A stretch of 64,000 nucleotides of DNA. It comes from Paramoeba atlantica (Eukaryota > Protista > Discosea). Shown piece after piece: positions 1 through 64,000 of the stretch. The notes under the pieces were generated by a model, which was not told where the DNA came from, did not search any database, and saw nothing but the letters and a program-made list of their open reading frames with translations. The translations under genes were made by a program, and so were the position numbers. The stretch is from NCBI GenBank assembly GCA_977017575.1, contig CDRNVI010000060.1, forward strand, positions 186,001-250,000, given 5' to 3'. Numbering within the stretch: position 1 is the stretch's first letter; each line of letters starts with the position of its first letter.

Positions 1-924
1 TTTTTCATACATTGATGGATTGTTTGATTTATTTATTTATTCCACAAAGCTTCTCATTTTCTTGTGTACGTTTTTTACAACGCATGAGTAAATCTGAAGG
101 AGGTGAATCCTCCCAAAAAGCTATGTGGCCCTCAGCAAAATTTCTAGAAAGTAAAGAGAAAGTCAAGAACACAGAAATTGAGTCCAAAAGTGCGAAAAAG
201 GAGTTGGAGTCGAGTACACAGATCTTGACCCCTTTTCGATCACGGCAAAAAGTATTTCAATAGAGGTGAACACGGAGAGCCTTGAAACATTTTTTGTGTC
301 CTTCGTAAAGATAGTGAAAATGATGAGTCAGTCTAACAGTTCAACGCCCGAAATGCTATGGTGGTTTTGGTCTTCTGTCTGCCTCTGCACATCATTGTGG
401 CCTGAAAGTAGGAAAAGGACAACGTAGGTAGGGGGAAGAAAGTCGGTAGCGAAAAGTCTTAAGGGGAAAGTAAGTGAGGGGAAAAAGGATAAGCAGCAAG
501 TAGGAAATCAGAGCGTTGTTGAGAAACAGTTGTTCAAAAATTAAGCTTTTCAGACGTGCTTAAAACTTTAAACGTGCTGATGCCGCTTGATGCGCGTTCA
601 TCTAAAGGGAGAGAGCAAAAAACGGAAGAAACGGGATTAAAATTGGTACCGTTTCAAAGGATTAGTTTTTTACTGGGTAAATAGAATGGGAAAATTGCCT
701 CTTCGCGGCAGAATGCATTCTCTTCTAAAGCAACGCTAATAGGACGAGCAACGCTGGGATAGGGGGAATAGCATGTATGTGGAGATTGACAATTATAAGT
801 GCTTTTGGTATCATTAAGAAAAACGTGTAAACGACGTATAAAGGGGGGTCATATAGTATTACGGGAACTTCACAGTAATAATTGAGTACACTTTTTCGTT
901 TGTGTGGAAGGAAAATTGGCTTAA

Positions 925-1851
925 TTATTTGAAAATTACTTTTGTACCTTGCGTAATGAGGTCGTCCAATAACTTAGGAAGTATGGAACGGTTAATTTCA
1001 CCTTCAAGTTCATTATTATCCACGAAGAATAGTCGTGTCATTTGTGGTGGGAGCTTATCGAAAAATACTTTTCCGCTGAAAATGTTATTCTCGCACTCCA
1101 GCACCTCCAACGAAGCGGGTAGATGCCGCAAATCTAGCGTTCCGAAAAATTGATTGTTTGATAATATTAGCCAAGTGACAGAGGGCAAGCTACTTAGATT
1201 AACATTACCTGTAAATGCGTTATCCGAAAGGTCTAATGATACGAAGTTCGCTGGGAATTGACTCAAATCTACCTCTCCCGACAAATCATTCTCCTGGACC
1301 CACAGCTCTTGCATATTTTGCGGTAAGTTACACAAGTCCACACCACCTGTAAACGCATTCCCCCCTAATTGGAAAATGCGAAGCGAGGACGGAAGGCTAT
1401 CCAATTTCACCTCTCCACTAAGCCTATTTTCATACAAATAACAGTTCTCGAGCGTTCGTGGGAGATAATCCCAGGCTGGGGAACCCGTCATGGAAATCCC
1501 CGGCATGCCCTGTCCCACCATTCTCCCATAGGGGGACCAATCCATTAGCGTCACACGCTCGCCGTGCTCACAGGCAATACCCTCCCACTCACACGCGGGG
1601 GTGTCCGTGTTCCAGCTCGACGGTTTCCCTCCCCTACGCCGAGGGGGTCCATGCCGGTGAAACGGAATCGTAATATTCTCCACGAAACGCGAGAGCTCGT
1701 ACTCTTGGGGTAGCTGCGCTCCTCGTACCTTACCGAGCGCGGCTCCCGACGTTTCGTCACTTGTAACCTTCTCTATGGTTTTGCGTCGTTTTCGAGGGGG
1801 TAACGGCGTGTCAGAGAGCTGCACAGGACAGGTGATGGGGAGGGGGTTCAT
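925..1851 (-). CDS. Leucine-rich repeat protein (LRRNT-like cap + ~23-aa LRRs) with N-terminal basic motif
   Basis: 308-aa ORF; LGKVRG..LPQEY cap, ACEWEGIAC, repeats LPxxLxxLxLxxNxFxGxVDL; PPRKRRK near N-terminus. Confidence 0.93.
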   Translation of the reverse strand: MNPLPITCPVQLSDTPLPPRKRRKTIEKVTSDETSGAALGKVRGAQLPQEYELSRFVENITIPFHRHGPPRRRGGKPSSWNTDTPACEWEGIACEHGERVTLMDWSPYGRMVGQGMPGISMTGSPAWDYLPRTLENCYLYENRLSGEVKLDSLPSSLRIFQLGGNAFTGGVDLCNLPQNMQELWVQENDLSGEVDLSQFPANFVSLDLSDNAFTGNVNLSSLPSVTWLILSNNQFFGTLDLRHLPASLEVLECENNIFSGKVFFDKLPPQMTRLFFVDNNELEGEINRSILPKLLDDLITQGTKVIFK

Positions 1852-2009
1852 AAGAGGTGTAAATCAGAGGATACGGTGTCTATTCGATAATATTTGGGAA
1901 AGGGATTCTGTCAAATCTGGAGCCATAGGAACAAATCGCACACGTGTACGTTCTGCTGTGGTAGAGTGAGGCCAACAGCACAAGTAGTTGAGAAACATAC
2001 ACCCCTAGT

Positions 2010-2390
2010 CAGCTTAGTTATCCCTGCTACAGGTATTGCATCTGATTCTAATTAACTCTCATAAGTCTCATCAATATAACCCTCCCTTGAAGTCGCAGTG
2101 TCACTTTGACCTCACCCATTACAAGAATCCACCAAACTGGCTGAGGAGAAGTAAGAGTGAGACGTACAATTCCCTTCTCCACGAGCAGCGCATAACTAAC
2201 CCCGACTGTCACGCGATCGCCTTCGAGATAGGCGCACGTGACTTCCCGAATAGTACATGCGGCTATCTAAACGCAGTTTTCAGGGGAGATAGCCAGCTGG
2301 CAAGAAGATGTCGCGAGGAGATGATGCAGATGGCGGGCAGAGCAAGCTATATCATCTGGTCTCGCCGAAATGAGGCGTAATGGACACCGG
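2010..2390 (+). pseudogene. 3' relic of RLE-type non-LTR retrotransposon (restriction-like endonuclease region, HERO/NeSL-like)
   Basis: (P)DLILINS-like start, RSKSETYNSLL, AFEIGARDF (cf. VEVGARGF), ASYIIWSRRNEA*W typical of RLE C-termini. Confidence 0.65.
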
Positions 2391-2489
2391 AAGGCGGTGT
2401 TTCAGCTTAGGAAAAAGTGGATAATATTTAATTAATTGTTTGCGGGTACAACCACATAAATACTCTGCATTAAAATAAATGCATGAACA

Positions 2490-2720
2490 AACGGGCAAGA
2501 AACTTAGCTCCGATTTGATGGCCGGATTAAGCTGAAGAACGGGTCAGAGTTCATACTCGAACTGACATCTCTGTGGGAGGAAAACTTTATATCCTCGCAC
2601 GAATGGAAGATGCAGAAGTATGGGCATGCATACTACCTACAAAGGAAAACGTCAAATACAGCCACATTTCTCCTGGCCATTGAAGTAGGGAAAGCTCAAC
2701 AGCTCAACTGAAGCTCTGAA
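2490..2720 (+). pseudogene. Second, divergent RLE endonuclease relic
   Basis: Translates FILELTSLWEENFISSHEWKMQKY...LLAIEVGK (cf. IIELTVPWEEN..AHERK..KY...EVG). Confidence 0.6.
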
Positions 2721-3260
2721 CTTCATTTTTGGTGGAAACAGGACCACCACCTTGCGATGCCGACAAAGCATGGTAAAAAGAGCTCTTAGTGGGACCTTTA
2801 AAAATTTTAATAGTCGCGACAGAGCAGTGAAGTGAGGGCATATGCTCGTGAAGGTTTTAAAAACCTAGGAGAAACTCGTTTTGTGCGAGGATTGCATGCT
2901 AGTCATGCATCTTCTGGGTATCAATCTGTGCAGTTAAACGGGATGAATATCATATACGATTTCGGAAACGTCATGTATACCACCATTTTTCGACCCAATT
3001 AGGTCTTCCGCTATCATTTTCACTCTTCCGCTATCTTTTTCACTCCAACGACCTTGTTCCGGGGACTTAATTTTTTTCTTTCCAAAAATACAGGATTTCT
3101 TTTAGGGCACCTTAGTGAAATCAAATTTTTCACCTTTCCCTTTCATTGTATTGCGATGTCAGGTTTCCCCCCATCAAATCAGCAAAACATAATCAATGTT
3201 CGCTCTGATTAACACACAATATCCAAAATTGTATGCAAAATCCCCATTTTAGATGCAATA

Positions 3261-3962
3261 TCACTCCGGTAGGATGCTAATGAGTGTGCCATCAGTCTTG
3301 ATCAATAATTTCCCCGAAAGATTCTTCTTCCTGATTTCACCTTGCAGGAGAGTATTGTTTCTCATCCACAAGAACCTCAGACTTTGCGGTAATGAGTTCA
3401 GAAGCACTTCCCTTTCAAAACAATTGTTGGAAAGATAGAGGGTTTCTAGATTGGGAGGAAGATGGCCCAAATCCAATGTGCCGGTCAATTTATTCGCTGC
3501 CAAATTCAGAATTCTTAACTGTGACGGCAAGCTGTTTAATACAACTGATCCGGTGAACATATTTTCATCTAAGTAAAGAGAGCGCAAGGCGCTCGGCAGA
3601 GAAACGAGATCAACGGCACCTGAAAATGCATTTTCAGATAGATTCAGTAGCTCTAGAGGGCCCGGAAGATAGTCTAGTCGAACGCTGCCAAACAGTGCAT
3701 TCTCGGAAGCATGAAAATCAATAATGGAATCAGGAAGATATTCTAAACAGAGTAGGCCCCGAAGATGTAGGACTTCCCAATTAATTTCAGTTACCATACT
3801 ACTCTGGTCGCAACTCACGTCTTCCCATTCGCAGGCAGGGGTACTCGTATTCCAGGATGGGCGAGGGTTTTCAATGTTTTGAATTAGTCGCGTTAAATTG
3901 TATTCTTGTGGCATTGACGAACCTTGTACCTTGCCGGGTTTTAAAACGGATGAATCGGACAT
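3261..3962 (-). CDS. Leucine-rich repeat protein
   Basis: 233-aa ORF, same cap (GKVQG..PQEY, TPACEWEDVSC) and LRRs. Confidence 0.93.
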   Translation of the reverse strand: MSDSSVLKPGKVQGSSMPQEYNLTRLIQNIENPRPSWNTSTPACEWEDVSCDQSSMVTEINWEVLHLRGLLCLEYLPDSIIDFHASENALFGSVRLDYLPGPLELLNLSENAFSGAVDLVSLPSALRSLYLDENMFTGSVVLNSLPSQLRILNLAANKLTGTLDLGHLPPNLETLYLSNNCFEREVLLNSLPQSLRFLWMRNNTLLQGEIRKKNLSGKLLIKTDGTLISILPE

Positions 3963-4443
3963 AGATGATGAAATCCAAGGAAATGAAAAAAACTGAGGTA
4001 GAAAGCGTTACATAAGAAAAAGGGGAATTCTAAAAGCGCAAAATTATTTTAAAGGTGGAGGCCAGCTTTGAAGAAAGCGTATCCTCGATACTTTGAGTTT
4101 TCAGAATGTTTATACGATTTTTTAAAGTCCAAAATCGAAAGGTAAAAAGGCTTTCCCGTACAGTTTTGGCGTCATGCTGTACAGTTTCTATAAATATTTT
4201 TTTCGTTTTCTAAAATACCAGACTCCCCTACATTAGATGAAAACTGAACCACCCCTTTTGTACTGCTTAACCATGTTCAACACTGGGAGCCAACCTTTTG
4301 ACAAGGGATTTGCCTGCAAACAATTTCTTTATATTATCTAACTGTAACTCGTCACTGTAAGAATTGATATAGTTACATGTGTACATGTGGAATTTTTGTC
4401 CTCATTTGTTTTTTTCTAAAACATACAAAGTTAAAGTACTGCA

Positions 4444-5301
4444 CTACAGTACAGTAATTGTAACACATTTTGGAATTGGCCAAGACTGCACTTCCAAATC
4501 GCAGATATTTCCTTTCAAATTCAAATCTTCCATTGTTGCTGGTAAGGCGTCAAATGCTACTTTTCCCGTAAAAGCGTTGTTCCCAAGGGAAAGTGTACGC
4601 ATAAACGGCGGAAGGGAGCGCAGAACCAACTCACCATTCAACTTATTACCGGTCAAGTGCAAAACTGTAAGTTCTTTCGGGAGACAGGTTAAGTTTACAC
4701 TTCCAACAAAAAGATTTTCATGCAGAAAAAGTCTTTGAAGTTGTCCTGGGAGAAGCGTCAGGTCTAGATTCCCTGAAAAATCATTACGCGACACAGAAAA
4801 CAACCTCAATGGAGGAGGCAGTGAGGTCAAGTCAAGCATACCTGAAAATCTTGTACCAGATGAAAAAAGCTGTTCAACGAATTGTGGGAGGGAAGGGGCA
4901 TCGAAGGATCCGTATAAGGGGTTGTATTGTATGTTTAAAGAACTCAGTTTCGGGGGAAATGCGGAAACTGGAAGAGTTCCGCTGAGTTTATTATTTCCCA
5001 CACGAACAGTACACGTTGTGTGGGGTAGATACTCCCATGAGAGATTACCCTTCAGTGCCCTGGACGACCAATCAATATTGAGCACTTCATCATTGGAATT
5101 ACAAGCGACACCCGCCCACAAACATGCTTCTGTTTCCTTCCTCGTAATCAGTAACTTCGTCTCGAGATTCTCAATGAATTTTGCCATTTGCATGTCATGT
5201 GAGAGGATGGCTCCTCGCACTTTCCCTAGACGTGCATTCGTGCGAGTATTGGTCAAATCCGCCAGTGAAGCACTTCTGAGGATTAGTAATGAGATTGACA
5301 T
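4444..5301 (-). CDS. Leucine-rich repeat protein
   Basis: 285-aa ORF, LGKVRGAIL cap, ACLWAGVAC, ~7 LRRs. Confidence 0.93.
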   Translation of the reverse strand: MSISLLILRSASLADLTNTRTNARLGKVRGAILSHDMQMAKFIENLETKLLITRKETEACLWAGVACNSNDEVLNIDWSSRALKGNLSWEYLPHTTCTVRVGNNKLSGTLPVSAFPPKLSSLNIQYNPLYGSFDAPSLPQFVEQLFSSGTRFSGMLDLTSLPPPLRLFSVSRNDFSGNLDLTLLPGQLQRLFLHENLFVGSVNLTCLPKELTVLHLTGNKLNGELVLRSLPPFMRTLSLGNNAFTGKVAFDALPATMEDLNLKGNICDLEVQSWPIPKCVTITVL

Positions 5302-5489
5302 TAAATAATGGTAATAGAGTACACACAGTTATTAGTATGACAATATGTCGTAAAACAAAAATTAGTAAATGTTTAATTACTAGTAGTAAAACACGTTGAA
5401 AAATTCATGTTTTACACCTTACATTCTTTTCTTTTCGGAGTTCTACTTTTTTTACTAAAAAGTTTCAGATTACTATGTCGCACTACATC

Positions 5490-5810
5490 GGAGAATATTC
5501 CTCAGCAATCTGATAAGTGCTTCGTCTAACTAAGAGTTTTCTCACGGAAGACGAAGAAGTTCGGTTGTTGAAAACGTTTTTGCTGATTCGACAAACTGGC
5601 GTTGCTGTCGACGCAGCTCGCGTAGCAAACATTGCGAAAGGTATCAGAAAACAGCGACAAGCGGGACACACAGTGCTGAAAGGTGGCATGCTGAAGTTTT
5701 CGATTTCCTGGGCAAATTCTTGGATGCTCCGCAATGCCAGTATGGTGCGATGGGCAACTAAAACTCGAACTGTGACACCTATTGAAGTCGCGCAGACAGC
5801 CAATGTATTT
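5490..5810 (+). pseudogene. pogo/Tc5 transposase CENP-B-type HTH relic
   Basis: LTEDEEVRLL..LIRQTGVAV..ANIAK..LKFSISWANSWMLRN..RWATKTRT matches the CENP-B HTH pattern; no DDE domain follows. Confidence 0.6.
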
Positions 5811-6039
5811 TTTTCTCATCTACAGTGCGGGGCTTATTACGGGACGGGTTAAAGCACAGCGGTGCGCAGGCATATTCCCCCCTTCCTGGGGATTGGGTTT
5901 CAAAATGGTATGTGAGTGTTTACTTTAATACTTTTCATAGGAAAAACTGTCGATTATTTCTTAATCCGATATCTTTCTCTAGTGTGGAGAAACCACGAAA
6001 TGCAATTTACCAACGACGGTTGACTGGATGCTTTCCATT

Positions 6040-6475
6040 TCTTGATATATTCCACTTCTTCGTTTTGATCGATATTAGACTTTCGGTACTTTTTCTGCTT
6101 AGTTCATCCTTTCTTCCCCACGCAACGAGCGTACCGTTATCAAAATTTCATGCCCAGTATTCATGCCCTTTCCCTGCCGGTACTAAGACTGGAACTGTCC
6201 CCTTTTCTTGCTGAAGCGGTAGACGCCTCTCGATCCCTTGACCCCTCCCAGCCACTCCCGTGGAGTGAGTGCTTCCCTCCCAGCTTCTTTCTTGTCCACG
6301 TTTACCTTTGGCTAGGCATTATGCTGGGCGTTATGGCAACAAGTTATTTCTGTGAACTATACTCCTACATTGTCCTTGGATACACTACTACAGTTGTAGC
6401 TCTAATAGGCAAATTTGTCCCGGGATATTGGCATATTGGTGTGACAAACGCTAATACACCCGGAGCAGTCCACAC
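6040..6475 (+). repeat. Unspliced-looking member of the SL-headed repeat family (pyrimidine tract + AG acceptors)
   Basis: Pyrimidine tract, AG at 6077-78 and 6101-02, then TTCATCCTTTCTTCCCC and GCCGGTACTAAGACTGGAACTGTCCC homologous to 8252-8820 and 48235-49128; 3' part differs. Confidence 0.75.
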
Positions 6476-8251
6476 TGTGTAGTCAACACTGTGTAGTCAA
6501 CACTACTACTAGTGTTGTAGCTCTAATGCTAGTTTAGTTGTAGCTCTAATAGGCAAATTTGCCACGGGAACAACGAAGCCACTTCAAATAAGAGGTTTCA
6601 GAGGGGTGACTCCTGCCCCCAAGGGGGGACAGGGTTTAAGAGGGACGCCCCCGGGCGCTCCCCTTAAACTTCTACGGAGCTCCGACTTGGTGAAATCATT
6701 TTCGCAAAGAGATCCGGAATCCTCAATGTCCCTTGGATGGAACATGCTGGGCTAACATGACAAAGAGTTAGAAAGGGAGACCGGCGTTGGGCTGTCGTCG
6801 GTGATGGGGCGAGGCAACCCCAGCCTTCCGAAGTAAGGACTTCGAGCTAGCTGCAGGGATTCCTGTTCCTGTTTAACATCTTTTGGCGGGGTCGTTAACC
6901 ACATTCCGGGGGGTATAAGACGGCGTGGTAAGCAGGGGTCCAAAAAACTTTTAAAGTTTAATTTATAGCAAAAAAAAGAAATATTTTTATCACATACCCG
7001 TTTAACATACCTATACCTTGGATAACTTACCGGGGGGGGTATATTATTCTGGCCCGCGACACCTAATATACTCCCCCTCGTCCCACACATTTTCTTATGT
7101 AACGGTACAAAAGTCCAACCGTAAGATCACGTACCTTTTTAAAAAAAATGTTTCTATGCATTTTTAGATGCATTTTGATACGTTCTAGCATTTGGTACTA
7201 CGCGCGGTACATCTGTAGATACAGGTTCTAACAGTGGAAGGGTTTTTCTTCTCTTAGCTATTGCATTACCAGTCTACTTGACATACTTATACCTTGATAA
7301 CATACCTATACCTTGATAACATACCGGGGGGTGGTGTGTTAAATGGGTATGTGGTTTAGTACTATACATTGATGCTATAAGTAATTCAAAAACTTCGAAA
7401 ACTATAAATGGTGAAAAACAAATTTCGCGCCGCTTCGCGGGGCGTGTTTCTATCATGAGTTATATACGCGGGGTACCTTTCGGGGCTGCTTTTTATATAC
7501 TATCCCCCCTAGCAATCCGCTTTCTGCATTTGGGCTTGCTCCCCCTTCTTCCTCTACGGTCCTCCAAAGTCGATATCAAAAGCGATGTCCCATTCTTCTG
7601 ACACGGGTCGTTGCATGTATAAGAATGATTTATGTGGCGCGATAGTGTCTGAGGTACATGAATGGGTTGGAACCGCGGCCATTCCAAAAGCCAAAGTTTC
7701 GGATGTGTTCCGCGTGAAGTTAGAAGAAGTTTTTATCAGGGTCGTCAAGGTACCTGCGATAAAGACAGCAAAGAAGCCCTGGAAAACAGACTTAGACTGA
7801 TGTACAGTACAGTACAGTATGCAGACTCGCCGTACAGATCGGTGAAGGTCAGTGTGGATCAGAGATCTCTAGAGATTGATGAAGATAATTCTCGAACGCC
7901 CCAAAGGGACTACCTGCAGACTCTCCCTTTCAACAGTGGCGAAAATCTGTACAAAAATTAGTATCAAAAAAAAGCTTTCCGGCGTTGTTATTCTGAACGA
8001 TGCGTCAAAATTGCGCTTAAGTGGCCGGGTCAAACGGTCGCGCATAAGTGGGGGGGACAGTAAATAGGCAACCATTTTCGGTCTGCGGACTGGTACTTCG
8101 CTCGTCAGGTGGTCTATGGCAGGGAATGATCAAAGGTCAAGAGGGTTATGTGAGACATTTTTTCAAAAACCTATCTTCTTTGCTGTGGATGCGACACCAA
8201 AACGGGTTGCAGCTTGGCAAATATCCGTTGCACGTCCGAATATTATAAATG

Positions 8252-8820
8252 TGTTTTATCATGCACTTATAGTGCAGAGATTTGCTCACCATGTCCTTAT
8301 CCCGCATACGACGGGTGGATCATGTGAGGTTTCGTCCTCGCCGGAGGTGTGCGGGTGCGGAGAGCTGGCGTCCCAGGTGCAGAGAGCTCGGTTGTCATGT
8401 GCAGGTGCAGAGAGCCGGATGCGTAATCCCCATATTACAGTTTCGGGGGCAATCCGGGTGCAGAGAGCTGCGACAGAGCCGAGGTGCGGAGAGCTGGGCG
8501 ACCGCCAGGTGCAGAGAGCCGAGTCTCGTCGGCGGAGGACACGTCTAGTGGTCCTCAAGGAAGGCCACCGTGACGCATGGCCCTCTCGGAGAGGAAAAAG
8601 ACAAGTCGAAAAAAAGCCGAGAGGGGGAAGCACACTCACTCCAGGGGAGTGAGTCGGGGAGGGGTGAAGTGGTGAAAGCGCGTCCCCTGCTTCAGCGACA
8701 AGAGGGACAGTTCCGACCTTAGTGCCGGCCGGCAACGGGCATGAAAATACAGTAAGAGTATGCCCGTTGCCGGGGAAAGAAAGGATGAACAACAAGGTAC
8801 AGAAACTGTATCTACGTTAG
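8252..8820 (-). mobile_element. ~570-bp SINE-like retroposon headed by spliced-leader-like sequence
   Basis: Minus strand starts CTAACGTAGATACAGTTTCTGTACCTTGTTG|TTCATCC; colinear with 48235-49128; 13-bp stem GGCAACGGGCAT/ATGCCCGTTGCC; several CTCTCTGCACC repeats. Confidence 0.75.
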
Positions 8821-9189
8821 AATACGCAATATGGTAAGATCACGGAATTGACGTCGCTGAGCGTTGACCTTAGAACTGGAAGTAAATAACTCAATGGATT
8901 TTAAGCCAACTTTAGTTAATATTGCATTCTGAGCTTTCAGATAGCGAGGTTTCCTCTCAACTGCGTCGCGAGGGTGTTGCTGATATTTGTAGCCGATCTG
9001 GAGTACACGGGGACGAAACATGTGGTCTCCAACGAGCATACAGCACATAGCTGTTATAATAATTATTAATAGAGCGCTTGGATAATTAAGAATTATCACA
9101 ACCTACGCGGACAGTGCGGGGTAGGGAATGGTAGAAGTGGGTGGTGGAAAGTGGGGGCGGTGGGGCGTGGGTGGGATGTGAGATCAAGA

Positions 9190-9218
9190 GGTGTGTGTGT
9201 GTGCGTGTGTGTGTGTGA
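9190..9218. repeat. (TG)n microsatellite
   Basis: gtgtgtgtgtgtgcgtgtgtgtgtgtg. Confidence 0.9.
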
Positions 9219-9534
9219 GGATTTGGGGGTCGTCGGTGATGGGGCGCGTTGTATGTGTGTGCGGTGGTAAGTGGTAGTATCATCTGAGCAGCAGATCATC
9301 TGACGAGTGCCGCTTTTAATTTTCAATGTGCAACATATGCCCGAATTCACGTTCGGAATGGGTTTCGGAAAAATGAATTTTATTCAGCGCTAAACAACTA
9401 ATGCGGAGATGCTTGTACTTTTTTGGAAATTGATGTCTTTTCACACATAACCAGAATACTGGATTGGCCGGATCCCGCACAAACCACCACTCCATCAAGA
9501 CCTCACTATCCATACTTTTCGGCATTAGGATGTA

Positions 9535-9596
9535 CTGTCCCCCCTGTTTAAGCGCACCTTGTTTTCCGTGAAAGGTGCGCTTAAACGGGGGGTCAG
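9535..9596. mobile_element. 62-bp palindromic mini-MITE
   Basis: CTGTCCCCCCTGTTTAAGCGCACCTT ... AAGGTGCGCTTAAACGGGGGGTCAG inverted repeat, TA on the left only. Confidence 0.55.
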
Positions 9597-10309
9597 TTTT
9601 AATCTTAAATAGATTAACCGTAATTAGGTAAAAACAGTAATTAAGGGCAACCGTAATTAGGTAACGCCCGGTAATTCTTTAATAATAATTATTATTGGAA
9701 GAAAAAATTATTAATAATTTTACAGCTATGATACAGCAAACGGCTTCGAGCGCTTCATAAGTCGATACTTGATATTACCTATTTTTCATGTCTGCGTGAA
9801 GAAATCTTATTCGAGAGGTTGCTCAGTTACCTAACGAAATTCGAGAGCGAATTAAATTTGTTAGAAGTGAAGAGCAAACCCGATAGGAAGAATAAGGAGA
9901 AGTAAAAGGGAATGATGAGCAGTAGAAGAATTACAATATTGAGAAATACATTATTGAAGTTGGTAATACTTAGGGCTATTTTTGTGATATCAAGTATAGA
10001 AAAAGCATTTCACTGTGTATGGCTTCCTTTGTTTACGTTTTGAATACATTGTCATATCTTTCAACACCATAACTTAGTTAAGAACCACAATATTCGTACT
10101 CAGAAGACGAAGCGGGTAATCAATTACATGCTGCGGAAGTTCTGACATCTTTACTTCAGCACATAACGCTTCGTTATATCTTATTTATTTATATTTTATG
10201 CAGGGCAAAACCTGCAGAGCGATCGCCTGACTGAATTTGCGTGATGGTACATGTACTTCTTTAAAAAATAGAGGTCCATTTTTTATGTTAGGTATGTATT
10301 GTATTCATA

Positions 10310-10629
10310 CATTGATTTTAGAATGTTCGGCTTATTTCCTAAAGCTTCTGATTTTCTTGTCTGCGTTTTTTACAACACACTTGTATGAGTAAATCTGGTG
10401 GAAGTGAATCCCCTAAAAAGCCTGTGTGGTACCCAACAAAAATTTCTGAAAAGTAAAGAGAAAGTGAAAAAAACAGAAATTGAACTCAAAATGGTGTGCA
10501 CCCCCTAGGCCCACCTGAAGCCTACTCCCTAACACCGCGACGGTACCAATCATGTACCACCTGTACCAATCTTGTAACTCGAAAAGGCGAAAAAGGAATT
10601 CGAATCCGAGTATACGGATCTCAACTCCA
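10310..10629. repeat. Older diverged tandem copy of the first ~200 bp of the duplication unit
   Basis: ttcatacattgat..aaagcttct.attttcttgt..cgttttttacaac..atgagtaaatctg..aaagtaaagagaaagt resembles 10630-10830 and 1-200. Confidence 0.75.
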
Positions 10630-11553
10630 TTTTTCATACATTGATGGATTGTTTGATTTATTTATTTATTCCACAAAGCTTCTCATTTTCTTGTGTACGT
10701 TTTTTACAACGCATGAGTAAATCTGAAGGAGGTGAATCCTCCCAAAAAGCTGTGTGGCCCTCAGCAAAATATCTAGAAAGTAAAGAGAAAGTCAAGAACA
10801 CAGAAATTGAGTCCAAAAGTGCGAAAAAGGAGTTGGAGTCGAGTACACAGATCTTGACCCCTTTTCGATCACGGCAAAAAGTATTTCAATAGAGGTGAAC
10901 ACGGAGAGCCTTGAAACATTTTTTGCGCCCTTCGGAAAGATAGTGAAAATAATGAGTCAGTCTAACAGTTCAACGCCCGAAATGCTATGGTGGGTTTGGT
11001 CTTCTGTCTGCCTCTGCACATCATTGTGGCCTGAAAGTAGGAAAAGGACAACGTAGGTAGTGGGAAGAAAGTCGGTAGCGAAAAGTCTTAAGGGGAAAGT
11101 AAGTGAGGGGAAAAAGGATAAGCAGCAAGTAGGAAATCAGAGCGTTGTTGAGAAACAGTTGTTCAAAAATTAAGCTTTTCAGACGTGCTTAAAACTTTAA
11201 ACGTGCTGATGCCGCTTGATGCGCGTTCATCTAAAGGGAGAGAGCAAAAAACGGAAGAAACGGGATTAAAATTGGTACCGTTTCAAAGGATTAGTTTTTT
11301 ACTGGGTAAATAGAATGGGAAAATTGCCTCTTCGCGGCAGAATGCATTCTCTTCTAAAGCAACGCTAATAGGACGGGCAACGCTGGGATAGGGGGAATAG
11401 CATGTATGTGGAGATTGACAATTATAAGTGCTTTTGGTATCATTAAGAAAAACGTGTAAACGACGTATAAAGGGGGGTCATATAGTATTACGGGAACTTC
11501 ACAGTAATAATTGAGTACACTTTTTCGTTTGTGTGGAAGGAAAATTGGCTTAA

Positions 11554-12480
11554 TTATTTGAAAATTACTTTTGTACCTTGCGTAATGAGGTCGTCCAATA
11601 ACTTAGGAAGTATGGAACGGTTAATTTCACCTTCAAGTTCATTATTATCCACGAAGAATAGTCGTGTCATTTGTGGTGGGAGCTTATCGAAAAATACTTT
11701 TCCGCTGAAAAGATTATTCTCGCACTCCAGCACCTCCAACGAAGCGGGTAGATGCCGCAAATCTAGCGTTCCGAAAAATTGATTGTTTGATAATATTAGC
11801 CAAGTGACAGAGGGCAAGCTACTTAGATTAATATTACCTGTAAATTCGTTATCCGAAAGGTCTAATGATACGAAGTTCGCTGGGAATTGACTCAAATCTA
11901 CCTCTCCCGACAAATCATTCTCCTGGACCCACAGCTCTTGCATATTTTGCGGTAAGTTACATAAGTCCACGCCACCTGTAAACGCATTCCCCCCTAATTG
12001 GAAAATGCGAAGCGAGGACGGAAGGCTATCCAATTTCACCTCTCCACTAAGCCTATTTTCATACAAATAGCAGTTCTCGAGCGTTCGTGGGAGATAATCC
12101 CAGGCTGGGGAACCCGTCATGGGAATCCCCAGCATGCCCTGTCCCGCCATTCTCCCATAGGGGGACCAATCCATTAGCGTCACACGCTCGCCGTGCTCAC
12201 AGGCAATACCCTCCCACTCACACGCGGGGGTGTCCGTGTTCCAGCTCGACGGTTTCCCTCCCCTACGCCGAGGGGGTTCATGCCGGTGAAACGGAATCGT
12301 AATATTCTCCACGAAACGCGAGAGCTCGTACTCTTGGGGTAACTGCGCTCCTCGTACCTTACCGAGCGCGGCTCCCGACGTTTCGTCACTTGTAACCTTC
12401 TCTACGGTTTTGCGTCGTTTTCGAGGGGGTGACGGCGTGTCAGAGAGCTGCACAGGACAGGTGATGGGGAGGGGGTTCAT
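11554..12480 (-). CDS. Leucine-rich repeat protein (paralog of 925-1851)
   Basis: 308-aa ORF, 9 amino-acid differences from copy A by my comparison. Confidence 0.93.
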   Translation of the reverse strand: MNPLPITCPVQLSDTPSPPRKRRKTVEKVTSDETSGAALGKVRGAQLPQEYELSRFVENITIPFHRHEPPRRRGGKPSSWNTDTPACEWEGIACEHGERVTLMDWSPYGRMAGQGMLGIPMTGSPAWDYLPRTLENCYLYENRLSGEVKLDSLPSSLRIFQLGGNAFTGGVDLCNLPQNMQELWVQENDLSGEVDLSQFPANFVSLDLSDNEFTGNINLSSLPSVTWLILSNNQFFGTLDLRHLPASLEVLECENNLFSGKVFFDKLPPQMTRLFFVDNNELEGEINRSILPKLLDDLITQGTKVIFK

Positions 12481-12639
12481 AAGAGGTGTAAATCAGAGGA
12501 TACGGTGTCTATTCGATAATATTTGGGAAGGTAATTCTGTCAAATCTGGAGCCATAGGAACAAATCGCACACGTGTACGTTCTGCTGTGGTAGAGTGAGG
12601 CCAACGGCACAAGTAGTTGAGAAACATACACCCCTAGTC

Positions 12640-13350
12640 AGCTTAGTTATCCCTGCTACAGGTATTGCATCTGATTCTAATTAACTCTCATAAGTCTCAT
12701 CAATATAACCCTCCCTTGAAATCGCAGTGTCACTTTGACCTCACCCATTACAAGAATCCATCAACGTGGTTGAGGAGAAGTAAGAGTGAGACGTACAATT
12801 CCCTTCTCCACGAGCAGCGCATAACTAACCCCGACTGTCACGCGATCGCCTTCGAGATAGGCGCACGAGACTTCCCGAATAGTACATGCGGCTATCTAAA
12901 CGCAGTTTTCAAGGGAGATAGCCAGCTGGCAAGAAGATGTCGCGAGGAGATGATGCAGATGGCGGGCAGAGCAAGCTATATCATCTGGTCTCGCCGAAAT
13001 GAGGCGTAATGGACACCGGAAGGCGGTGTTTCAGCTTAGGAAAAAGTGGATAATATTTAATTAATTGTTTGCGGGTACAACCACATAAATACTATGCATT
13101 AAAATAAATGCATGAACAAACGGGCAAGAAACTTAGCTCCGATTTGATGGCCGGATTAAGCTGAAGAACGGGTCAGAGTTCATACTCGAACTGACATCTC
13201 TGTGGGAGGAAAACTTTATATCCTCGCACGAATGGAAGATGCAGAAGTATGGGCATGCATACTACCTACAAAGGAAAACGTCAAATACAGCCACATTTCT
13301 CCTGGCCATTGAAGTAGGGAAAGCTCAACAGCTCAACTGAAGCTCTGAAC
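12640..13350 (+). pseudogene. Duplicated RLE non-LTR relics (copies of 2010-2720)
   Basis: Near-identical to copy A sequence. Confidence 0.6.
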
Positions 13351-13784
13351 TTCTTTTTTGGTAGAAACAGGACCACCACCTTGCGATGCCGACAAAGCAT
13401 GGTAAAAAGAGCTCTTAGTGGGACCTTTAAAAATTTTAATAGTCGCGACAGAGCAGTGAAGTGAGGGCATATGCTCGTGAAGGTTTTAAAAACCTAGGAG
13501 AAACCACCATTTTTCGACCCAATTAGGTCTTCCGCTATCATTTTCACTCTTCCGCTATCTTTTTCACTCCAACGACCTTGTTCCGGGGACTTAATTTTTT
13601 TCTTTCCAAAAATACAGGATTTATTTTAGGGCACCTTAGTAAAATCAAATTTTTCACCTTTCCCTTTCATTGTATTGCGATGTCAGGTTTCCCCCCATCA
13701 AATCAGCAAAACATAATCAATGTTCGCTCTGATTAACACACAATATCCAAAATTATATGCAAAATCCCCATTTTAGATGCAATA

Positions 13785-14486
13785 TCACTCCGGTAGGATG
13801 CTAATGAGTGTGCCATCAGTCTTGATTAATAATTTCCCCGAAAGATTCTTCTTCCTGATTTCACCTTGCAGGAGAGTATTGTTTTTCATCCACAAGAACC
13901 TCAGACTTTGCGGTAATGAGTTCAGAAGCACTTCCCCTTCAAAACAATTGTTGGAAAGATAGAGGGTTTCTAGATTGGGAGGAAGATGGCCCAAATCCAA
14001 TGTGCCGGTCAATTTATTCGCTGCCAAATTCAGAATTCTTAACTGTGACGGCAAGCTGTTTAATACAACTGATCCGGTGAACATATTTTCATCTAAGTAA
14101 AGAGAGCGCAAGGCGCTCGGCAGAGAAACGAGATCAACGGCACCTGAAAATGCATTTTCAGATAGATTCAGTAGCTCTAGAGGGCCCGGAAGATAGTCTA
14201 GTCGAACGCTGCCAAACAGTGCATTCTCGGAAGCATGAAAATCAATAATGGAATCAGGAAGATATTCTAAACAGAGTAGGCCCCGAAGATGTAGGACTTC
14301 CCAATTAATTTCAGTTACCATACTACTCTGGTCGCAACTCACGTCTTCCCATTCGCAGGCAGGGGTACTCGTATTCCAGGATGGGCGAGGGTTTTCAATG
14401 TTTTGAATTAGTCGCATTAAATTGTATTCTTGTGGCATTGACGAACCTTGTACCTTGCCGGGTTTTAAAACGGATGAATCGGACAT
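13785..14486 (-). CDS. Leucine-rich repeat protein (paralog of 3261-3962)
   Basis: 233-aa ORF. Confidence 0.93.
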   Translation of the reverse strand: MSDSSVLKPGKVQGSSMPQEYNLMRLIQNIENPRPSWNTSTPACEWEDVSCDQSSMVTEINWEVLHLRGLLCLEYLPDSIIDFHASENALFGSVRLDYLPGPLELLNLSENAFSGAVDLVSLPSALRSLYLDENMFTGSVVLNSLPSQLRILNLAANKLTGTLDLGHLPPNLETLYLSNNCFEGEVLLNSLPQSLRFLWMKNNTLLQGEIRKKNLSGKLLIKTDGTLISILPE

Positions 14487-14967
14487 AGATGATAAAATCC
14501 AAGGAAATGAAAAAAACTGAGGTAGAAAGCGTTACATAAGAAAAAGGGGAATTCTAAAAGCGCAAAATCATTTTAAAGGTGGAGGCCAGCTTTGAAGAAA
14601 GCGTATCCTCGATACTTTGAGTTTTCAGAATGTTTATACGATTTTTTAAAGTCCAAAATCGAAAGGTAAAAAGGCTTTCCCGTACAGTTTTGGCGTCATG
14701 CTGCACAGTTTCTATAAATATTGTTTTCGTTTTCTAAAATACCAGACTCCCCTACATTAGATGAAAACTGAACCAACCCTTTTGTACTGCTTAACCATGT
14801 TCAACACTGGGAGCCAACCTTTTGACGAGGAATTTGCATGCAAACAATTTCTCTACATTATCTAACTGTAACTCGTCACTGTAAGAATTGATATAGCTAC
14901 ATGTGTACATGTGGAATTTTTGTCCTTATTTGTTTTTTTCTAAAACATACAAAGTTAAAGTACTGCG

Positions 14968-15825
14968 CTACAATACAGTAATTGTAACACATTCTGGAAT
15001 TGGCCAAGACTGCACTTCCAAATCGCAGATATTTCCTTTCAAATTCAAATCTTTCATTGTTGCTGGTAAGGCGTCAAATGCTACTTTTCCCGTAAAAGCG
15101 TTGTTCCCAAGGGAAAGTGTACGCATAAACGGCGGAAGGGAGCGCAGAACCAACTCACCATTCAACTTATTACCGGTCAAGTGCAAAACTGTAAGTTCTT
15201 TCGGGAGACAGGTTAAGTTTACACTTCCAACAAAAAGATTTTCATGCAGAAAAAGTCTTTGAAGTTGTCCTGGGAGAAGCGTCAGGTCTAGATTCCCTGA
15301 AAAATCATTACGCGACACAGAAAACAACCTCAATGGAGGAGGCAGTGAGGTCAAGTCAAGCATACCTGAAAATCTTGTACCAGATGAAAAAAGCTGTTCA
15401 ACGAATTGTGGGAGGGAAGGGGCATCGAAGGATCCGTATAAGGGGTTGTATTGTATGTTTAAAGAACTCAGTTTCGGGGGAAATGCGGAAACTGGAAGAG
15501 TTCCGCTGAGTTTATTATTTCCCACACGAACAGTACACGTTGTGTGGGGTAGATACTCCCATGAGAGATTACCCTTCAGTGCCCTGGACGACCAATCAAT
15601 ATTGAGCACTTCATCATTGGAATTACAAGCGACACCCGCCCACAAACATGCTTCTGTTTCCTTCCTCGTAATCAGTAACTTCGTCTCGAGATTCTCAATG
15701 AATTTTGCCATTTGCATGTCATGTGAGAGGATGGCTCCTCGCACTTTCCCTAGACGTGCATTCGTGCGAGTATTGGTCAAATCCGCCAGTGAAGCACTTC
15801 TGAGGATTAGTAATGAGATTGACAT
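14968..15825 (-). CDS. Leucine-rich repeat protein (paralog of 4444-5301)
   Basis: ORF 14968-15873; start placed at the ATG at 15825 by homology with copy A (MSISLL). Confidence 0.9.
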   Translation of the reverse strand: MSISLLILRSASLADLTNTRTNARLGKVRGAILSHDMQMAKFIENLETKLLITRKETEACLWAGVACNSNDEVLNIDWSSRALKGNLSWEYLPHTTCTVRVGNNKLSGTLPVSAFPPKLSSLNIQYNPLYGSFDAPSLPQFVEQLFSSGTRFSGMLDLTSLPPPLRLFSVSRNDFSGNLDLTLLPGQLQRLFLHENLFVGSVNLTCLPKELTVLHLTGNKLNGELVLRSLPPFMRTLSLGNNAFTGKVAFDALPATMKDLNLKGNICDLEVQSWPIPECVTITVL

Positions 15826-16099
15826 TAAATAAATAATGGAAATACAGTAAATAAATAATGGTAATACACACACAATTATTAGTGTGAGAATAAGTTGTAA
15901 AACAAAAATTAGTAAATTTTTAATTCCTAGTAGTAAAACATGTTATAATTGTTCTAGTACCATGTTATAATTCAGGTTTTACACCTTGCCTTCTTTTCTT
16001 TTCTTTTCTTTTTTCGGAATTCTATTTTTTTTAGAAAAAAGTTTCAGATTACTACATGTCGCACTACATCGGAGAATGTCGCACTACATCGGAGAAGCG

Positions 16100-16420
16100 A
16101 TATTGCTCAGCAATCTGATAAGTGCTTCGTCTAACTAAGAGTTTTCTCACGGAAGACGAAGAAGCTCGGCTGTTAAAAACTTTGTTGCTGATTCGACAAA
16201 CTGGCGTTGCCGTCGGCGCAGCTCGTAGCCAACATTGCGAAAGGTATCAGAGAACAGCGACAAACGGGACACACAGTGCTGAAAGGTGGCATGCTGAAGT
16301 TTTCGATTTCCTGGGCAAATTCTTGGATGCACCGCAATGCCAGTATGGTGCGATGGGCAACTAAAACTCGAACTGTGACACCTATTGAAGTCGCGCAGAC
16401 AGCCAATGTATTTTTTTCTC
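16100..16420 (+). pseudogene. pogo CENP-B HTH relic, frameshifted (copy of 5490-5810)
   Basis: Same sequence with a frameshift near 16227. Confidence 0.6.
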
Positions 16421-16649
16421 ATCTACAGTGCGGGGCTTATTACGGGACGGGTTAAAGCACAGCGGTGCGCAGGCATATTCCCCCCTTCCTGGGGATTGGG
16501 TTTCAAAATGGTATGTGAGTGTTTACTTTATAAGTTTAATACTTTTTATAAGAAAAACTGTCGATTATTTCTTAATCCGATATCTTTCTCTAGTGTGGAG
16601 AAACCACGAAATGCAATTTACCAACCTCGGTTGACTGGATGCTTTCCAT

Positions 16650-17100
16650 TTCTTGATATATTCCACTTCTTCGTTTTGATCGATATTAGACTTTCTGTAC
16701 TTTTTCTACTTAGTTCATCATTTCTTCCCCACGCAACGAGCGTAACTTTGTCAAAATTCCATGCCCGTTATTTCCACACTGTATTTTTATGCCCTTTTCC
16801 TGCCGGTACTAAGACTGGAACTGTCCCCATTTCTCGCTGAAGCGGGGGACGCCTCTCGATCCCTTGACCCCTCCCAGCCACTCCCGTGAAGTGAGTACTT
16901 CCCTCCCAGCTTCTTTCTTGTCCACGCTTATCTTTGGCTAGGCATCATGCAGGGCGTCATGGCAAGAAGTTATTTCCCTGTACTATACTCCTACATTGTC
17001 CTTGGATACACTACTACAGTTGTAGCTCTAATAGGCAAATTTGTCCCGGGATATTGGCATATTGGTGTGACAAACGCTAATACACCCGGAGCAGTCCACA
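16650..17100 (+). repeat. Unspliced-looking member of the SL-headed repeat family (copy B)
   Basis: CTTAG|TTCATC with AG at 16712-13; homologous to 6040-6475. Confidence 0.75.
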
Positions 17101-17377
17101 GACAAATGGCGTAAAAAGTTGGTCGTATGTGGCTCAAATACCGCTAATCAAATGAACAAAATCTATTCTTTGGTTCTTTTTGAGAATATAGTTTTCAACA
17201 AATATGTTTTTTAAAAATAGAAGGTGAAAAATGTTATTTTAGGTACAGACTGTACCCAAACTCAGACTGTACCGAACAGCATGAGTACAAGATACCCGAT
17301 TTAATTTATTTTCGTACGATCTAATGAGTGCCGCCCTCCACGGATACATACCCAAAGGATGGTTCACTGAATAATGA

Positions 17378-18049
17378 CTATTCGTCGTCTTTCTGATCTC
17401 CAAATTCTATATTTTTAGGCACAACGTGCGGTTTAACAAAGTAATTTTTTGAAAGAACGAACTTCTGCACATTTTCGGGGACACGGGTCAAATCCAAACT
17501 ACCAGAGAGATAATTGGATCTTAGGTCCAGGTGCCTTAGACATCCGGGAAGCTGAGTTAGATCAATCTCCCCTTCAAATTGATTAAAACTTAAATTCAAA
17601 TATTCCAAGGTGTTGGGCAGATGTACCAGATCTATGAATCCGGTACATTTGTTCATAGAAAGATCAAACTTTTTTAAAGAGTTTGGTAGTACGGAAAGTT
17701 GAACGGAGCCTACTAAATTCTGAAGGTACGCAGTAAAGGAAATTAACGCACGTGGCATGTGCTCCCACAGGAGTTCACCTGCCAAGGAAGGATATTCTGG
17801 TGCGTAATCGTACATTTTGTTTTCCCAATGTAGAGACGTCACTTGTTTTTCCTCATTGCATACTACGTACTTCCACTCACACGCGGGTTTTTCCTCACTC
17901 CATGTTAACTCCTTTTCCGATAGATTACTCACAAATCTAGACAATGTGTATTCCTGTGGTAACACAGTGCCACGAACCTTGCTTGGACGATATGAGATAT
18001 CGACACTCATGAGTAAAATGGCGTGCATATCATTTCTAGGATGAGCCAT
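17378..18049 (-). CDS. Leucine-rich repeat protein
   Basis: 223-aa ORF; SKVRGTVLPQEY, PACEWKYVVC, LRRs; the true start may be a downstream Met. Confidence 0.9.
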   Translation of the reverse strand: MAHPRNDMHAILLMSVDISYRPSKVRGTVLPQEYTLSRFVSNLSEKELTWSEEKPACEWKYVVCNEEKQVTSLHWENKMYDYAPEYPSLAGELLWEHMPRALISFTAYLQNLVGSVQLSVLPNSLKKFDLSMNKCTGFIDLVHLPNTLEYLNLSFNQFEGEIDLTQLPGCLRHLDLRSNYLSGSLDLTRVPENVQKFVLSKNYFVKPHVVPKNIEFGDQKDDE

Positions 18050-18053
18050 TAAG

Positions 18054-18108
18054 ACTACTATTAGTATTAGTACTATTAGTATTAGTACTATTAGTATTAG
18101 TACTATTA
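18054..18108. repeat. 15-bp tandem repeat (tagtactattagtat)
   Basis: About 3.5 copies directly upstream of the LRR start. Confidence 0.85.
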
Positions 18109-18347
18109 CGTGTTTTAAAGTTGTAAAGTGTACGATCTATTATACAGATGCAGATGTTACTACCGAACCCCTGTCCAGCCTACCTCCCCGGTATATTAAG
18201 TGGATATACTAATAGATTATCTCTCTAGATAATTAGTCCCTCGCTATAATCTCTAATCTCTGTAGATAATTTTTTCAATAATCGAGGGTAAAGCGATAGT
18301 TATACAGCCACCGCAATTCGTCTCTCTCTACATAACTGAGGGGCTGC

Positions 18348-18470
18348 AGGTATGATGTCCCGTGATCTCGTTTTGAGGTCGTCCAACGACCCTCCCGAGG
18401 AATAAACCATCCTTCCCGAGGCTAATCCGCTCTCGAGAGATCTCGCGTGATCTCGTCTTGGGCCTCACCC
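18348..18470. mobile_element. Non-autonomous GAGGGG-TIR element, one end truncated
   Basis: Starts GAGGGGCTGCAGGTATGAT; ends GATCTCGCGTGATCTCGTCTTGGGCCTCACCC, matching both halves of 37887-37944. Confidence 0.7.
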
Positions 18471-18749
18471 ATTTGTAGTGCATATAATTTAAGGTTCATG
18501 CGGCGCTCGGGCGCAAGCGATAGTATCGATTCTATGCCGCATTGAACGGCAGGTGCGTGGCGTCCGGGATTCGGTTATGGCAGATCGGGAGAAGCCCATC
18601 TGTGGCCATAGCGTGTTACAACGCGTCTGATGCTCGGGAGAGAAATCCTAGCTCAACCCCCTCTTTACGTATCACGAAAGAGGCGTGTTATAACCAGTGC
18701 GCGCCACGTCTAGCGGTCCTCAACGGAGGCGACCATGACGTATGACCTC

Positions 18750-18860
18750 TTCGGTCTGCGGAGAAAGAGGGCAGCACTCACCCAAGGGAGGCAGAACTCC
18801 AACTCAAGGGCGTCGGGGAGGTGTGAAGCGGTGAAATGCGTATCCCCTCCTTCAACAAAC
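18750..18860 (-). repeat. Diverged internal fragment of the SL-headed repeat family
   Basis: Reverse complement ttgttgaaggaggggatacgcatttcaccgcttcacacctccccgac resembles gctgaagcaggggacgcgctttcaccacttcacccctccccgac. Confidence 0.6.
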
Positions 18861-20689
18861 TTATATTCCATGTAGCTATAATGGCTGTATTCAGTTAAAA
18901 ATGTAGATGATCTAACGTAGATCTAACGTAGATGATCTAAAAATGTAGATGATCTAACGTAAAAATCGAGCCCGGAAGGTTTTAGTTTCCCACTCCTACA
19001 AAAGTTCACACGAAAAAAACTAAGGATAGAAAGTAAAAAATTAGTACAGACAAACTGAGTGGATAAGTTAGGTATTTGAGATGGCGTCCAAAAATAAACA
19101 GAATGCCTTTTTTTCAAACAATCCTTCCTCTCCACTTCGTCAAAGTTGAACTAGTCCTCGTCATAGCTGAACTCCAATTGAGGAAAAATTTCCTCATAAA
19201 TAAATGAGTAGGTTCATTAGTGTATTTACGAAGGAACAACTCATACTCTTCGCGGTCGTGTGTAACGACTAAGCTCCCATGTCATTGAGCAGGTTTCCTC
19301 CAAATCCTTGATTTTCCCGACCAGGAATTGCATCACCCCATTACTCACTTTAATCTCTGTTTCATGAACATCGTAGAAAAGTTTCTTTAAAACGCCCTCC
19401 ACATTCAAGAATCCCCCAAGATTATGATTAAAGTGAGCATAAAACAGCGATGGGGGGAAGAATTCAAAGCATGCCGCACCCTTAAAAAGATTATTTGAAA
19501 TGTCCAGCTACTCAAGGTCTGCGGGAAGCGAACGCAGATTCTGGGGTCCCGTCGAAGGCATTGTCATTTAAAATACTTGTCGACGGATTTTGGTAAACTT
19601 GTCGACGGATTTTGGAAAATCCTCAAACAAGACTTCCCCACTCAACCCAGTAGAATAGATTTCCACTGGACGACCCAAACGTTCGTGCTACACGGCTTTC
19701 GATGAGTCAACAAACCTCTGTTGAACGGCCGAGCCGTCAAACACCGATATGAAGATCTATAGACAAAAAACATTTATGTTTGAGGCAATAAATTACTAGG
19801 GAATTTCTTTCGATTGTTGAAAACTCTAGGTGAAAAATGTAGTTTTTCAATATATAGCATGAAAAAAAATATAGTACTATAAAGTGCTATATTTATAGTT
19901 TTTGAAGTTTTTCGGACCCCTGGTGGTAAGTCCATCTCCGGGAATAGGCTATTTTTTCCCAGGCTTATTTCCCGTGTGCTAAACTTATAACCTCGGAGAA
20001 GGTGGAACTGCACTCGTGCAGGCTGTGGTCGAATCCCACCCCATCTCCGGGCAGCGGAGGCGTAAAAAACTTTGACGAAAGATATCCTAGGCGCTCCCAC
20101 CCAGAGTCACCTCTCTAAAACTCTAACTACTTACCGTTACCCCCTCCCGTAGGCATCCAAGTACGCTACGTATCCAAAAAGATTGTGATTGTTTGGACAA
20201 CTAGCGTAGTTGGATAAGTCAGCGATTTATCCAACTTTATTGCTTTCATAGAATATTAAATATTCAACATTTTATACATGTCGGCATTGAATCGACTAAT
20301 CTTTGTTACTGAGCAGGTGAGCAGTGCTCATCTCCCACAAGGGCCAGTGGTCCACGCAACGGCGGCGACTACCAGAATTCGAAATGCACAGCTCTTGATC
20401 GAAGCTCATACGCAAGAGCGTCGCCGTAAAACTCGGGTGTCCTCTAGGAAGATAAATACGTTGCTGTGATCTCAAGCGCAACATACGACAAAAAATATAA
20501 AATCTTAAAATCCCCTGCGTACAACCAGAGCCCAGCAAACCCCGCTTGAGCGGTACTTTTACTTACGTCGGTTTTCTCCATCCCCAACATGCTCCCCACG
20601 ATAGCCCGACTTGCTGTTTCAGGGAAATGTCTTCAAACTCCACCTCTTTGGTAGAGAACGCCGAAAGTATGTGACTCATAGAAGACGTG

Positions 20690-21160
20690 GTTAGAATTTG
20701 AAATTCAGGAAAAAATTAGGAGCACAAATATGGGCACAAAGGAATGTTTACGAGAGCAAAGTACTGCATTGCGTTGATGAATCGTATCTATTAATATCAA
20801 GAAAACTCAAGAACGTACAGGACATTCATTTTTACAGAATTTTACACATAAAGGCTCTCTGACTTCCGAAGAACTCGAAAGATGAAGGAAATCTTATTGA
20901 GTCGAGTTACGATCACCATGCCTACATGATCAGAATCTTACCGACTAAACATTTCTAGACATCACAGTTCCGGTTCTCCCGGGACTTTGTCAGAAAACAC
21001 CAAGAAAAGTGTAGCAAAGTCGGAGAAAATATCAAAATTCGAACCTCAAACGATATTCTCCAAGGATAACCCTCCGTAGCTATGCCCAATCGGCTCAACT
21101 TTCGAAAAAAGTAAATCGCACAAAAGACATGAGCTCATCTCCATCCTGAGCTACCCTCAA
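20690..21160 (+). pseudogene. Degenerate Tc1/IS630-like transposase catalytic region
   Basis: RKKLGAQIWAQRNVYESKVLHCVDES (first D), later ILQ/DN across a frameshift; many stops. Confidence 0.4.
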
Positions 21161-21314
21161 AATAGACCTTTCTGGCGCCCAACTCAAAGCAAGGAACCGG
21201 TATTTCAGACACCGCCATGTCCGATACCGGTCGAACGTTTTCGGCTTCTCTTCAAGCCATACACACCCTCTTTCCCCCCCCCGTGCCTTCCCTCCCCCCC
21301 TTCTCCCCCCGTTC

Positions 21315-23201
21315 TCACAACTTCGCCTCCACCCGGTTCGACAACCCCACCAACCCCGGCAGCACCTCCCCTTGCAACAGCCCCAACGAGGCCCCCCCTC
21401 CCGTGCTCACATGGCTCAGCCCCTCCCCCACCCCCGCCCCCTGCACCGCCGCCACCGTGTCCCCTCCCCCCACCACACTCACCACCCCCCTCTCCCGTGT
21501 CGCCGCCGCCAGGGCCCTGGCAACCCCCACGGTGCCGTACGCAAACGGCGCCTCCTCGAACCTCCCCACGGGCCCGTTCCACACCACCGTGCGGGCCTCC
21601 CGCAGCAGCCCCTCTACCCGCTCCAGGGTCCGGGGGCCGATATCGAACACGGCCGAGCCTTTGGGCACGACCAGCCCTTTGGTCGGTCCCACCCTACCTG
21701 TGGCCCCGTCCCGTACCACGTGATCCACCGGGAGAATGATTTTATTCCCCCAGCGCGGCTCCGCGAGGAGTTGGCCCGCGACCCTCACGGGATCGTTTGC
21801 GGGGTTGTTATCTTTGCGTTGGGGGAAATAGCTTTTCCCCATGTCATGGCCCAGAGCGGATAGAAAAGGGAAACTCATGGCGCCCCCAATGAAGAGGGCG
21901 TCGACCCGGTTGAGTAAGTGTTGGATGAGTTTGACTTTGTCGGTGACCTTGGCGCCCCCGAGGAGGGCGAGTAGGGGGCGTCGGGGGTTGTGAAGGATTT
22001 TCTGGAACGCGGTGAGTTCCTTCGCGAGGAGGAGACCGGCGGCCCCGAGGCCGAGGGTGCGGGGGAGCTCGCACAGGGAGGCCGCGGTGCGGTGGGAGAC
22101 CCCGAAGGCGTCGTTGATGAAGACGGTGCCGTGGGCGGCTAGTACCGTCGCGAAGGCCTGACGCGCCCGGGGGGCCTTGGAGGCCTCCCCGGGGTGGAAC
22201 CGGAGGTTTTCGAACAGAACCACCGAGCCTGGGGGGACACGGGAGAGGTGGGCGGTGGCCGCAAGAGGGTCGGGGACAAAACTCACGACGGGGGGGTTGG
22301 TTGTTGTTGTTGTGGTTTTTGAGGAAGCCTCCCTTGGATGGGCGGCGTCCTCCCCAGGGTGCGAACCCCAAGCCTCGGTGAGGGCTTTTTGTAACACGGG
22401 GACAAGGGGTTGAAGCGAGTAGGCCCGGGAGTAGCCACCTGATTTCGGGGGTTGTCCCCAGTGCGCGAGGAGGACAAGGTAACGGGGTTGCTGGCGGAGG
22501 ATGTGGAGCAGCGTGGGGAGGGTGGAACGAATACGGAAATCGTTCATCACGACCTCGTGGGCGGCGTCCATGGGGACGTTGTAGTCCACACGGAGGAGAA
22601 CGCGCTGGTTGTGGAGGTTGACGTCGGTGATGCTCAGCTTCTTTTTGAGGTAATCTTTCGCGGCGAACGTGGAGCGGAAGAGGTCGGGTATGGGGGAGTA
22701 GGCACCTGTGTGGGGAGTGCGAGTTCGAGACCCCGGGATCCCTGTGGGGTGAAGCGGCTTAAAGCTGATGGCTATTCGTTCGCTACATGAGCCGTTCTGT
22801 GGAGGTGCGTTTTCCGGCGGGGCCGCACGTAGTGCGTAGAGTTGTGGGGTTGGGAACCGCGTGCGAGCGAGTAGCACGCGATCGGGCTCACGGGCAACAG
22901 ACTTTAGAATTTCATCGTCGAATATATCACAGAGAAAACTGATTTTTTTTTCGCTGACGTGTCTGTCACCTGCATGGGACTTTGATCCACCTGGAAGATG
23001 CGAGTCTTCAAAAAAATGCACAGCGCTCCCATTCGCGTGTAAAATTTTCCAGCTGTCTCGTTCGCACTCAACGTAGGGATGCAATGTGTATTGCATAGAA
23101 CGGCACATGAGCGGTTTATGCTGGACAGATGAGTCCTTTGCACTGGGACTGTGCATGCTGTTATAAAGACGAATAAGAAATAAAATCGCTGTGCGATACA
23201 A
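21315..23201 (-). CDS. PGK: Phosphoglycerate kinase with N-terminal PAS-like domain and PTS1 (-AKL), probably glycosomal
   Basis: RVDYNVP, ENLRFH, NDAFG..HR, GGAKVTDK, WNGPVG, GGGDT, HVSTGGGAS; N-terminal HPYVECERDSWKILHANGSAVHFF is PAS-like; ends EAKL*. Confidence 0.95.
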   Translation of the reverse strand: MYRTAILFLIRLYNSMHSPSAKDSSVQHKPLMCRSMQYTLHPYVECERDSWKILHANGSAVHFFEDSHLPGGSKSHAGDRHVSEKKISFLCDIFDDEILKSVAREPDRVLLARTRFPTPQLYALRAAPPENAPPQNGSCSERIAISFKPLHPTGIPGSRTRTPHTGAYSPIPDLFRSTFAAKDYLKKKLSITDVNLHNQRVLLRVDYNVPMDAAHEVVMNDFRIRSTLPTLLHILRQQPRYLVLLAHWGQPPKSGGYSRAYSLQPLVPVLQKALTEAWGSHPGEDAAHPREASSKTTTTTTNPPVVSFVPDPLAATAHLSRVPPGSVVLFENLRFHPGEASKAPRARQAFATVLAAHGTVFINDAFGVSHRTAASLCELPRTLGLGAAGLLLAKELTAFQKILHNPRRPLLALLGGAKVTDKVKLIQHLLNRVDALFIGGAMSFPFLSALGHDMGKSYFPQRKDNNPANDPVRVAGQLLAEPRWGNKIILPVDHVVRDGATGRVGPTKGLVVPKGSAVFDIGPRTLERVEGLLREARTVVWNGPVGRFEEAPFAYGTVGVARALAAATRERGVVSVVGGGDTVAAVQGAGVGEGLSHVSTGGGASLGLLQGEVLPGLVGLSNRVEAKL

Positions 23202-23429
23202 TGTTGTGCGAAAATACAGGATTCAAACATTGTAGGATGTGGTTTTACATACCGGGGAACTCATTTTATTTGCCTAATAAACAATAATCCGGCGCTCAAA
23301 AATCGAAACTTGAACATAAAATAAACGGGCACCTTAAAAAAATTAAAAACGGGAGGCCTTCAACAACGTTAGAACAACTTTCTTGAAGATCGTAGGCGAA
23401 CACTTTCCCGAATTGTTTCCATGGGCAAG

Positions 23430-24090
23430 TACACAACCAGTGCTTTGACTTACCGCAACCATACCTTCCTCTCTGATGAAGGCGTCCAACAGGGAGACCC
23501 TCTACGACCGCTTTTCTTTTCACTGCTCTCTTTGGAGCCTGAGAACGAGATAAATCACTAGGCTGACGTGTACTTGTAGTTATTTACCTAGATGATGGAA
23601 TGCTCATTGGCCGGGCAGAAGATGTGAGGAACTCACTGGATACGATTGCAAGGGTAGGTCCGCGTTGGTGTCTTTTTGAACATGAGCAAGTGCGGAATTA
23701 TTACCCCCCCCCCTGCTTCGGGTAACGTTGTAGCCATGTTTCCAGTCTGCGGCATAAATTCCATGTCTGCGGCATAAATGTCTGCGTCCTAGGAAGCCCC
23801 TGAACTACGCTTGGGTCCCCTGAATACTACGCTAATCACCCGAATACCAGACGACACCTGGTGTAAGGCCGGCTGAAATGTCTCTGAAAACCATAATTAG
23901 GATCAGGGACCACCAGGTAGCAATGGCGCTAATTCGAGAATGTGTAACTTTCTGCAAATTTTACAGAATAAAAAATTACAGACTTGATTTATGATTTAAG
24001 AACGACACCACTGCAATCACTTATGCACCTCTGCAAGAGTCTTGATGACGTACTTATGCATGCGGTCGAATCAACCCTCGCCTCCGAGTT
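23430..24090 (+). pseudogene. CRE/SLACS-type non-LTR reverse transcriptase relic
   Basis: EGVQQGDPLRPLFFSL (~23478), YLDDG (~23585), DQVAMALIRECVTFCK, YDLRTTP; frameshifts and stops. Confidence 0.75.
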
Positions 24091-24099
24091 TCACTCCAC

Positions 24100-24523
24100 C
24101 TCGTTCACCAAGAGGCCTGGTCAGGAAGACGCCGAACATTGTTCTACATCCTTTCTATGCTTACAATCACTGAAGAGGAGCCCAGTGCTAAGATCGAAGA
24201 AATCTTAGATCATGTACAGCGAACTATCGATTCTTTTTTGCACGGAGGACGTACTGTGTGTGGAATCGAAGTCACGTCAAAGCTCTTAGAGCGGGAACTT
24301 CTCCACATCAATGATCGCCGTGGACATCTTTTGCAAGATGTTCGATCGCGCGCGATCTATTTTGTGGAAGAGGTCAGTCAAGATCTTGGGTCCATTGTTT
24401 GCTCCGCGGCGTTCAAGCGAAGTTGCTGACTTCAGTGCAAAGTCTTTGGCGTTCTGTTTCCGAAAACGCTCGCGTTGTTGTGCAAACTGGCGTCTCCAGC
24501 GGAAAAACACTAACATCCGTTAA
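24100..24523 (+). pseudogene. Homolog of the accessory ORF at 60748-61352 (unknown function)
   Basis: FTKR..ITEEEPSAKIE..RTIDSFLH..RTVCGIEVTS..RRGHLL..KRSRCCANWR aligns with the 60.7-kb ORF. Confidence 0.75.
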
Positions 24524-24903
24524 CAGTAGGAGCGTTCTGTCGTAGAAGCGCCAGGACGTTCTGAGACTCCATCTGGCACATACCACCAGGCGGAAAGCAT
24601 TCGAAACTCTGACCGAATTGTCTCATTTCCACGTCTTTAATAGGTGAATTGATACTGATGAAGTTAAGTTGATACATACTGATACACAGTTAAGTTGATA
24701 CATACTGTAAGTGTTGAGTAAGCAAAGTAAGACCATTGAGTTAAGTTAGCGAAGCATACAATCTCTTCTTTCGATTCTAGTACCCCGTTCCAGTGGTTTT
24801 CGTTTGTTTGGGTTCATAAAAAGTTTTGCCTTTCTCATATTTTTTCTGTAAAAACTAGCAGATTTCTTTTTTTCTGAAGAATTTTTCGGTTTTTCCGCGC
24901 AAT

Positions 24904-25430
24904 ATGACTTTCTCGCGAACCAGTATTGGGAGAAGCTCTTACAGAGCTGGACAGGTCAAGTTAACCCATCGTATGCTCCTCGTTGAATACTATTATCGTG
25001 TGGAATCCATCCAAGCTACTGCACGCCACTACAATGTGACTAGCTGTAAAGTTCGTCGTTCGGTTCAACGTCACGAGGAAACGGGTGATGTTTCGAGGAC
25101 CCCAACACGTCGCTCCAACCCTGTGATCACCCCTGCCTTTGTGATGGACAGTATTGCGGTAATGGATCACCTAAACGCAACACTTCACCTACGTTGCCCT
25201 TCATGGAACTTCTTGCATAAAGAAGTTTTAAAACAAACGGGCTCACAGAGCAACCGAAGAGTCTTTATTAGAGCTCTAAAAGAAGAAGGTGTTGTGCAAC
25301 GAGGTGCCCCAAGAGTACACAACCTCACTTCTCGGCACAAGAGAGAACAGCTTGAGTTCTCCCAGGTAATGGATGTATTACATCCATTGCATTACATTGT
25401 AATGCAAACTGACGGTGGCAGGCAAGCAGA
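24904..25430 (+). pseudogene. Tc1/IS630-like transposase N-terminal HTH region, truncated before the DDE domain
   Basis: ATARHYNV..VRRSVQRHEETGDV..IRALKEEG..LTSRHKREQLEFSQ. Confidence 0.75.
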
Positions 25431-25873
25431 CCACTTGGTGCTCCAACGTACAAAAAAAGGGAAATTCGTGTACTAGAACCCCGTTTGAATGCGTATCTGT
25501 CACGTTTACTAAGCTTAATTCCAAAAGCTGAAAATGTTCTTCAAAAGATTCGGAAAATGGCAGGTTGTCTGTCGCTACCGTCTATGCGACACGTTCAAAT
25601 AAGACAACGCTTGGAAGGGTGTCTTGTAGGGTAAACATTTCAAACAACATGATTAGCACATCCTCTATCTGGAACCAAAAAGATTAAGAAAAATTAAGAC
25701 AAAGGTCCTTGGCGCTTCCAGGTGCTACCACCCAGAGTCACTCCTCCTAGTTGAATTCATTGTTTTTTCAATGCATTATGTACAGTGGCGTGATAGAAGA
25801 ATCTCGGGAGTTTAAGACTTAAAATGAGTTAAACACATACTATATGAACAAGTCACAAGATAAACTAAACTAC

Positions 25874-26130
25874 TTAACAACAAGCTTCGTGCCAGAGTAT
25901 TTCACATCAACCTCAGGCAAACCATTCATGCGAATCTCGCCATAAAGATTCGCGTTATTCGTAACATAAAGCAAAGTCAATGATTTAGGAAATGTAGAAG
26001 CGTCGACTAGACCAGAAAATTTTCGATTTCATTGTTTGAGGCAGAGCTCCAAAATCAAGTTCCCCGGAGAACATAAATTCTGTGTGACATTGAGAACCGT
26101 CATATTTCGCGGGAGATCTCCAAAAGGAAG
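25874..26130 (-). pseudogene. LRR gene 3' fragment (close paralog of 42073-42663)
   Basis: PFGDLPRNMTVLNVTQNL..SGELDFGALPQTMK; shares the 3' flank with 42010-42070; internal deletion. Confidence 0.85.
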
Positions 26131-26139
26131 GAAGTTTGT

Positions 26140-26400
26140 AGTGTCCAAGAGCGAAAAGTTTGTAAAATATGAGTTCCACTGGGAAACAAAGGGCCAAATT
26201 CTGGAACTTTTAAGCGACATTTTGAGTTTTCCGTAATTTTTCTAAAGCATTGACCATTCCGAGGCCTGACGCCGCATCGCGCGCAAGGAGTCTGAGCCCC
26301 GAAATAATGATTTCGAAGCCAACGAACAACATTTTCCTGCGTAATATCCGAAATTGAGGTAACTGCCAAGAGACAGATCAAAGTCACGCACCCAGAGCAG
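26140..26400 (-). pseudogene. Possible Merlin/IS1595 N-terminal zinc-ribbon relic
   Basis: VRWLRN..PCARCG..QCFRK..KCRLKV..LF. Confidence 0.3.
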
Positions 26401-27019
26401 TCCATATTTTTAAGAATTTCATATCTTTAAGAATTTCTTTTAAGAATTTCATATCTTAATTTCACTATTTCTATACCCAATTTTAGTACCCAAAACGTTT
26501 GGCATACAAAATTATTATTTAAAAAAAAAAATTTTAGGGTACATTTTCGATGGCATTAATCCTATTTCTTTTTAAACTTAAAAACGAAGCTTACATTTTT
26601 ACCTTTTGTATTTTAAGCGAATGGTCGTGCGTGGTGCTGTGCACATGAAATTGAAGAACAGGAATCGGAGCTCGCTTGGTTCATCCCGTTCATCAGGCGC
26701 TTCTTCCCGTTCACTATCGCCTTCGACATCCCCTTCATCTTCCCCTTCATTATCACCATGGACATTCCCTTCGTTATACATTTCATCGTCTTCTTCAGCA
26801 CCATCATCATCATCACTTTCTGATCCATTAATCGCTTTCACCGGTGCGGAATTACCACCTGCATCTTCTCCCAGCGATCATCAAGTTGAACAGGGAGCTT
26901 TACCTGTTGGTCCGCTTTGGTCTTGGATAAAGACCAATCCCCCTGGTCCACGAGTAGGGCCCTTTATGACTTCTCTTTATGACACACCCGCCGATGTCCC
27001 AACTGTGTTAGTTAAGGGT

Positions 27020-27915
27020 TCAAACGAACTAACGGCACAGGAAAAATTAAAAATGGTAAAAGTAATCTCACGGCAAAGGAACTTAGCGATCAATATTCGG
27101 TGACCTCCCGCACTATACATCGCATTAAAGAAAAGGGTGCAGTACATTACCAAGCAATAATTATTATTGCTTGGTAATGTTATTATTAATAACGAAAGCA
27201 GGATGTGGAAGCAAGCGGCTGAGAAAATTTAATAAGGACCGGGAAGATAATATTTTAAAGGTACAAGAAGAATTGAGCTCCATAATTATTATGGAGACTC
27301 TATTATTAATAGAGACACATTGTGCTATTACTAAGGAAATGGTTTTTAACGCAATGGAAAAATATGGTGTTTCTTCGAAAGGTCTTTCCGATAGGATTTC
27401 TTGCAGGCCTGTATGACATCAAAGAAAAACGGGTCTACCGGCTTCCTCCGACAATCATTTTGACTTCCCCAGAGCAAGAAGCAGCTAAATCTCGCCTTCT
27501 AAGGGAAGTTGCCCGTATAGCAGGCAACATACACCACTCTGTGTACGTTGAAGTATCTAATTCAGGGTGGACAAACCTTCATCTTTTCACTAACCTTTTA
27601 AAAAAGCATATAGATAACATCAGCGATCACAAACCACCGACCGTCATTTTGGTAGATGACTACACGGCTCACCGCACGTCCGACCTTCCGACGAACTGCG
27701 ACATGCATCGTATCGCTGGAGCCTTTACACCCTTTATTCAAGTACATGACAATTATTTCAAAAACAAGTTTAAGAGACTGTACCATGGTCCTCTGAAGAA
27801 GTGGAAAGAAGAAAATCCCTTCATTTCAAAAGTGAATCTTGTTCATTACGCGCATGAAAAAACATGGAAACGGTACCGCGAAGGATTTTTAAGACTTCAA
27901 CTCAGTTCATTTTAA
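27020..27915 (+). pseudogene. pogo-like (DDE_1) transposase, disrupted
   Basis: ELTAQEKLKMV (psq-like HTH), SNSGWTN..LF, VILVDDYTAH, TPFIQVHDNYFKNKFKRLY. Confidence 0.75.
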
Positions 27916-28169
27916 ATCCACTGACCCGTGGAATTGGAAGGACTGCACCATCCCATCTTCACAAAGGAAAACCCAGAAAAAAGAGAACAAAGAAGTCTCT
28001 CCTAGTAATGACGAAGAGAAGAAAGTCAGTTTAACCTCAAGACCTTTTTGCGTACCTCCTTTTGTAACGCGTGAAGCTATGGCATCAATTTCTCGCTCAC
28101 GCACCCCTAAACCGGCGGAGCCCTCTGTTACCCGCGAATTATCAGATCAGTCTCCGAAAGCAGATCAAT

Positions 28170-28680
28170 GGGCAAGTCTGCGATGAAAAAGTGCAATGAT
28201 TCCATCCAACAAACTTGATCTTCTTTCGATAAACTTTTTCATGTTTATAAAGTGAAATTCCCTTCTGAGGACGTTCTTTTTTGGAACGTTCAGTCTATGC
28301 TCCTAATTATGGGGCGAGCTAAATTTCCTTCTCAAGCTTCGCATCGTACTAGAATATTTGCGTGCCTCTACTATGCGTACTATGTTCTGGTCCATGTACG
28401 GGAGCATATTACGGTCTACGACAGCTTCAATAGGCACGCGCTTCAAAAATTCAATGCTAACGTAATAATAAATTTATTTAAGGATCATCTGTGTGAGCAT
28501 TTGAAAACGGACTCCTCGCCGTATTTAATAGTACCAATGAGTTGTCCGTAGCAAAGTTCCGGTGAAAACAGTTGTGCTATTCACGTGACAAATAATCTGT
28601 ATCACACTTTATTTGAAGTGCATGATATTGACATCATTTCCCGTCGAGATATTTGTGAAAAATGGGTTCCGATAGCTCCG
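28170..28680 (+). pseudogene. Ulp1-like (C48) cysteine peptidase relic
   Basis: GQVCDEKV, YYVLVHV..ITVYDSF, CP*QSSGENSCAIHV (TAG where Q is expected). Confidence 0.55.
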
Positions 28681-29079
28681 GATGTTTAGTTCTATCCCAT
28701 ATTTCGTAACCATATTGTACTTTAATGCAATATACGATGCTTAAATTTTCCACAATTTTGCTACTCTTTTAGCTGTTTTAACCCGTAGACGCATGTCTTC
28801 AGCTTATAGTACCCCATTGGGGTAGAAAGGAATTTTCCTAGGCGATAAAGATATTGAGGGAGATACTACTCGCTCGTTACCCAGTAATAATAAAAATTGA
28901 CCCGAAATTTGGCCTGAAATTTGGCGCGAAAAATCCGGAAGAAGTTTTTTTCGCAAAGAACTAAAGGCAGCACCATAAATAGTTCGTTTTAGTAAAGAAA
29001 AACTGCACCATTTGGACGACTCGAGACCCCCTTCTTCGGAAGCGATTTGCAAACCCCAATTTGCCACGTATGCGTTTTT

Positions 29080-29414
29080 CAACTTGAAGTGTAGGATACG
29101 CAAGACCGTAGAGGAAGGAGGAGGCGCAAGGCAAAAGCAGAAGGCGGAGCCTTCTGCCTTTTCGCCACAGCGACGACGACATCCTCGCGTGGGAAGCTGT
29201 AAGGAGTCCTAGGGAACATGTTTTTACTATGTAACCTAGGGTAATGTGGACGAGGGAGATACCAATAGTGTGGGTGCGGCAGTTTCCACAGGAAAAACGG
29301 TATCCCCCTTATGGCATGAGGACAAGCATATAAAAAGGTAGAGATGCCGTTTTTCCTGTGGGAACTGCCGCACCCACACTATTGGTATCTCCCTCGTCCA
29401 GTTTACCCTAGGTT
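29080..29414. repeat. Structured module ending in a 182-bp hairpin (copy 1)
   Basis: Arms 29233-29304 and 29343-29414 pair at about 68/72; upstream homologous to 63310-63470. Confidence 0.9.
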
Positions 29415-29467
29415 TCTGTAATTACATGCTCTCACTTTTTTTGTGACCTTTTTTTTGTGCCCCCATC

Positions 29468-29570
29468 CTAGTTATCTGTCCGACACTGGACTGCCTAGTT
29501 ATCTGTCACACCCCTACCCCCCCTAGCTATCTGTCACCTTATAACTAAAAGTAGTGACAGATAACTAGTA
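29468..29570. mobile_element. MITE-like CTAGTTATCTGTCAC repeat
   Basis: Three direct copies and one inverted copy (GTGACAGATAACTAG); relative at 37961-38040. Confidence 0.6.
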
Positions 29571-29613
29571 GTAATATTGTATCGACCACGAATTTTTGGT
29601 CGATACTAATAAA

Positions 29614-32038
29614 CAGGGTTCGCAGAAACTATAATATAGTAAAATATCGTTTTTTTTATTGAATATAGTTACTATATAGTACTATATTTACTATATTTTA
29701 CTATAAAACTATAAGAAAACTATAACCTTTTGTTGCATTCCAAATGGTATTTTTTGTGTAAGTGAGTAACACACACGCGTTTTTATACGTCCATCGTCAC
29801 TCCACCTCCGCACTTAGCCTGCCCAAAGCCAAAAAAAATATAGCCCAAACTCGAAGTATCCGTTTTTAGTAAATAGTGGATAAGTCTACTCGCTCGTAGC
29901 AAATGCGCTTTTTGTATTCTACAGCATATTCCGCGGCATGAATTTGAACGAGAGTCAAAGAGTAGCCCTGCTCACATAATATTTGATACACCTTCGCCAC
30001 GCCCCCGTACTTTACAGTTCCTTGGGGGTAGAACCATTGCCCCCCTACCCAGATGCGATAGTTCTTCGGGTCCGCAGAAATCATAGTAAAAACTGACTTG
30101 CAGCGGTACAGACTCCAAAGAAAATCCATCTCCGACGTGTTCACGGAGTCTTGTTTCATAAGAGAGGAATATTTATGAGCAATTCGTTGCCCCTGGGCTT
30201 TCAAAGCGCTGATTCCATCTCCTGTTACTACGTGGGCTACCTCGGCGACCGGGTCCAACTCAACTTCTATTGCCTGCGGGAGCAGATTCTGCTTCTCCAC
30301 GGAAGAACGTAAACTACATCGAATAGATGTTTCTGCCGCCACCATTTCTGGAGACATACGCGCACGAAGATCATCATATATAAATCCCACGGAACTAAAC
30401 AATCGCTCACAACTTGCCTCAGAAGCAACAAAGGAAGTCAGCTTCAGTGCCGCCCAAGACAAATGTAAAAATTTGCTCTTAATTGATAAATCCGACCAAA
30501 ACTGAAACATTTCACTTTCTTTTTTTTCAATAGAGGAACCTTCGCTCATGTTAAAAAACTCCTGCACACGTCCACTAAACCACAATTTCAAATCTTGACG
30601 CACTCCCGACTCGGGCGCTTCTTTATTAGGGGTTTTTGACTTTATCGCTAATTGCGAGCAGCACTTGCTGAGTCCTACGATGCAAGACCGTCCGTTCCAG
30701 TCAATGCATGGAGACAGTGATGCAGCAAGAAGATGTTCGTGTCATACTATTCGCATGAGACGATCAGCCAAGACCATCCCATGTGGCTGAGGTACGTCAT
30801 TTATTAGCTGTATCCACATTCGCATTGCCGTGGGGAGCGTACAATCATCTCTTTCTATGAATCTGCCAACAATGCGATAAATGAGAAGCGAATCAAGCCA
30901 CGAAAACATTCGAGCTTTTGCCGTAAACGCTTCCCAATTAGAATCACCCAGAGCACGCTCGACCGAGTCAAAGGTCGACCACCAACGTGTCGGACAAGGT
31001 GCCCGCCACTTTTCGTAATTTTTTCCGAGGCCTAAAATCTCATCAGTATTTTCCATCCGCATTGTGTGCCCCATGCAAAGTTGAAGCGAGTGGACCATGC
31101 AAACAGTGTAAGCTATTCCACTCTCTTCAGCGGTTATCATTAAACCCTTTTTGATTCCAGCTCCTGCGTCTGAAACCACGTGCGCCACAAAAATTCGATC
31201 GGCGCAAAGCTCCTCTATAACCTCTTTTAATAGAAGTTGAAAGGCGGATGCATCACTTGCGGGCATGGGTCTGACGGTCCAACACATAGACACACCATTG
31301 TTGATCATTGTAACGGCGCAGGTCGTACGATGGTGAAAAGTGGCTGTGTCTAAACATAAACTCACATCCGAAAATTTAAAACCAAGGTCAACGCACATCT
31401 TTACTCTAGTTTGCTTTGCATACTCAATGGTCAGTTCGTTTAATTTTTCCCTTCGAGGTGGAGTGGGACACATGCCTCGTACAATTCTGTTAAGAAACAA
31501 AGGATGCTCAAGAAATTCCGAACTCTGCTTTCCAAACTATTATATCCTTATGGTCCTGAGGTTTGGACGCTTGTGAAGAGATGTTTAACGTCGGATTTGC
31601 ACGTCGACGCTTTTCGTTTTGTTCAGCACACCAGGCATCATATTTTTTCTAGTGTTTCACTAAGTGCTTCTCTGCGGAATGATAATCTGTCGATAGCCCT
31701 CTTGGAACCAAAAAACGCTTCTTACTTCCCTCCACACACAGGTTGCATTCTACCGCTGGTTTCTGTCCTTCCGTGCGCGGTACTTCACTAAAATAGTCTT
31801 TACAGAAATTTCCCCTCGGCAGTTTCGTTTCGGGCATCTGTTTCGGTTTTAAAATGAAGAAAAATTAAGAAAAAAAGGGATAAAAACACATTTGCATATG
31901 ACTAGGATGGGTCAAAGGGCTTAAAAGCACCTTGAAATACGAAGAAAAAAAATATAGTTTTTTATAGTTTTTGAAAAAAGTTTATAGTAACTAATATATA
32001 GTACTATATTGATAGTTTTATAGTTTCTGCGAACCCTG
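29614..32038 (-). mobile_element. hAT DNA transposon, complete ends, disrupted transposase
   Basis: TIR CAGGGTTCGCAGAAACTATAA at both ends; 8-bp TSD CTAATAAA (29606-13, 32039-46); BED finger (31649-31837), CLD, VSDAG, CMVH, PTRW (30742-31500), ASEASCERLFS (29866-30603). Confidence 0.95.
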
Positions 32039-32506
32039 CTAATAAATACAATATTTTTTGTTGATTTCCACCAGTTGCCACTGGCCTCCAAAAAGTTGGA
32101 CATTATCATATCGGATCTGTGCAAACGTATAGTGAAGCATAAAAATAGGAGAGAAATCACTCAGCTTCCCTCGAGATGACGATTACGTGGCCGCGTACAT
32201 CAGAACTCATTATGCTAATTTCCTGCAAATTCGAAAAAAAACAACTAAAACTCAGGTCAAAACTCAAAAAAATGGTCGATACTAATAAATACAATACTTT
32301 GTGTATCGGCCATTTTTGTGAACAATACTTTTGGGCGGGGGTGTAAAATAAATAATTGTGAAATATTAATTCGTAAACAAATTTCGAAATGACGAGCTGT
32401 ATTCCGTATGTTTCCATAACGCAAAGGACAAACACCTTCGTCACTGCATGCTTACCAATAATGTCTTTGAGCAATTTAAGGTGCACTATCCTTAAAAAGG
32501 TATTTT

Positions 32507-32603
32507 AGTGGCTTCGTTAAACGCGGAGGTAGTTTTCAACGCTAAGCGCGCAGCATAAGTAACTTCTAAATTGAAAACAACCACCACGTTTAACGAAGCC
32601 ACT
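32507..32603. repeat. 97-bp palindrome (family with 59915-60000 and 60152-60339)
   Basis: AGTGGCTTCGTTAAACG..TTTTCAA / TTGAAAA..CGTTTAACGAAGCCACT. Confidence 0.9.
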
Positions 32604-32794
32604 CAATATTAGAAATTTCCACCATGTTTACTGTACTTTTTGGTCAAAAAAAATTAGTCATTTTTTTCGGATATTTTTTTTCAAACGGCACTATAAGTGG
32701 GGGGGGCACAGTATTACCAAGAAATTATACACTGTGGAAGAGCTCGGCTTAGGTATGGACTTATGGATCATTGAACACATTTGCGGGAAAGGGA

Positions 32795-33355
32795 CTATTT
32801 AATAACTATTTGTGTACCAGTACAAATATAACTAAAGTTTTCTCGTAAATCGCTAAACTGAATCTCACCTCGAAGGTTCGGGTTATCAGAAGCGTAAAAG
32901 GAAACTAACGTTCTCAGATCAGAGGTCGTAACGAAACCTGAAAACTGGTTTCGAGAAAGAGAAAGAGTGCGCATTTGCCCAGGGAGATGCGCGAACTCAA
33001 GAGGGCCGTGAAATAAGTTTGCCGTGACGTTGAGATCCGTCATGTTGCGCGGAAGTTGTGCAAAAGGAATAGTTCCCGTCAACCTGTTAAACGCAAGGCG
33101 AATGAGCGTTATCGAAGAAGGCAAGTACTCCCACATTGGTACACCGGACATGTCTCTATCACCCCAGTCGATAGACATAACTTCGTCAGATTCAGAATCA
33201 CATGTTACGCCCCTCCATTGACATGCAGGAGTGACAGTATTCCACGTTGAATCGATCTTTTCCAAATGCTGAATGTATCGCTCAAGGTCGTATTCTACCG
33301 GTAAACTCCCACCTCGTAACTTTCCTAGTTTGGAATGAGTTGGAACGTGATCCAT
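32795..33355 (-). CDS. Leucine-rich repeat protein (short)
   Basis: 186-aa ORF; LGKLRGGSLPVEY, PACQWRGVTC, 3-4 LRRs. Confidence 0.92.
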   Translation of the reverse strand: MDHVPTHSKLGKLRGGSLPVEYDLERYIQHLEKIDSTWNTVTPACQWRGVTCDSESDEVMSIDWGDRDMSGVPMWEYLPSSITLIRLAFNRLTGTIPFAQLPRNMTDLNVTANLFHGPLEFAHLPGQMRTLSLSRNQFSGFVTTSDLRTLVSFYASDNPNLRGEIQFSDLRENFSYICTGTQIVIK

Positions 33356-33629
33356 GTTTGCAAAAATTGGTAGGGAATCTACTTACAAGTACTGAAAGAA
33401 AGGATCTACAGTATTAATAGAGGACATTATTTAATGTCCTTAGTACACTACTATTTAATAACACCACCATTTACGACCGAAAACCTTTTAGATCTATGAT
33501 TTATGGATTTAGATTCATAGAAGATTCATGGAAATACCCAAACTTACCCTTTCAAGTGTGCATTAAGTCGCGGAACGTTTGATTGGGGAGATTTTTCGCG
33601 AAGGGATAAAGCAGGCGAGCCACATCGTA

Positions 33630-33676
33630 AGGGGTTGCGTCTGGAGACCAAAACGAGATCACGCGAGATCTGACCG
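33630..33676. mobile_element. Fragment of the GAGGGG-TIR family
   Basis: AGGGGTTGCG..ACGAGATCACGCGAGATC as in 37887-37944. Confidence 0.55.
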
Positions 33677-33843
33677 TGATGGAGTGCATCGCAAACGCCA
33701 ACATAAATTTATAGGCCAACATCTATTATACGTACCCAGAATACAAAACATAAGAAGGCTAGGGTTGGAAAGTTAACTTCCCTCGAAAGAAAGGCTTACT
33801 GAGGAGAACTTCTTAGAACTGCCTGGCTATGAATTGTAGCGGC

Positions 33844-35526
33844 CTAGTATGCCACCTTCTCGCACTTTCGAATATCGTAAGTATCTTTACGCAACCGGGT
33901 GGCCACAATACTCCACAAGTCCCACGGAGAACATCCATCTGTTTCGAGCGAACGAATCGAAAGAAAATCCGACCACAATGGTTTATTTCTCTCCTGTCTC
34001 GCACTTTTCAGCGATTCCTCCATTTCGGACATCCAATCCCTGTTCCTAGCACGAGAACGCATCAAACTATTCCTGGAGGCAATCACCTCATCAAATGATC
34101 GGCCCAAATGCTGTGTAATCCGCGATGAAAGATTAGTCACGGAGTTTAAAAGTGCCTCCGTTAACTTTAAATCTTTACGGTGCAAAAGTGCGCACAAACG
34201 AGCCTCCCCGACGTGTTTCCACCACGGCTTTTCTTCGCCTCCTACATGTCCGGACTCTTCATTAGGCTGCCTCAACCTCTCATCTCCTCCTTCTCGAAAA
34301 CTTTCCTTACACAACGCGTATGCAACCAACAACTGCAACTCCGCGGAGGCATCAAAACGGTGATCCAGATCCTCATGACGTAGCAACTTATTGCGTGCAA
34401 AATAAACCTGCGACCGCAGCACTGTGTTAAAGTAGAAACAGGAATCTTCAAAGTGCTTGTTATCGTATGCTCGATCGCTGGCGTATCCCTTTGTGACCAA
34501 ACGACACTCCGTGGAGGTTGCACGTGTCCAAACCGGAAGAAGTAAATCCCCATCTAAATAAGATGTGCTCTGCTCCGTATGTCTCATCACCTTTTCAGTC
34601 CCCGTGATATCATACTCCATGTAGGGAAGGCGAAATTTGAGCAAGCTGTACTCGGGACGCATAATACGATGCCAGTGTCTTTGAGCCGCCATATTGTCCC
34701 GGACATGTTCCTCAAAATTAGAGCACTCTAAGGACCCCGAGCGGATGTCAGAGATAAACAACAGCGGGGTAAATGCCATCGCGGCCTCCGCCAGCGACGT
34801 GATCCCAGACGGAAGAGCAAGCGGTTCTTCAGCGATTTTCGCCACATTTTTCGTACCGCTTTGGGTTGTGTAAGTCTCCTCCATCTTTGTCTCCTCTTCC
34901 CCATTCGTCAACTCAGCACCCATCCTTGTCTCTGCACTCCCCCTTCTCCCATACCCTTCCTCTACACAACAGCGGTACAAAAACCGCAACGCCGGTGTTT
35001 TCACCATCCGTTTCGCCGCAATCCCATACGCCACCTCATTCGTAAAAAACTGCTGTCGAAGCACCAAACCCGAAGCACCCACCCGGTTTCCCCCCCTTTC
35101 CTCTTTTTCACCCTTCTCCTCTGCACCCTTTCCTCTCCATCGCTTCGCTCTTCTGTGGGTTTCCTCCCCCTCCCCCCCCTCGGGGGTCTCCGCGAAACGG
35201 TTTAACCCCGCATCAAACGGACACGGGTCGACCAGTTCGAATTGGGTCCGGTCGTACATCTCAAGTAAGGCCTTTACGTGAGTCCCCGGGGCGGCCCCCG
35301 CGTAGACGACCCAGTAGTTCTTTCTTGGGTTAGCGTACAACGAGAGGAAGGCGATCTCACTCATCAGGAGTTTGCGCTGTCCCCAGTGTGTGGTGGACTT
35401 GGGGGCGTGGGTGCGACGGGCGTAGGGGGCGGCGGGGGTGGAGGGGTCGAGACGGAACGGGACGAGCGCGGTGGAGGGGTGGTAGAGGAAGGGAGGGGGG
35501 GGAGAAAGGGGGAGAGGGGTGGTCAT
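33844..35526 (-). CDS. VP39-like cap ribose 2'-O-methyltransferase (poly(A) polymerase regulatory-subunit family; trypanosome MTr2/MTr3 cap-4 type)
   Basis: HWGQRKLLMSEIAFL, VYAGAAPGTH, LVDP, LFISDIRS, SLLKFRLPY, LPVWTRATSTECRL. Confidence 0.9.
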   Translation of the reverse strand: MTTPLPLSPPPPFLYHPSTALVPFRLDPSTPAAPYARRTHAPKSTTHWGQRKLLMSEIAFLSLYANPRKNYWVVYAGAAPGTHVKALLEMYDRTQFELVDPCPFDAGLNRFAETPEGGEGEETHRRAKRWRGKGAEEKGEKEERGGNRVGASGLVLRQQFFTNEVAYGIAAKRMVKTPALRFLYRCCVEEGYGRRGSAETRMGAELTNGEEETKMEETYTTQSGTKNVAKIAEEPLALPSGITSLAEAAMAFTPLLFISDIRSGSLECSNFEEHVRDNMAAQRHWHRIMRPEYSLLKFRLPYMEYDITGTEKVMRHTEQSTSYLDGDLLLPVWTRATSTECRLVTKGYASDRAYDNKHFEDSCFYFNTVLRSQVYFARNKLLRHEDLDHRFDASAELQLLVAYALCKESFREGGDERLRQPNEESGHVGGEEKPWWKHVGEARLCALLHRKDLKLTEALLNSVTNLSSRITQHLGRSFDEVIASRNSLMRSRARNRDWMSEMEESLKSARQERNKPLWSDFLSIRSLETDGCSPWDLWSIVATRLRKDTYDIRKCEKVAY

Positions 35527-35914
35527 GGGAGGATGAAGGGAGGAATGGGGTTAGGGAGGAAAAAGGGTTGTGGGGGTTGGTTTTGGTGATGTTTTTATTA
35601 TTTTTTAATTTTTAAGCTTGTTTGTTAAAAGCTTGTTATACGTGCTTATCCTTGTCGTACGTATTAAGCTTGCTATAATCATTGTGCTTGTTATACTTGG
35701 ACGGGTGACTCTGGGTGGGAGTGCCTGCAAGCGACAAGAGCTGTCTAAATTTCTTTTTTTTACGCTTTGTGAACCGCCAAGGATTTATTTTTTTTGCTTC
35801 ACTTAGAGGGTATGTTAGTCATATGATTGGAAGGTTAACTTTAACGATAGAGCTACAGTTTGAAAAAATGCAGTTTAAAAGATAAATGTGCAGTTTTAAA
35901 AGAGATACATTTTA

Positions 35915-37150
35915 AAGAAACCCTCGTGTTTTCTTTGGTATTACTGGAAGCAAGAAATGAAATTGCATCTCGCTCTAGTCTACACACTCAACTATAGTAT
36001 CTCGATCAAGGAGTTCTAGTAGGGAAGTCCAAAGAAGACAGGAAAGCCTTAGACGTCCTCGCTGAGGTTGGGCCAAAGGGGGACCTTTTCGTAAACCTTT
36101 CCAAGGGTGAGATCATTACTCCACCACATACGCCATTGCAACGTCATTACAACCGCTGCACATACATCTACGCTATTCCCTCGCATTCCACACTATAAAG
36201 TGCGGTACGATGGTAATTTCGATATTCTAGGTAGCCCCGTTGGCTCTGCAGATCACTGTGATGTGTTAATGATCCACGCCATCGAGCCGGCTTGTGACAC
36301 ATTGGAGGCCACAGCGTTAATCGAAGACCCACAGGTGGCTCTCACTTTGGCAAGGCAATGTGCCGGATTCTGCCAAATGGTCTACGCATTACGTACGACC
36401 CCTCCCAGGCCCCTGGAGAACTCTGCAAACAGCTGGCCAATCACTTGATGAAAGCCGTTGAGCGTGCACTCTTCCCCCTGGACCTCTGCGCCCGAGATCA
36501 AATGCAACGACCAAAAAGTCGCGGGGGTTTCGGCTTCAGATCTTCATTTCTCCACCAATCAGCCGCCTACGTTTCCTCTGTCGCTTTCGCCGCTGACATG
36601 GACAAATCGGATCCAACCGAAGCTGAGGGTTTTAGTGCTGCTGTTCGCGATATAAATATCAAGACAGGTGTCGCACTGGTCGACCCAAACGCAGGGCACA
36701 TCCCAAAAACGGCTTTCACCTACACTAGAGAAACGAATCGTCCGGCCCCGTCCAAGGAAGCGATATCTTCTCAGCCAAGCGAATAGCTCAGCCAAGCGAT
36801 ATCTGAACAGGAATTTATGTTTGTATGCCGAAGCATATGCTAGAACAAGGGCTCGTTGGGTTTCACAGTTTGAAAAAGAAGCAGGGAACTGGGCATTTGT
36901 AACCCCCTCGAAGAGTAGAGGGCTCGCTTTCACCCATAGCGAATTCCGGGCCCTCTCGCGTTGGTGGCTCGGTATGGATGTCCTCCCGGGAGACAGGCCT
37001 TGCCCGGCTGAAGGCTGCACCCTTGGGCTGCTCGAAAATGGGGAGCATGCCTTGCTCTACAAGAATGGGCACGGGATCATTGCGCGCCATAACGCTCTCG
37101 CGCAGCAATTTACAATAATGTACGTCTTTTTGCAGTAAGGCGCATCTTTT
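35915..37150 (+). pseudogene. CRE/SLACS-type non-LTR element, 5'-truncated RT + zinc knuckle
   Basis: PLVFSL, YLDQG, FVNLSK, ILGSPVG, ALTLARQCAGFCQMVYALRTTPP, SRGGFG, CPAEGC..GEHALLY..RHN; multiple frameshifts. Confidence 0.85.
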
Positions 37151-37886
37151 ACCGGAAACGGTACGGTTGACGAATCACAAACATGTGAGTACGCTCCTAA
37201 GGTGCTCCGGAATAAACCGAACAACAACAATCGCATCGGGCGCTCAACGGGCTTCAACGCTCCTATGAAACAGAAGGCTTCTCTTGCAACCAAACAAGAA
37301 TTTGATTAGACACGGGTCGTATGGCATCACAAAGATGATAGATCATTATGGGCGTCATATCGAGCCCTGGGGCATATTCGTCGCAGAACGCAAAAGCCCA
37401 CACAACAGGAAATGAATTACCCCTTACACGCTAAGATGAAACCGATGGATATCGATAAAGCGCGCTCACTGATGGAGCCATTAGTGCGTAAAAGATTTGA
37501 TGAACTTGTTCAATACTTGTATGTAAACCACCTGGAGCACGCCAGTATCTACAGAACAGTCATGAACCATCGCTTTCGAGCACAGATATCGATACACTGA
37601 TTGCTACGGAAGTGATCGAGCAGGTAACCTTGGAAGAAAAACAAAATACGCCAACACAAGGCACGGTAAAGCCATTTACTACAGTAGAAAACCGAACGGA
37701 GGGCTCACGTCGTCGATTTATAGTATGGACGATTTATAGTGCATTTGTATTGGGGACCTAACTCCTCTCCAAGCGGAGCGTCGGCCATAAATTGCTATGG
37801 CTGGCTCTCCGGATACGTCGCAAGATTTCCTGTCGTGGCCTTTATGAAAATTGGGATCCGATATCTCCGAATGTTTAGTTCCTTCT

Positions 37887-37944
37887 GAGGGGCTGCGGGT
37901 GAGGCCCAAGACGAGATCACGCGAGATCATACCCGCAACCCCTC
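37887..37944. mobile_element. 58-bp mini-element, GAGGGG TIRs, 4-bp TSD TTCT
   Basis: ttct|GAGGGGCTGCGGGT...ACCCGCAACCCCTC|ttct. Confidence 0.85.
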
Positions 37945-37960
37945 TTCTGTCGCACTTCGA

Positions 37961-38040
37961 CCCCTCTAGTTATCTGTCACTCCTACTCCCCCTAGTGTCT
38001 GTCATTGTTTCACGAAAAGTAGTGACAGATAACTAGGGAG
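37961..38040. mobile_element. MITE-like CTAGTTATCTGTCAC element
   Basis: Inverted CTAGTTATCTGTCAC / GTGACAGATAACTAGGGAG followed by TA. Confidence 0.6.
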
Positions 38041-38291
38041 TACAGTATGGTAAAAATCAACGGAAATCGGGGTCAAAAAGAAATTATTATACTAGTTAAA
38101 CGTATACTGCTTAAATTTTCATCCTTCCTGTCTGGTTCAATCACGTTGTTCACTGTTTTAACGTTTTGTTGTGCGCCCACAGCTTGTTCAGAATTCACTG
38201 CTTGAATTACTATATCTACTAGGTTTTTAGTGTAATTAGTATATCTACTAATTCGTTCAACACACCCCGTACACCATTTACCGCTAACCTC

Positions 38292-38858
38292 TCACACCCC
38301 CGCGACTTTCATCTCGTCCATACGACGGAACAACGCGTCCAGCATCCCCTCCTCCCTCCAAAAATTCGCATGGGCCCATATCGCGACCAGTATCGCGACC
38401 GCATAAAAGCAACTCATCCCGCAAAACAGCGGAAGTAACATTAAATTTCCCGAGACGAATCCAGCAAAGCAACCCCCGAGGGCGACCATGGCGTATACCG
38501 TGGAGAAGCGCTGGGCCCAGCCCGGGACGACCAGATTGATGATTTCATGAATATCCAACTCCTCGGGCAAACCCTCCGGATTGTGACCCCGAGATGAGGA
38601 GGCACCGGGGGAAGACCGCTTTCTTGCCCCCGCAGCTTTTTCCTTTTTTGTGGAGGAAATTTTAGAGGCTACGCTGTGACAGCGGGGGAGAAGCTGAAAA
38701 AGGCTGGGTGCCGTCGTTGTGGGTTTCGATGTGTTTTCGGGAGATGTGGTTATCGAGGCGATAGAGGAGGGGAGGGGAGGAGAAAGGGTGCAGGGAGAAA
38801 TCGTGAAGAGAAGGGTGAAGAGAAGGGGGAGGGAGGGAGGGAGGGTGGGAGGTGTCAT
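38292..38858 (-). CDS. Hypothetical protein with two C-terminal hydrophobic segments
   Basis: 188-aa ORF on the gene strand; two hydrophobic stretches near the C-terminus; start uncertain. Confidence 0.55.
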   Translation of the reverse strand: MTPPTLPPSLPLLFTLLFTISPCTLSPPLPSSIASITTSPENTSKPTTTAPSLFQLLPRCHSVASKISSTKKEKAAGARKRSSPGASSSRGHNPEGLPEELDIHEIINLVVPGWAQRFSTVYAMVALGGCFAGFVSGNLMLLPLFCGMSCFYAVAILVAIWAHANFWREEGMLDALFRRMDEMKVAGV

Positions 38859-39199
38859 GTGGGGTGCGGTGTTATACGTGGTTTGCGTAAGTAGGAAAGA
38901 GAATGTTTCAATTTGTAAAATTGACTAAAATTTGGGTGAAAAGGGCATACATTATTTGGAGGTGTATCTTTAGGTGTATTTTTGCACCAATTTTTCCGGC
39001 TGACAAAAAATGTTTTTTATATGTTTGAATATATTCTAGTAATGTAACTATTATAAAAGGAAGATCAGCATCACCTTTAAAAGTCTATTTGTACAACTAT
39101 ACACTGTACACTATACACTGTAAACTATACACTGTATGAGCTTCGACTGCGAAGGATCTGATACATTTGAGTGTTTCAAATCCCTAAAGGTCGTGGAAC

Positions 39200-39385
39200 T
39201 TGTGGTTACAAGGGATGTCATTATCAATGCCTGGGCCCGTCGACATGGGCTAACCTACGTGAATCCTCTTAGCCCTTGTTGTAAAGCTCACACAATGCTT
39301 TTGAAACGCATGAACGGAATGCAATGTTTTCACTGTCTTTCTCAATGTAGGAAGCGGCTACCTCTTGAATGCCCTTTTATACCGT
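39200..39385 (+). pseudogene. Possible Merlin-type N-terminal zinc-finger relic, followed by ~22-bp tandem repeats (39388-39470)
   Basis: INAWARRHGL..SPCCK..MLLK..CFHCLSQCRKR; ttatcatatccagtgcacca repeated. Confidence 0.35.
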
Positions 39386-39562
39386 GGATTATCATATCCA
39401 GTGCACCAAGTTATCATATCCAGTGCACCAAAAGTTTTTAGATTATCATGTCCAGTATATTATATCCAAAAGTATATTTTTACAATTTCAATTTACATAT
39501 TCAACTTACTTAGATATTCAATTTAGACATTTCTATTACTCGATTTTTTTCCTTCCTTCGTC

Positions 39563-40207
39563 ATGACAAACTATAAGCGGGTCAGTGAAGGAGAGAGACG
39601 CACACTACAAGAGATGTTCGAGGCGGGAGCCACGCGACATGAGATCGGCACGGCTATCGGAAAATCACATAGCACCGTTAGCCGTGAGCTGGCCTGAAAC
39701 AAAAAACGGGGTCGGCGGTACGAGGCCAGCCGTGCTCAGAGAGTATCCAAGAGACGCTTGGTAAGCAAGCCCGCGCGCCCTCGCATGATCTCTGGGCCCG
39801 TGGAGCGCCACATCAAGAAGCGCTTAGGGCAGCTTCACAGTCCAGGACAGGTTGCCAACATTTTAGTCGTTGGGACGCAAGCTTCACCGTCTGTGGATAC
39901 TATTTATCGCCATGTGACACGTGACAAAGACGACGGCGGGAAGCTCAACAAATCCCTTCGGATTCGTGGCAAGCGTCCTTATAGGCGTCGCTTCAAACGA
40001 GGTCGCCCAACGACCCCAAACAGAGTCCCGATCCGTCTTGGCCCTCGGATAGTTAACAAGAGGCGTCTGTATGGGGATTGGGAAGCAGACCTCGTGGAAG
40101 GGCATAATCACTCAGGTTACATTTTGACCTTGTGTGAGCGGAAGAGCCGATTTCTCGTTCTGCGTGTTCTACGATCGAAGCATGCCGAAGAAGTGGCGAA
40201 TCGGTGA
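39563..40207 (+). pseudogene. IS30-family transposase, truncated (HTH_38 + start of rve domain)
   Basis: MTNYKRVSEGERRTLQEM..IGKSHSTVSRELA*N, SPGQVA, TIYRHV, RRLYGDWEADLVEG..ILTLCERKSRF; TGA at 39695; stops after the first catalytic D. Confidence 0.92.
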
Positions 40208-42072
40208 AAGTAAAGGAAAATTCGCCTTTTTTATGACTTTTTAGCTTGACCTTTTTCTTTTCGTCAAAAGGACATTATCTACGTACATAATATTGTATAT
40301 GACTATTGTATACCCATTTTCCGTTATTTTCTATGGTATGCCAGGGGTGTTGGGGCCAACGTCGGGGCAATTCGTGCCAATACAGAGCACATTTAGCGGT
40401 CTTGCAGAATGCTTAAATGTTGGTTCCGTCCTCGCATCAACCGTCTCTTTTGCTCCTTTCCCCCCGGCTGACCTGTCCTCGATGCCCTTCGCCACTCTTA
40501 CCCGGATGGGCGGTGGAAGCACCTTGGCCCCAGATGTAATCTACAGTGACGCCCCTTCGCCTGGGGAGCGGTCGCTGTCCCTACCCACCATGGCACAGCA
40601 GCCCAAAACCATGGACGCTGTCCGCCACAAGCACCTTCCTGCCCCAACCGGCTCGAACCGTTTTTCACCTGGGACAGGAAGATGTGCAGTCACCCTACGG
40701 CTTGCGGTGGCCCTTAGCGCCGAACGCGATACACGAAGTATCGCGTGATGGAAAAGGAGGCCCGCGAACGTCACGGGATTACGCAGCCCCATACAGTCGC
40801 CTCCGGGCTCACCGCGTCAAGGTGCACGGCCCGAAACGCCTAAGGGCAGCGTCACGGGTCTTGCTTAGGGAACACACCCCGGAAACCAGGATTAAGACTG
40901 GGCGTTTCTCTTTTTTCAGGATGCTGTAAGAGCAGTTCTGCACGAAGGAAACCTATATCCGAAGGGCACAGGCGAACGCGACCCCTGGCGGCCCACCTTG
41001 GCCCCAGTCCCCCTTTCATTCTCCCCTTTCCCTGCGATAGCGCCAGAGCTACACCCCTCGCAGGGGGTGCCTACGCCGCCTACCAACCCCAAGGAAGACC
41101 CTTTCTCAGAATCCTTCAAGATCCTCCTCGATCTCAGGCCGCAGCGAGCTGGATTCGTCACAATAAATACGTGTTGACGGAAACTTCGACATTTTGGAGT
41201 CCGCTTCGACAATACTGCATCCGCATGTTTCTCACGGCACACGCCATTGACCCTGCACGCGGAAATCAGTGATTGGGCTCACGTGAGATCGTCAAGTCGC
41301 TATCGTCAAAATCCGCCCGTGCACAGGATTTTGTCAAATGGTTTACGCCCTTCCTACCATATCCCCACAGGCTCTTTCCCAACTTTATGGCCTACTTGAC
41401 AGAAAAATTTTCGCAGCCCTGGAGTGGGCACTCTTGAAGAGTCTTTCCCCTGGACTCCCACGCGCGTGATCAAATCCAACGCAGTACTACGAAAAAGCAA
41501 ACACCCCAAACATGCACGACTCTACTTCTTGTGCTTGAAAACACTTTTGAGCAAAACGCAAACAGTTTAATTTGTTTTCATTCGTCCAGAATGCACGCTT
41601 CCAGTCTTGGACGGGCCAATGCTGGTGGGCAATCGCAAAGTCTAATCTTTGACGTTTATGGGAGGCCGTGAGTCATGGCTTCTTTTCACTGTGAAAAGAA
41701 AAATGCCAATAAAGAATGTAAAAGTAGCTAATTACTTCGCATAGTTTTAAATGGCTTCTTTACTTTGTTTATCTCTCTATTTTCTTTTCATATGAAGGGC
41801 ATTTCGCCCGAGAAATGTCGGAGCCTTATAGACCTGTTCGAGATCGGGGAATATTTAGAGAAAGAAAGAAATTTCCGCTAATATTATTAGTGAAGGTAGG
41901 TAAGTGCATAATTATAAAATAGTACTATGAGACACACCATCTCCCAATAATTTTTAGTGTATTCATTTTTATGTATTTCAGCGAGATGATGGAAGAATCT
42001 CAGAAGTTTAAGCTATAGACCTTAAAATGAGTTGAACACATACTATATGAACAAGTCGCAAAATAATATAAA

Positions 42073-42663
42073 CTATTTAACAACAAGCTTCGTGCCAGAA
42101 TACTTCATGTCAAACTTAGGCAAACCATTTATGCGAATCTCACCATAAAGATTCACGTTATTCGAAACATAAAGCAAAGTCAATGATTCAGGAAATGTAG
42201 AAGAGTCGACTAGACCAGAAAATTCATTTCGAGAAAGAAAAAGATTTTTCATGGTTGTAGGCAGAGCTCCAAAATCAAGTTCCCCAGAGAACATATTTTG
42301 TGTGACATTGAGAACCGTCATATTTCGCGGGAGATCTCCAAAAGGAACAGGTCCTGACAAACTGTTAAAGGCAAGACGGATGTACGTAATCGATGAAGGC
42401 AGATACTCCCACATTGGCGTACCGGACATGCCTCTATCACCCCAGTCGAAGGAACTGATTAGGCCATTGGAAGCATCACAATTCACGCCGTTCCATTCAC
42501 ACGCAGGAGTGGTTATATTCCACGTTGGATCAATCTTATCCAAGTTCTGAATGTACCGCTCAAGGTCGTATTCTACGGGAAGAGTGACGCCTCTCAGCTT
42601 TCCCAATTTCGAGTGAGCTGGGATATTGTCCGCAGTTGCAACAGTCCCTGGAAAATGGAACAT
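42073..42663 (-). CDS. Leucine-rich repeat protein (short)
   Basis: 196-aa ORF; close paralog of 32795-33355. Confidence 0.92.
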   Translation of the reverse strand: MFHFPGTVATADNIPAHSKLGKLRGVTLPVEYDLERYIQNLDKIDPTWNITTPACEWNGVNCDASNGLISSFDWGDRGMSGTPMWEYLPSSITYIRLAFNSLSGPVPFGDLPRNMTVLNVTQNMFSGELDFGALPTTMKNLFLSRNEFSGLVDSSTFPESLTLLYVSNNVNLYGEIRINGLPKFDMKYSGTKLVVK

Positions 42664-42929
42664 TATAAAACAAATGAAATTACTGCAAATTTTTTACATA
42701 AAGAAAAACGTTTTTTTTGAGTTAACCGTTTTAGCCGGCCTTAGTACTCGTTTTGACAAAGGAGAGAACACTGACTTTTTTCAACCTATCGTTTGTCGGA
42801 ATTTACAGGGGGGGCGCGATGTTTCTGGGGGTGTCTAAAATTCGTAATACCGGTCTAAACTTAATTACGCCGAAACTTAATTAAGCCCAAAGGCAGATTT
42901 TGGGCTTAATTAACGTACCAACCATAATA

Positions 42930-44275
42930 AACCCCTGGCCACCAATAAGGCACCCCCTCTTATTTTTTGCATGAGGGGGTATGGTAGGGTTATCATACCA
43001 TGTTTTCGTTCAAAATTTTGAGATCTGTACGTTCCCGCTGTTTTTAGCTCATGAAAAATAAAAAAATAAAAAAATATTTTACCACTTTAACATTAGGGTC
43101 GATTTATGAAAAAATCATTCCGCAGGCCTCCGAAAGGTGGCCTCAGCCCCCTGGGGAAGGAACTCATGCTTTTAAGGTTTCAAGATGGCATCCCAAAGAA
43201 ACGAATAGCACGTAAATTGAATGTAAGCGTGAAATACATTCGAAAATACCTCCGTGATCACCCCAAAATTGAGACGAAAAAAAGCCTAAAGAAATCCCCA
43301 CAGAAAAAAAAAAATAAAGTCTCGTAAAAAAAGGATTGAAACCATTATTTCTAAGAAAGATGCGGCAGGGGTGCCAAAGTACAACAGTTCAAAGCGTATT
43401 TCTGTTGTTTTGTGCAGAAAGGGTGTTACTGCAAGCCCTCGAATTGTTCGTCGAGATTTGAGGCAAGCAGGGAATCAATATAGGCCACGCCTAATTTCAC
43501 AAGGGCTCACCGCTGTACAAAAAGAAAAACGCGTACAGTTGTCCTTAAATTACAAAGAGGACACATCGAAATTGATATTCTCAGATGAGAAGGTGTTTGA
43601 TACAAACGATAATCGAATGAAAATGTGGGTAAAAAAAGGAGAAACCCCTGCAAAGAGACTAAAGGTGCGCTGGGCGCCTAAGTGTCAGGTGTGGGGTGCT
43701 ATAGGAATTAACTGGAGATGCTTAAAAATTTTATCCAGCAGGACCTCTATTACCCACGAAACATACATAGACACACTAAAACATGTTTATTTCCCCCGCA
43801 AAAGAATATTTCAACAAGATGGTGCCACCGCTCATACGGCCAAGGCCACCATAAGTTACCTGAACAAACGAAAAATTAATCTACTAAAAAATTGGCCCCC
43901 AAATTCTCCCGATCTTTCTCCCATTGAAAACATATGGTCAATGGTACAACAAGACGTAAATGAAAAGCTACCATCTACAGTTTCCGAACTGCAAAGGTGT
44001 ATTCTAAACACATGGAGTTCTTTACCGACTGAGATGATAAATGATACCATCTTAAGTTTCGATCGTAGACTGAAGGCCTGCGTCGAACTAGGTGGCGAAA
44101 AGGTAAAAAAGTGGTAAATAGTTTCCACTTTATAAATAGCTATAGGACTAGTGACCAAGTGTGGGAGGACATAAATCCCGAACTGAGATCTGCAAAATGC
44201 CATTGAAATTAGCTCAAACAAACAAATCAAGCATCGAATTTTTAGAGAGGGGGTGCCTTATTTTGGCCAGGGGTT
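42930..44275 (+). mobile_element. Tc1/IS630-like DNA transposon, full length (1346 bp)
   Basis: ~31-bp TIR AACCCCTGGCCA..AATAAGGCACCCCCTCT; TA TSD at 42928-29 and 44276-77. Confidence 0.95.
43106..44117 (+). CDS. Tc1-like DD35E transposase split by a +1 frameshift in an A11 run
   Basis: HTH ORF 43106-43327 and DDE ORF to 44117 (IFSDEK, FQQDGA, WPPNSPDLSPIENIW); removing one A at 43304-14 fuses them. Confidence 0.88.
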
Positions 44276-44289
44276 TATATTAATTATTA

Positions 44290-44733
44290 AGTAAGGCTCT
44301 ACGTCCCCGGCTTATCCGTGGGCCTGCGGATCGCCATATTAAGAAGCGCTTAGGATAACTTCACAGCCCCGGAGACGTAGCCAACACCTTAGTTGTTGGC
44401 TCACAGGCTTCACCGTCCGTGACCACTATTTATCGCCATGTGACACGTGACAAAGACGACGGCGGGAAGCTCAACAAATCCCTTCGGATTCGTGGCAAGC
44501 GTCCTTATAGGCGTCGCTTCAAACGAGGTCGCCCAACGATCCCAAACAGAGTCCCGATCCGTCTTGGCCCTCAGATAGTTAGCAAGAGGCGTCTGTATGG
44601 GGATTGGGAAGCAGACCTCGTGGAAGGGCATAATCACTCAGGTTACATTTTGACCTTGTGTGAGCGGAAGAGCCGATTTCTCGTTCTGAGTGTTCTACGA
44701 TCGAAGCATGCCGAAGAAGTGGCGAATCGGTGA
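44290..44733 (+). pseudogene. Second IS30 transposase fragment
   Basis: Homologous to 39760-40207; same 3' truncation point and tail GGTGAAAGTAAAGGAAAATTCGC. Confidence 0.9.
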
Positions 44734-45159
44734 AAGTAAAGGAAAATTCGCTTTTCTTACGACTTTTGAGCATTTGAGCCCAACTTTCCCATTTTCGAGT
44801 GACCTGGAATACGGTCAGCAGTCGTGACAGTCCCTAGAGGATGCAACATTACGAGACAGATGGAAATAAATTTGAACTCTTAGTAAATTTTCAAGAGTAG
44901 CACTTGTAGCATGTATTCCTGCGCCTGGGACATACCGTACCCATGTAGATGTAATACATGTACCCATGTGTACAATAACCTGTTTTGGGTGTATTTCGAA
45001 CATCCAAGCAATGACAAATTCGAAAGAACAGTGGAGAAGTGTGAAAAAAAGGACTGTATCTATCACTTTGATTAATAATAGATATCCTATACGAATCAAT
45101 TCACTTAGATGAAAATGTACATCTTTACTGTGAACGTGTTACCTAATAGGTGGGCCCCA

Positions 45160-46890
45160 TCACTTCTGTGACACAGGTAACACCTGACACTGTTCGATAC
45201 AATCCATAACCCACTTTGGGGAGACAACAAGGCAGTGTTTCGGTAGGGCTACCACAGAGGCATCCGCCTTGTCATGACATATGAAGCATACCTTTTTGGA
45301 GCTTTGTTTGATACCACAAAATTCCTCCATGTCCTCGAGACAATGCATACCACATTTCTCAAGCAAATGCGCGAGTTGTGGTTTCGTGGGTTCCTTTATA
45401 TCCCCCGATAGGGAGTGAAGGGAAATAAACCCGGAGTAGCCCGCAAAGAGCTGGCTAAGCTCCGGCACTGTTTTTCGTGCCCCACCCCCTGGGAGGGAGG
45501 TGGCAAGCCGAGCACGGTGTTTCAAATACGCCACCGTGTGGTAGGGGGTGGGATCGACCAACGCCCCCTCACACAGGGAGGCGTACAGCCACGCGACCCG
45601 AACAATCGGGAGCGCGGTGGCGTAAGCGTAGACCACTTTCATGGTGCGCAGCGTGCGTGCGGGGGTAACCAGGATGGTAGGGGCGGGGCAGGACACGCGA
45701 GCAAGTACTGCACCGCGATTTGAGGCTTTGGTAAATGTTTTGGTAGGAGGTCCAGAGGTTGATATTATTGGGGTTTGGGAGAGTAAGAAAGGATCCTCGA
45801 CGAGCTGTCCTCCAAGGGTTTGCACAATAGGTATGAGAGGATCCGTGTCGGTTCCGGAGATGAGAATCACATGCTTTGAAATTTCGTTCTTGGTGAGTTT
45901 GGAAGCTTTTTCTGAAGAGCTTTTGTTTACCTTTTTCGAATTTGGTTCAGTAGCATCACTGCTAGATATCCCTTGCTTGGATGTTCGTTTCCTTGCATTT
46001 TCATCGGACGGATTTTGGCTATTCGTGCCAGGTGATTTGCATTTCACAGAACGCTTCGTCTTGCTGTTCGTTTTGTTCTTAGTGGTCGTTTCCACAGCTG
46101 TATGGTTACCTTGTTCGTCACGCGCACTTTGGAACTTCTTTTTTGAAGTAACCTCTTTCTGGACTTCTTTGGCATTTTGCGACAGCCCCACAAGCTCCGA
46201 GGCCGTTGTCCCCAATAATGGGGTTAAAGTCGGAGTGTTTTTCGGAGATTTCTCCGAGCTATTGAACTGTGATTGAAAAATAGCTGCAAGGGGGGAGCTT
46301 AATGAATTGAGCGAAGCCCGCACCCCTTGAGCATCCGCCGAACTGGTGACACTCTCCGTACCCGTATTTCTTGAAATGAATGCAATGCTCCCAGGAGAGG
46401 CCTTTGCAAGCGTGCTCCTTTTTAAGCCGCGCGGCACATTTCCTTGCTTTGGTTCACGTAGTGCGTCGACTTGTGAAGGTAATGTACGCATTGGGTTCGT
46501 AGTTTTTGGAGGAGAGGGAGTACCTGTTTCGGAGTCTAAAAGAGTCTGCGGGGGACGTGGAGGTGTCCGTGTCATTTGTTGTTCGTTTTTATCTGCTGCG
46601 TACCCTACTGACTTTTGTTCTGTGTTCATGGGTTGGTACATTTGAATCGGTAAGCAACGCTTTTGGAAATGACAAGATTGTACCCAGGAGGGCGAGGTGA
46701 CTGGGATGGACCTTTCCTGCGCATGTCGGAGTGTGTCCGGCGAGCCTTTGTGAAACACAATCATATTTGCGTTCTCCAGGGTAGGAGAGTACACAACCCC
46801 AAGTGAACGAAGTTGCCGTTTTAATTCATCCTTGCGAAAAGTACTATCGCTCTTCACGCTGAGGTAAACACGGAGATCTTCAAATTTCAT
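45160..46890 (-). CDS. BRCT-domain protein, microcephalin (MCPH1)-like architecture
   Basis: 576 aa; N-terminal BRCT (LRSLG..MIVFHKG..VTSPSWVQSC), S/T/K-rich linker, tandem C-terminal BRCTs (RTMKVVYA..VAWL; VSPKWVMDCI). Confidence 0.8.
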   Translation of the reverse strand: MKFEDLRVYLSVKSDSTFRKDELKRQLRSLGVVYSPTLENANMIVFHKGSPDTLRHAQERSIPVTSPSWVQSCHFQKRCLPIQMYQPMNTEQKSVGYAADKNEQQMTRTPPRPPQTLLDSETGTPSPPKTTNPMRTLPSQVDALREPKQGNVPRGLKRSTLAKASPGSIAFISRNTGTESVTSSADAQGVRASLNSLSSPLAAIFQSQFNSSEKSPKNTPTLTPLLGTTASELVGLSQNAKEVQKEVTSKKKFQSARDEQGNHTAVETTTKNKTNSKTKRSVKCKSPGTNSQNPSDENARKRTSKQGISSSDATEPNSKKVNKSSSEKASKLTKNEISKHVILISGTDTDPLIPIVQTLGGQLVEDPFLLSQTPIISTSGPPTKTFTKASNRGAVLARVSCPAPTILVTPARTLRTMKVVYAYATALPIVRVAWLYASLCEGALVDPTPYHTVAYLKHRARLATSLPGGGARKTVPELSQLFAGYSGFISLHSLSGDIKEPTKPQLAHLLEKCGMHCLEDMEEFCGIKQSSKKVCFICHDKADASVVALPKHCLVVSPKWVMDCIEQCQVLPVSQK

Positions 46891-46989
46891 ATTAGAACCA
46901 TAATAAATCTAATAAAAAATCCCAGGCTTAAACGTAGTATGCGTTGATGTGTTCAACAAGGTATTAGAGCCAAGTTTTACAAAAGTTAC

Positions 46990-47370
46990 ATATCCCTACC
47001 ACCGCCTGAGAATTACTTGTAAGTTGTAAGTTAAAATTGTAACTTACAACCTTGTAGGTTATCCAATAGCGGAGACACTCAGCGAGGAGCGCAAGCGATT
47101 CTCCATACCGTGGAAGCCCTGAAGGCTGGTATCGTTGCAGAGGGAGATCCCTCTCTCTGCTTCGGAGTCTGAAGGCGTCCGCCTTGGCGTCTGGTCCATA
47201 TTGTGCACGCTGGGAAACTATACGTTGGTGGTTCGTGAACCGATCAAACACTTCAACCCGCCTGCGCTCCCCACCACGCTCCCCGCCGCTCTCCACGCCA
47301 CACTCCCCGCCGCGCTCCTTTTCGACCCCCTGCGCCGCCCTCGGCAACACCCCCATTGCCAAGCGCCTTG
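46990..47370 (-). pseudogene. Possible XRN 5'-3' exoribonuclease N-terminal relic
   Basis: LAMGVLPRA (cf. AIDGVAPRA) and LAECLRYWITYK (cf. LAKCLRYYI); intervening sequence degenerate. Confidence 0.3.
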
Positions 47371-48234
47371 CATGGGTCGCCCGGTGTCAGGATAACAAGA
47401 CACTAAACAACTAGGGCATGACACCTCATTCTCCCGGAGGAAGCAACTCGGGTGTCAACATGCTGCAGTTGAGCCTAGGCTCTCGCGCTGTAGATTTGCT
47501 CCCCGCGTGGGGCACCCGCACTGCTACCTACGCGGAAAGTGAGGAGGCCACATCTGTTGGGAGACAAACGGCCCGGACCCAACAACAACAACATTTCATG
47601 AACCACTATTTTCATGAAATGGTTCATGAACCAGTAATAACTTAGTAAGAGGAAGGGCACCCTCCCTCTCAGGAGAATCTGGCTGAGCTGCTTAGCCGAC
47701 ATTCATTGAGGATCATTTATTAGATGAGGCCCATGCCTACACTACTAGCACATATTACCGGCGCAACGATGTTTACTCAATAGCTGTATACAAAAACAAA
47801 GTGTGCACATTTGATATTGGACCTTGTTGTTTCTTTATTTTGCATTGTAACTGAGGAAACATCCGTGAATTTCGACGTAAGAGTGGTGAATGAGCTTTCT
47901 AAACTATACTCAGTGAGGAAAGGTTCCAAGCTAATGCAAGACATACAGAAACGAAATATAGAAACTTACGTGAGGTCCGGTCTATTTCCGAGCGAAAATT
48001 TTGTATGTCTGCTAAGGAGGAGGATGGCAGCATCTTGACTGTGAAAAGCCTGGATGACGTTGGCTGACGTACTGGTTGCGTGAGGAGGTGGTACAGGATA
48101 AATTACAACACTTAAAAGGGACTATGCTTTCGTCTCGAATAGCGAAGGCCGTTCCAAATTGATAGCGTCACAGAACACCTCAGTGTCTTTCGGTCTCAAC
48201 AATATCACAAAATTTGCTGATCGTAAAGCTTAAT

Positions 48235-49128
48235 ACAGTTTCTGTACTTTGTTCGTACTTTTTCCTTAGTTACCGTATACCCCCCCCAGTAATAAATACT
48301 TAATTTAGAATCGATTTTGGACCCAAATGGCCAAATCTCTGTTACTGGGGGGTATGCTTTTTTGGTGGGAAAAGACCTTTTTTGTTCATGGGTGCATTGA
48401 TTTTCTGCCCAGACAACCCCGCAACTACGCCATTCGCTCCCGCGCAACCGCCCTCACCCAGCTCAGCGACCCCCACCCGCTCAACCCCCCCCCCTCCAAC
48501 CACCCTCCCGAGCTAAATCTCTGTTACTGGGGCAGCTCAAAAATGGCCGAATCTCTATTACTGGGGGGGTCTATTACTGGGGGGGTATACGGTAATCCCT
48601 TCTTTCCCCGGCAACGGGCATACTCTTACTGTATTTTTATGCCCGTTGCTGGCCGGCATTAAGATCGGAACTGTCCCTCTTGTCGCTGAAGCAGGGGACG
48701 CGCCTTCACGCCTTCACCCTTCCCCGACTCACTCCCCCGGAGTGAGTGTGCTTCCCCCTGTCGGCTTTCTTCGACTCGTTTTTTCCTCTCCGAGAGGGCC
48801 ATGCGTCACGGTGGCCTCCCTTGAGGACCACTAGGCGTGTCCTCCGCCGACGAGACTCTCGGCTCTCTGCACCTGGCGGTGGCCCTGCTCCCCGCACCTC
48901 GACTCTGTCAGCGCTCTCTGCACCCGGATTGCCCCCGAAACTGTAATATGGGGATTGCGCATCCGGCTCTCTGCACCTGCACATGACAACCGAGCTCTCT
49001 GCACCTGGGACGCCAGCTCTCCGCACCCGCACACCTCCGGCGAGGACGAAACCTCACATGATCCACCCGTCGTATGCGGGATAAGGACATGGTGAGCAAA
49101 TCTCTGCACTATAAGTGCATGATCAAAC
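48235..49128 (+). mobile_element. SL-headed SINE-like retroposon interrupted by a MITE
   Basis: ACAGTTTCTGTACTTTGTTCG at 48235-55; after removing 48273-48592 it is colinear with 8252-8820. Confidence 0.75.
48273..48592. mobile_element. 320-bp MITE with CCGTATA TIRs (Tc2/pogo-type ends), TA TSD
   Basis: TA|CCGTATACCCCCCCCAGTAATA ... TATTACTGGGGGGGTATACGG|TA. Confidence 0.9.
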
Positions 49129-50480
49129 TACAAATACAGTACTGGTACGTATTTTTGATCGCAGGATGCACTAAGGTCTTCCCCTGTACTCCGTACCTCG
49201 GTATCCTGAGAAATGTTTGCATTTCCAACTATCGCAATAAAAGGCTCATTCAGTACTCTCGATCGGGTAAGTAAGGCGTCTGGATTCCAATAGTAGTTCT
49301 TCGAAGGATTGTGGTGAATGTAATCAAGCAATTCCGCTGAGTTCCAAATTTCAACTTCTGCAGGCACATGTTGGATAGGAGACGACAGCATTACTTCAAT
49401 TGCTGATCTAGAAGCACTGACCGAAGGTTTGACAGCCTCCACTTGTGAAGCACGAAGAAAACCATCGACTACAGGAAGCATCGTACACGCCTGCGTCACA
49501 TGGCTCATGTACCCATCCGCGCTCCTCACGCCGGATTCGTCCAGTTTTCTAGCCTCGGAATCCGTCATTTCCACAGACCCTTTCAAAGCCTCACGCGAGG
49601 GTAAATCAACACCCATTGCATGAACCAGCACACAAGCCCACAACCACACCCGCAGTGGGGGGCTATTTGTTCTTAGGCAAAGCTCACGGTACATCCCCTC
49701 CCATATCGGCATCCATTCCGCACAGGATTTCAATTTTCGGTTCAAAAACGATTTCGCATTTTCCGTTTTTTCATCCTCAGCCAAGGAACTCGAATTTCCA
49801 GACTTTTTCTCATGATCATTTGACATGTCTCGCAACATTGTTGTTGTTGTCATGATATTACTCCCAATTGGGTAGGCCACTTTGAGCCAACGCAACCATC
49901 CATCATAGACGGAGCGTCGCGTCTTGCATGTCTCGATCGCAATCCACCACGCAAGTCGGAGGCGCTGGTCGTTTTTAAAAACAGTGCGCGTGATGGAGGA
50001 ATGAATCTCATGCGTGAGTTCTACAATATTCGTCGTGCATACACAAAGCGAGTAGGGAAGCGCGGCAAGCAGGATCAGGGAAGGGGTGGGCTTGTTTTCC
50101 TCCAGGGTGGAAAACGGTGCTTCACCACATTGCCCTCTAGGAAAAGAAGATTCATCTTCACAACCTTTCACAGGGTTACGTAGGATAAGATGGTATTCCG
50201 GGATACACAGAGGGGAGCGTGCACCAGGTACTCCTCTGGTTTCGGCACATTTTTCTCTTTTTTTTGCTTTCACCATTTCAAGTGCGCTATGCAACACAAC
50301 GCCTTTGGAGAGTGCCCATAAGAGGTAGGAATGTGGTGACACCAGTGGGGAGGTGGAACGGTTGGCTGGAGAAACGGATAAGGAGGATGGCGTTCTGTTC
50401 GCTCGAGAGGGGGAGGACACACATGAAAACGTACTATTCGGGGGCATGGCCGTACGAATTGAACGGGAAGCAAATCTCAT
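49128..50480 (-). CDS. Probable divergent SET-domain (LSMT/SETD3-like) protein
   Basis: LWALSKGVVLH, LRLAWWIAIE..S.YDGWLRWL, VWLWACVLV, MLPVVDGF resemble SET motifs; the canonical NH motif is absent. Confidence 0.45.
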   Translation of the reverse strand: MRFASRSIRTAMPPNSTFSCVSSPSRANRTPSSLSVSPANRSTSPLVSPHSYLLWALSKGVVLHSALEMVKAKKREKCAETRGVPGARSPLCIPEYHLILRNPVKGCEDESSFPRGQCGEAPFSTLEENKPTPSLILLAALPYSLCVCTTNIVELTHEIHSSITRTVFKNDQRLRLAWWIAIETCKTRRSVYDGWLRWLKVAYPIGSNIMTTTTMLRDMSNDHEKKSGNSSSLAEDEKTENAKSFLNRKLKSCAEWMPIWEGMYRELCLRTNSPPLRVWLWACVLVHAMGVDLPSREALKGSVEMTDSEARKLDESGVRSADGYMSHVTQACTMLPVVDGFLRASQVEAVKPSVSASRSAIEVMLSSPIQHVPAEVEIWNSAELLDYIHHNPSKNYYWNPDALLTRSRVLNEPFIAIVGNANISQDTEVRSTGEDLSASCDQKYVPVLYL

Positions 50481-50781
50481 GGAAAAGAAAATCCCGTCGT
50501 GAGAGGTTTAGTGATGGGCCACTGTGTAGGGAGTCACTGGGCAAATCGTAGCACTCGCTATTGCAAGCCTAAACGCAACAAAAACTTTCCCTTTTTTAAT
50601 TGGGAACAGTGACCCCTTTACCATGTGTCATAAAAATCTGCTATGAAACGTTTTGTTTGTTTATAGTATTAGCAATAGTGGTACAAGTGTATTCTTCACG
50701 TGGGGGGCTGCGCGTGAAACATTGATGAAACCACGCGAAACATAGAAACCACCATTAAACCTTTAGCGAAACCTCGAGAAA

Positions 50782-51033
50782 TCAACATTTGAGGCAGTGC
50801 GTTCCGCAGGATCCTGCCGTGTAAGTAGTCAACACGCAGTCAACTAAGACTCCATCAGCGTTGCAAGAAATACCGTTCCAGCTGAAATCACGGGGTTCAG
50901 TGCTCCAACTCTCTTGTGGGTTCGGAACCTGTGAAATCACGTTGGCCAGCAAGAGGCAACGTTCCGGGGGCAACAGTGCATTGTGGACTCTACTAGGGCG
51001 TGTGTCCGCACGCTCCCGGGAATTAAGCATCAT
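50782..51033 (-). pseudogene. N-terminal cap relic of the LRR family
   Basis: RVHNALLPPE..ISQVPNPQESWST..SWNGISC mirrors KVRG.LPQEY..NPRPSWN..W.GVSC. Confidence 0.6.
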
Positions 51034-51047
51034 CTAGAAATTTACTA

Positions 51048-51353
51048 CTGTATATCCTCCAGTAATAGAATCGACTAAAACGGCCAAATCCTTGTTCCTG
51101 AGGGGGTCCGCTTTTTCGGTGAGCAAAGCCTATTTTGGTTCATGAGTGTGTTGATCTTCTGCCCAGACAACTCCGCAACTACGCCATTCGCTCCCGCGCA
51201 ACCACCCTCACCCCGACCAGCCACCTCCATCCGCCCAAACACCCCCTCCCCCCTCCAATCACCCTCCCGAGCCAAATCCTTGTTACTGGGAGTCAGCCCA
51301 AAAATGGGCAAATTCTTCTTACTGAGAGTCTATTACTGGGGGCGAGCACACGG
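51048..51353. mobile_element. Diverged copy of the CCGTATA MITE
   Basis: TA|CTGTATATCCTCCAGTAATAGA ... TCTATTACTGGGGGCGAGCACACGG|TA; internal homology to 48273-48592. Confidence 0.85.
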
Positions 51354-51797
51354 TAGAATAGAAGAATGCCTACATCTCAAAAAATATATACATGTATACT
51401 AATTTCAGGCCCATTCAAGGCGTGTTTTACACTTCATAAAAGTAAGCAAATTACAAATATGAAAGCACAACATTAAATGAATCTTAGAACTTGACATGCC
51501 CTCAAATCAATAGAACACGCCCGTCAACGGCGAGACCGTCTTCCAGGCGAGAAAATTTCAGAACCACTTCCAACTCGGCATAAAGCAGGGTCACGAGAGC
51601 CAGATAACTTTTTGATAACGGAAAAGGTTGGCACATGGAATAAACACTGGTGTACCTGAAAAAACAAGCTTCGTCCTACATATCCCCAGCCCTCCGCCAG
51701 CGCCTCACTCAACCTGCATGGCCCATCGTTTTTGCTATTTCCCTACCCAACCCCTCCCCCCCATTCCACCCCTCCCCCTTTCTCACACCCCTTCCCG

Positions 51798-52925
51798 TTA
51801 ACCCGGTGTGTGGGTTTTCAAACTCTCCTGGAGCAGAAAATCCAGCACCCGCTGCCGCACCCGCTCCAGGTACACCACCTCCGCGGCGACCTGCGCGAGC
51901 GCGGCAAAGTCCCCCCCGGCGTACGCCGCCTGGGCGCGTGCCCAGTACTGCGCGATCTCCCGCTCCACCCGCTCCACGGTGGCCCGCAGCGTGGGCTCCG
52001 GCACGGGCACCGCCCGCATCGCGGCCTCCACGGCCTCGTTGGCGTCTAACATTCTCGAGAGGAACGCGGGGGGGAGGGGGAGGGGGCGGCCGCCGGTGTC
52101 GGGGTTGGGGTTCGCCCCGTGGAGGGCGAGGAGGTGACGACAGCGGCCGGAGGGGGTGCGGAGGGTGTGGAACGCGAGGTTGAGTTCCATACTGCGGTGG
52201 GGGGGTTGTTGCTGGGGTTGTGGTTGTTGTTCTACGGGGTGAGTACTCGAGCGACTAGTGTTGGTTTGGTCACCCTGTGTTTGTTGCTGTTGTTGTTGTG
52301 TTTGTTGTTGTTGTGTTTGTGGTTGTTGCTGTTGTTGTTGTGGTTGTTGTGGTTGTTCTACGAGGTGAATACTAGAGCGACTAGCGTCACTTTGGTCACC
52401 CTGTGTTTGTTGTTGTTGTGTTTCTTTCTGTTGTTGTTGTTGTTCTACGGGGTGAGTACTGGAGCGTCTAGTATCGCTTTTATCACCTTGTGATTGTTGT
52501 TGTTGTTGTTCTACTGCGTGGGTAATAGTAGAGGGTGAAACGTCACTCTCGTGGCCGACTTGTTGTTCTTGTTCTACTTCGGGGGAAGCAGAAAATGTAA
52601 TGTCGGGGTGACATTGGAGTTGGGCCTCGTGATAATGACGCGAGAGGGTTTGGTGCCAGGCGTGAGGGTCCGAAGGGATAATACAACGAGGGACGTGGAG
52701 AAGAGAAAAGTAGTCGGAGGTTTGGGATGACGAAATGGGGGAGCGGGAGGCAGACGATGCGCGAGGAGTGGTTGAAGGGCCTTTGTTGTTGTTATTGTTC
52801 GAGGAAAGAGACGAACACATTCGGAACGCTGTGGTGCAAGAAAGGATGGAGAAGGGGAGCGGAGTACGAATCAAGGGAAGGCGGGATAAGGAATACGTGG
52901 GACGTGGAAGGTGGCGGGTCTTCAT
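51798..52925 (-). CDS. HSCB: HscB/Hsc20 Fe-S cluster J-domain co-chaperone with a large poly-Q insertion
   Basis: DYFSLL..QCHPD, ELNLAFHTLRTP.GRCRHLLALHG, C-terminal LPPAFLSRMLDANE; start may be a downstream Met. Confidence 0.85.
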   Translation of the reverse strand: MKTRHLPRPTYSLSRLPLIRTPLPFSILSCTTAFRMCSSLSSNNNNNKGPSTTPRASSASRSPISSSQTSDYFSLLHVPRCIIPSDPHAWHQTLSRHYHEAQLQCHPDITFSASPEVEQEQQVGHESDVSPSTITHAVEQQQQQSQGDKSDTRRSSTHPVEQQQQQKETQQQQTQGDQSDASRSSIHLVEQPQQPQQQQQQPQTQQQQTQQQQQQTQGDQTNTSRSSTHPVEQQPQPQQQPPHRSMELNLAFHTLRTPSGRCRHLLALHGANPNPDTGGRPLPLPPAFLSRMLDANEAVEAAMRAVPVPEPTLRATVERVEREIAQYWARAQAAYAGGDFAALAQVAAEVVYLERVRQRVLDFLLQESLKTHTPG

Positions 52926-53245
52926 ACTACTAAAAAAAGGGAAATTAAAGAGTGGCGAATTGTAAGGAATAGGACAAAAAATTGGCCAAACTGAAGCGAA
53001 ATTCTTTTTTTCACCTTTTTTACAAACGTTTTCATAAAAACGGTGCCATTATGCGTTGAAACCCCACTGCGCAACTACTTTTAAAGTACTGTCCCCACTT
53101 AAGCTTTTCCACCACGGCGAATTCGTTTCGTAGCTCGACCCTAAAATATACTCGACCCTACACATGTACATGAACAGTATACTGGCTACAAAGAGTTCAA
53201 ACGTAGTTAAACTACGTCACGAGATGAAACCGACTTCTACTGGCT

Positions 53246-56134
53246 TCATCTCGACACCGTCGTGTCCATCTTTCGAGCAATGTACGCACTCAGCACACTC
53301 AGCGGATTTGTAGCGGTCAACGTCGCCGACAAGCGCTTTTCGATATCCTGCATTTTCCGAGCCACCGAGGTTTGAATGTCGATCAACACACGCGATTCAT
53401 AGTCCACACTCTCTTGCACACAATTCGTGAACTGTTCTTCCATTGTGTTCATGTGGGTGCCCATGGTCTGCATTTGTGAGGAGAGGCTACTAAAGTGTTC
53501 ATTTAATTTGTCTACTGCCTGGGAAAGCCGATCTTTTAAATTCCGCTCACGTTCCCGTAGAGCCTCGGTCTCCTTGCGAACGAGACGAAGATAATTTTCC
53601 CGATGTGTTTGGTTTCGTTGCTTGGTCTCATCGAGTGCCTGCTGCAGCGTGTCCATGGCAAGGGAGAGGTACTGCAGTCCCTCTTCGCGCTGTTTTCGCA
53701 CGGTTTGGGAGAGCACCTGTCGGACTTGGCTCAGCAGGGTATCAAACTCACCTCCCTCCAGTTGATGTGCGGCATGAACTCCAGATCCCAACAACCGAAG
53801 TGCCGTGTTCTCTTCGTTGGGTATTTTCTGTACGTATTCTGAAAGTTCGGGTGGAGAGAATGCCCCGGACTCTGCTTGAGAAAGAAACTGAAAGTCTAAA
53901 GTTTCTGCAGTATTTTGAGGCCCAATTTGGGCGCTTGTCGTTGAGCTCCTGTGTGGCTCTTTAACCGCAGAACTGCATTCTCCGTGTGCTTCACTTTGTA
54001 ATTTATTCGATTCTCCTTTTCCCGGACTCACTGCCTCCTCGGAGGGAATCTCATAATTCAGCACAGAGAGCGCACGGAGATGAGCTAACGGACTTTCCTC
54101 CCGAGACTGAGGTTCCAGTCGTCTAGCACGGGCCGATCTTTCCCCTTTTAAAAAAGAGGCTCCTTGTTTTAAAGGTGTAGTCGGATTCCTCGCATTTTCC
54201 CTCGCAATCTTTTCTTTTTCTACTGATCCTCGTTGTACTCGCAACCCAGGGCTTGGCTCTTCTTTCTGTCCCATTTTTTTTCCGTTTTTTTTCGTGGAGG
54301 ATCGAGAAAGGACAGCAGGCATATGATCCGGTAGATTTTCGGCAGTGTGCTCTTGAGAGAGCCGCGCACGAACCGCCGAGCGGGTATTACGACAGGGCGC
54401 ATCCAAATCGTGATACGGCGAAGGCGTACGCACTCTTTTCGCTATATTTGTATCATTTTTTCTGCTCTCTATTTCATTTACTTCATCTGGATATTGCGGC
54501 ACAGCTTCATGGGCTTCTATTCCTGCATGGACGGGGGATTCCAGAGAAGAGGCCAGCGCCTCGCGTACATCCAGAGAGGTAATTACGGCAGGCGGTGCGT
54601 CCTGGTCCGGAGGACTTGTGTCTATCGAAAGAGGAGAAACGTTGACCACTTCGGGAATCTTCGTTTCCGATGGTCTAGAAGTTAACCGATTCGGAGCACC
54701 CTCCACGGTCGAACTCTTCAAACGGTTGGCTTGATCCTGCATCGATTTATCCACAGCTACATGGGAAACGTTTTTCTCTCTTGTGTTCATCGCCTCAATC
54801 AAACGTTGCTGTTCGTTTTGTACCCAGTGACGAAGCTCAGAGTTTTTAATATACGCAAAAGTGGGGGCGTCAAACTCCACACTCAGTTCAGCCCCCTCGC
54901 CCCGACGTGGATGCGAAGCTGCAGAGCTTAGCCCGAAAATTTTCGAATCGTCCCATCCCGTACAGGCCAACAGATTCCCCGGCACACTTAGCAATTTGAA
55001 AACTAAAATACGGCCTTTTAGAATACGAATGCTTCGAATGTGGCAATACGGCAGCGTGTACTCCGGGTGAGCCGCGCAGTCCAGGTGAAGTAATGTGGTC
55101 GTGAAACACACACGAAGCGGTTCCTGCAGCTGCAACTTGGAGAGGGCTACCCGAGCAGCGGTCGCGAACAAGAACTCGGGGTTGGGCTTTAGTGTGTAGT
55201 ACTTTTCGAGCATTTTACGGAGCGCATCCGTTAATCCACGCGTCGGAGGTAAGGGGTGAGCGTTCTTGAGCAGGAATCGTGCCAGGGGGTGGTCCTGACG
55301 TCCCGGAAGAAGATGAAAAACATCTTTTTTTAAAAGGTGCAGTACGTGGATGGTGGATGCGAGAAGGTGGAGATTAAAGAAGTAGGACTTAGAGAGGTCC
55401 ATAAGGGGAATCAGGCGGCTGGAGAAAAACGACAGCAGTTTGCCTCGGGCCTCCTGCTGTGGCACGTGCGGGATCACGAAGCAAAGGAGCTCGGCAAGCA
55501 AGGGTGGAAGTTCCCATCCTCGCGGTAGTTCGACCATTGCAATAATACGGTGGCACACCTCGGTGCACTGTTGTTTGTTGATGGAAACTGTATGGAGGAA
55601 CGCAATAAAGGTTTGTAACGATATGGCACAAAATTTGGTCCAAGTTTCTAAAATGCTTTCGCACGGCGTGATATTCTGCTCACCGGTTTTAGAAGTTTCC
55701 TGTGAATTTTCGATCAAACTTTGTGGTGTGTATACTTCAGCACTTCCTTCGAAGGAGACCTCAACAATGTTCCAAAGTGTCTGTAAAATATTTTGAAGAT
55801 TTGATGCGATCGTGGAATTATTCTTTTTTCCGTACATTCCCGAACCAGGGACGACAGCAACGAGATTTAACAATTCCCAAGCGTAGTCAAAGGTAGGTAG
55901 AGCGGTCGTTCCGTCATTACTTGCAGTTGCTGTTTCCGTTGTGATTTGCGATTTTAGGAGCTCATGGCTTAGTGCTGCTGCATCACTTACGTCCTGAAGA
56001 GTTAAATTAGTGAGGCGACTCCTCATTTCTCGAATAGCTTCTTTCGATGGTAGCGCCGAAGAATCCGATAATCTTCTTTCTCGAAGAGCTTTTCCTAAAT
56101 CCGATACTAGTAAAGAAAAGGTCATTGGAAACAT
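53246..56134 (-). CDS. SYCP2-family-like protein (helical N-terminus + PH-like domain + disordered region + C-terminal coiled coil); KKT17/KKT18 or meiotic-axis candidate
   Basis: 962-aa ORF; LRVCFTTTLLHL..YTLPY..RILVFKL..RRGEGAELSVEFDA recalls the SYCP2 PH domain (REGKELLLYFDA); coiled-coil C-terminus. Confidence 0.6.
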   Translation of the reverse strand: MFPMTFSLLVSDLGKALRERRLSDSSALPSKEAIREMRSRLTNLTLQDVSDAAALSHELLKSQITTETATASNDGTTALPTFDYAWELLNLVAVVPGSGMYGKKNNSTIASNLQNILQTLWNIVEVSFEGSAEVYTPQSLIENSQETSKTGEQNITPCESILETWTKFCAISLQTFIAFLHTVSINKQQCTEVCHRIIAMVELPRGWELPPLLAELLCFVIPHVPQQEARGKLLSFFSSRLIPLMDLSKSYFFNLHLLASTIHVLHLLKKDVFHLLPGRQDHPLARFLLKNAHPLPPTRGLTDALRKMLEKYYTLKPNPEFLFATAARVALSKLQLQEPLRVCFTTTLLHLDCAAHPEYTLPYCHIRSIRILKGRILVFKLLSVPGNLLACTGWDDSKIFGLSSAASHPRRGEGAELSVEFDAPTFAYIKNSELRHWVQNEQQRLIEAMNTREKNVSHVAVDKSMQDQANRLKSSTVEGAPNRLTSRPSETKIPEVVNVSPLSIDTSPPDQDAPPAVITSLDVREALASSLESPVHAGIEAHEAVPQYPDEVNEIESRKNDTNIAKRVRTPSPYHDLDAPCRNTRSAVRARLSQEHTAENLPDHMPAVLSRSSTKKNGKKMGQKEEPSPGLRVQRGSVEKEKIARENARNPTTPLKQGASFLKGERSARARRLEPQSREESPLAHLRALSVLNYEIPSEEAVSPGKGESNKLQSEAHGECSSAVKEPHRSSTTSAQIGPQNTAETLDFQFLSQAESGAFSPPELSEYVQKIPNEENTALRLLGSGVHAAHQLEGGEFDTLLSQVRQVLSQTVRKQREEGLQYLSLAMDTLQQALDETKQRNQTHRENYLRLVRKETEALRERERNLKDRLSQAVDKLNEHFSSLSSQMQTMGTHMNTMEEQFTNCVQESVDYESRVLIDIQTSVARKMQDIEKRLSATLTATNPLSVLSAYIARKMDTTVSR

Positions 56135-56501
56135 GTAATAAAAATTGTGTTCTTTTATTCATTTATTGCTCTAATTAGGTTAACTCCATATACAGTAGGT
56201 TGCTTCTCACTGTGTTAGCAACCGGTATGCAAATATTTTTAAACCAAAAGTTTAGTAATGTTCGGGATAACTATTAAAAAATTTAATAGTTGAGTTATTC
56301 ATTCATTGGTCGCAGTATGATTATTTGCACATTTGGCTACACATAATCTACATTAACCTTTGCTTAACTACAAATGATTCGCACCCTCCACTAGGGAACG
56401 AGCTGTGCTATGCAACTTGGAAATGCGCACATGACCCCAAATGAATTGCACAGGTTCCTGAAAAACTGTTATTCAGAACTCAAGTAAATGTTCAGTATGT
56501 C

Positions 56502-56804
56502 TTACGCATTGTGGTGTACTACTAGATTCTTGTTCACTTTATCCGCAATCAGTGCTATGCGTTTATCAAACTGGTCTGTTACTAAGGTGTTGCTAGATCT
56601 GAAATATTGGTTCCTTAAGTCGTCTAACCTAGCAGAGAGCTCCTTCTTATCACTACGAGTTACATCATATGGATGTTCGGACTCGATGGCAGCATGACCA
56701 TGTGTTTGGTCGATTGTCGAATATGCTAACTCCTCGATCACTTGAGATTTGAATACACGGTCGTGCAGGGCCTTCTTCTCGTACGCAAAATTTGCATGTT
56801 GCAT
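56502..56804 (-). CDS. Hypothetical protein
   Basis: 100-aa ATG ORF on the gene strand; no motif recognised. Confidence 0.3.
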   Translation of the reverse strand: MQHANFAYEKKALHDRVFKSQVIEELAYSTIDQTHGHAAIESEHPYDVTRSDKKELSARLDDLRNQYFRSSNTLVTDQFDKRIALIADKVNKNLVVHHNA

Positions 56805-57379
56805 AAAATAAAAGTATTACAAAGATTTTTCTACTTTCGGAAATGAATCATATTGCACATACTTGAAAAATTGTACTTTCAAAGTTAATTAGATTTCACT
56901 TGTACATACTTGAAAAGGAGTGGACAGATGATCGAACACAAGGAACACCGCTTTCGATATTTGCGCGTGATTGGACACGAACTTTATGTGTCAAGGTTAC
57001 TTACTTTGGAATTGAATATCCAGAGATATCCCAGAGAAACTAGGAAGCGTGCATCAGAAACATCCAGCCACTAAAATTTCAAATTGTGGGTCCACAATGT
57101 TTCGGAATATTTTTGTTTGCTTTCATTGTACAATGTTCATTGAATTGCTTCCTTTGAATCAGCGGTTGGAACGAGACAACCGGAGTTGTCTTCGTTGAAT
57201 CATCGCTGTCGCGAAAATTTGCTGCGAACTTTCTCTAGTCATTCAGAACATGAGTTAGATGTAGCACGACTCCAAATTAACCGAGTTAAAGCACACCTCT
57301 GCGTCATTTGCGAGCAGATTTTTGTTCATCAGGGACATTTAGCGGTCATCGACGAAAGACGCCCAAGAGGCAACCAATA

Positions 57380-58033
57380 TTACGCGGCATAAGTTGGACT
57401 CGGTGCTGTGCCTCGAACGTGCTCCCCACATCCATGTAGACGAACCGGGGAGTCGTCTCGATCACCGCCGTCTTCACGTGCATCCCGGTGTGAAGAAGCA
57501 CATGTAGTTCCAGGAGGAATGTTCATACGATAGTTCATGAGCAGACTCCAGCGAATATACATCCTCTCAAGACACTTACGTTTCCAAGTCAAACTGTTTC
57601 AGGGTAAGATACATAGTTCCCAATTTGGTTTGTCAGCAAATGCAGCCCTACTACTTTTTGAGCTCATGCGAACACGACATACAAAATTATGACCTCCAAC
57701 CTCGCAATTTTTCTCATAAAGTACGACGCGAAGCAATGCCAAATTTTGCCAGTGTCGAGAGGAAACGCTTGTAAGGGCGCTGAGAGAGGTCGAACACTGG
57801 AACACGTGGCGCCCTGCTTTCAATTCTTCTGGAGATTGTAACGAAGGTGAACATGGAAGTGCTATGCGTTCCGCGACGTGAGCAAAATCAACTATGAACT
57901 CTATACCCCAGTGTGTATTTGGAATATTGTGGTTTAAAACGTACACAAGCTCCAAGTTTAGTTCTGTGAGCAGCATACAATTGCGCGGAGAAGCACTTTG
58001 ATCCATAACGGTCATTCCCATTTCACTAATCAT
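57380..58033 (-). pseudogene. Hypothetical or decayed ORF with one in-frame TGA (57599-601)
   Basis: ORFs 57599-58033 and 57380-57592 are in the same frame. Confidence 0.3.
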
Positions 58034-58333
58034 CGGCGTAAAGAACGAACAGAGTAAAAAGGTGAAGCTCTTGTATTACGAGTTACAGAGTAACTACTTA
58101 ATCACCTGATGAAATGAGACTACTTAACTACAAAACTGTAACTTGCCACTACACACTATCAAACCCTACTTAATTTTCCAACCCCCCTATTTTACAGTAA
58201 TACCCCCTATTTTACAATGAAGTAAAATTAAAAGGTTCAAATTCTTGTAAGAGTAAAATATAATACTATACAGTATAATACCATACAGTATATTTTACCA
58301 CTTCTACAAAATTGCGAGATACCATAATGAATT

Positions 58334-59172
58334 CTATATTTTGACACACGCTGGAATTGATGTTGATTGCACATCCAAAAAAAATATATTTCCACTTAAA
58401 TCCAAATTATGCATAGTTGAAGGCAATGCGTCAAGCAATACTTTTCCCGTAAATGCGTTGTCGCCCAGGGCGAGCGTACGTAATTTGCTAGGAAGTTTGC
58501 GAAGCTCCAACTCACCATCAAGCTTGTTCTTCGACAAGGATAATATATCAAGTTGATTCGGAAGATTTGTTAAGTCGACGTTCCCTACGAATTGATTTCC
58601 TTGAAGAGCTTGATAAGTCCTCCTGGGAGTATCGTCAAAACAACATTTCCTGAAAAACAATTACGGGGCAAAGACAACGCTTTTAACGAAGGAGGAAGTG
58701 ACGTAAGATCAAGTTCACCGGAAAATCTCGTAGCTGCTGACCAAAGTTCCTGAAACACAAGTGGTAAGCAGCCGGTATCAAAGGCTCCGTAAAAGGAGTT
58801 GTATTGGATGTTTAAATAGGTGAGCTTAGGAGGAAGTGCAGAAACCTGAAAACGTCCACCAAGTTCATTATCTCCCACACGAAGATCGCAAACAGTATGG
58901 GGTACGCTACTCCAAGAGAGATTACCCTTCAGTGCTCTATTCAGCCAATTGATAGTAAGAACTTCATCATCTGAATTACAAGCGACACCCACCCATAAGC
59001 ATGGTTGTGTTTCCTTCTTGGTAATCACTGACTTTGCCTCCAGATTCTTAATAAATTGTGCCATTTGCATGTCTTGTGAAAGGATGGCTCCTCGTACTTT
59101 GCCCAGACGGGTTGCAGTCTGGGATGAATCCGCAAGTGCAGATCTTCTGAGAAATTGACAAAGAAATGTCAT
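58334..59172 (-). pseudogene. LRR paralog of 4444-5301 with a frameshift near 58603
   Basis: Two overlapping ORFs give one colinear LRR protein. Confidence 0.88.
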
Positions 59173-60151
59173 GTAATAAACAGAAATACAAGTGTCGTAC
59201 AGGTAGAGTAATCACTACAGTTTCTTTAACTTCTAAATTCGGAAAATACGGTAAAGAAATACTATCCCCCTATTGATGGTCCAAAACTGAAAAGAAAGTG
59301 AAAAAAAAGGGGGGTCCAGGGTGAGTCCAGGGGGGTCCAGAGGTGGGGGCAGGGGGGGATACCGCACGAATTGTTTTTTGAAACAATTATTTTTCGAACA
59401 AAACCCTCAGAAGCGGTAGCCGGCGTCTTGGCGCACATTTTCCACCCCCCTACCCGGGGTTGACCCGCCAGCTTATCCGCAGGACAGGTCCGCCCAGTTC
59501 GGATTTTTTCGGAAAAAAAATCGAAAAAAATTTCACTTGGCGAAAAAAATGGAAAAGATACGTTTTCCAAAATCGTTTCCCCTAATGTATTTTGATAGTT
59601 TAGGACCCTTACTACCTTCGAGCCGTGGTATTTTTTTGACTGAAAAAGGTGAAAAAGTATTTTTCGGGCCCCAAGGGGGCTTTTTGTGTCGAAAGAATAG
59701 GGTGTTTGGAGTCGTACCCAATACGTTTGGTAGGCTTTCATTCATTCCTACGAGTGATTTCCCACGCGCAGGTGTCAGATTTAGTGCACTGAGAGCAAAA
59801 ATCACCCCACTTTTACCCTAAAATAGGCTACTTTTGGCTACCTTCTGGCTAGTATAATCTTTCCGTTTTCTTCAGCTTTCCAGGCCAAATTTTCTTTTTT
59901 TTGGGGGCTCTTCGGTAAACGCGGTGGTAATTTTCAACGCGAAGCGCGCAGAGTGAGTGACTTCTAAGTTGAAAATAATATTTTTCCAAAATCGACTCCT
60001 AAAACGCATTTTAAGATTTTTGGACCTCAGCTACCATTCTACGACATTTTTTTCGACAGATTCGCCTCCTGCCCCTACTGCCAAGGCATCAAAAACGGCC
60101 CAAATTCGGGTTGAAATTTCGCAATTTGCACTGAAAAATCCAGCTTTTTAA

Positions 60152-60339
60152 CCCAAAAAATAGATTACTCATGATCGTTTCGCGATTATCCGTTTTTAGG
60201 CTCTTCATTAAACGCGGAGGTAGTTTTCAACGCGAAGCGCGCAGCAGTGGTGACTTCTAAGTTGAAAACAACCACCGCGTTTAATGAAGTCTAAAAACGA
60301 AAAATCGCGAAAAGGTCATGAATAATCTATTTTTTGGGG
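60152..60339. repeat. ~190-bp foldback palindrome (core as 32507-32603; partial copy 59915-60000)
   Basis: CCCAAAAAATAGATT..TTTCGCGATT..CTTCATTAAACGCGG / CCGCGTTTAATGAAG..AATCGCGAAA..AATCTATTTTTTTGGG. Confidence 0.9.
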
Positions 60340-60747
60340 GGAATAACCTCGATTTTCTGGCAAAAAATGCAAAATTTTTGCGGGGGATACTACTCTCTCG
60401 CTACCGTAGGTTCATTCGTCGTGCCCGATTTGTGGCGCGATTTCGTGTCCGATATACATGAGGGGCTGCGGGTGTGCATCACCGAACCCGCACCGAACCG
60501 GCCCTTTGCATTTGAGGTCGAATGAGGTCTATTTTAGACCAAATAAATGGATTGGACACGTATAAAGTAGCTTAAAGTGTAGTTTTTTTTAGTTTGTTAC
60601 CGTACATAGCCGCCTTACTGTGAAAATATGGTGTACGCTGTATACGGTGCTGTATACGAACGGTGTATGCATTACACAAATCAAATGTACAATTAATAAA
60701 CCCTCCACAATACATGCATAATTATTTTACATTATCCTCCTTTTTAT

Positions 60748-61352
60748 ATGATGAGCCCTGTTGAGAGCAACGAAGATTTCACTTCACGTATGAAGGTCAC
60801 ATCTGCGAGGGATGACGTATACGACGTCATTGTCGCATCGCTTATGCGCACCTTCACGAAGCGCAAAACTCCTTTCGCCCTCCAGCGTTCGTTATCACTG
60901 AGGAGGAATTGGGAGCCAAGGTGGAAAAATGCATGAGGCGCGTATCGCGCACGATGGACAGCTACTTACATGCCACACGCTCTGTGTGTGGCGTGGAGGT
61001 TAGCTCCCAAGTGCTGCAGCGTGTCATCTTCCATCTTGTGGAGCGCCGAGGACACCTTCTCTTGGATTGTCTGCCACGAGGGGTCTACTTCCTTGCAGAG
61101 GCGACGCGTGGTTTGGAAGCTTTCTTGGAACAGAACCCTCTCTACGCCATTCCTCATGAAGGAGTTGTGGGGGAATTCGTGGAGAACGTGTGGCTTTCTG
61201 TTTCAGGAAAGCGCTCCAGATCATGCACTCTGTGGCGCAAACGGAAGAGTGGCCAGCGTAAAGAAAACTTAGCAGAGGAATCCCTTTCTTCTACGGTGAT
61301 CTCTTCACCCAACTTGCGCACTCAACCTTCCTCGCTCCCTCAACCTTGGTGA
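60748..61352 (+). CDS. Accessory ORF of unknown function (one frameshift near 60890)
   Basis: ORFs 60748-60936 and 60909-61352 join at ITEEELGAK; homolog at 24100-24523. Confidence 0.65.
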
Positions 61353-61604
61353 AGCCTCTTTGAAGCCACATTCCTCTCGCGTGATGCGCATTCCTTCCCT
61401 TTAGCTTTCCCTCGCAGAAGCGAACGTTTCCCCCGCAAAATGTACGTAAAAGAAAAAGAGCTGCAATTCAAGAGAAGTGATAAGCTCGATTTTTTTGAAG
61501 TTTGGAGTGCTAACCTTTATATATCATTCTTTTTTTAGATGTCATGCATCTTGTATCATGAATAAGTTAGACATCTTACCCATGAACGTCATCTTATATG
61601 TATC

Positions 61605-62720
61605 ATGAATAAGTTAGGTATCTTACCCATGAATGTCATCTTACTTTTTGTTTTCTCTCTAGACGATATTTTATCCTGCAATTCTATCATGTACGGCATT
61701 ACCAGAGAGCATCTCACAGATTTTTTTCTTGAGCTACAGAGAGCAAGTCCTCTTGTCGCCACGGACAATGATCTCAGACGTCTTAGCTCTTCCTTAGCTA
61801 TGTGCGCTTTGAACTGCACATGGGAGCAACTGTATGATTTACAGCCCATGTGGATTGCTCCCGAAACTCCGCCTCTATCCATCAGGACTCTCCGCGATGA
61901 CGTTGGCCGCATCGCTGATCTTTGCCGCTCTCCTGCTTTAATGAATTCGAAACTTCGTTTCAAGCATGGGGTATCTTGGATGTCTGACGTGACATGCATG
62001 ATGGACGTCACGACAATCCCATGTCGTGCAAGGAAACCGCGGGACGTATGGGACGAAGCCTCTCAGGAAATGAGAAAAAAAGATGCGACCTACTCCGGCA
62101 GGCACAGGGAACACTGTTTTAAAGTGGAGTTCTGGCTTACGCTTGCCGGAGTCCTTATTTTTTTTCGCGGACCCGTTCCGGGCAGTGTACATGATGCGAA
62201 AATTTATAAAGAAATAACCATGCACGGAACATTTCTTTTTGACCATCATGAAGATGAAATGTTTTTGGCGGATCTAGGATACGTGGGTTGCAACCACTGT
62301 TTTGTTCCATTCAAGACACCACGCAAAGGTTGCCTTGATGAACACCAGGATCGGTTCAACCGCATCCTTGGATTTGTTTGGATTGGATCCAACCGCATGC
62401 ATTCTTGGATTAGTTCAAGAAGCGAGCGTTGTTTCGCTCGTTTCGAAAAATTTCGTTTTTTTCATGGAACGGACCACGATATTACGTGGGTAAAGGATGC
62501 CGTTCAGATTGTATCTGTTGCAGTGTATGGTTTGCTTGCATCAGAACCGCAATGCGACTTTGATAGTGAAATAAATGTACATTTACAAAATATCGATGAC
62601 TCATCTTTTTGTTGGTGTAGCAAAGGGTGTGGTTTAGTCAAACCGATTGATGAACGGAGGGATTGGCTCAAAGAACACATATACCATATGGGATACATGT
62701 ATGTTCCCAAGAAACCATAG
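61605..62720 (+). CDS. DDE_Tnp_4-type (Harbinger/ISL2EU/IS5-ISL2-like) transposase, apparently intact
   Basis: MMDVTTIP, YSGRHREHCFK, PGSVHD, LADLGYVG, PFKTPR, RSERCFARFEKF; a ~48-bp tandem repeat at 61549-61645 obscures the start. Confidence 0.88.
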   Translation: MNKLGILPMNVILLFVFSLDDILSCNSIMYGITREHLTDFFLELQRASPLVATDNDLRRLSSSLAMCALNCTWEQLYDLQPMWIAPETPPLSIRTLRDDVGRIADLCRSPALMNSKLRFKHGVSWMSDVTCMMDVTTIPCRARKPRDVWDEASQEMRKKDATYSGRHREHCFKVEFWLTLAGVLIFFRGPVPGSVHDAKIYKEITMHGTFLFDHHEDEMFLADLGYVGCNHCFVPFKTPRKGCLDEHQDRFNRILGFVWIGSNRMHSWISSRSERCFARFEKFRFFHGTDHDITWVKDAVQIVSVAVYGLLASEPQCDFDSEINVHLQNIDDSSFCWCSKGCGLVKPIDERRDWLKEHIYHMGYMYVPKKP

Positions 62721-63309
62721 CATGGATCAAAAACTAAATAAAATTTAGTAAGAATAATTTTAGTCGTTTTCCATGAATTGCGAAATGTAAACTACGTAGT
62801 CATATCGTATATTATGGCTTATAAATTTTTGTTATTATCGTATATTATGTACACTATGTATGTCGCACATTATGATTTCTCCTTCAATCTAACTATTTTT
62901 CTCCTTCAATGTCTGCAGCTCCGACTATTTTCGCATGCTTTCAGAGGACTTTTTTCAACCCGCGCCGAGCCCGCACCGAACCCGCGACCCTCACATGTAG
63001 TTTCAGGTGAGTTTTCGAAACAATGGTTTACAAAAGGCGTACGAACCGAATTGAGTGACAAAAGCACTAGTTTTTCCACAATTCCAAGAGGTACCCCCTG
63101 CCCCTCCCCTCCCCACCAGGGTGATCATAGCAATCTTTGAAAATTTGAAAAAAACTGAAATTTATCGGTGAAAGTAAAAAAATATTGTTTTTCCCAAATC
63201 AACTCCTAGACCGTTTTTTCAGAGTTTGGGGCCTGAAATACCTGTATACACTTTGGCTTAATTCGATACTTCTGCTCCATGTGTTGTTGGTACACCTACG
63301 GAGGCCAAA

Positions 63310-63664
63310 CTTCAACTGGAAGTGCGTGAAAAGCAAGGCCGTAGAGGAAGGAGGAGGCGCAAGCCTAAAAGGCAGAAGGCGGAACCTTCTGTCTTTTTGA
63401 CGCCGCCACGACGACTTCCTCACGTGAGAAGCTGTAAGAGGTCCTTGGGAGCATGTTTCGATGGCTATGTAACCCAGGCTAAAGTAGACGAGGGAGACAC
63501 TAAAGGCAGCTTTAGCAAACTACCACAAAACTGGAACAGCATCTCCATTTAAAGATTCTTGGGCCACATCAGAATGCTTAACAAACCGGGAGATACTGTT
63601 CCAGTTTTGTGGGAGTTTGCCAAATGTGCCTTTAGTATCTCCCTCGTCCACTTTAGCCTAGGTT
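63310..63664. repeat. Structured module ending in a 194-bp hairpin (copy 2)
   Basis: Arms 63471-63546 and 63589-63664 pair at about 68/76. Confidence 0.9.
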
Positions 63665-63699
63665 ATTAAACCAAAAAACTATTAATAATTTTACAGCTA

Positions 63700-64000
63700 C
63701 AAGTTTAGTCATAGTAGCTACAAGACATAGTTTAGTCATATGAGGCGGCAAAAGCGTGAAATCAACGCACCCTTCAAAATGGTGCCGGGAGGTGGCTTAG
63801 CTCCAACGACCCGTTGAAGGCGTTGTCATTGAGGTTGAGCTGCATCAATTTTGATGGAAGTAAATTCAGTGCAAGTTGTCCTGTGAGCTCATGTCCCCCA
63901 ATCGAACAATCAACCACAGTACGGGGGAAATACCCCCACTGTAGTGAGCCGGAGAAAACTATCAGACCGTGCCACAACCAGAGGGATTTCCACTTCAGCA
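63700..64000 (-). pseudogene. LRR gene 3' part, frameshifted, runs off the window end
   Basis: SGSLQWGYFP..LPSKLMQLNLNDNAFNGSLEL, then FEGCVDFTLLPP in another frame. Confidence 0.8.

What the first reader, a model, noticed from the sequence alone, without database searches (positions are those of the whole stretch)
8252..8820. SINE-like retroposon capped with a spliced leader joined exactly at a trans-splice AG
Seen: the minus strand reads CTAACGTAGATACAGTTTCTGTACCTTGTTG|TTCATCCTTTC. The last 20 nt before the junction match the conserved euglenozoan SL 3' half (ACAGTTTCTGTACTTTATTG) at 18/20, and CTAACG echoes the SL 5' end. Related repeats at 6040-6475 and 16650-17100 have no SL; they show a pyrimidine tract and CTTAG|TTCATC at the same junction. 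Known: SL trans-splicing adds the leader after an AG. Inference: the family is transcribed, trans-spliced, reverse-transcribed and reinserted, so the SL acts as the element's 5' head. I know of no described SL-headed SINE family in kinetoplastids. No clear poly(A) tail or TSD is visible.
Basis: partly seen in the sequence, partly recalled or inferred. Interest (0 to 1): 0.85.

Follow-up and report, generated by a model that had tools for sequence, protein, structure and literature searches.

The report
Spliced-leader-headed retroposon copy, freshly re-spliced
A 564-base non-coding jumping element in this kinetoplastid-type genome begins with a DNA copy of the last 24 bases of the cell's own mRNA leader, joined exactly where a splice acceptor sits in its sister copies, so it was copied back into DNA from a trans-spliced RNA.

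Summary
Window 8250-8813 (minus strand) is a 564-nt insert. An empty site in a paralogous 10.6-kb unit fixes its ends: no target duplication, one target base lost.

- **Leader part.** The first 24 nt match nt 15-38 of this organism's own 38-nt spliced leader (SL) exactly. I read the SL from true SL RNA genes, whose intron starts GTATGAGAAGCT.
- **Correction 1.**
- **Correction 2.** Most sister copies are not SL-less. Among 60 copies with an intact body start, 45 have a 5'-truncated SL, then a 14-16-nt spacer (GTAC, pyrimidine tract, AG), then the body. 13 have the SL fused directly at that AG, as here.
- **Recurrence.** Direct fusions also occur in other subfamilies that have different spacers. 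Within this subfamily they nest among spacer-bearing copies of the same haplotype.

My reading is that a host trans-splice at the spacer AG of an element transcript was followed by reverse transcription and insertion. The copying enzyme is probably an R2/CRE-type element, which I did not test. How the usual SL-plus-spacer head is kept stays open. No RNA run was available.

This scan has already noted SL-headed retroelements on other DNA of this genome. I found no published report. The closest parallel is dinoflagellate SL relics.

The parts
8790..8813 (-). SL-derived head: 24 nt identical to nt 15-38 of the organism's 38-nt SL exon
   Evidence: The start at 8813 is fixed by the empty site.
8250..8789 (-). 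Non-coding body of the retroposon (540 nt), from TTCATCC to GCATGATAAAACACA
   Evidence: At least 368 BLAST candidates in the genome, many 94-100% identical. Copy ends. No Pfam match for its mechanical ORFs. No Rfam family.
8729..8773 (-). Conserved 14-bp hairpin near the 5' end of the body
   Evidence: Folded. Kept in all subfamilies, with a C:G to A:T compensatory change.
8707..8714 (-). Body segment GGAACTGT, able to pair with SL nt ACAGTTTC (8802-8809)
   Evidence: Paired in the MFE fold. Pairing is kept across subfamilies through A/G changes opposite U. Function unknown.
8354..8518 (-). Six reiterations of CTCTCYGCACC, a motif like the 3' terminal CTCTGCAC
   Evidence: 11 matches in the window, all in the two copies, against 0.01 expected.
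8250..8279 (-). 3' terminus (CTCTGCACTATAAGTGCATGAT, then AAAAC with 0-3 further bases); no poly(A)
   Evidence: The terminus motif is shared by all subfamilies.
8814..8820 (-). Target flank CTAACGT, not part of the SL
   Evidence: Present in the empty sites L072, L075, L076 and L082.
48233..48269 (+). Head of a second, older copy: SL-like 22 nt (2 mismatches at its 3' end) plus the spacer GTACTTTTTCCTTAG
48270..48595 (+). Inverted-repeat (MITE-like) insertion that splits the second copy between spacer and body
   Evidence: The same arrangement occurs in L060.
48596..49132 (+). Body of the second copy, 94.8% identical to the first
6086..6277 (+). Old diverged relative: spacer GTAC..TAG (6086-6102), then about 175 nt of 5' module. 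Its duplicate is at about 16697-16896.

Best explanation
Window 8250-8813 (minus strand) is a young copy of a roughly 540-nt non-coding, non-autonomous retroposon of a kinetoplastid-type genome.

**The family's usual head** is a 5'-truncated copy of the host SL, followed by a 14-16-nt spacer (GTAC, pyrimidine tract, AG), followed by the body.

**This copy.** It, or its immediate RNA parent, arose when an element transcript was trans-spliced by the host at the spacer's AG. That put a new SL directly on the first body base. The RNA was then reverse-transcribed and inserted, with 5' truncation at SL nt 15, no target duplication and loss of one target base.

**Shown**
- The insert's exact ends.
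- The SL identity.
- The exact absence of the spacer.
- The recurrence of that absence in several lineages.
- The lack of any SL in the target.

**Inferred**
- The RNA steps.
- The copying enzyme. An R2/CRE-type (RLE) element acting in trans fits the missing TSD and missing poly(A), and it fits earlier notes of this scan. I did not test it.
- How the usual SL-plus-spacer head is kept identical to the host SL.
For: 1. **SL identity.** 24 of 24 to the exon of true SL RNA genes.
2. **Empty site.** It fixes the insert at 564 nt and shows no SL in the target.
3. **Census of 60 copies with an intact body start.** 45 carry a spacer ending in AG, 13 carry a direct SL join, 1 has SL+AG, and 1 is truncated inside the spacer. 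Nothing else is seen upstream.
4. **Direct joins in other subfamilies.** They fall at the same point despite different spacers: 4-6 cases of SL joined to CCCTTCC, 2 of SL joined to CTCATCC, and 2 of SL joined to TTCATCT.
5. **Recurrence.** Direct-join copies L031 and L032 share all informative sites with spacer copies L033, L034 and L041. L035 shares them with L048 and L058. The spacer was therefore lost more than once.
6. **Independent insertions.** The flanks of L031, L032 and L035 are unrelated.
7. **Relic junctions.** There are 11 genomic sites where an SL is joined to TTTCTGTACCTTGTTG, that is, a new SL added at the AG inside an older DNA-encoded SL (control 0).
8. **Acceptor shape.** The spacer is a 9-nt pyrimidine run followed by AG, the standard kinetoplastid acceptor layout (established knowledge).
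Against: - No RNA data. The runs that hold the stretch look like DNA, and the one guessed RNA run holds none of it.
- Spacer-bearing copies outnumber direct joins about 3:1 in this subfamily and about 11:1 in subfamily C. Most templates were therefore not spliced at this AG.
- The SL ends in G and the acceptor ends in G, so the junction is ambiguous by one base.
- A few junctions break the AG rule: SL+AG+body twice, SL joined to ATTTTGCTAG once, and SL 3'-end reiterations such as those in L008 and L024.
- SL heads of these elements are almost never full length: 16-31 nt, with only 2 full-length SL+GTAC sites in the genome. A freshly added 38-nt SL would therefore have to be truncated each time.
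- The partner LINE was not examined here.
Confidence: 0.72

Rival explanations
1. The spacer was lost by a DNA-level or reverse-transcriptase-level deletion or slippage, not by splicing. The SL in this copy would then be the inherited DNA-encoded head of its parent.
For: - Small head variants exist: loss of TTG (L052, L053), loss of one G (L036), SL+AG+body (L040, C45:32491), and SL joined inside the spacer (C19:19973).
- The SL head length here (24 nt) lies in the range of the spacer copies.
- Two direct-join copies share a mutated SL (CCCCGCTG). If they are independent insertions, the head is passed on through DNA.
Against: The exact GT..AG-bounded loss is by far the commonest non-spacer form. 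It recurs in at least four lineages with spacers of different length and sequence. Random deletion predicts scattered end points.
Confidence: 0.12
2. The head derives from an SL RNA gene or SL RNA (exon plus the first intron bases GTA), captured once by template switching as in snRNA-headed SINEs or U6/L1 chimeras. The direct-join form would arise when the 15-nt GT..AG stretch is removed like a mini-intron from the element's own RNA.
For: - The SL is followed by GTA in both the SL RNA gene and the element.
- The SL part is identical across subfamilies whose 5' modules are only 74-83% alike.
- The SL can pair with a conserved body segment.
Against: - Beyond GTA the spacer and body show no likeness to the SL intron.
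- No Rfam family matches.
- A 14-17-nt intron is far below known cis-intron sizes, and kinetoplastids have very few cis-introns (PMC11613528).
- The relic junctions at the SL-internal AG need a second SL, so trans-splicing is involved.
Confidence: 0.08
3. The SL part is target DNA: the family inserts into SL sequences, as CRE/SLACS/CZAR elements do in SL RNA genes.
For: - SL heads rarely exceed 28-31 nt. That is about the part of the SL lying downstream of the CRE-clade insertion point at nt 11/12 (own knowledge; PMC12278014 for the site specificity).
- Some copies sit inside the SL heads of other copies (L036).
Against: - The empty site for this copy has no SL.
- Upstream flanks are unrelated and are not SL nt 1-10.
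- The SL lies at the element's 5' end, not beyond its 3' end.
Confidence: 0.02
4. Ordinary DNA duplication of a repeat that happens to contain an SL-like motif.
For: The window does contain a 10.6-kb segmental duplication.
Against: - The paralogous unit lacks the insert.
- Copies have sharp common ends and unrelated flanks.
- The motif equals the host SL exactly.
Confidence: 0.01

Closest known systems
Dinoflagellate retrogenes with DinoSL relics (PMC5585692, PMC6050394, PMC12014239)
   Same: A DNA copy of the host SL sits at the 5' end of retroposed sequences. Tandem relic SLs form when a new SL is added at an AG inside the older, DNA-encoded SL; 11 such junctions occur here.
   Different: Here the carrier is a non-coding mobile-element family in a kinetoplastid-type genome, not cellular genes. 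There is no poly(A) tail, the SL is 5'-truncated, and most copies carry an extra acceptor-like spacer between SL and body.
CRE clade (SLACS, CZAR, CRE1/2) of trypanosomatids (PMC12278014, PMC4728078)
   Same: Retroelements of kinetoplastids that are tied to the SL sequence. They are RLE-type elements, which typically leave no regular TSD.
   Different: CRE elements are autonomous, end in poly(A) and insert at one position of SL RNA genes, so the SL there is target DNA. Here the element is non-coding and dispersed, its target has no SL, and the SL is part of the inserted copy.
Non-autonomous partners of trypanosomatid LINEs (RIME/ingi, NARTc/L1Tc, SIDER) with the Pr77 head (PMC1874656, PMC8190864)
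   Same: Short non-coding hitch-hikers with a conserved 5' module shared with autonomous elements.
   Different: Pr77 is an internal promoter that gives unspliced transcripts. Those elements have poly(A) tails and TSDs, and no SL in their DNA.
SINEs with snRNA-derived heads and U6/L1 chimeras (own knowledge; 10.1101/2025.02.02.635956 for LINE-1 recombination with other RNAs)
   Same: A small nuclear RNA sequence fused to the 5' end of a retroposed sequence.
   Different: Those fusions come from template switching onto the whole small RNA. Here only the exon, which is the part transferred by splicing, is present, and the join obeys the AG rule.

Membership tests
LINE-dependent non-autonomous retroposon (SINE-like) | Short, non-coding, many dispersed copies with common ends and unrelated flanks | tested here: met
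   At least 368 candidates, with 30 copies inspected. No protein family or RNA family matches.
LINE-dependent non-autonomous retroposon (SINE-like) | Insertion shown by an empty site | tested here: met
   a 564-nt insert, with the paralogous unit empty.
LINE-dependent non-autonomous retroposon (SINE-like) | 3' end shared with an autonomous LINE of the same genome | not tested
Earlier notes s1-369756, s1-392757 and s1-377386 claim it.
Classical SINE | Head derived from tRNA, 7SL or 5S RNA with an internal pol III promoter | tested here: not met
   No such Rfam match even at E up to 5.
CRE/SLACS/CZAR site-specific retrotransposons | Inserted in the SL RNA gene exon at a fixed position | tested here: not met
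   The target is an unrelated repeat with no SL.
CRE/SLACS/CZAR site-specific retrotransposons | Encodes reverse transcriptase and a restriction-like endonuclease | tested here: not met
   No Pfam domain in its ORFs.
SL RNA gene or pseudogene | SL exon followed by the SL intron (GTATGAGAAGCT...) | tested here: not met
   The exon is joined to TTCATCC here. In sister copies it is joined to GTAC plus a pyrimidine tract, which is unlike the intron beyond GTA.
SL-relic retrocopies (dinoflagellate type) | Host SL encoded in DNA at the 5' end of a retroposed sequence, joined at an AG acceptor | tested here: met
SL-relic retrocopies (dinoflagellate type) | Poly(A) tail at the 3' end | tested here: not met
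   The 3' end is ...GCATGATAAAAC with 0-3 further bases.

The most novel reading that the evidence does not exclude
The SL head is a working module of an R2/CRE-related LINE-SINE system in a kinetoplastid. The elements would use the host's trans-splicing, or template switching onto SL-bearing RNAs, to define and renew their 5' ends. That would explain why the SL part stays identical to the host SL while the adjacent spacer and body diverge. The system could be an evolutionary link to the SL-gene-specific CRE/SLACS elements of trypanosomatids.
Probability: 0.3. Interest if true: 0.8.

Novelty: new variant of a known kind. Interest (0 to 1): 0.62.

Why it matters
- **A natural tag.** It gives direct DNA evidence that reverse transcriptases in a kinetoplastid-type cell copy trans-spliced RNA back into the genome. 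RT-mediated intron loss in Kinetoplastea has so far been argued only indirectly (PMC11613528).
- **A new 5'-end strategy.** Mobile elements living inside polycistronic transcription can use the host's mRNA 5'-end machinery. This differs from the Pr77 internal promoter of ingi/L1Tc and from co-transcription of SLACS with SL genes.
- **An internal before-and-after pair.** The family holds spacer-bearing and AG-joined copies of the same haplotype, which makes the mechanism testable with RNA reads alone.

Tried and rejected
- **Rfam.** Nothing at gathering thresholds over the window and nothing credible at E up to 5 over the element. There was no HDV-like or hammerhead ribozyme, tRNA, 7SL or SL family.
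- **RNA evidence.** The single run search gave four runs of unrecorded type that behave as DNA, and one guessed RNA run with none of the stretch. The laid contigs showed only DNA forms: the empty site, spacer-bearing copies and tandem copies.
- **Organism identity.** The PGK ORF gave Perkinsela at 43% as its best named hit, and no species.
- **Metagenome scan** for SL+GTAC: no match.
- **Papers.** Searches for the SL sequence, SL with retrotransposon or bodonid, Bodo saltans, SL relics, and SL with SINE or template switching found no report of SL-headed mobile elements in kinetoplastids.
- **Pfam on ORFs next to other SL heads.** Only weak LsmAD and RT_RNaseH hits, plus one RVT_1 ORF that a related element has interrupted. 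None is shown to be the partner.
- **Partner LINE.** I did not try to obtain more through another tool, so the partner LINE's 3' end and the flanks of the other direct-join copies were not examined.
- **The ORF in L068 downstream of the element.** Rejected as the element's own gene: the alignment shows the element ends before it.

Full report
**What is there**

The core 13-mer ACAGTTTCTGTAC occurs twice in the window against 0.03 expected. It occurs 811 times in the 45.7-Mb assembly, against 2 for the reversed control.

Listing what follows the SL 3' end across the genome revealed the true SL RNA genes. There the exon end CTGTACCTTGTTG is followed by GTATGAGAAGCTTCGAAC, the intron start typical of kinetoplastids (own knowledge). 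These genes lie in 1,454-bp tandem units. The exon is AACTTTAACGATAAAGATACAGTTTCTGTACCTTGTTG, 38 nt. Window 8790-8813 equals exon nt 15-38 exactly. Pfam hits in the window (PGK, a kinetoplastid PH-like domain) and a best named PGK relative in Perkinsela fit a kinetoplastid-type organism. I could not name the species.

**Ends of the insert**

Both flanks recur 10.6 kb upstream on the same contig, separated by a single base. They also recur in three further copies of the repeat in which the element sits.

- Empty site: ...tattctaacgt c tttataat...
- Filled site: ...tattctaacgt, then AGATACAG..., then ...GATAAAACACA, then tttataat...

The insert is therefore 8250-8813, or 564 nt: 24 nt of SL plus a 540-nt body. 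There is no target duplication and one target base is lost. A DNA contig in public runs shows the same joint.

The target holds no SL, so the SL arrived with the insert.

**The family**

The body has at least 368 BLAST candidates in the genome, many 94-100% identical, with sharp common ends and unrelated flanks. It ends in ...CTCTGCACTATAAGTGCATGATAAAAC plus 0-3 further bases, with no poly(A). It has no protein or RNA family match. It folds well below shuffled controls (z = -4.15). It also holds six reiterations of a motif like its 3' terminus.

Related subfamilies share several features:
- the SL part;
- a spacer;
- a 250-nt 5' module, 74-83% alike;
- a 14-bp hairpin with one compensatory change;
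- the 3' terminal motif.

Their middle parts differ.

**The key correction**

In most copies the SL part is not joined to the body. A spacer lies between them: GTAC, a pyrimidine run, then AG. In this subfamily the spacer is GTACTTTTTCCTTAG.

I took a census of every site with the intact body start, with one base 15 nt upstream restricted to non-A:

| Upstream of the body start | Sites (of 60) |
|---|---|
| Spacer ending in AG | 45 |
| SL joined directly (two with a variant SL 3' end) | 13 |
| SL+AG | 1 |
| Truncated inside the spacer | 1 |

No other upstream sequence occurs.

The same census for subfamily C, whose spacer is GTACATTTTGCTAG:

| Upstream of the body start | Sites (of 65) |
|---|---|
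| Spacer forms | 56 |
| Direct joins | 4 |
| Direct join, SL one T short | 1 |
| SL+AG | 1 |
| SL joined inside the spacer | 1 |
| Other | 2 |

Direct joins also occur before CTCATCC and before the B-type body.

Within this subfamily, direct-join copies L031 (this one) and L032 carry the same informative sites as spacer copies L033, L034 and L041. L035 carries those of L048 and L058. Their flanks are unrelated. Exact loss of the GT..AG-bounded spacer has therefore happened repeatedly.

**Reading**

A pyrimidine run followed by AG is the standard kinetoplastid trans-splice acceptor (established knowledge). The simplest account has three steps:
1. Element transcripts are sometimes trans-spliced at the spacer AG.
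2. The spliced RNA, now with an SL directly on TTCATCC, is reverse-transcribed and inserted.
3. The 5' end is truncated within the SL.

Independent support comes from 11 genomic sites where a complete SL 3' end is followed by TTTCTGTACCTTGTTG. That is the junction expected if a new SL is added at the AG inside an older DNA-encoded SL. It is the relic pattern known from dinoflagellate retrogenes (PMC5585692, PMC6050394).

The missing TSD and missing poly(A) fit an R2/CRE-type (RLE) enzyme better than an APE-type enzyme. Earlier notes of this scan report such an element with the same head and ends.

**What stays open**

- Spacer-bearing copies are the majority, so most templates kept a DNA-encoded SL plus spacer.
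- The SL part is identical in subfamilies whose neighbouring sequence has diverged. It is therefore either renewed or selected.
- SL heads in these elements are 16-31 nt, with a mode of 25-29. Only two full-length SL+GTAC sites exist. Other SL-headed, ORF-bearing elements of this genome carry 36-38 nt.
- The SL can pair over 8 bp with a conserved body segment.
- Possible causes are a 5' end set by a start or cleavage site inside the head, template switching onto SL-bearing RNAs, or truncation at integration. I cannot tell them apart without RNA data.
- A few junctions do not obey the AG rule (SL+AG+body, SL 3'-end reiterations), so some slippage also occurs.

**Rivals**

- Deletion rather than splicing is possible, but it predicts scattered end points.
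- An SL-RNA-gene-derived head fails, because nothing beyond GTA resembles the intron.
- A target-derived SL and plain DNA duplication are both excluded by the empty site.

The copies at about 6103 and 16714 are one old relative inside the 10.6-kb duplication. A possible decayed SL (TTTCTGTAC) lies just upstream in the second. The alignment gives p about 0.03 there and about 0.16 for the first, which is weak.

The second SL site of the window (48235) heads an older copy. It has a slightly mutated SL and an intact spacer, and a MITE-like insertion lies between spacer and body.

**Novelty**

I found no paper describing SL-headed mobile elements in kinetoplastids. The scan itself has already flagged SL-headed retroelements on other pieces of this genome.

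New in this report:
- the empty site;
- the true SL gene as the reference for the SL;
- the spacer versus direct-join census;
- the recurrence of exact spacer loss;
- the relic junction count.

Noticed in passing
window 5000-6460 and 15524-17085; also G000:C60:183173-183983: A tandem segmental duplication of about 10.6 kb, 94-100% alike. The unit upstream of the window lacks the retroposon, so the insertion is younger than the duplication.
   Followed up: partly
window 48270-48595: A 326-bp element with terminal inverted repeats (TTACCGTATACC, a C run, then AGTAATA) sits inside the second retroposon copy. The same nested arrangement occurs on contig C51 (L060).
   Followed up: no
L005-L007, L015-L017, L021, L024 (contigs C1, C2): Many other SL sites are full-length SL (36-38 nt) directly preceded by a poly(A) run and followed by long ORFs. 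An RT_RNaseH-like ORF ends just upstream in L016 and L012. These look like head-to-tail retroelements of another class.
   Followed up: partly
L029/L030 (G000:C2:553054-553097): Two SL copies lie in inverted orientation and overlap to form a palindrome.
   Followed up: no
L001-L004 (G000:C1:9759-25049): A tandem repeat of 5,093 bp in which each unit holds an SL copy flanked on both sides by the same 30-nt sequence.
   Followed up: no
G000:C11:274166 and C24:3415: An SL exon plus the first 12 intron bases, followed by AAAAAGGGGC. These are truncated or interrupted SL RNA gene copies.
   Followed up: no
G000:C26:87658 and C42:164962: Direct-join copies whose SL 3' end reads CCCCGCTG instead of CCTTGTTG (three T-to-C changes). 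If they are separate insertions, the head is inherited through DNA.
   Followed up: no
L036 1400-1560; L047; L055/L056: Retroposon copies often lie head to tail or inside each other. In L036 a B-type copy sits in the SL head of an A-type copy, with GATACAGTTT on both sides. In L055/L056 a 20-nt linker joins a 3' end to the next SL head, and the same joint is seen in public DNA contigs.
   Followed up: partly
L068 1-1527: An RVT_1 reverse-transcriptase ORF is interrupted at about 1490 by a B-type SL-headed retroposon.
   Followed up: partly
window 7850-8249 and 8821-9220: Both flanks of the insert are themselves repeats (13 and 71 candidates in the genome), so the element landed in older repeat DNA.
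   Followed up: partly
window 61605-62720 (+); 21315-23201 (-); 33844-35526 (-): A DDE_Tnp_4 (Harbinger-type) transposase ORF; a 628-aa phosphoglycerate kinase with a long N-terminal extension; and an ORF with a poly(A) polymerase regulatory subunit-like (PARP_regulatory) domain.
   Followed up: no
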